Made by a program: the position numbers and the translations under genes. The notes beneath the pieces are model-generated. The model did no database searches. It saw only the letters and a program-made list of their open reading frames with translations, and was not told where the DNA came from. A stretch of DNA of 26,344 nt, taken from the NCBI GenBank assembly GCA_046542505.1, contig JBKHBH010000025.1, positions 1 through 26,344 on the forward strand. Reading direction: 5' to 3'. This DNA is from Thermovirgaceae bacterium (GTDB taxonomy: Bacteria; Synergistota; Synergistia; Synergistales; Thermovirgaceae). Shown piece by piece: positions 1 to 26,344 of the stretch (its first letter is position 1; each line of letters starts with the position of its first letter).

Positions 1-114
1 ACCGACTGCCGCCTGTTTCAGACGACCTTTTTACAGCAGTTTAGGGGCTCGATCCATGCGGGGACACCTTCGCAAAGTTCTTCCCTGGAAGACATATTAC
101 GTGAAATACGCTGA
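1..114 (+). CDS. possible 3' end of an unidentified upstream gene (partial)
   Basis: Frame 1 is open from the window edge to TGA 112-114 (...SSSLEDILREIR*) and converges on livF; a weak hairpin with a T-run follows at 148-173. No recognisable motif. Confidence 0.25.
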   Translation, partial: TDCRLFQTTFLQQFRGSIHAGTPSQSSSLEDILREIR

Positions 115-172
115 TTGGCAAACACGAAGTGCCCGGGGGGAAAACGCTCTGGAAAAGATTTTTTCTGGATTT

Positions 173-892
173 TCACATCCCCATGTACGCCTTGCGGACT
201 TCCTCAGAATCGAGCAGTTCCTGTGCCGTTCCGGAATGAACGATCTGACCCGTCTGGATGACGTAGCCTCTGTGCGCTATCTCAAGAGCTTCCTGCACCA
301 TCTGTTCGACTAGTAGTATCGTTTTCCCCGCCTTGTTGATCTCGACGATGGTTTCCATGACTTTCTCCACAAGAGCGGGCATCAGGCCGAGCGACATCTC
401 ATCTATCATGAGGAGTTCGGGCTCGCACATCAGGCCTCTCGCGATAGCGAGCATCTGCTGTTCGCCACCACTCATGGTTTCGGCAAGTTGCTTCTGGCGT
501 TTTTCGAGGATCGGGAAAAGACTGAAGACCTTTTCGAGCCGGGATTCAATGGCCAACCGATCCTTTTCAATGAAGGCACCAAGTTCGAGGTTTTCCCGCA
601 CCGTCAACTTGGCAAAAAGACGCCTTCCCTCGGGAACGTAGCTTATGCCTTTTTTGATCGTGTCATGGGCGGATGTACGACTGATATCCTCTCCGCGGAA
701 GAAGATCTTTCCGCTGAAAGGATGTATCGTGCCCGCGATGGTCCGCATCGTCGTCGTTTTCCCCGCGCCGTTGGCACCAACGATGGCGACCAGCTCACCG
801 GGGAACACCTCCAGGGAGACTCCGAAAATCACTGGAATACCGCCGTATCCGCTTCGGATGTTCTCGACTTTCAGGATCGGCTCATTACTCAT
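173..892 (-). CDS. livF: LIV-family ABC transporter ATP-binding subunit (LivF-like)
   Basis: Walker A GANGAGKT, YVPEGRRLF, signature MSGGEQQMLAIAR, Walker B LMIDE, LLVEQ. Start moved to ATG 892 (MSNEPILK) after AAGGAAGG; overlaps the livG stop. Confidence 0.9.
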   Translation of the reverse strand: MSNEPILKVENIRSGYGGIPVIFGVSLEVFPGELVAIVGANGAGKTTTMRTIAGTIHPFSGKIFFRGEDISRTSAHDTIKKGISYVPEGRRLFAKLTVRENLELGAFIEKDRLAIESRLEKVFSLFPILEKRQKQLAETMSGGEQQMLAIARGLMCEPELLMIDEMSLGLMPALVEKVMETIVEINKAGKTILLVEQMVQEALEIAHRGYVIQTGQIVHSGTAQELLDSEEVRKAYMGM

Positions 893-1649
893 TGTTCTCA
901 GCCTTCCTTGTTTGTTTTTCCTTGATTCTTCTGCTGTATTTTTCACCGAAGTAGGCCTTGATGACCTGTTCGTCGTTTATGATTTCCTCCGGCGGACCGT
1001 CGGCGATCTTGACTCCGCCGTCAAGAACAATGACCTTGTCCGCAATGGGCATGATCGCTTCCATGATATGCTCCACAACGAGAAGTGTGACTCCCCTGTC
1101 ACGAATGCGGCGGATCAGATCGACGGCTTCGCGGATCTCCGTGGTGGTGAGCCCGGCCATGGCTTCGTCGAGCATCAGGAGTTTCGGATCCGTTGCCAGT
1201 GCACGGGCGACCTCGAGTCGTTTCTTTTGACCGATTGTGAGGTCTCCCGCTTGTTTTCCGGCGATTTCCTCCAGGTGACAATCAGTGATGCACTTTTTCG
1301 CCGCTTCATAAGCAGCATCGGGGTCGGCCACCCTCAGGAACGCACCGACCAGGACATTGTCGAGCACGCTCATTTCATTAAACGGGTGCACTACCTGAAA
1401 GGTGCGTACGGCACCTCTTTGCGTCATCCTGTGGGCGGGCAAGTCTGTGACGTCTTCTCCATTGTAAAGGACCTGTCCGTCTGTAACCTTGTAAAACCCT
1501 GAGATGCAGTTGAAAAGAGTCGTCTTTCCGGCTCCATTGGGCCCTATGAGTCCGACGATCTGTCCTTGTTCTATCGAAAAGCTTACCGAATCGTTTGCCA
1601 CCAGGGATCCGAACTTTTTCGTAATGTTTTGGATTTCAAGGAGGGACAC
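885..1649 (-). CDS. livG: LIV-family ABC transporter ATP-binding subunit (LivG-like)
   Basis: GPNGAGKTTLFN, VRTFQ, KRLEVARALA, LMLDE, VEH, C-terminal VIKAYFG. GTG start after GAAGGGGG. Confidence 0.9.
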   Translation of the reverse strand: MSLLEIQNITKKFGSLVANDSVSFSIEQGQIVGLIGPNGAGKTTLFNCISGFYKVTDGQVLYNGEDVTDLPAHRMTQRGAVRTFQVVHPFNEMSVLDNVLVGAFLRVADPDAAYEAAKKCITDCHLEEIAGKQAGDLTIGQKKRLEVARALATDPKLLMLDEAMAGLTTTEIREAVDLIRRIRDRGVTLLVVEHIMEAIMPIADKVIVLDGGVKIADGPPEEIINDEQVIKAYFGEKYSRRIKEKQTRKAENNE

Positions 1650-1650
1650 G

Positions 1651-2655
1651 TTATTCGCCCCCTTCTTGGTTCATCGACTTTTTCCGGCGCCATTTCACGA
1701 AATCGTTCATAAGGCCCATTATGCCCCTGGGCTGTTTGACAACGACAACGATAATGAGCAACCCGAAGATAATCAGATCCACTCCGCCTCCCATTCCACC
1801 CCAGAAGGCGCGTGTGTACTCCTGCAAAGGCACAAGAACTGCTGCGCCGAGAAGTGGTCCGAAGAGTGTCCCTGAACCGCCGAGAATTGTGACCAGAACG
1901 AATTTCATCGACATGTCGAGGGACATGACCATGGGCGGATCCACACGGTAATTATACTGAGCGAAAAAAGCCCCGCACAGGGCGGCCAAGGCGGCGGAAA
2001 CCGCCATTGCGCAAAGCTTCGTCTTCGTGCTGTCCACGCCCAGGGCTTCAGCCGTTTCCTGCCCCTCCCGGACCGCACGCAGGTAATACCCGATCCTGTG
2101 CCGCTCCATCCATCGGACGATGCCGAAGACGATAACGAAGATTATCAGCGCACCGTAATAATACCCGACTTTCGACTGGTACCAGGTAAAGCTGGCCAGC
2201 CCCTGATCCTGTATGGAATAGTCCAGGCCTATGGCTCCGCCGACCCAGTACCAGACCATGAAGAGCCTGTTGAATATTTCGACAATGGCAAACGTCGCGA
2301 TAGCGAAATAGTGACCCGAAAGCCTGAAAACAGGCCAACTGATTAGAACGCCTGCTGCCGCTGCCAGAACAACCCCGACGGCCATTCCCGGCCAGGGAGT
2401 CAGGCCGTACTTGACGACGGCCATGCCTGCTCCGTAAGCTCCTATTCCAAAGAATACGGAGTGTCCGAAGGAAACCTGCCCGCAGTATCCGCCGATAATG
2501 TTCCATGCCTGTGACATGCTGGCCATGAGGAAAACCATGAGGATAACATGCATCGTCAACGAGTTTTCGCGAATCGCGGAAACAGCCGGCAATAGTGCGG
2601 AAAGGGCGATGAAGCCCAAAAGCACCAGGTCTTTTCTTTCAATAGTTTTTTTCAT
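1651..2655 (-). CDS. livM: LIV-family ABC transporter permease (LivM-like)
   Basis: WNIIGGYCGQVSFGHSVFFGIGAY, RLSGHYFAIAT, LRAVRE..AEALGV, ILGGSGTLFGPLLGA, PRGIMG; many TM segments. Start ATG 2655 after GGTGGTGA. Confidence 0.88.
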   Translation of the reverse strand: MKKTIERKDLVLLGFIALSALLPAVSAIRENSLTMHVILMVFLMASMSQAWNIIGGYCGQVSFGHSVFFGIGAYGAGMAVVKYGLTPWPGMAVGVVLAAAAGVLISWPVFRLSGHYFAIATFAIVEIFNRLFMVWYWVGGAIGLDYSIQDQGLASFTWYQSKVGYYYGALIIFVIVFGIVRWMERHRIGYYLRAVREGQETAEALGVDSTKTKLCAMAVSAALAALCGAFFAQYNYRVDPPMVMSLDMSMKFVLVTILGGSGTLFGPLLGAAVLVPLQEYTRAFWGGMGGGVDLIIFGLLIIVVVVKQPRGIMGLMNDFVKWRRKKSMNQEGGE

Positions 2656-2662
2656 TGGGCAA

Positions 2663-3523
2663 TCACCACCCGAAAAGGCCACGAGGCCTGAACATGACCA
2701 CTAGCAGATAAAGTGCAAAAACGGCTACATACTTGAACACTGGGGCTATGTAAAAGCCGCTCAAGGCCTCTACCAGGCCGATGAGAAGTGCCGCCAGCAA
2801 GGCTCCGGGAATGCTTCCGAATCCTCCCATCGCAACAATTACAAAGGCAAGAAGCCCGAAAAGAAGCCCCACTTCAGGATGTACAGCCAGATAGGATGGG
2901 AGAAGCCCGCCGGCGATTCCGACGCAGGCTCCACCAAGACCGAAAACAAACAGGTAGATCTTTTCCGTATCAATTCCCATCAATTCCGCCGCTTCCTTGT
3001 CCATTGCCGTGGCCTGGACCGCCCAGCCGAGGCGGGTCTTTTTGATCATATAATAGACGAGGAAAACGACGATCAAGGCCAATAAACCGGTAGCAACCTG
3101 CGGAACAGGCAAAACAACGTCTCCAAGCGCCAGGGTTTTCCCGCCGAGAACTGTTTCCGACAAAAGACGGAAGTTCGGTGAAAACCTGTTCAGGCAAAAG
3201 TTTTTTAATACCATGGACAAACCGAAAGTGGCCAGCAGCGCGGAAATTACAGAACGGCCTATGGTGTGCTTGATGATCAGCCGATAGGTAAGCGCCCCGA
3301 TCAAAAAGAGAAAAGCTCCTGAAACGATCCAGGAAAAGACTGGATCGATCCCCAGAAGCGCTCCGAGCCAGAAACTCGTGTACATTGCTACCATGAGATA
3401 GTCGCCGTGGGCGAAATTGATGACATCCATGACACCCCAGATCAGGCTCAGGCCTGTCGCAACAAGGGCATAGATCATGCCGTTTAAGACGCCGTCGGCG
3501 ACGACTTGCACGAAATCAGACAT
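2663..3523 (-). CDS. livH: LIV-family ABC transporter permease (LivH-like)
   Basis: YALVATGLSLIWGVMDVINFAHG, KTRLGWAVQATAMD..AAELMGI, MGGFGSIPGA, RPRGLFG; SD GAGGTG upstream. Confidence 0.9.
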   Translation of the reverse strand: MSDFVQVVADGVLNGMIYALVATGLSLIWGVMDVINFAHGDYLMVAMYTSFWLGALLGIDPVFSWIVSGAFLFLIGALTYRLIIKHTIGRSVISALLATFGLSMVLKNFCLNRFSPNFRLLSETVLGGKTLALGDVVLPVPQVATGLLALIVVFLVYYMIKKTRLGWAVQATAMDKEAAELMGIDTEKIYLFVFGLGGACVGIAGGLLPSYLAVHPEVGLLFGLLAFVIVAMGGFGSIPGALLAALLIGLVEALSGFYIAPVFKYVAVFALYLLVVMFRPRGLFGW

Positions 3524-3571
3524 GGGTGAACCACCTCATCCGTTTCACGATTCAACGTTTTCTGCCTTGAC

Positions 3572-3615
3572 AGGCGGCAGGCAGCAGAGAAAGGGTTTCC
3601 TGCTGCCTGCCGCCT
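3572..3615. repeat. long GC-rich inverted repeat (stem-loop) between the binding-protein gene and the first permease gene
   Basis: AGGCGGCAGGCAGCAG (3572-3587) pairs perfectly with CTGCTGCCTGCCGCCT (3600-3615), extended by GAAA/TTTC after a bulge. No U-tract follows on the transcribed (minus) strand. Confidence 0.8.
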
Positions 3616-3666
3616 TGATAATGGTGTGCGATCTTCTCGGTTTTGGTTGTCCGATACTTTGGAGCT

Positions 3667-4938
3667 TTACCTTTCGTCCCAGGGTACCATGGGGATGACC
3701 GGATCAGCCTGTTTGTACTTTTCCGGGTAAATAATCGTGTACTCTCCGCCCTGAAGCTGTGTCAGGAAGCTCCTGGCCCGGATGTTCTGGCCGCCCGGGG
3801 CGAACTCGACCTTTCCGCCCAGTGAAAGGGGTGATTCCCATACGTTTTCGTGAAGGGTTTTCGAAACAGTGTCAGAGTCAAGCGTACCGGCCTTCTCGAT
3901 TGCCTGCGCGAGGACAAGCATGGCGACGGCTTCCTGGATGCTGTCGCTGTCGAAGGGAACGCTGGGACTCGTCTTGTCCTTGTAGATTGCTTCGACAGGG
4001 GCTACATCGGGCATCAGATTGGCAAACTGAGGTGCATAACCCATCCCACCCGCGAAATAATTGGCATCGTCTCCGAGTTGTTCGGTGATCATCGGATCCT
4101 GATAGCCGGTGCAGTAGTTCAGTGCGGCTTTCGGGAGCCATTTAACCTGTTTCATGGTGCGAACCCAGAGGGTATAGTCACCACCCAGGCAAGCGCCGAA
4201 CACGACATCGGGATCCGCCGATTTCAGCGTCTTGACTTCGCTGTCCATGCTTGTGGCTCCCGGGTTGAAGGAAACATCCGCCACGACTTCAAAGCCGGCC
4301 TCCTTTGCGGCCGCTTTTCCCTCGTCTGCTGCATGTTTGCCGAATTCGGTGTTCTCGTAAATGAGACCGATGGTCTCCAGATCAGTACCCAACGTCTCGT
4401 TTGACCATTTCATGAATTCCACAAACTCGTGGGATTCCGTCTTGTCCGTCGGAGCCATCCTGAAGAAGTACTTGAAGTCACGTTCCGTCAGAGCCGCTGA
4501 ACTTGAACAGCCGCACATGAAAATCTTCTTCTGCATCTCCGCGACGAAGCTTGCAGGTTTTGTGACTGCGCTGTTGTAACTGCCGATGATGGCGTACACT
4601 TTTTCCTGATTGAAAAGGCGTTCCGCTTCGGACTTCCCGACGTCAGGCTTGCCCTGGTGATCGGCGTGGACAAGTACGATTTTGTGTCCGTCAAGAATTC
4701 CTTCCTGCCCCGCGAGAGGAATGTTCATGTCCGGATAGGAATTATTGATCACTTCCACGGCCGATTCGACAGCCGCCCTGCACCTCTGGCCTGCCGTTGC
4801 ACAGGCTCCTGAGAGGGGGAAAAGGGTTCCGATTTTGATCACCTTTTCCTCCGCAAACCCTGCTCCGGCAAAGACGCCGCCAAGCAATACCGCAACCGCC
4901 AAAACCGCAAGAAAACGCTTTGGTGCACATTGTTTCAT
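3667..4938 (-). CDS. LIV-family ABC transporter substrate-binding protein (PBP1 fold), ligand unknown
   Basis: Signal peptide (MKQCAPKRFLAVLAVAVLLGGVFAGAGFA), IKIGTLFPLSG, AIIGSYNSAVT, FFRMAP, YENTEFG; strong SD AAGGAGGAGG; first gene of the liv-like cluster. Confidence 0.88.
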   Translation of the reverse strand: MKQCAPKRFLAVLAVAVLLGGVFAGAGFAEEKVIKIGTLFPLSGACATAGQRCRAAVESAVEVINNSYPDMNIPLAGQEGILDGHKIVLVHADHQGKPDVGKSEAERLFNQEKVYAIIGSYNSAVTKPASFVAEMQKKIFMCGCSSSAALTERDFKYFFRMAPTDKTESHEFVEFMKWSNETLGTDLETIGLIYENTEFGKHAADEGKAAAKEAGFEVVADVSFNPGATSMDSEVKTLKSADPDVVFGACLGGDYTLWVRTMKQVKWLPKAALNYCTGYQDPMITEQLGDDANYFAGGMGYAPQFANLMPDVAPVEAIYKDKTSPSVPFDSDSIQEAVAMLVLAQAIEKAGTLDSDTVSKTLHENVWESPLSLGGKVEFAPGGQNIRARSFLTQLQGGEYTIIYPEKYKQADPVIPMVPWDER

Positions 4939-5017
4939 GCTGCTCCTCCTCCTTTCTGTATCACCACATGATGCATAGACTGCCTTGTTAACCCAATACC
5001 AGTTCCGGGTAAAAAAG

Positions 5018-5046
5018 TTGACATTTATTTTAGAAGGCTAAATAAT
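5018..5046 (+). promoter_or_regulatory. sigma70-type promoter of the pur operon
   Basis: Perfect -35 TTGACA (5018-5023), 17-nt spacer, -10 AATAAT (5041-5046), upstream A-tract; SD AGGTGA before ATG 5087. Confidence 0.65.
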
Positions 5047-5086
5047 GTCAGGTATAAAATCAACAAAGAAAGCCAGGTGATCTCTT

Positions 5087-5809
5087 ATGCAAACCTGCCG
5101 GCCGCTTTATGAAGGCAAAGCAAAAAAACTTTTTCAAAGCAACGACCCGCAGCAACTCGTTCTTGAATACAAAGACACCTTCACTGCGTTTAATGCACAG
5201 AAAAAATCCTCAGAAGAAGGAAAAGGAACCCTCAACAACCTCATAAGCACCAACCTTTTTGAACGGTTATCAAGAACAGGTATCAAAACGCACTTTATTC
5301 AAATGCTAGACAATAAGCGCCAACTTGTCAAAAAAACGCGTATTGTTCCCCTGGAGGTTGTCCTGCGCAACATGACGGCGGGGTCTCTTTGCAAAAGACT
5401 TGGTGTTCCGGAAGGCATGAAACTCGACCCCGCGCTTGTCGAGTTTTACCTCAAGGATGATTCCCTTGGTGATCCTATAGTGACCGAAGACCAGGCTGTC
5501 GCCTTTGGATGGACATCCCGCGAGGAGATAGAAGAAATGAAGTCAATAACACGGAGGGTTAACGATATCCTTTGCGACATCTTCGCTTTGAAAAACATTC
5601 GCCTTATAGATTTCAAGCTGGAATTCGGGCGCACGGACGAAGGCGAGCTCGTAGTAGCCGACGAAATCTCTCCCGATACCTGCCGTTTCCAGGATGCCTC
5701 CAGCGGAGACAGCCTGGACAAGGACCGATTCCGGAAAGACATGGGAAACGTGCTCGGGGCCTACAGGGAAATTTGGCGGCGTTTGTCCGGCGAGGGGGAT
5801 GAATCGTGA
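5087..5809 (+). CDS. purC: SAICAR synthetase
   Basis: LYEGKAKKLF, KDTFTAFN, PLEVVLRN..AGS, DFKLEFG, ADEISPDTCR, DKDRFR. Confidence 0.97.
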   Translation: MQTCRPLYEGKAKKLFQSNDPQQLVLEYKDTFTAFNAQKKSSEEGKGTLNNLISTNLFERLSRTGIKTHFIQMLDNKRQLVKKTRIVPLEVVLRNMTAGSLCKRLGVPEGMKLDPALVEFYLKDDSLGDPIVTEDQAVAFGWTSREEIEEMKSITRRVNDILCDIFALKNIRLIDFKLEFGRTDEGELVVADEISPDTCRFQDASSGDSLDKDRFRKDMGNVLGAYREIWRRLSGEGDES

Positions 5810-6060
5810 ACTATACCGTAGAAGTACTGGTTTATCTGAAAGAGGGAGTTCTTGATACACAGGGGAAAGCCGTCAGGCAATCTCTGTGCAGGCTTGGTTT
5901 TGAGGAACTCAAGGAAGTTCGCGTCGGAAAGTACATACAATTGCTCATCAACGCCAAAAGCACCGATGAAGCGAAAACCCTGGGTGAAAAAATGTGCTCC
6001 GAGCTTCTCGTGAATGAGTTGATCGAAGATTTCAAAGTAAAGGTAGTCGACTGTTCATGA
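5806..6060 (+). CDS. purS: FGAM synthase subunit PurS
   Basis: 84 aa, LKEGVLDTQGKAV, VRVGKY, LLVNELIEDF; GTGA overlap with the purC stop. Confidence 0.93.
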   Translation: MNYTVEVLVYLKEGVLDTQGKAVRQSLCRLGFEELKEVRVGKYIQLLINAKSTDEAKTLGEKMCSELLVNELIEDFKVKVVDCS

Positions 6061-6767
6061 GGGCCGCAGTCATCGTCTTTCCGGGAAGCAATTGCGACAG
6101 GGACGTGGTACATTCGCTCCAGACCACTGTCGGGGCGAAAACCGAAAGAGTCTGGCATGAATCACAGGATCTCCCCGGCAATGTGGACCTCGTTGTTCTC
6201 CCCGGCGGGTTTTCTTACGGCGATTATCTTCGCTGTGGAGCCATGGCCGCACGAACGCCGATCATGAATTCCGTCCGACGTTTCGCGGAAGGGGGCGGAC
6301 TCGTCCTTGGAATCTGCAACGGCTTTCAGGTACTTACCGAATTGCGGCTTTTGCCTGGAGCAATCCTGGCAAACAACAGCCTGACATTTATCTGCAAAAG
6401 ATGCACCGTTCGCGTCGAACAGACGGATACACCCTTCACTCTTTGCTGCCGTCCTGGACAGGTACTTGACATGCCCATTGCCCATCATGAAGGACTTTAT
6501 TTTTTGCCTGAAATGGACCTGCAACGTCTCAGGGAAGAAAACCGCGTCGTTTTCAGATATTGCGCCCCCGAAGGGACACTTGGCGCATCCTCAAACCCCA
6601 ACGGTGCAGTGGACCACATTGCGGGAATTGTCAATGAAAGGGGCAACATCCTGGGTCTGATGCCCCACCCTGAACGTGCTTCAGAGAAGATCCTCGGTTC
6701 AGAGGACGGAACTTTCATATGGGAATCCCTCCGTACCTGGCTTGAAAAAGGAGGCCGCCGCAAATGA
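6057..6767 (+). CDS. purQ: FGAM synthase glutaminase subunit
   Basis: [28 protein letters not shown] (catalytic Cys), [12 protein letters not shown]. Confidence 0.97.
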
Positions 6768-8902
6768 ATTACAGAAAATTTGGACTCCGAAAAGAAGAAT
6801 ACGAAATCATCCGCCACGAGCTCGGAAGGGAACCCAATGAGGCCGAACTGCGGATCATGGGAGTCATGTGGTCGGAGCATTGCAGCTACAAGTCAACGAA
6901 GGCGCTGCTGAAAAATTTGCCCTCAAGAGGAGAGCATGTCATTCAGGGTCCGGGAGAAAATGCCGGGATCGTAGACATCGGGGACGGGCTTGCCATCGCC
7001 TTCAAAGTCGAAAGCCACAATCATCCTTCTGCCGTGGCACCGTACCAGGGTGCCGCCACCGGAGTCGGCGGAATTATCCGCGACGTACTCGCCATGGGGG
7101 CCTGGCCCATGGCATGCATGGATGGCCTTTTTTTCGGCGACCCGTCGAATGAGAAAACGGCGGGCCTCATGCAGGGAGTCGTTTCAGGGATAGGAGGATA
7201 CGGAAACGCCGTTGGTGTCCCCACAGTGGGGGGCAAGACGGGCTTCGATGATTGTTATGACGGAAACCCCCTTGTCAATGCGATGTGCGTAGGCCTCGTA
7301 CGGCATGAAAAGATCATCCGCTCGAATACGGCGAAACCGGGGCACCTCGCCGTGCTGCTTGGTTCCCGTACGGGCCGTGACGGCATCGCCGGCGCCGCAT
7401 TTGCATCGGCGGGTCTCGAGGAAGACACCAAGGAAAGCCGCCCACAGGTACAAATCGGCGACCCTTTTGTGGAAAAGCTTGTTATCGAATGCTGTCATGA
7501 ATTGATCGACCTTGGACTGATCATAAGTATGCAGGATATGGGAGCAGCGGGCATAACCTCCTCTGCAAGCGAGGTAGCTGCAAAGAGCGGGACTGGAGTT
7601 GTCATCGAAGCCGATCAGGTCCCCCTGAGAGAGCCCGGCATGAATGCCTGGGAAATAGCCCTTTCAGAATCCCAGGAACGAATGCTGCTCATTATAGATG
7701 CCTCTGATTTCGGAAAAGTCGAAGAATCTGCCAGAAAATGGAACCTCGAGTGCGCCGTCATTGGAAAAATGACCGACGACGGCCGTTTCAGGATGACTGA
7801 AAAGGGAAAAACCATCGTGGATCTTTCGACCCCCCTCGTTGGAGGCGGATGCCCCGAAATACGCTGGCCTTTTTCACCTTCACCGAAACCACAAAGAAAA
7901 CCGTGCCCCGTCGACCAAACAGTTGACTGGAAGGCACATCTGCTCGACCTTCTTTCTTCCTTCAACCTGAGAGACAAGTCGCCGATATATGAGCAGTATG
8001 ATCACATGGTGCAGATCAACACTGTCGCACCACCCGGCGGCCCCGTCTCCGTAATCCGTATAAAGGGCATGAAGCGAATGGTTGCATTGACAATGGATTC
8101 CGATCCCTGGACATGTGATCTGGACCCCTTTATGGGTGGCGCCGAAACGTTCATGAAGGCGTCCCGGCCTCTCTCGGTTTGCGGAGCAAAACTTCTCGGT
8201 GCAACGGATTGCCTGAACTACCCGTCTCCCGAAAAACCCGAAAATTTTTGGGCTCTCGCCGAATCCGTCGAGGGTTTGGCCGCCGCGGCGAGGGCAATGG
8301 ATTGCCCGGTGGTTTCCGGCAACGTCAGTCTTTACAACGAATCCCCCGGGAGAAAAATCTATCCCTCCCCGGTCGTCGGTCTTGTAGGCTTACTCGGACA
8401 AGAGACTGAATACCTTTCCCACGGATCATGGAAGGAAGGAGACACGCTCTTTCTTGTTGGCCCCGCGACGGGCACAACAGCCGGAAGCATGTCGCAACGG
8501 CTTCTTGACGGGAAACCCTCCGGGATACCCTGGAAATTCGATGCCAGGCTTGAAAAGACTTTCTGCAAAAAAGCCCTGGAAACGGCGCATCGCCGTTTGG
8601 CATCCTCTGGACGGGCAATCGCCGGTGGCGGGCTTTCAACAGCCCTTGCAAAAGAGTCGGTCTCATCTGGCATAGGAGCCCGTATCGAACCAAAAGGACT
8701 GGAAAACCCCTTTGGTGTTTTCTTCGGCGAGGGCGGGCCGAGGGCTGTTTATGCCGTTTCGGGGGAAAGGGCAGGAGAATTCTGCGACCTCTGGGCGTCT
8801 TTTGGGTGCAGACGCATTGGACATGCCTCGGGCAAAGAGCTCTGCATCGAAGGATATTTCTGTTTGACACTGGACGACCTTCTGGTCGTCTGGAAGGGGT
8901 GA
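6764..8902 (+). CDS. purL: FGAM synthase small-type PurL
   Basis: [53 protein letters not shown]. Confidence 0.97.
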
Positions 8903-8908
8903 GGACTC

Positions 8909-10288
8909 ATGTGCGGTGTCTTCGGCGCTTTTTCCGGTGATGGTCACTCCGTCCTGGAAGATGTTTATCTCGGGCTCTATGCCCTTCAACACCGCGGACA
9001 GGAAACGGCCGGAATCGCCTGGAACGACAGCCCGGGCTACGGAAGCGCGCATGCCATGCGAGGAACCGGACTTGTCCACACCGCCCTGGACCAGAGGGAA
9101 TTGTCATCCATTTCTTCTCGCGTGGCCATAGGCCATGTGCGATACTCCACAGCAGGGGGATCCGGTTTTTCAAATGCTCAGCCCATCACGGCCAATTATG
9201 CACGTGGAGCTGTTGCAATCGCCCATAACGGTAATATCACCAACGCAACAGGCATACGTCAGTACCTGGAGAACCGCGGCGCCATCTTTCAATCCACTAG
9301 CGATACGGAAACGATTCTTCACCTGATGGCCCACCAGTCCCACAAGCCGCCTCTGGATGCCCTCGTCGGTGCCCTGCGTCTTTTGCGAGGAGCCTACAGC
9401 CTTGCCGTTCTTCTCGGCGACAGACTGGTGGCAGCACGTGATCCATGGGGGTTCCGACCGTTGGTCATAGGCCGCCGCGAGGAAGTTACCTATGTAGCAT
9501 CCGAAAGCTGCGCCCTTGATATCGTGGGGGCCGAGATCGTGAGAGACGTGGAACCAGGTGAGATTCTTGTCATCGACAAGACGGGGATGAAAAGCCTCAG
9601 GATTCCCGTAACACCGCGCAGAAGACACCTTTGCGCCTTCGAATACGTCTACTTCGCCCGGCCTGACAGTGTCATAGACGGACGTTCCGTCTACGCTGTC
9701 CGCAAGTCTCTTGGCTGCAATCTCGCAAAAGACAGCCCCTGCCCGAAAGCGGATATGACTACGGGAATGCCTGACAGCGGGACCATTTCGGCGATCGGCT
9801 ATGCAGAAGCTTCCGGACTTCCCTACGAAAAAACCATTGTCAGGAACAGGTACGTCGGAAGGACCTTCATCGAACCGACACAGCGCGTCAGGGACCTGGG
9901 CGTCAGGATCAAACTCAACCCCATCGGCAACATGATCGACAACAAGAGCATCGTTGTTGTCGACGACTCGATTGTCAGGGGCACCACTGTCCAGAGGGTC
10001 ATTTCCGTGATCAGGGATTCAGGAGCCCGTGAAGTTCATGTTCGCATTGCTTCTCCACCCGTCAGGTTCCCTTGTTATTACGGGATTGATACTCCTACCT
10101 GCGAGGAGCTTGCCGCGGCGAGGATGGACACTGAAACGCTGTGCAAAAGCATCGGTGCAGATTCTCTCGCCTATATCAGCGTAAATGACATGATCGACGC
10201 CATAGGACTTCCTGCTTCCGATGTCTGCACCGCCTGTTTTACAGGGGAATATCTCCAGGGAGGCGACGATTATGAGATGGACCTATAA
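8909..10288 (+). CDS. purF: amidophosphoribosyltransferase (Fe-S type, no propeptide)
   Basis: N-terminal MCG, LQHRGQE, GHVRYST, HNGN, VDDSIVRGTT; Fe-S Cys in CAFEY, PCYYG and CTAC. Confidence 0.97.
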   Translation: MCGVFGAFSGDGHSVLEDVYLGLYALQHRGQETAGIAWNDSPGYGSAHAMRGTGLVHTALDQRELSSISSRVAIGHVRYSTAGGSGFSNAQPITANYARGAVAIAHNGNITNATGIRQYLENRGAIFQSTSDTETILHLMAHQSHKPPLDALVGALRLLRGAYSLAVLLGDRLVAARDPWGFRPLVIGRREEVTYVASESCALDIVGAEIVRDVEPGEILVIDKTGMKSLRIPVTPRRRHLCAFEYVYFARPDSVIDGRSVYAVRKSLGCNLAKDSPCPKADMTTGMPDSGTISAIGYAEASGLPYEKTIVRNRYVGRTFIEPTQRVRDLGVRIKLNPIGNMIDNKSIVVVDDSIVRGTTVQRVISVIRDSGAREVHVRIASPPVRFPCYYGIDTPTCEELAAARMDTETLCKSIGADSLAYISVNDMIDAIGLPASDVCTACFTGEYLQGGDDYEMDL

Positions 10289-11264
10289 AGAGGCCGGAGT
10301 GGACCTTGCCGGAGCTGCATCCTGGATCCAGATAATACGCCGGCACACTTCCGCCATTCAGCACCCGAACGTCGTCGGCGGTCTGGGCGGTTTCGCCGGG
10401 CTTTACAGAATCTCCGAGGGGCTGCTCCTCGCCGCTTGCGCAGACGGCGTGGGAACGAAAATCGAGGTTGCGCGTCTTGCGAATTCTTATGAATCGCTCG
10501 GCGTCGACCTGGTGGCCATGAACGTGAACGACCTCATTACCTGCGGAGCGAGCCCGCTTTTCTTTCTGGATTATATTGCCTGCGGTTCACTGGACACGGC
10601 GCGCCTGGAGCCGATTTTCAAAGGGATAGTACAGGCATGCAAAAAGATAAATTGCGCCCTTTTGGGCGGGGAAACGGCTGAGATGCCCGATATCTACGAA
10701 ACGGGAGGAATTGATCTTGCAGGCTTCGCCGTCGGCGCTGTTGGAGAAAAACAACTTGTCACCGGTGAAAAGATTGACCAGGGAGACAAGATTATCGGAC
10801 TGAGAAGCTCCGGGATACACAGCAACGGATTCAGCCTTGTCCGCAAAGTGCTTTTGGGGTCACGACATTCTGAAGCACTTGACGAATTCGTTCCGCAGTT
10901 CGGAGAAAAACTGTCCACCGCTCTTCTTTGTCCCACCCGCCTTTATGTCAAACAGGCCCTCGAGGTTCACGAAAAGATACCCGTTTCCGGGATGGCACAC
11001 ATTACCGGTGGCGGCCTCGAGGAAAACATCTTGCGCGTTCTGCCGAAAGGTCTTTCATGCAGCCTGGATTTCGATGCATGGACACGTCCTGAAATCTTCA
11101 ATTACATTGCTTCAAGAGGCGTTTCGGAGAAAGAAATGAGAAAGGTCTTCAATCTGGGGATAGGATTTGTGTTCATCCTCCCGGCGGAAAGAAGTGACGA
11201 AGCCTGCCGGATTCTCGAAAAAACGGGAGAAGAACCCGTTCTGATAGGTGAAGTTACAAAATGA
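10272..11264 (+). CDS. purM: AIR synthase (phosphoribosylformylglycinamidine cyclo-ligase)
   Basis: TYKEAGVD, DGVGTK, AMNVND, PLFFLDY, GGETAEMP, SSGIHSNGFSL, AHITGGG, FNLGIG. Start ATG 10272 after GGGAGG. Confidence 0.96.
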   Translation: MRWTYKEAGVDLAGAASWIQIIRRHTSAIQHPNVVGGLGGFAGLYRISEGLLLAACADGVGTKIEVARLANSYESLGVDLVAMNVNDLITCGASPLFFLDYIACGSLDTARLEPIFKGIVQACKKINCALLGGETAEMPDIYETGGIDLAGFAVGAVGEKQLVTGEKIDQGDKIIGLRSSGIHSNGFSLVRKVLLGSRHSEALDEFVPQFGEKLSTALLCPTRLYVKQALEVHEKIPVSGMAHITGGGLEENILRVLPKGLSCSLDFDAWTRPEIFNYIASRGVSEKEMRKVFNLGIGFVFILPAERSDEACRILEKTGEEPVLIGEVTK

Positions 11265-11860
11265 AAAAAAGATTGATCGTCCTCATTTCCGGAAAAGGGA
11301 CCAATATGGAAAAAATCATAAAAAACTGCATTTCCGGTTTCATAGACGCAACAGTCGTTTTCGTGGCGTCCGACAGGCCTGATGCCCCGGGACTGGAAAA
11401 GGCCCGTTCTTTTGGAACACCGGATCTGGTACTGCCATACGGGGAACGTGACAGACAAGGTGCTGAAATCTTCCTTATGGAAAAAATTTTTGAGGAAAGG
11501 GCCGATTTGCTTGTCCTGGCAGGTTTTATGCGGGTTCTTTCCCCCGGGTTCGTTAACCGGCTTGCCCGGAAGATTGTCAATATCCACCCTTCTCTCCTCC
11601 CCGCCTTTCCAGGAAGAAGATCAATCGAGAGAGCCTGGGAGGCAGGAGTGCAGATAACGGGCGTCACGGTACACCTCGTCGATGAAAAAGTCGATCACGG
11701 GCCGATTCTTGCACAGGAACCTGTCAGGATCGAGCAAGTTGATACACTGGAAAGCCTGGAACGAAAAATCCACAATGTAGAGCACCGGATCTATTCCCGC
11801 GTCCTGAGAGACCTCGCAGCAGGGAATTTTTCCGCACACTGGGGGAGGCAACCGGCATGA
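11261..11860 (+). CDS. purN: phosphoribosylglycinamide formyltransferase
   Basis: LISGKGTN, LAGFMRVL, NIHPSLLPAFPG, GVTVHLVDEKVDHGPI, EHRIY. Confidence 0.96.
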   Translation: MKKRLIVLISGKGTNMEKIIKNCISGFIDATVVFVASDRPDAPGLEKARSFGTPDLVLPYGERDRQGAEIFLMEKIFEERADLLVLAGFMRVLSPGFVNRLARKIVNIHPSLLPAFPGRRSIERAWEAGVQITGVTVHLVDEKVDHGPILAQEPVRIEQVDTLESLERKIHNVEHRIYSRVLRDLAAGNFSAHWGRQPA

Positions 11861-13386
11861 CCAGAAAAAGAGCGCTCATTTCAACATTTGACAAGAAGGG
11901 GCTCGGTCCCTTTGCCCGGGCTCTAGCGGAAATGGACTTCGAAATTATCTCCAGCTCGGGTACCGCGGAATTCCTCAGACAGGAAGGCATCGATGTTACC
12001 GAGGTCTCGGAATTGACAGGGTACCCTCACATTCTCGGCGGACGCGTAAAAACGCTGCACCCTTCAATCATTGGAGGCATTCTCGCCCGCAGGCAGGTTC
12101 CAGAAGACCTGCGGGACGTAGTGTCTTTCGAAATCCCTCTCGTCGATATCGTTGTCTGCAATCTCTATCCCTTTGAACACGTGGCTGCAGGAGGCAGCGA
12201 TCTTGATGTTTTGCTCGAAAATATCGATATCGGAGGCGTAACCTTGATACGGGCGGCGGCGAAAAATTTCCGGGAAGTCGTCTGCATTGTCGATCCTTCC
12301 GATTATGACAACATTATCGAGGAGATACGCTCACAAGGTGACGTAACCCTTCGAACGAAAGAAAACCTTGCCCTAAAGGCCTTTTCAGCAACGTGCTGGT
12401 ATGACGCTGCCATATTCCAGGGCCTCGCTAAGGAAACCGGAGCCTCGCCGGAACTACTTCTTGACAAGATACCCGCAGCTTCAGCAAAAGCCCTCGACCT
12501 TCGCTACGGTGAAAACCCTCACCAACACGCGGCCCTGTACCTGCCTCCTTTGACGGAACTTCCGTGGAGTCAGATTTCCGGAAAGCCGCTATCCTATAAC
12601 AACATTCTCGATGTGGACTGCGCCTTGAGAGCCTGCGCTCTCTTTCAGTCGGAATGTGCATGTGTGATCATCAAGCACACGACACCCTGCGGCCTTGCAA
12701 CGGGAGAAACTCCCCTGGAGGCATACAGAAAGGCCCTTGAAGGTGATCCTGTTTCTTCTTTCGGCGGTATCATCGGCTTCAGCAGAACCATCACGGAGGA
12801 AGCCGCCGAAGCCGTAACCGAAACCTTCGCCGAAGTCCTAGTCGCTCCTGAAATTTCCGAAAAAGCAGCTGAAAAGCTGCGGCAAAACCGACCGAATCTC
12901 AGGATCCTGCAATGGAAAGGTGGCCGTGTTTCACCCTATCAGCTTACCGGTACGTGGAGCGGGCTTCTTATGCAGGAGGACAGACTTCCGCCGATTCCGG
13001 AAGAAGAAAACAGCCGGTGGGTCGGTACTCCCAGGAAAGATCTCTGGAACGATTTGCTTTTCGGCTGGAAAACAGCCGCCTTGTGCAAGAGCAATGCCGT
13101 CGTGGTAGCCTGCAACGGGGCTTCGGTAGGAATCGGTTCGGGATTCACTAGCAGGATCGACGCCGTCAAATGGGCGCTGAAACAGGCAAAGGACAAGGCT
13201 CAGGGAGCCGTTCTGGCATCAGATGCCTTCTTCCCCTTTGCAGACTCACTTGAGGAAGCGGCCAAGGCAGGTATATCGGCCGTGATCCAGCCAGGCGGAT
13301 CCATAAGGGACAAAGAGGTTTTCCAGGCGGCGGAACGTCTCGGGGTCAGCATGTTCCTGACGGGAGCAAGGACATTCAGGCACTAG
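11857..13386 (+). CDS. purH: bifunctional AICAR transformylase/IMP cyclohydrolase
   Basis: GGRVKTLHP, NLYPF, ENIDIGG, LRYGENPHQ, LSYNN, KHTTPCG, ASDAFFPF, IQPGGSIRD, RTFRH. Confidence 0.97.
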   Translation: MTRKRALISTFDKKGLGPFARALAEMDFEIISSSGTAEFLRQEGIDVTEVSELTGYPHILGGRVKTLHPSIIGGILARRQVPEDLRDVVSFEIPLVDIVVCNLYPFEHVAAGGSDLDVLLENIDIGGVTLIRAAAKNFREVVCIVDPSDYDNIIEEIRSQGDVTLRTKENLALKAFSATCWYDAAIFQGLAKETGASPELLLDKIPAASAKALDLRYGENPHQHAALYLPPLTELPWSQISGKPLSYNNILDVDCALRACALFQSECACVIIKHTTPCGLATGETPLEAYRKALEGDPVSSFGGIIGFSRTITEEAAEAVTETFAEVLVAPEISEKAAEKLRQNRPNLRILQWKGGRVSPYQLTGTWSGLLMQEDRLPPIPEEENSRWVGTPRKDLWNDLLFGWKTAALCKSNAVVVACNGASVGIGSGFTSRIDAVKWALKQAKDKAQGAVLASDAFFPFADSLEEAAKAGISAVIQPGGSIRDKEVFQAAERLGVSMFLTGARTFRH

Positions 13387-13418
13387 TATCATGATTTCTG
13401 GAAGGCAGGTGAAAACCC

Positions 13419-14693
13419 ATGCGTTTTCTTCTTCTCGGAAAAGGTGCACGTGAACATGCGATCGCGTGGGCGTTGGCCAGATCATCCTTTGTTGACGAGA
13501 TCCATAGCATGCCCGGGAACGTGGGCATTGGGCAGATAGCCGAAACTCATGCAGGAGACCCGGAAGACGTTACGTCCGTATGCCGTCTTTGCGAACACCT
13601 TGCCGCCGATATTGTCATTGTAGGGCCTGAGGCGCCCCTGGTCGCCGGAATCGCCGATGCGCTTGCCGATAAAGGCATCCCGACCTTCGGCCCCCGGTCA
13701 GCCGGTGCGAAGCTTGAAGGAAGCAAGGCTTTCGCAAAGGAATTTATGGCGCGTCATAAAATCCCGACGGCTGGATTCGACATTTGCCGTAACATGGAAG
13801 AAGCAAAAGGAGCTCTCCAAAAACGGCATGCCCCGTACATCGTCAAGGCTCACGGACTTGCGGCAGGAAAGGGAGTCTTTGTCCTCAAGACAAAAAATGA
13901 AGCACTTGAAGTCAGCCGGCAGTTGCTGGAGGAGAACCTGCTGAAAGAAGCCGGAAGAACGATTGTCATAGAGGACTATTTGCCCGGGAAGGAACTGACA
14001 GTTCTCGTGATTACCGACGGCGACTCCTGGAAGATACTCCCGCCCAGCCAGGACCACAAACGTGTCTTCGACGGGGACGCGGGGCCCAACACGGGCGGCA
14101 TGGGTGCATTCTGCCCGGTCCCTTCGATCACCGAAGATCTTCTTGCAGACGTTGAGGCAAAAGTCGTTTCCCCGACCATTCAGGGCCTTGCATCGGAGGG
14201 AATACCATTTACGGGTGTTCTTTACTTCGGACTGATGATAAGCGAAAATGGTATATTCCGGGTCCTTGAATACAATGTCCGCATGGGGGACCCCGAGACG
14301 CAGGTGGTTCTCCCCGTCTTCCCGGGGGATTTCGCTGAAGCCGCCTACGCGGCGTGTAACGGGGACCTTACGAACGTTTCCTGGAGGTCTACCGGCGATT
14401 CCGCCGTTGGCATCGTTATGGCCTCCGGCGGCTACCCTGGCAAATATTCGAAAGGTTTTGAAATCAGGGGAATTGATTCATTGCCTTTTGACAACAAGAC
14501 TCTCATTTTCCACGCAGGTACCCGCAAATCTGATGGAAGACTCGTTACAGACGGAGGCAGGGTCCTTACCGTCGTAGGAGTCGGCGGCGGAATTGGGGAT
14601 GCCCGCAGGCGGGCATATGGTGCCGCTGAAAGGATTTCTTTCGAAAAGGCGCACTATCGCAGGGATATAGCGTCTTTCGCACAGGGAGAGTGA
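13419..14693 (+). CDS. purD: phosphoribosylamine-glycine ligase
   Basis: GAREHAIAW, VGPEAPL, LEGSKAFAK, GLAAGKGV, QDHKR..DGDAGPNTGGMG, EYNVRMGDPETQ, GGRVL. Confidence 0.97.
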   Translation: MRFLLLGKGAREHAIAWALARSSFVDEIHSMPGNVGIGQIAETHAGDPEDVTSVCRLCEHLAADIVIVGPEAPLVAGIADALADKGIPTFGPRSAGAKLEGSKAFAKEFMARHKIPTAGFDICRNMEEAKGALQKRHAPYIVKAHGLAAGKGVFVLKTKNEALEVSRQLLEENLLKEAGRTIVIEDYLPGKELTVLVITDGDSWKILPPSQDHKRVFDGDAGPNTGGMGAFCPVPSITEDLLADVEAKVVSPTIQGLASEGIPFTGVLYFGLMISENGIFRVLEYNVRMGDPETQVVLPVFPGDFAEAAYAACNGDLTNVSWRSTGDSAVGIVMASGGYPGKYSKGFEIRGIDSLPFDNKTLIFHAGTRKSDGRLVTDGGRVLTVVGVGGGIGDARRRAYGAAERISFEKAHYRRDIASFAQGE

Positions 14694-14698
14694 AAATC

Positions 14699-15226
14699 AT
14701 GGACAAACATCCACAGATCGGCATTGTCATGGGATCCCAGTCTGATATGGACATAGCAAGAAAAGCCCTAAAGACTCTTGAGGATCTGGATATCGGGGCC
14801 GAGGTCACCATCGCTTCGGCACACCGGACGCCGGAAGACTCGGTTTCTTACGCAGAAAACGCGCGTTCGAGGGGTATCGTCGCCATTATCGCTATTGCCG
14901 GACTTTCAGCCGCTCTGCCGGGCGTCGTTGCGGCTCACACAACCCTCCCCGTTATCGGCGTTCCGGTAAATACCGGAACCCTTGGAGGAATGGACGCACT
15001 TCTTTCAATTGCCCAGATGCCGCCCGGCGTTCCCGTAGCAGCAACAGGGATAGACGGCGCGAAAAATGCGGCACTCCTGGCAGCAAGGATCATTGCTCTA
15101 CAGGATCCTTCCCTTCATGAAAGACTTTGTGAAGCCGTTTTCCGCGGCGGGCAGAAGGTCAGGGCTTCCAGGGCATCAATTTCGGACATGCCCGCCGCAC
15201 CTGAAGACGCTTTTTCAAGGGAGTGA
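14699..15226 (+). CDS. purE: PurE (AIR carboxylase/N5-CAIR mutase family)
   Basis: MGSQSD, SAHRTP, LPVIGVPV, DALLSIAQMPPGVPVA, NAALLA. ATG 14699 is 9 nt after GGGAGA; alternative start GTG 14690. Confidence 0.95.
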   Translation: MDKHPQIGIVMGSQSDMDIARKALKTLEDLDIGAEVTIASAHRTPEDSVSYAENARSRGIVAIIAIAGLSAALPGVVAAHTTLPVIGVPVNTGTLGGMDALLSIAQMPPGVPVAATGIDGAKNAALLAARIIALQDPSLHERLCEAVFRGGQKVRASRASISDMPAAPEDAFSRE

Positions 15227-15232
15227 TTCGGC

Positions 15233-16192
15233 ATTTATTCCTCCGGACCGCGAAGATATCTTCCCTGGTCCGTCCTTCTAAGAAAACGTTGGGGAAAACG
15301 TGTCCAGAAGATTTCTCTTGATATAGGTGCAGGCTGCCCTCACAGGAACAGTCTGAAAGAAGGCGGGTGCGTTTTTTGCGACAGCTTTGGAGGCGGGAGC
15401 GGAGCATACCTTTCAGGCATTACCCTGGAAGATCAAATACTTCGCGGTTTCAAACGCATCAAGGGAAGATACAACACTGATGAGGCCATTCTCTATTTTC
15501 AAAGTTACTCCACCACGAACCTTCCTGTCGGGAACCTGGTCGACATCATCGAAAGGGCCTTCGCCTTTTCAACGACTCTCGGCCATATAGCCGGCCTTGC
15601 CATTGGAGCACGCCCAGACCAGGTTCCCGGCGAACTTCTCTCTTTTCTTGAGAAACTCGCAGAAAGAGATATTGAAGTCTGGCTTGAGCTGGGAGTCCAA
15701 ACGACTGATCCGGCGGGCCTTCAATGGCTCAACAGGGGCCACGGGCTGCACGAGGTCGAAAACGCCATTGAAAGAAGCCTGAGCTGCCGGGGGCTTTCCC
15801 TGTGTGCCCATCTCATTGCAGGCATCCCCGGGGAAAAAGACGACCAGCTTTCCCGTTCCGCCGAGTGGCTTTCCGAAAGGGGGATCCACGGCGTCAAGTT
15901 TCATCCGCTCTATGTTCTTGCGGGGACAACCCTGGAAAGGCTTTTCCGGCAAGGTTGTTTCGTCCCTCTGGCTCGAAAGGAATACGTGATAAAAGTCGTT
16001 GAAGCCTTGAGGAGGCTTCGTCCCGACGTGGCCATACAGCGGCTGACTGCTGACGCGTCCTTTCCGAGACTGGTTGCTCCTGAATGGGTGGCCCGAAAGC
16101 AGACCGTCATCAAGGAAGTCGAGGGGCTTCTCAATCAACTCGATGCCTGTCAGGGCGACCGCTGGCGCGAAAGATCCGTCCCTGGCCAGTGA
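15233..16192 (+). CDS. TIGR01212/YhcC(YtqA)-family radical SAM protein with a non-canonical (probably ATT) start
   Basis: Hand translation shows no stop from 15227 to 16192: RYLPWSVLLRKRWGKRVQKISLDIGAGCPHRNSLKEGGCVFCD (Cx10Cx2C), YFQSYSTT, IGARPD, WLELGVQT, NRGH, CAHLIAGIPGE, GVKFHPLYV, IQRLTAD, LVAPEW. The ORF track shows only 15986-16192. Family call is strong; the start site is uncertain. Confidence 0.88.
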   Translation: MYSSGPRRYLPWSVLLRKRWGKRVQKISLDIGAGCPHRNSLKEGGCVFCDSFGGGSGAYLSGITLEDQILRGFKRIKGRYNTDEAILYFQSYSTTNLPVGNLVDIIERAFAFSTTLGHIAGLAIGARPDQVPGELLSFLEKLAERDIEVWLELGVQTTDPAGLQWLNRGHGLHEVENAIERSLSCRGLSLCAHLIAGIPGEKDDQLSRSAEWLSERGIHGVKFHPLYVLAGTTLERLFRQGCFVPLARKEYVIKVVEALRRLRPDVAIQRLTADASFPRLVAPEWVARKQTVIKEVEGLLNQLDACQGDRWRERSVPGQ

Positions 16193-16211
16193 AGTGCGTT
16201 TCCAGGGCGTT

Positions 16212-16436
16212 TCACTTTCCGCGTTGCGTGCCAAGGTACCCGAGAAACAGGAGAATCGGGGAAAAAAGGAATTTACCAGGGCCGGAAAAAAACTGGCGGA
16301 CCGGTTCAATATGATAGAGAAACTTCATGAAAATCGCTAGCGAAACGCAAATGAACAAAAGTGTCGTAAGAGGCGAACGCTGTTTGTCGTCGCTCGAAGG
16401 CTCTTTTTTCCCGGGCAAATCTGTCACCTCATTCAT
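16212..16436 (-). CDS. small hypothetical membrane protein (74 aa)
   Basis: Fills the gap after the dehydratase gene; SD-like GGTGAT before ATG; polar N-terminus then hydrophobic stretches LTTLLFICVSLAIFMKFLY and FLFSPILLFLGYLG. Confidence 0.5.
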   Translation of the reverse strand: MNEVTDLPGKKEPSSDDKQRSPLTTLLFICVSLAIFMKFLYHIEPVRQFFSGPGKFLFSPILLFLGYLGTQRGK

Positions 16437-16489
16437 CAGATCACCAAAAGCAGGCCAGGTTTTTCTTGAAATCCTAGGAGCACCTGCGT

Positions 16490-17467
16490 TCAGCTGATGC
16501 CTAGGATACGAAGCAACTGGTCTTCATCAATATTCCCACCGGAAACCACCACACCGGTCTTTTTGCCCCCGGTGACGAATTTCCCCGACAACAGAGCCGC
16601 CACTCCCGTGGCCCCCGCACCTTCAACAACCTGGTGGTGTTCCCTGTGCAAAAAGGATATTGCCGACGCTATTTCTTCTTCATCAACTTCGACAAGTCCC
16701 GCCAGATTCTCTCTGAGGTAACTAAAAAGTACCGGCGAGGCCGCTCCTGAAAGAGCGTCCGCCAGAGTCTTTTCCTCTTCCACGGGTTCCACGAAACCCT
16801 TTTCCCAGGCATTTCGCCAGGAGGGATTCGCTTTCGCATATACGCCCCATACTTCTATTCCACGCCGTAGAGCTTTTGCGGCCACTGTCACGCCTGTGAT
16901 GAGGCCTCCACCGCTGATGGGAACAAGGATGACATCGAGGTCGGGATGTACCTCCAGCAACTCGAAACCGACCGTTCCCTGGCCTGCGATGATATGAAGG
17001 TCCTCGTAAGCGGAAACGTACACCATTTCGACTTCGTGGCACAGTCTTTTCGCTTCCGTCTCCGCCTCATCATAGAATTTCCCGATGACTTTCAGTTCCA
17101 CGTATTCGCCGCCGAGTTTCTGTATAGCCCGTTTCTTGTTTTCGGGACAGGAACCGGGCACACAAATCACCGCTTTCACGCCCAGCATCGATGCAGCTGT
17201 AGCGACGCCCTGGGCATGGTTTCCCGACGAAGCGGTCACTACACCACGTTTTCGTTCCTCCGGCGAAAGTGAGAACATCTTGTTCAAGGCACCTCGTATC
17301 TTGAATGCGCCACATACCTGGAGGTTTTCCCATTTCAGAACCACCGGCCCGATTGTTTTCTCAAAGAGAGCTTCAGAAAGATCTGTCGGAGTCTTTCTGA
17401 CTCTTGTTTTCAGAAATTCTTTCGCGAACAGGATGTCTTCCATTTCCGGTACGGTGGTTTCGTACAT
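16490..17467 (-). CDS. PLP-dependent threonine/serine dehydratase family protein (no ACT domain)
   Basis: LKWENLQVCGAFKIRGA (PLP Lys), ASSGNHAQG, IAGQGTVG, PISGGGL, VEGAGA, VSGGNID; SD GGGGAGAG. Confidence 0.88.
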   Translation of the reverse strand: MYETTVPEMEDILFAKEFLKTRVRKTPTDLSEALFEKTIGPVVLKWENLQVCGAFKIRGALNKMFSLSPEERKRGVVTASSGNHAQGVATAASMLGVKAVICVPGSCPENKKRAIQKLGGEYVELKVIGKFYDEAETEAKRLCHEVEMVYVSAYEDLHIIAGQGTVGFELLEVHPDLDVILVPISGGGLITGVTVAAKALRRGIEVWGVYAKANPSWRNAWEKGFVEPVEEEKTLADALSGAASPVLFSYLRENLAGLVEVDEEEIASAISFLHREHHQVVEGAGATGVAALLSGKFVTGGKKTGVVVSGGNIDEDQLLRILGIS

Positions 17468-17586
17468 GTTTTATCTCTCCCCGATTCTGTTTTTTTCAGA
17501 TCGTTTCTATAAGCCCGTTAAGCCCCGTCTGACGACCCTGGTTCTGTCTCAAAAGTCCGCCCAGCTCTCTCCTTCAAGGTTCTTCC

Positions 17587-17615
17587 AGTATACATAACAC
17601 GGACAGGTGAACCAA
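17587..17615 (-). promoter_or_regulatory. putative sigma70 promoter for the dehydratase gene
   Basis: Minus strand TTGGTT-17 nt-TATACT, immediately downstream of the tpx terminator. Confidence 0.4.
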
Positions 17616-17618
17616 ATG

Positions 17619-17658
17619 AAAAGGCCCCGACGGCATGTTATGCCGAAGGGGCCTTTTT
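17619..17658 (-). terminator. intrinsic terminator after tpx (symmetric, possibly bidirectional)
   Basis: AAAAGGCCCC-GA-CGGCAT-GTT-ATGCCG-AA-GGGGCCTTTTT, with T-runs on both strands. Confidence 0.85.
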
Positions 17659-17684
17659 ACAAAATACCCGTTGCAATGTGCAGC

Positions 17685-18200
17685 TTACCCGAAAAGTTCC
17701 TTCAAGGCATCGAGAGCCTTGTCGTAATCGGGGTGGTCCCCTATTTCGGACACAATTTCAATGTACCTGATGACATCATCCTTGTCCACGACAAAAACAG
17801 CCCTGGCGAGAACACGAAGATCCTCCACGAGGACTCCCCAGTTTTTCCCGAAGGAAGCCTCCTTGTGGTCGGAAAAGACCTTGATGCTTGAAACCTCTCC
17901 GGACATGCAAAACCGTTTTATGGCGAAGGGCAGATCCATGCTGATATTGAGAACCACAACGTCTTCAGGCATCGCCCCCGCCTCGTCATTGAAACGATGG
18001 GCCTGCAGGTCGCAAACCGGTGTATCAAGGGACGGTGTGACCGAGATGACCTTGATTTTTCCGGAAAAGTCTTTCAGGGTGTATTGTTTCAGGTCCTCGT
18101 CTACAACACGAAAATCGGGAGCCTTGTCACCAGCATTGACAACATCTCCCGTCAGGGCAAAAGCCTTTCCCTTCAAGGTGACTTTTCTTTTCTCACTCAC
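17685..18200 (-). CDS. tpx: thiol peroxidase (atypical 2-Cys peroxiredoxin)
   Basis: VTLKG, GDKAPDF, PSLDTPVC (peroxidatic Cys), SMDLPFA..RFC, ARAVFVVD, HPDYD. GTG 18200 after GGAGGTG. Confidence 0.93.
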   Translation of the reverse strand: MSEKRKVTLKGKAFALTGDVVNAGDKAPDFRVVDEDLKQYTLKDFSGKIKVISVTPSLDTPVCDLQAHRFNDEAGAMPEDVVVLNISMDLPFAIKRFCMSGEVSSIKVFSDHKEASFGKNWGVLVEDLRVLARAVFVVDKDDVIRYIEIVSEIGDHPDYDKALDALKELFG

Positions 18201-18236
18201 AGGAGACCACCTCCGCATATTTTTTTAATGATGTCT

Positions 18237-18737
18237 TTATTCGACTTTTTTGAAAGCCTGTTTTTTCGCACCGCAGAGCGGGCAGATATCCGGCGCCGAT
18301 TCCTCGGCGATGTGCCCGCAAACCGTGCACAGGTGGAGATCAACGTTCTCGTTGCTGCCAAGGTTTTCGAGAGTCTTCTTGTAAAGTTTTGCATGGATCT
18401 TCTCCGCTTCGATAGCGTATTTGAAAGCCCTGAGCGCCGCCTTGTCCTCTTCTGTTTCAGCGACTTCGATAAATTCCGGATACATTTCGGAGAACTCGTA
18501 GGTTTCGCCCTCAATGGCGGCTTTCAGGTTATCCGCCGTGGAGCCGATCTTGCCCATAGCCTTGAGATGGGCATTGGCATGAATTGACTCTGCTTCAGCC
18601 GTAACGCGGAAAAGTTTCGCCACCTGGGTAAAGCCCTCTTCTTCGGCTTTTTGCGCGAAGGCCGCGTATTTCCTGTTTGCCTGGGACTCTCCCGCGAAGG
18701 CCGCCAGGAGATTCTCGTGGCTCTTGAGTTTACTCAA
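18237..18737 (-). CDS. rbr: rubrerythrin
   Basis: AFAGESQANRKY, EAESIHA, EGETYE, EAEKIH (di-iron ExxH motifs) and rubredoxin-like CTVCGH...CPLCGA. TTG 18737 after GAGGAGGAGG. Confidence 0.93.
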   Translation of the reverse strand: MSKLKSHENLLAAFAGESQANRKYAAFAQKAEEEGFTQVAKLFRVTAEAESIHANAHLKAMGKIGSTADNLKAAIEGETYEFSEMYPEFIEVAETEEDKAALRAFKYAIEAEKIHAKLYKKTLENLGSNENVDLHLCTVCGHIAEESAPDICPLCGAKKQAFKKVE

Positions 18738-18780
18738 AGAGATCCCTCCTCCTCGTGTCTGCTTTCTCAAAGCATCAATT

Positions 18781-18809
18781 TTTTTATCACAGGTTTTTTG
18801 CTTCCGCAA
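18781..18809 (-). promoter_or_regulatory. putative promoter for rbr-tpx
   Basis: Minus strand TTGCGG-17 nt-TAAAAA with a TGn extension in AT-rich intergenic DNA; imperfect match. Confidence 0.3.
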
Positions 18810-18861
18810 GCCCCAAGCATTTTTTACAAATTTTCGGACGAGTCTGTCTGAAAGACCGTGA

Positions 18862-20064
18862 TCAGAACCAGCGATTGTAGGTTAACCCGATGATATGGGT
18901 ATCGCCGTTGGTAAGACTCGAATCAGCGATACCGTCCGATGGACGGGCCGAAATATTCCTGTCTTCAATGGAAATGTAGGTATAGGAGAGGTCCACCGAA
19001 CTTTTTTCATTCCACTTGTACCCGACTCCCATGGAGTACAGGTGCCGGTCGCTCGCAGGAAGCTGATAATCGATGGTGGTGTCTGGAATCGGAGACTCGT
19101 CATAGACATAACTCAGGCGGCAGGTCCACTGCGGCGTGGCTTCCCATTCGATACCGAAGTTGTAGCGCCAGACGTCCTCGTAGTTTTTTGGCGTCGACAC
19201 AACCTTCATCGGGTTTTGCGGATCCCCGTATACAATCGTCAAGGTATCGTAGGAACTCCAGTTCGTTCGAACGGCTCCGATTTCAAATGAAAGCCTGTCG
19301 GTAGGGTCAAAACTGAACCCGGCAAAAAACATTTCAGGAAGCGTGATATCTCCCCGTGCCGGACCGTCGGGCAGGATGCCGGAAAAAGAGGCATCCCCCT
19401 TGATTGTCTGTTTGACTTCATTGCGGTATGAAAAGCCGAATTTCACCCTTTCGCCCAGCCTCTTCAACAAACCGAGATTCCATCCCCAGCCTATATTGTC
19501 GCCTTTGAGCAGGATGTCCCTGTCATACGGGAAAAACCGTTTTTTCGCTTCATATTCGAACCACATGGCCTCAACGCCCAGCGAAACCGACAGCGAATCG
19601 GAAAGTTTCCATGCAATATTCGGATTCACCGAAACACTTTGAATCGCCGCATAATAGCTGTTATATCTTCCAAACCAATCGGGGGCAAACTCCGTTCCGA
19701 GGCCGAACCTGGACATCACTCCCACACCCAGCCACGCACAGTCCGAAATCTGTCGTGTATAAAAAAAATGAGGAGGAACCCAGGTGTTCGACAGGGATCC
19801 CGTCGTCATTCCGCCGGAACCGACATCCACCGATGGCATTATGAAGGATGCTCCCGCAGAGAAGGCTGTACCGGGAATCTGCGTGATGCCCGCCGGGTTG
19901 AAGGCTATCGCCGAGGGGTCGTCTGCCCTTCCGACCATTGCGCCGCCGAGGGCGTTCCCACGTGCGCTGAATTCGTAGAGGGCGAATCCGGCCGCATCAG
20001 CTTTGACCGCGCTAAAAAAGACCAGTAAAAAAACCAAAAGGAAAAAGCCGCCTTTCTTTTTCAC
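18862..20064 (-). CDS. FadL/OmpP1/TodX-family outer-membrane transporter
   Basis: Signal peptide then AGFALYEFSARGNALGGA, DDPSAIAFNPAG hatch motif, RFGLGTEF, amphipathic beta strands, C-terminal Phe. GTG 20064 after AAGGAGG. Confidence 0.9.
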   Translation of the reverse strand: MKKKGGFFLLVFLLVFFSAVKADAAGFALYEFSARGNALGGAMVGRADDPSAIAFNPAGITQIPGTAFSAGASFIMPSVDVGSGGMTTGSLSNTWVPPHFFYTRQISDCAWLGVGVMSRFGLGTEFAPDWFGRYNSYYAAIQSVSVNPNIAWKLSDSLSVSLGVEAMWFEYEAKKRFFPYDRDILLKGDNIGWGWNLGLLKRLGERVKFGFSYRNEVKQTIKGDASFSGILPDGPARGDITLPEMFFAGFSFDPTDRLSFEIGAVRTNWSSYDTLTIVYGDPQNPMKVVSTPKNYEDVWRYNFGIEWEATPQWTCRLSYVYDESPIPDTTIDYQLPASDRHLYSMGVGYKWNEKSSVDLSYTYISIEDRNISARPSDGIADSSLTNGDTHIIGLTYNRWF

Positions 20065-20187
20065 GAGCAACCGCCTCCTTGTTCTCCTTCGTGTCGAAAT
20101 CAATTTCACAATACCGTCGTTGTAAAACCTCGCGACTATACATATCGTAATGCTCAAAAACCTGCCGAAACGGATAGGGGGATATGA

Positions 20188-20224
20188 AACTGGCGGCACG
20201 ATCCATATCCCCGTGCCGCCAGTT
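20188..20224 (-). terminator. probable terminator hairpin after homoserine dehydrogenase
   Basis: 13-bp perfect inverted repeat AACTGGCGGCACG / CGTGCCGCCAGTT, 25 nt past the stop codon, with only a short T tail on the minus strand. Confidence 0.65.
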
Positions 20225-20249
20225 AGTTTGAATATTTTGCTTTCAATTG

Positions 20250-21278
20250 TCAGTGCGTAACCCGCTGCAGGGTGAGGAGGTCATCCAGCACGCCATAAGC
20301 GGTGTCGTAAAGGGTCGGTTCCTCCTGTGTCACCAGGATCGGTCCCATGAGGTCCGTTTCTATTCTCAGGACCGCACCGCCGCCTGAAACCGCAGCGTAA
20401 TGGTGACTACTCGAAACTTCCTCCACCCTAACCGTTGCCCTGACGACGCCGCCTTCCGGTTTCGCCCTGCATAGGAGTTTCAGGCGGCAGCCTTTTGCCA
20501 GAGCCTTGGCGACATCATCTTCCGTCAATCCACTGATCCCGGAACGGACCACATCATAAGGCGTTATCCTTGCACCCATCAGGACATTCGCAAGTGCCGC
20601 CGTCTTGGCGGCGGCATCCCATCCGTCAAGGTCATGAGACGGGTCAGCCTCGGCAACACCGATGCGCTGAGCCTCCGTGACGGCTTCTTTTAAAGAAACA
20701 CCCTGTTCCATTTTTGTGAGGATGAAATTAGTCGTCGAATTGAAGATCCCCTCCACGCCGGTAACAGTACAGCCTTTTAGGGCACACCGGGCGAGATTGA
20801 AGACAGGAGCTCCGTCCATGACAACCGTTTCATGCAAAAAACGGCTGCCCTTTTCGTTCGCAAGCCCGGCGAGTTCGGCGTAACTGAAGGCAACAGGCCC
20901 CTTGTTAGCGGAAACGACATGTCTCCCCCGTGAAAGGGCTGCCCGTATGTGCGAAACGGCGGGTTCGCCCCTGTCTTCTATGGAGAGGGTCGATAATTCC
21001 ACAAGCACGTCGTATTCAAGCCCTTGCGCGGCTTCAAGGGCTCCCGTTTCCGAGTAGGCCGGCGAGTCAGTGGCGAACATTCCCCGATCTTCTATCATGG
21101 AAAGCGCCTCATTGAAGTCGAGGCCTCCAGGATTTGTCAGAGCCCCCCTGCTCCGTGTGACAATTCCTACGGGTACGATCTCGAGGTCTTCAAGGCGCGG
21201 GAATCGTTCTTTTTCCCTCGAAAGTATTGAGGCGAGCTTTCGGCCCACATTCCCGAATCCGATAAAAAGAGCTTTCAT
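20250..21278 (-). CDS. hom: homoserine dehydrogenase (short form, no ACT domain)
   Basis: GFGNVG Rossmann motif, VSANKGP, GIFNSTTNFIL, AEADPSHDLDGWDAAAK, TAYGVLDD; ATGA overlap with the upstream gene. Confidence 0.85.
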   Translation of the reverse strand: MKALFIGFGNVGRKLASILSREKERFPRLEDLEIVPVGIVTRSRGALTNPGGLDFNEALSMIEDRGMFATDSPAYSETGALEAAQGLEYDVLVELSTLSIEDRGEPAVSHIRAALSRGRHVVSANKGPVAFSYAELAGLANEKGSRFLHETVVMDGAPVFNLARCALKGCTVTGVEGIFNSTTNFILTKMEQGVSLKEAVTEAQRIGVAEADPSHDLDGWDAAAKTAALANVLMGARITPYDVVRSGISGLTEDDVAKALAKGCRLKLLCRAKPEGGVVRATVRVEEVSSSHHYAAVSGGGAVLRIETDLMGPILVTQEEPTLYDTAYGVLDDLLTLQRVTH

Positions 21279-22534
21279 TCCTTGTTTCCTTCAAAGTCTT
21301 CCGAGGCAATTTCCTTGACGGCGTCGAGGAGCCGCCTGACCTCTTCTACCGTATTGTACAGAGAGATTCCGACACGGGTGACGCCGCCTTTTTCAAGCAG
21401 TCCGAGGACTTCGATAGGCCTGATCCCGTAGAAATGTCCGTCCCAGGCACAGATTCCCTTTTCATTCAAACTGGAACATACTTCGATGGGATCTTTGCCT
21501 TTCATGGTGAAAGATACCGTCGGCGTCCGCTCTCCTGTACCAAAGGAGGGCCCCACAACAGTGACTCCGGCGATTTCCCGCAACCCGTCGTAAATCTGTT
21601 TTGCGAGAATGTGTTCGTATTCGGCAAGACGATTCATGGCGGAAACGATTTTTTCCCTTAGGTCCTCCCCTTCGCCAAAGGACGCAATGTATTCGACGGC
21701 TGCACCCGTACCGGAAATAGCGGCATGGTTCAGCGTTCCCGTTTCGATGCTGTAGGGAGCATGTTGCTCTTGGGTCCGAAGGCGATAGGCGGGAATCGAA
21801 TCAAGTAACCCTTCCTTGCTGTACAGGATTCCAATATGCGGTCCATAGAATTTGTAGGCGGAACAGAGGAGAAAATCGATTCCGAGTTCACTGACGTCAA
21901 TCGGGAAATGAGGGGCGTAATGAACGGCATCGACGAGCAGCCATGCGCCGACCTGATAAGTCATTTGTCTGACCCTCACGATGTCATTGACGGTTCCTGT
22001 TGTGTTTGCCGACAATCCCATGGCAACAAGCCGTGTGTTTTCGTTGAGTTTCGTCTCCAGGTCATCATAGTCCAGCGTCGCATCTTCCCTGATGCAGATT
22101 TCCCGAACGATGATACCTTCTTCCCTGAGAGCGAGCCACGGTCCACGGTTCGCTTCGTGATCCAGTTGGGTGATCAGGATTTCGTCGCCGGGCTGAAAAT
22201 GCTTTCCAAGGGCCCGGCTGAGCATGTAGTTCAGTGTCGTCATATTGTGGCCGAAAGAAATCTGCTTTCCTCTTGGGGCACCCAAAAAGCTTGCCACTTT
22301 TTCGCGGGTCTTTTCGATCATCGCGTCTGATTCGTTTGTCGTGATGAAAAAGCCGTGAGTGTTGGAATTGCAGGTCTTGTAATACCAGGATACGGCATCA
22401 ATAACCTGCTGAGGTACCTGCGTACCTCCCGGACCGTCCAGGTATGCAAGGGAATAGCCATTGTGCTTCCGTTCAAGAGAGGGGAATTCCTTTCGCCGTT
22501 CGATAAAATCTTTGAATTTGTCAAGGCTGGTCAT
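21275..22534 (-). CDS. class-V PLP enzyme, cysteine desulfurase-like (TIGR01976/VC1184 subfamily)
   Basis: YLDGPGGTQVP, LDHEAN, VDAVHYAPH, CSAYKFYGPH (PLP Lys), ETGT, RTPTVSF; WDGHFY stands where SufS has RxGHHCA. Confidence 0.88.
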   Translation of the reverse strand: MTSLDKFKDFIERRKEFPSLERKHNGYSLAYLDGPGGTQVPQQVIDAVSWYYKTCNSNTHGFFITTNESDAMIEKTREKVASFLGAPRGKQISFGHNMTTLNYMLSRALGKHFQPGDEILITQLDHEANRGPWLALREEGIIVREICIREDATLDYDDLETKLNENTRLVAMGLSANTTGTVNDIVRVRQMTYQVGAWLLVDAVHYAPHFPIDVSELGIDFLLCSAYKFYGPHIGILYSKEGLLDSIPAYRLRTQEQHAPYSIETGTLNHAAISGTGAAVEYIASFGEGEDLREKIVSAMNRLAEYEHILAKQIYDGLREIAGVTVVGPSFGTGERTPTVSFTMKGKDPIEVCSSLNEKGICAWDGHFYGIRPIEVLGLLEKGGVTRVGISLYNTVEEVRRLLDAVKEIASEDFEGNKE

Positions 22535-22586
22535 GAATCATTCTCCTTTTTTTAAGTTTTTCTCATTCGCGACGCGTTTATGTTAC

Positions 22587-22616
22587 AAGGTATACCATAA
22601 GTTCCTGGTGTTTCAA
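22587..22616 (-). promoter_or_regulatory. putative promoter for the PLP enzyme-hom pair
   Basis: Minus strand TTGAAA followed after 16 nt by (TGG)TATACC, or after 18 nt by TACCTT. Confidence 0.35.
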
Positions 22617-22686
22617 AAGAAGCTACGGCGGATGCAGAGACACCAACCACGTCCAGCCGAATCTGTTTCAGGAGGGAGTACTGCCT

Positions 22687-23283
22687 GTGAATTCCGAGAG
22701 AATTGCACGCATTATTGATTTCCTTTTTTTGGTCGACCGGGTAAAGACCATTGAGAGAGCCGGCTACGTTGGAGAAACGGGCCGCCATGAAAATGACGCG
22801 GAACATATGTGGCATACCGCTTTGTGGGCCATGCTGCTTCAAGGTGAGGTCGATATGTCTGTTGACCTTGGTCACGTCCTGTGTCTCATTCTGGTTCACG
22901 ATCTTGTCGAAATCTACGCAGGCGACACTTACGCCTACGATACTAAAGGCGTTTCCACACAGGAGCACCGTGAGAAAATGGCCGCGGAAAAATTGTTTTC
23001 CCGGCTGCCGGAAGACCTCGGAACCTGGCTGCATGAACTCTGGGGAGAATTCGAAGCCGCAGAGACACCTGATGCCCGCTTTGCGAAGTCCCTTGATCAC
23101 CTCCAGGGATTTTCACAAAACTGCATTTCCGGCGGCAGGTCCTGGAAAGAAAACGGTATAGGCAAAGAGCGCACCTTTTCGAGAACGGACCTTCCGCGCC
23201 GTACCGACCCAGTGCTCGCGGAAATCGTATCGGGGCTCTATCTAATCGCCGATACGTCCGGGGCATGGCCGGAAGAGGAATAA
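22687..23283 (+). CDS. HD-domain metal-dependent phosphohydrolase (HD_3/HDDC2-like)
   Basis: ENDAEHMWH, LVHDLVEIYAGD, LWGEFE, AKSLD; GTG after AGGAGGGAG. Confidence 0.88.
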   Translation: MNSERIARIIDFLFLVDRVKTIERAGYVGETGRHENDAEHMWHTALWAMLLQGEVDMSVDLGHVLCLILVHDLVEIYAGDTYAYDTKGVSTQEHREKMAAEKLFSRLPEDLGTWLHELWGEFEAAETPDARFAKSLDHLQGFSQNCISGGRSWKENGIGKERTFSRTDLPRRTDPVLAEIVSGLYLIADTSGAWPEEE

Positions 23284-23295
23284 AACGACCGGGAA

Positions 23296-24453
23296 TCAGC
23301 CCTGCATGAGGACCTCCAGCACGTTCAGATAGTCGGTGATCTCCATCGGCCGGGGGTTGCTCGAATTGCTCCCGTTTCTGACGGATTTTTCAGCGATTTC
23401 CTGCAGGTCTTTTTCCTGGACGCCGAGGGAACGGAAGTCCGGCAAACCAACGTCACGGGCCATACGTTTCACTTCGTCCACTGCCGCTTTTGCCCCTTCT
23501 TCGTTTTCGTCGAAGGCGATTCCCATCGCCTTGGCAATTTGTGCATACCCTTGTGTACACCATTCGAGGTTATATTCCATCACCGCAGGGAGTACAATTG
23601 CATTGCAGGCGCCGTGCGGCGCATCGTACATGCCGCCCAGGGCTTCGGCAATGCAATGCACCGAGGCCACATCGGAGTGACTGAAGGCGATGCCTGCAAG
23701 AAGGCTTCCCACGAGCATTCCGGACCTAGCGGTTTCATCGCTTCCATCCTGCACGGCGCGCCTTATGTTTCGTGAGATGTAGGACACCGCTTCGAGAGCG
23801 CAGGCATCGGCTATAGGTTCAGACACGAGAGCTGTATATCCCTCGATGGCGTGGGTCAGTGCATCCATTCCGGTTGAAGCCGTCAGCGACGCCGGCATTG
23901 ACGCGGTCAAAAGCGGATCGGCAAGAGCCACTCTTGGAGCGATCGCAGTATCGCGTATGCTGAACTTGAAGGATTCCTCCGTGTCTGTGATCACCGCGCT
24001 GAAAGTGACTTCACTTCCTGTTCCCGCCGTTGTTGGAACGGCAACAACAGGAGTTATCCGTGCGCTGACATTTCCCCTTCCTTCATAGTCCCGAGCCTTT
24101 CCGCCGAGAGAGCCGACAACGGCCATGGCCTTGGCGCAATCGATGGGACTTCCGCCTCCTACTGCAACGATCGCATCAGCTTTCATCCTGGCAAGGACCC
24201 TTGCTCCCGATTCGATGTTTTTGTCTTTCGGATTTGCTTCGACGTCGTCGAAAATCTCGAAGCCGATACCGCCTCCTTCAAGGTGTTTCTCAACCTCGCC
24301 CAGTATCCCTGCTTTTCTTACGCCTGGGTCGGTGACCAAAAGAACATTTTTCACCTGAAGGTCTTCAAGCACACCAGGAAGTTTCGAAAGGCATCCTCTT
24401 CCGAACTCGATCCGGGTAGGCAGCACAAAACTGAATTTTTTCTCCTCGTTCAT
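23296..24453 (-). CDS. iron-containing (family III) alcohol dehydrogenase
   Basis: PTRIEFG, VEANP, GGGSPID, PTTAGTGSE, MDALTHAIE, VH...PHG. ATG 24453 after AGGAGG. Confidence 0.92.
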   Translation of the reverse strand: MNEEKKFSFVLPTRIEFGRGCLSKLPGVLEDLQVKNVLLVTDPGVRKAGILGEVEKHLEGGGIGFEIFDDVEANPKDKNIESGARVLARMKADAIVAVGGGSPIDCAKAMAVVGSLGGKARDYEGRGNVSARITPVVAVPTTAGTGSEVTFSAVITDTEESFKFSIRDTAIAPRVALADPLLTASMPASLTASTGMDALTHAIEGYTALVSEPIADACALEAVSYISRNIRRAVQDGSDETARSGMLVGSLLAGIAFSHSDVASVHCIAEALGGMYDAPHGACNAIVLPAVMEYNLEWCTQGYAQIAKAMGIAFDENEEGAKAAVDEVKRMARDVGLPDFRSLGVQEKDLQEIAEKSVRNGSNSSNPRPMEITDYLNVLEVLMQG

Positions 24454-24578
24454 GAGTAGGCCTCCTGCTCTGACAAAATATACTGAAAATAGTATACATG
24501 ACTGGAAGAAATGACGCACGGGTTGTAGGATAAAAATCCGGATGGAGTGTGGCCAGTGAAAAGGAAAGAGGATAAATC

Positions 24579-25835
24579 ATGACTCCTTTTGACGTTTGTG
24601 TTATCGGGGCAGGCCCTGCAGGACTAATGGCGGCAATAGCCTCCTCCGCTGCCGGCGCAAGAGTTATTTTGATTGAAAAAAACCCTGAAGCCGGCGAGAA
24701 ACTTTTGCTGACAGGCAAAGGACGATGCAATCTTGCTCACGCCGTAAAATCGAAAAAAGAGATCATCGAAGCCTTCCGGGAAAACGGCCGATTCCTGCAT
24801 TCCGCCCTTTCCAGATTCGGCCTCGAGGAAACCCTTGACTTTTTTGCGTCACTCCGTCTTTCCCTCAAAACGGAACGAGGGAACCGTGTTTTCCCGAGTC
24901 CTGACAACGCACAAGACGTCAGAAACCGGCTTATGGAGGCTTTCCACCAAAGTGGAGGCATTTTCCGGGGCCGTTCGCCTGTAGCGGACCTCACCGCCGA
25001 AGACGGAAAAATCACCGGCGCCGTTCTCCATGGCGGTTCCACCATCGAGGCCGGGCAATTCATCGTGACAACTGGCGGACTTTCGTACCCACGGACGGGT
25101 TCGACCGGAGACGGGTACAGATGGGCAAAAGCCATGGGACATACCGTCAACGAGACAATCCCCGCCCTGGTACCTGTCAGACTGGCAGATGAATGGATCC
25201 CCGAAGTGTCAGGCCTGTCGTTAAAGAACGTCCGTCTGACCCTTTTCACGGGAAAGACAGAAAGTGAATCCCGCTTCGGAGACCTTGACTTTACGCCTTT
25301 TGGGATCAGCGGCCCTATAGGTATGGATTTATCCCGAGCCATAGGAAAAGCTTTGAGAAACAATCGAAAAACATCCCTGAGCCTTGACCTGAAGCCAGCA
25401 ATGGACGCCCCGATGCTTGACAAAAGACTGCTCCGTGAACTTGACAAAACAGCAAAAGGCGACTTCGGAACGGTTCTGAAGGCCCTTCTGCCCCGAAAGC
25501 TGATCGTTCCTTTCGCCCGGCTCTGCTCAATCCGGATTGAACGGAAGGCGGCGACATTGACCAAAAAGGAAAGGCTTCAGGTTCTCAGGCTGCTGAAAGC
25601 CCTTCCACTGAAGCCTTTGTCCCTGCTCGGCTTCGAATGGTCTCTCGTCACTTCCGGCGGCATCGCGCTCGACGAGGTTGATCCGCGGACCATGGCATCG
25701 AAGCTGGTCGAAAACCTCTATTTTGCAGGGGAAATACTCGACCTCGATGCTCCCACCGGCGGGTACAACCTCCAGGCGTGCTGGACCACTGGGCATGTGG
25801 CCGGAGTCTCTGCGGCTTATGGGGCTCCACCCTGA
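24579..25835 (+). CDS. HI0933/YhiN/BaiN-family NAD(P)/FAD-dependent oxidoreductase
   Basis: IGAGPAGLMAA, KLLLTGKGRCN, RVFP, TGGLSYPRTGSTGDGY, GISGP, VTSGG, AGEILDLDAPTGGYNLQ. Confidence 0.92.
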   Translation: MTPFDVCVIGAGPAGLMAAIASSAAGARVILIEKNPEAGEKLLLTGKGRCNLAHAVKSKKEIIEAFRENGRFLHSALSRFGLEETLDFFASLRLSLKTERGNRVFPSPDNAQDVRNRLMEAFHQSGGIFRGRSPVADLTAEDGKITGAVLHGGSTIEAGQFIVTTGGLSYPRTGSTGDGYRWAKAMGHTVNETIPALVPVRLADEWIPEVSGLSLKNVRLTLFTGKTESESRFGDLDFTPFGISGPIGMDLSRAIGKALRNNRKTSLSLDLKPAMDAPMLDKRLLRELDKTAKGDFGTVLKALLPRKLIVPFARLCSIRIERKAATLTKKERLQVLRLLKALPLKPLSLLGFEWSLVTSGGIALDEVDPRTMASKLVENLYFAGEILDLDAPTGGYNLQACWTTGHVAGVSAAYGAPP

Positions 25836-26344
25836 TCACAGGAACTCGTAATCGGCCGGGTCGACGATACCCTTCGGTTTCTCGCCTTTAAGGAACCTGT
25901 GCACGTTCTCCGCAGCGCGCCGTACGGCAATCGGATATATCTCCGGGACTAGATTGGTGTTGTGGGGAGACCCCAGAATGTTTTCAAGCTTGAAAAATGG
26001 ATATTTTAGCTTAAATTCACCGTGAACGTGCGGCTCGACCCACCAGGCATCTATCCCCACCTTGAAATCGGGGTTTTCTACCATGTGTTCATAAAGCGCC
26101 TTTTCCTCGATAATCGGTCCCCTGGCGGGGTTGATAAGAATTGCGTCGGGTTTCATTGCTTCGAGTTCCTTTTTCGTGATGAGCCCTTTCGTATACCTTG
26201 TCAACGGGACGGAAACAACAACCACGTCCGATTTCGAAAGCACCCGGCCCAGATCAGCCATTGTTCCGATAAATTCCACGCTTTCATCGGTCTGTCCGCT
26301 GGTGTTTATGGCCATGATTTTCATTCCAAAAGCCTTCATGAGCC
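25836..26344 (-). CDS. D-2-hydroxyacid dehydrogenase family protein (C-terminal part; the 5' end lies outside the window)
   Basis: KAFGMK, SDVVVVSVPLT..TKGLI, MKPDAILINPARG, DAWWVEP, SPH; the frame stays open to the window edge. Confidence 0.88.
   Translation of the reverse strand, partial: LMKAFGMKIMAINTSGQTDESVEFIGTMADLGRVLSKSDVVVVSVPLTRYTKGLITKKELEAMKPDAILINPARGPIIEEKALYEHMVENPDFKVGIDAWWVEPHVHGEFKLKYPFFKLENILGSPHNTNLVPEIYPIAVRRAAENVHRFLKGEKPKGIVDPADYEFL

What the first reader, a model, noticed from the sequence alone, without database searches (positions are those of the whole stretch)
15218..16192. Hidden, intact radical SAM gene with no canonical start: candidate AUU initiation
Seen: a stop-free frame from 15227 to 16192 carries the TIGR01212 motifs, including CPHRNSLKEGGCVFC, but its first in-frame GTG/TTG/ATG is at 15986, far past the Fe-S motif. 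An in-frame ATT at 15233 lies 9 nt after AGGGAG (15218-15223), the same spacing as for purE, and 7 codons before the family's N-terminal RY..L...G.RVQKISLD segment, giving 319 aa. Known: AUU starts are rare and used to restrict or regulate expression (E. coli infC via IF3, pcnB). Inference: a low-level or IF3-sensitive gene that standard callers would miss or truncate. Alternatives: an ATG>ATT mutation or sequencing error at 15235, or a +1 shift from the GTG at 15223, whose own frame stops at 15321.
Basis: partly seen in the sequence, partly recalled or inferred. Interest (0 to 1): 0.8.

Follow-up and report, generated by a model that had tools for sequence, protein, structure and literature searches.

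The report
tRNA-modifying gene that starts at ATT
An intact gene for a tRNA-modifying radical SAM enzyme sits right after purE with no normal start codon, and relatives indicate that it begins at a conserved ATT codon, a rare but known way for bacteria to start a protein.

Summary
After the purE stop (TGA 15224-15226) the same frame stays open to 16192. It encodes a full MnmL/YtqA radical SAM protein (TIGR01212, 238.9 bits, cut-off 180). It has no in-frame ATG, GTG or TTG before 15986.

The ATT at 15233 lies 9 nt after AGGGAG, the usual spacing in this genome. Five distinct sequences that form one clade of this Thermovirgaceae genus all keep the same ATT, while the codons around it vary. Their genes are under purifying selection (dN/dS 0.12-0.18, dS up to 1.75).

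All 23 readable orthologs outside that clade have a canonical start 6-16 codons before the conserved Trp; the ATT lies 11 codons before it. Assembled contigs from two studies, including a strain variant, keep the ATT without indels. In all six genomes of the genus infC starts at ATA with the same spacing.

Public gene calls truncate this gene. The record behind this window starts it at ATA 15323, which removes a confidently predicted helix and strand.

Verdict: a real, conserved AUU-initiated gene, probably translationally coupled to purE. Low expression and sensitivity to initiation factor IF3 are inferred, not shown. It is a new member of a known kind, of moderate interest.

The parts
14690..15226 (+). 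purE, the next-to-last gene of the pur operon. The ORF is listed from GTG 14690; ATG 14699, 10 nt after GGGAG, is the likelier start.
   Evidence: TIGR01162 at 1.6e-54 and PF00731 at 1e-57. Junction sequence.
15218..15223 (+). Shine-Dalgarno-like AGGGAG inside the last purE codons, 9 nt before the ATT.
   Evidence: Sequence. Identical in 5 of 5 ATT-clade sequences. The GGAG-to-start spacing in this genome peaks at 8-10 nt.
15224..15226 (+). purE stop codon TGA, in frame with mnmL and 6 nt before the ATT.
   Evidence: Other genera of the family have TAG or TAA at the homologous purE end.
15233..15235 (+). Proposed AUU initiation codon of mnmL.
   Evidence: It is the only near-cognate codon between the purE stop and the conserved RYLPWS segment. 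It is conserved in 5 of 5 clade members, 11 codons before the conserved Trp. It is unchanged in the contigs of two studies and in a strain variant.
15233..16192 (+). mnmL/ytqA-type radical SAM gene, 319 codons plus stop.
   Evidence: TIGR01212 at 238.9 bits against a cut-off of 180; PF04055 and PF16199. ORF with ATT start. AlphaFold2 model with pLDDT 93.7. dN/dS 0.12-0.18.
15335..15379 (+). Cysteine motif (residues C35, C46 and C49 counted from the ATT), presumed to bind the radical SAM Fe-S cluster.
   Evidence: The three Cys are invariant in the 58-sequence alignment. Their role as cluster ligands is inferred from the family.
15323..15325 (+). ATA used as the start in the public gene call on this contig (289-aa product). 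Probably a wrong call.
   Evidence: P0003 is 289 aa, is 100% identical and begins MGAGCPH. This start would remove helix 12-20 and strand 24-29, which have block pLDDT of 96-97. No GGAG lies upstream of it.
15986..15988 (+). First in-frame canonical start (GTG), 251 codons after the ATT. It would give only a 68-aa C-terminal piece.

Best explanation
Positions 15233-16192 encode a functional MnmL/YtqA-type radical SAM enzyme. In B. subtilis and E. coli this family converts cmnm5(s2)U to nm5(s2)U at the tRNA wobble position. Translation starts at the AUU codon at 15233. A ribosome is placed there by the purine-rich AAGGGAGUGAU stretch formed by the last purE codons and the purE stop. It is either a ribosome that has just terminated purE 6 nt upstream (termination-reinitiation) or one recruited afresh. 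Because AUU is a poor start that initiation factor IF3 discriminates against, the gene is probably made at a low level, tied to purE translation and sensitive to IF3 activity.

Shown here:
- the gene is intact and under selection;
- no canonical start is available;
- the ATT is conserved at a spacing from the Shine-Dalgarno motif that is typical for this genome;
- infC in the same genus also uses an AUH-type start.

Inferred, not shown: that AUU really is the initiation codon, the reinitiation route, the low expression level and the dependence on IF3.
For: 1. The gene is intact. It scores 238.9 bits on TIGR01212 (cut-off 180) and also matches PF04055 and PF16199. The AlphaFold2 model has mean pLDDT 93.7 and pTM 0.91.

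2. It is under selection. The six pairs among the four ATT-bearing genome orthologs give dN/dS 0.117-0.178 at dS 0.41-1.75.

3. The window has no in-frame ATG/GTG/TTG before codon 254 of the open frame. L004, L005 and L055 have none between the purE stop and the conserved Trp.

4. The ATT is the third codon after the purE TGA in 5 of 5 distinct sequences (window, L004, L005, L006, L055), while the two codons before it and those after it differ. These five form one clade with support 99/96.

5. The segment after the ATT must be translated. R8, Y9, L10, W12, S13 and L16 are invariant in the six sequences of the genus. S13 and L16 are at least 90% conserved in 58 sequences. Helix 12-20 and strand 24-29 are confidently modelled.

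6. All 23 readable genome orthologs outside the clade, and 10 of 10 metagenome loci examined, have a canonical start 6-16 codons before the conserved Trp. The ATT lies 11 codons before it. In genus g7 (L013, L015) a TTG lies exactly 9 nt after the same AGGGAG.

7. In 224 genes of this genome with an unambiguous start, GGAG was found upstream in 63. The spacing was 7-11 nt in 51 of those 63 and exactly 9 nt in 11.

8. Contigs of two studies carry the ATT without indels. One of them is a strain variant with 10 differences in 190 nt, none of them in the ATT.

9. Control within the genus: infC has GGAGGTG(A/T)-N6-ATA in 6 of 6 genomes. In G003 and G004 the downstream GTG is replaced by ATC, which leaves ATA as the start.

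10. Literature. E. coli infC starts at AUU 3 nt after the thrS stop, and AUU gave 6-8 times less product than AUG or GUG (PMC3592434, passages). AUU or AUC in infC is the target of IF3 autoregulation (PMC5499595, section 23).
Against: - There is no direct evidence of translation or of the N-terminus. No RNA run, proteome or ribosome-profiling data could be consulted.
- The five ATT sequences descend from one ancestor. This is one origin that was retained, not five independent events.
- Retention of an identical codon is weak evidence by itself. Among columns where the four genome orthologs share an amino acid, 54 of 188 also share the codon, and 5 of 9 conserved Ile columns do.
- L006 (G002) also has an in-frame GTG four codons after the ATT, which could serve as the start in that species.
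- The purE stop is in frame with mnmL in all five, so low-level UGA readthrough cannot be excluded as a second source of protein.
- Only assembled contigs were laid on the region, not raw reads, and one of the runs may be the window's own source sample.
Confidence: 0.75

Rival explanations
1. Initiation occurs further downstream. Candidates are the ATA at 15323 chosen by the public annotation, or the Leu codon that is TTG in relatives. The result would be an N-terminally shortened enzyme.
For: The public call on this contig starts at ATA 15323 (P0003, 289 aa). The calls on relatives start at GTG or TTG within 'WSVLLRKRWG' (P0004-P0008).
Against: A start at ATA 15323 would delete helix 12-20 and strand 24-29, which have block pLDDT of 96-97. 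It would also delete residues that are invariant in the genus and at least 90% conserved in 58 sequences. No GGAG precedes it. The TTG of relatives is CTA in the window, CTG in the strain variant and CTG in L006, so it is ordinary synonymous variation of a conserved Leu. The RYLPWS segment upstream of these sites is conserved at the protein level, with synonymous changes.
Confidence: 0.07
2. MnmL is made mainly by readthrough of the purE UGA, as a PurE-MnmL fusion, and the ATT is only an Ile codon in the linker.
For: The purE stop is in frame with mnmL in 5 of 5 ATT-clade sequences, and the stop is always TGA.
Against: In the sister lineage (G003, G004) purE ends at the same place but out of frame with mnmL. 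Other genera have TAG or TAA there, followed by their own TTG or GTG. None of the 95 homologs at E <= 1e-60 carries the PurE domain PF00731. The base after the stop is T in 4 of 5 sequences; that this is an efficient termination context in E. coli is recalled, not tested. The linker and the first residues after the ATT vary freely while the ATT and the Shine-Dalgarno motif do not.
Confidence: 0.05
3. Translation starts at the GTG at 15223, which overlaps the purE stop as GTGA, and reaches the mnmL frame by a programmed +1 frameshift. Alternatively, the assembly carries a one-base error.
For: In G003 and G004 the homologous GTG(A) is in frame with mnmL and is the public start call (P0011, P0012). 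The ATT clade differs from them by one base in length.
Against: The same frame relation holds in five different sequences from separate assemblies. The contigs of two studies show no indel. Between the GTG and the RY codons nothing is conserved in the GTG frame, and no slippery or stop-stimulated site is shared. The frame of the ATT, by contrast, shows a conserved Ile and Ser with a synonymous TCC/TCA change. The GTG abuts the Shine-Dalgarno motif with zero spacing.
Confidence: 0.03
4. The gene is a start-loss pseudogene, or is effectively silent.
For: There is no canonical start, and no expression data exist.
Against: dN/dS is 0.12-0.18 over dS of 0.4-1.75 since the ATT arose, and all five copies have full-length open frames. 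MnmE and MnmG, which make the substrate, are present (362 and 811 bits). No MnmC-type alternative was found above the cut-off in this 93.5%-complete genome.
Confidence: 0.05

Closest known systems
E. coli infC (IF3), with an AUU start just after thrS
   Same: An AUU initiation codon lies a few bases after the stop of the upstream gene. In E. coli the junction is UAA GGU AUU (PMC3592434); here it is UGA UUC GGC AUU. The Shine-Dalgarno motif sits in the end of the upstream gene. The AUH start is conserved among relatives.
   Different: The product is not IF3, so there is no autoregulatory loop; any sensitivity to IF3 would be passive. The conservation is limited to one clade of one genus, whereas unusual infC starts are widespread. 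That wider distribution is recalled, and here it was seen only as ATA in 6 of 6 genomes of the genus.
E. coli pcnB (poly(A) polymerase I), with an AUU start
   Same: A non-IF3 gene for an RNA-acting enzyme whose AUU start is thought to keep expression low. This is recalled; pcnB appears only in the search listing.
   Different: A different enzyme and a different lineage. The gene here is the last cistron of a biosynthetic operon and sits 6 nt from the preceding stop.
MnmL/YtqA (B. subtilis, S. mutans) and YhcC (E. coli), TIGR01212
   Same: The same protein family by curated HMM, with three invariant Cys and the Radical_SAM_C domain. This is probably the same reaction, demodification of cmnm5s2U to nm5s2U (abstracts of 10.1101/2023.12.21.572861 and 10.64898/2026.05.18.725915).
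   Different: In B. subtilis mnmL shares an operon with mnmM (abstract). Here it follows purE, and no MnmM (PF06962) was found in the 93.5%-complete genome. The start codon is ATT.
infC of the same genus, with an AUA start
   Same: The same organisms and the same geometry: GGAGGTGA-N6-ATA against GGGAGTGA-N6-ATT. The near-cognate AUH codon is conserved, and in two genomes no canonical alternative exists.
   Different: The infC start is kept in all six genomes of the genus. The mnmL ATT is kept in only four of them (plus one metagenome contig); the other two have GTG or TTG.

Membership tests
TIGR01212 (MnmL/YtqA tRNA-modification radical SAM) | Score above the curated cut-off of the equivalog HMM over nearly its full length | tested here: met
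   238.9 bits against a cut-off of 180, over profile positions 6-300 of 302.
TIGR01212 (MnmL/YtqA tRNA-modification radical SAM) | Radical SAM core with three conserved cysteines, plus the Radical_SAM_C domain | tested here: met
   PF04055 at 41.9 bits and PF16199 at 78.1 bits. C35, C46 and C49 are invariant in 58 sequences.
TIGR01212 (MnmL/YtqA tRNA-modification radical SAM) | Catalyses the conversion of cmnm5s2U to nm5s2U on tRNA | not testable with these tools
   Known for B. subtilis MnmL and E. coli YhcC (abstracts). Here there is only context: MnmE and MnmG are present.
Bacterial genes initiated at AUU (infC/pcnB type) | No canonical start codon is available upstream of the conserved N-terminal part of the protein | tested here: met
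   There is none in the window, L004, L005 or L055. L006 has an extra GTG.
Bacterial genes initiated at AUU (infC/pcnB type) | AUU at a functional distance from a Shine-Dalgarno sequence | tested here: met
   AGGGAG, then 9 nt, then ATT. The genome's spacing peaks at 8-10 nt.
Bacterial genes initiated at AUU (infC/pcnB type) | The unusual start codon is conserved among orthologs | tested here: met
   5 of 5 sequences of the clade, from a single origin.
Bacterial genes initiated at AUU (infC/pcnB type) | Initiation at AUU shown by an N-terminal sequence, toeprinting or ribosome profiling | not testable with these tools
   No RNA holder was listed, and no proteome or ribosome-profiling data were available.
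Bacterial genes initiated at AUU (infC/pcnB type) | Expression responds to the IF3 level | not testable with these tools
   Inferred from E. coli work (PMC5499595, section 23; PMC2268962, abstract).

The most novel reading that the evidence does not exclude
The AUU start is not just a tolerated weak start but a regulatory device. It would place the last cistron of the purine operon, a wobble-U34 tRNA-modification enzyme, under control of IF3 activity and growth state, in parallel with the AUA-initiated infC of the same genus. The level of tRNA modification would then follow translation-initiation status and purine supply. The unusually low number of in-frame ATG/GTG/TTG codons in the gene would reflect selection against competing internal starts.
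Probability: 0.15. Interest if true: 0.6.

Novelty: new member of a known kind. Interest (0 to 1): 0.38.

Why it matters
Conserved AUU starts outside infC are few, so each well-supported case helps define where bacteria tolerate or exploit near-cognate initiation.

This case also has a practical side. All seven closest public gene calls for this clade are truncated at the N-terminus. The record behind this window loses a structural helix and a strand. Family-aware start calling that allows ATT would fix these calls.

If the weak start is regulatory, it would link purine-operon translation and IF3 status to a tRNA wobble modification in anaerobic Synergistota. That link is untested.

Tried and rejected
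- **Sequestering hairpin around the Shine-Dalgarno motif or the start.** The window's 81-nt fold pairs GGGAGUGA with UUAUUCCU (z -1.58, with 12 of 200 shuffles folding as well). The five 41-nt folds give z of -0.27, 0.76, 0.00, 0.37 and -1.83. The consensus fold is weak (-4.56 kcal/mol) and 0 of its 8 pairs covary. Not supported.
- **Expression data.** No RNA holder was listed for the stretch. This says nothing about expression.
- **First metagenome scan with the single protein.** 174 pattern matches, none a relative. The second scan, with the alignment, gave 15 loci.
- **Codon-usage coding score to separate real from shadow frames.** It discriminated too weakly to use.
- **Search for other long genes without a canonical start in this genome.** 427 stop-to-stop frames had at least 80 codons before a canonical start. 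I took the 20 least covered by canonical ORFs in other frames, leaving out mnmL itself, which ranked 4th. Only 2 of the 20 had Pfam hits, and in both the domains begin after the first canonical start. This is therefore not a genome-wide artefact. The scan cannot see short startless leaders such as that of infC.
- **Promoter and terminator scan of 14600-16600.** No terminator-like site, and one promoter-like site on the minus strand, which is no more than in the shuffles.
- **Solved structures.** Only distant Elp3 matches, best E-value 9.7e-10. No structure of the family itself was found by sequence.
- **Earlier notes of this scan.** Nothing on this place or on these words. Two notes on another piece of the genome concern other genes.
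- **An earlier reading of mine, corrected.** I first took the f8 loci (L028, L030) to have the same stop-to-start geometry with ATG. One search shows about 100-125 nt between the purE match and the mnmL match there. Their TGA is therefore part of a GAGGTGA Shine-Dalgarno motif and not the purE stop.
Full report
**1. Observation**

- purE ends with AGG GAG TGA, with the TGA at 15224-15226.
- The same frame continues without a stop to the TGA at 16190-16192.
- The only canonical-start ORF in that frame is the 68-aa piece from GTG 15986. One search counts 253 codons before the first ATG/GTG/TTG.
- ATT 15233 is the third codon after the stop and lies 9 nt after AGGGAG (15218-15223).
- With table-11 start codons the ORF is 15233..16192, 319 aa.
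- The frame of the GTG at 15223 ends at 15321.

**2. What the gene is**

The frame scores 238.9 bits on the equivalog model TIGR01212, 'tRNA modification radical SAM protein MnmL/YtqA' (cut-off 180), over profile positions 6-300 of 302. It also matches PF04055 and PF16199.

An AlphaFold2 model built on a 58-sequence alignment has mean pLDDT 93.7 and pTM 0.91. C35, C46 and C49, counted from the ATT, are invariant in that alignment.

The gene is the last one of a pur operon, in the order purC, purQ, purL, purF, purM, purN, purH, purD, purE, mnmL. A threonine-dehydratase-like gene converges on it from downstream.

purE lies directly upstream on the same strand in 25 of 28 orthologous loci of the order. 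The script's tally says 23 because it left out two loci whose matches overlap by 1-4 nt. Three loci have no purE within 1.5 kb.

The genome is a 2.14-Mb assembly in 142 contigs, 93.5% complete. A relative of the same genus carries the title 'Thermovirgaceae bacterium'.

According to two preprints, of which I saw only the abstracts, MnmL and YhcC remove the carboxymethyl group of cmnm5s2U to give nm5s2U, and in E. coli this route is needed anaerobically. MnmE (362 bits) and MnmG (811 bits) are present here. Nothing reached the MnmC cut-off (best 39.8 bits against 174.2). PF05430 and the MnmM family PF06962 gave no match, in a genome that is 93.5% complete.

**3. Where translation starts: comparative evidence**

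I searched 41 genomes (G000 plus 40 relatives) and read the 5' region of the 27 orthologous loci fetched from the relatives, together with the window's own locus.

- Three species of the same genus (G005, G001 and G002; 72-78% protein identity) have the same junction: AGGGAG, TGA, two variable codons, then ATT.
- A metagenome contig (L055) adds a fifth, distinct sequence with the same ATT. L054 and L056 repeat the junctions of L005 and L006.
- In a maximum-likelihood tree of 27 proteins, the five ATT sequences form one clade (support 99/96), sister to G003 and G004. The ATT therefore arose once and has been kept since.
- Purifying selection has continued since then. The six pairs of genome orthologs give dN/dS 0.117-0.178 at dS 0.41-1.75, and all copies are open over their full length.
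- The window, L004, L005 and L055 have no canonical start between the purE stop and the conserved Trp. L006 has a GTG four codons after the ATT.
- Outside the clade, 23 of 23 readable genome loci have a canonical start 6-16 codons before that Trp. L027 was left out because it holds an unreadable stretch and lacks the motif. Ten of 10 metagenome loci examined show the same. L062, L065 and L069 were not put through that script.
- The ATT lies 11 codons before the Trp. In genus g7 a TTG lies exactly 9 nt after the same AGGGAG.
- The sister lineage (G003, G004) reads GGAG TGA TA TTG. This gives a GTG that overlaps the stop and a TTG 5 nt after the GGAG, both in frame with mnmL. It is one base shorter than the ATT clade.

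**4. The residues after the ATT are translated**

- R8, Y9, L10, W12, S13 and L16 are invariant in the six sequences of the genus.
- S13 and L16 are at least 90% conserved in the 58 sequences.
- The RYLPWS codons differ synonymously among species.
- The model places a helix at residues 12-20 and the first strand at 24-29, with block pLDDT of 96-97. Only residues 1-10 are uncertain.

Between the stop and R8, the ATT is the only codon one base away from ATG.

**5. Sequence errors**

Contigs of four public runs were laid on 14900-15700. These were assembled contigs, not raw reads, and the best holder may be the window's own source sample.

- In run X1, one contig matches 15121-15310 exactly. A second is a strain variant with 10 differences, including 15237 A>T, 15250 G>A, 15273 T>C and 15280 A>G. 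None of them falls in 15233-15235.
- In run X2, from another study, a contig covers 15228-15623 without any difference.
- No insertion or deletion was reported in any run.

Together with the four other sequences from separate assemblies, this rules out a local assembly error.

**6. Controls within the genome**

- Of 224 genes with an unambiguous start, 63 have GGAG within 20 nt upstream. The spacing is 7-11 nt in 51 of them and exactly 9 nt in 11. The ATT therefore sits at the preferred distance.
- infC of this genome has GGAGGTGA, six bases, then ATA. The same ATA is present in 6 of 6 genomes of the genus. In G003 and G004 the only nearby GTG is replaced by ATC, which leaves ATA as the start. 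The lineage thus demonstrably keeps an AUH-type start with the same geometry.
- A scan for other long frames without a start found no second case among the 20 best candidates.

**7. Public gene calls**

The seven closest proteins in the large collection (at least 71% identity) all start downstream of the ATT.

- The call on this very contig is 289 aa and begins MGAGCPH, that is, at ATA 15323.
- Five others begin at a GTG or TTG inside WSVLLRKRWG.
- One begins at the GTG four codons after the ATT.

The gene is therefore annotated, but it is cut short. The call on this contig removes the helix and the first strand.

**8. Rival explanations**

- *Readthrough of the in-frame purE UGA* cannot be excluded as a minor source of protein. 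It does not explain the conserved ATT and spacing. The homologous stop is TAG or TAA in other genera, and in G003 and G004 the purE stop is out of frame with mnmL. None of the 95 homologs at E <= 1e-60 carries a PurE domain.
- *A +1 frameshift from GTG 15223* lacks any shared shift site, and the GTG frame is not conserved.
- *A pseudogene* is contradicted by the dN/dS values.
- *Downstream starts* would delete conserved, structured residues.

**9. Mechanism**

The most likely picture is initiation at AUU 15233. The ribosome would be positioned by the purine-rich stretch that ends purE. That AAGGGAGUGAU resembles the extended anti-Shine-Dalgarno complement is my own reading, based on the generally conserved 3' end of 16S rRNA. 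I did not check it against this genome's 16S rRNA.

Both reinitiation after purE termination and fresh initiation would contribute. For the E. coli thrS-infC type junction UAA GGU AUU, a reporter study attributed about equal shares to the two routes. The same study found AUU and UUG six to eight times weaker than AUG and GUG (PMC3592434, passages).

IF3 discriminates against AUU or AUC in infC (PMC5499595, abstract and section 23). Overproduction of IF3 lowers reinitiation (PMC2268962, abstract).

Low, IF3-sensitive expression coupled to purE is therefore a reasonable inference. It was not tested here.

**10. Novelty**

AUU initiation is a known, rare mechanism. Here it appears in a new gene family and lineage, and it is retained over substantial divergence. 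My three literature searches turned up nothing on the start codon of mnmL, ytqA or yhcC and no conserved AUU start beyond the classic cases. They were not exhaustive. I rate this a new member of a known kind, of moderate interest, with practical value for annotation.

Noticed in passing
G000 contig C7, about 10484-10510, minus strand (L033); also L070-L074: infC of this genus has no canonical start at its N-terminus. GGAGGTG(A/T) CGG ACA ATA is conserved in 6 of 6 genomes, and in two of them the nearby GTG is ATC. infC therefore probably starts at AUA.
   Followed up: yes
window 15323-15325: The public gene call on this contig (P0003, 289 aa) starts mnmL at ATA 15323. That is 30 codons too far downstream by the family profile, the conservation and the structure model.
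   Followed up: yes
window 15233-16192: The protein contains no methionine. The gene has only 4 in-frame ATG/GTG/TTG codons, against 17.6 expected from this genome's long genes. Orthologs in the genus have 5-10. This could be a property of the family or selection against internal starts; I did not resolve which.
   Followed up: partly
window 14684-14701: The purD-purE junction has the same architecture: GGGAG, the purD stop TGA inside GTGA, then ATG 14699 ten bases after GGGAG. The mechanical ORF list starts purE at GTG 14690, but ATG 14699 looks the likelier start.
   Followed up: partly
window 14690-16192 and loci L004-L030: purE lies directly upstream of mnmL in 25 of 28 loci across the order. 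This is a conserved linkage of a purine-synthesis gene with a tRNA-modification radical SAM gene, and it has no evident functional reason.
   Followed up: partly
whole genome G000: MnmE, MnmG and MnmL are present. No MnmC reached its cut-off and no MnmM (PF06962) or PF05430 methylase matched, in a 93.5%-complete genome. The final methylation step to mnm5 may be missing or may be done by an unknown enzyme.
   Followed up: partly
window 15121-15310: Run X1 holds a second contig with 10 differences in 190 nt (depth 3.5 against 6.4). This is a co-occurring strain variant. In the mnmL frame the changes at 15250 and 15280 are synonymous, while those at 15237 (Y to F) and 15273 (V to A) change the residue.
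   Followed up: partly
L028 (G034), L030 (G025); proteins P0081-P0083: Some relatives in the same order have much longer open frames (605 and 507 aa). Three homologs of 456-459 aa carry GNAT acetyltransferase domains after the radical SAM part, an Elp3-like domain order.
   Followed up: no
L030 and L028, upstream of mnmL: In family f8 a G+C-rich hairpin, followed in L030 by a run of T, separates purE from mnmL. mnmL there has its own GAGGTGA-N6-ATG. Coupling to purE is therefore not universal in the order.
   Followed up: no
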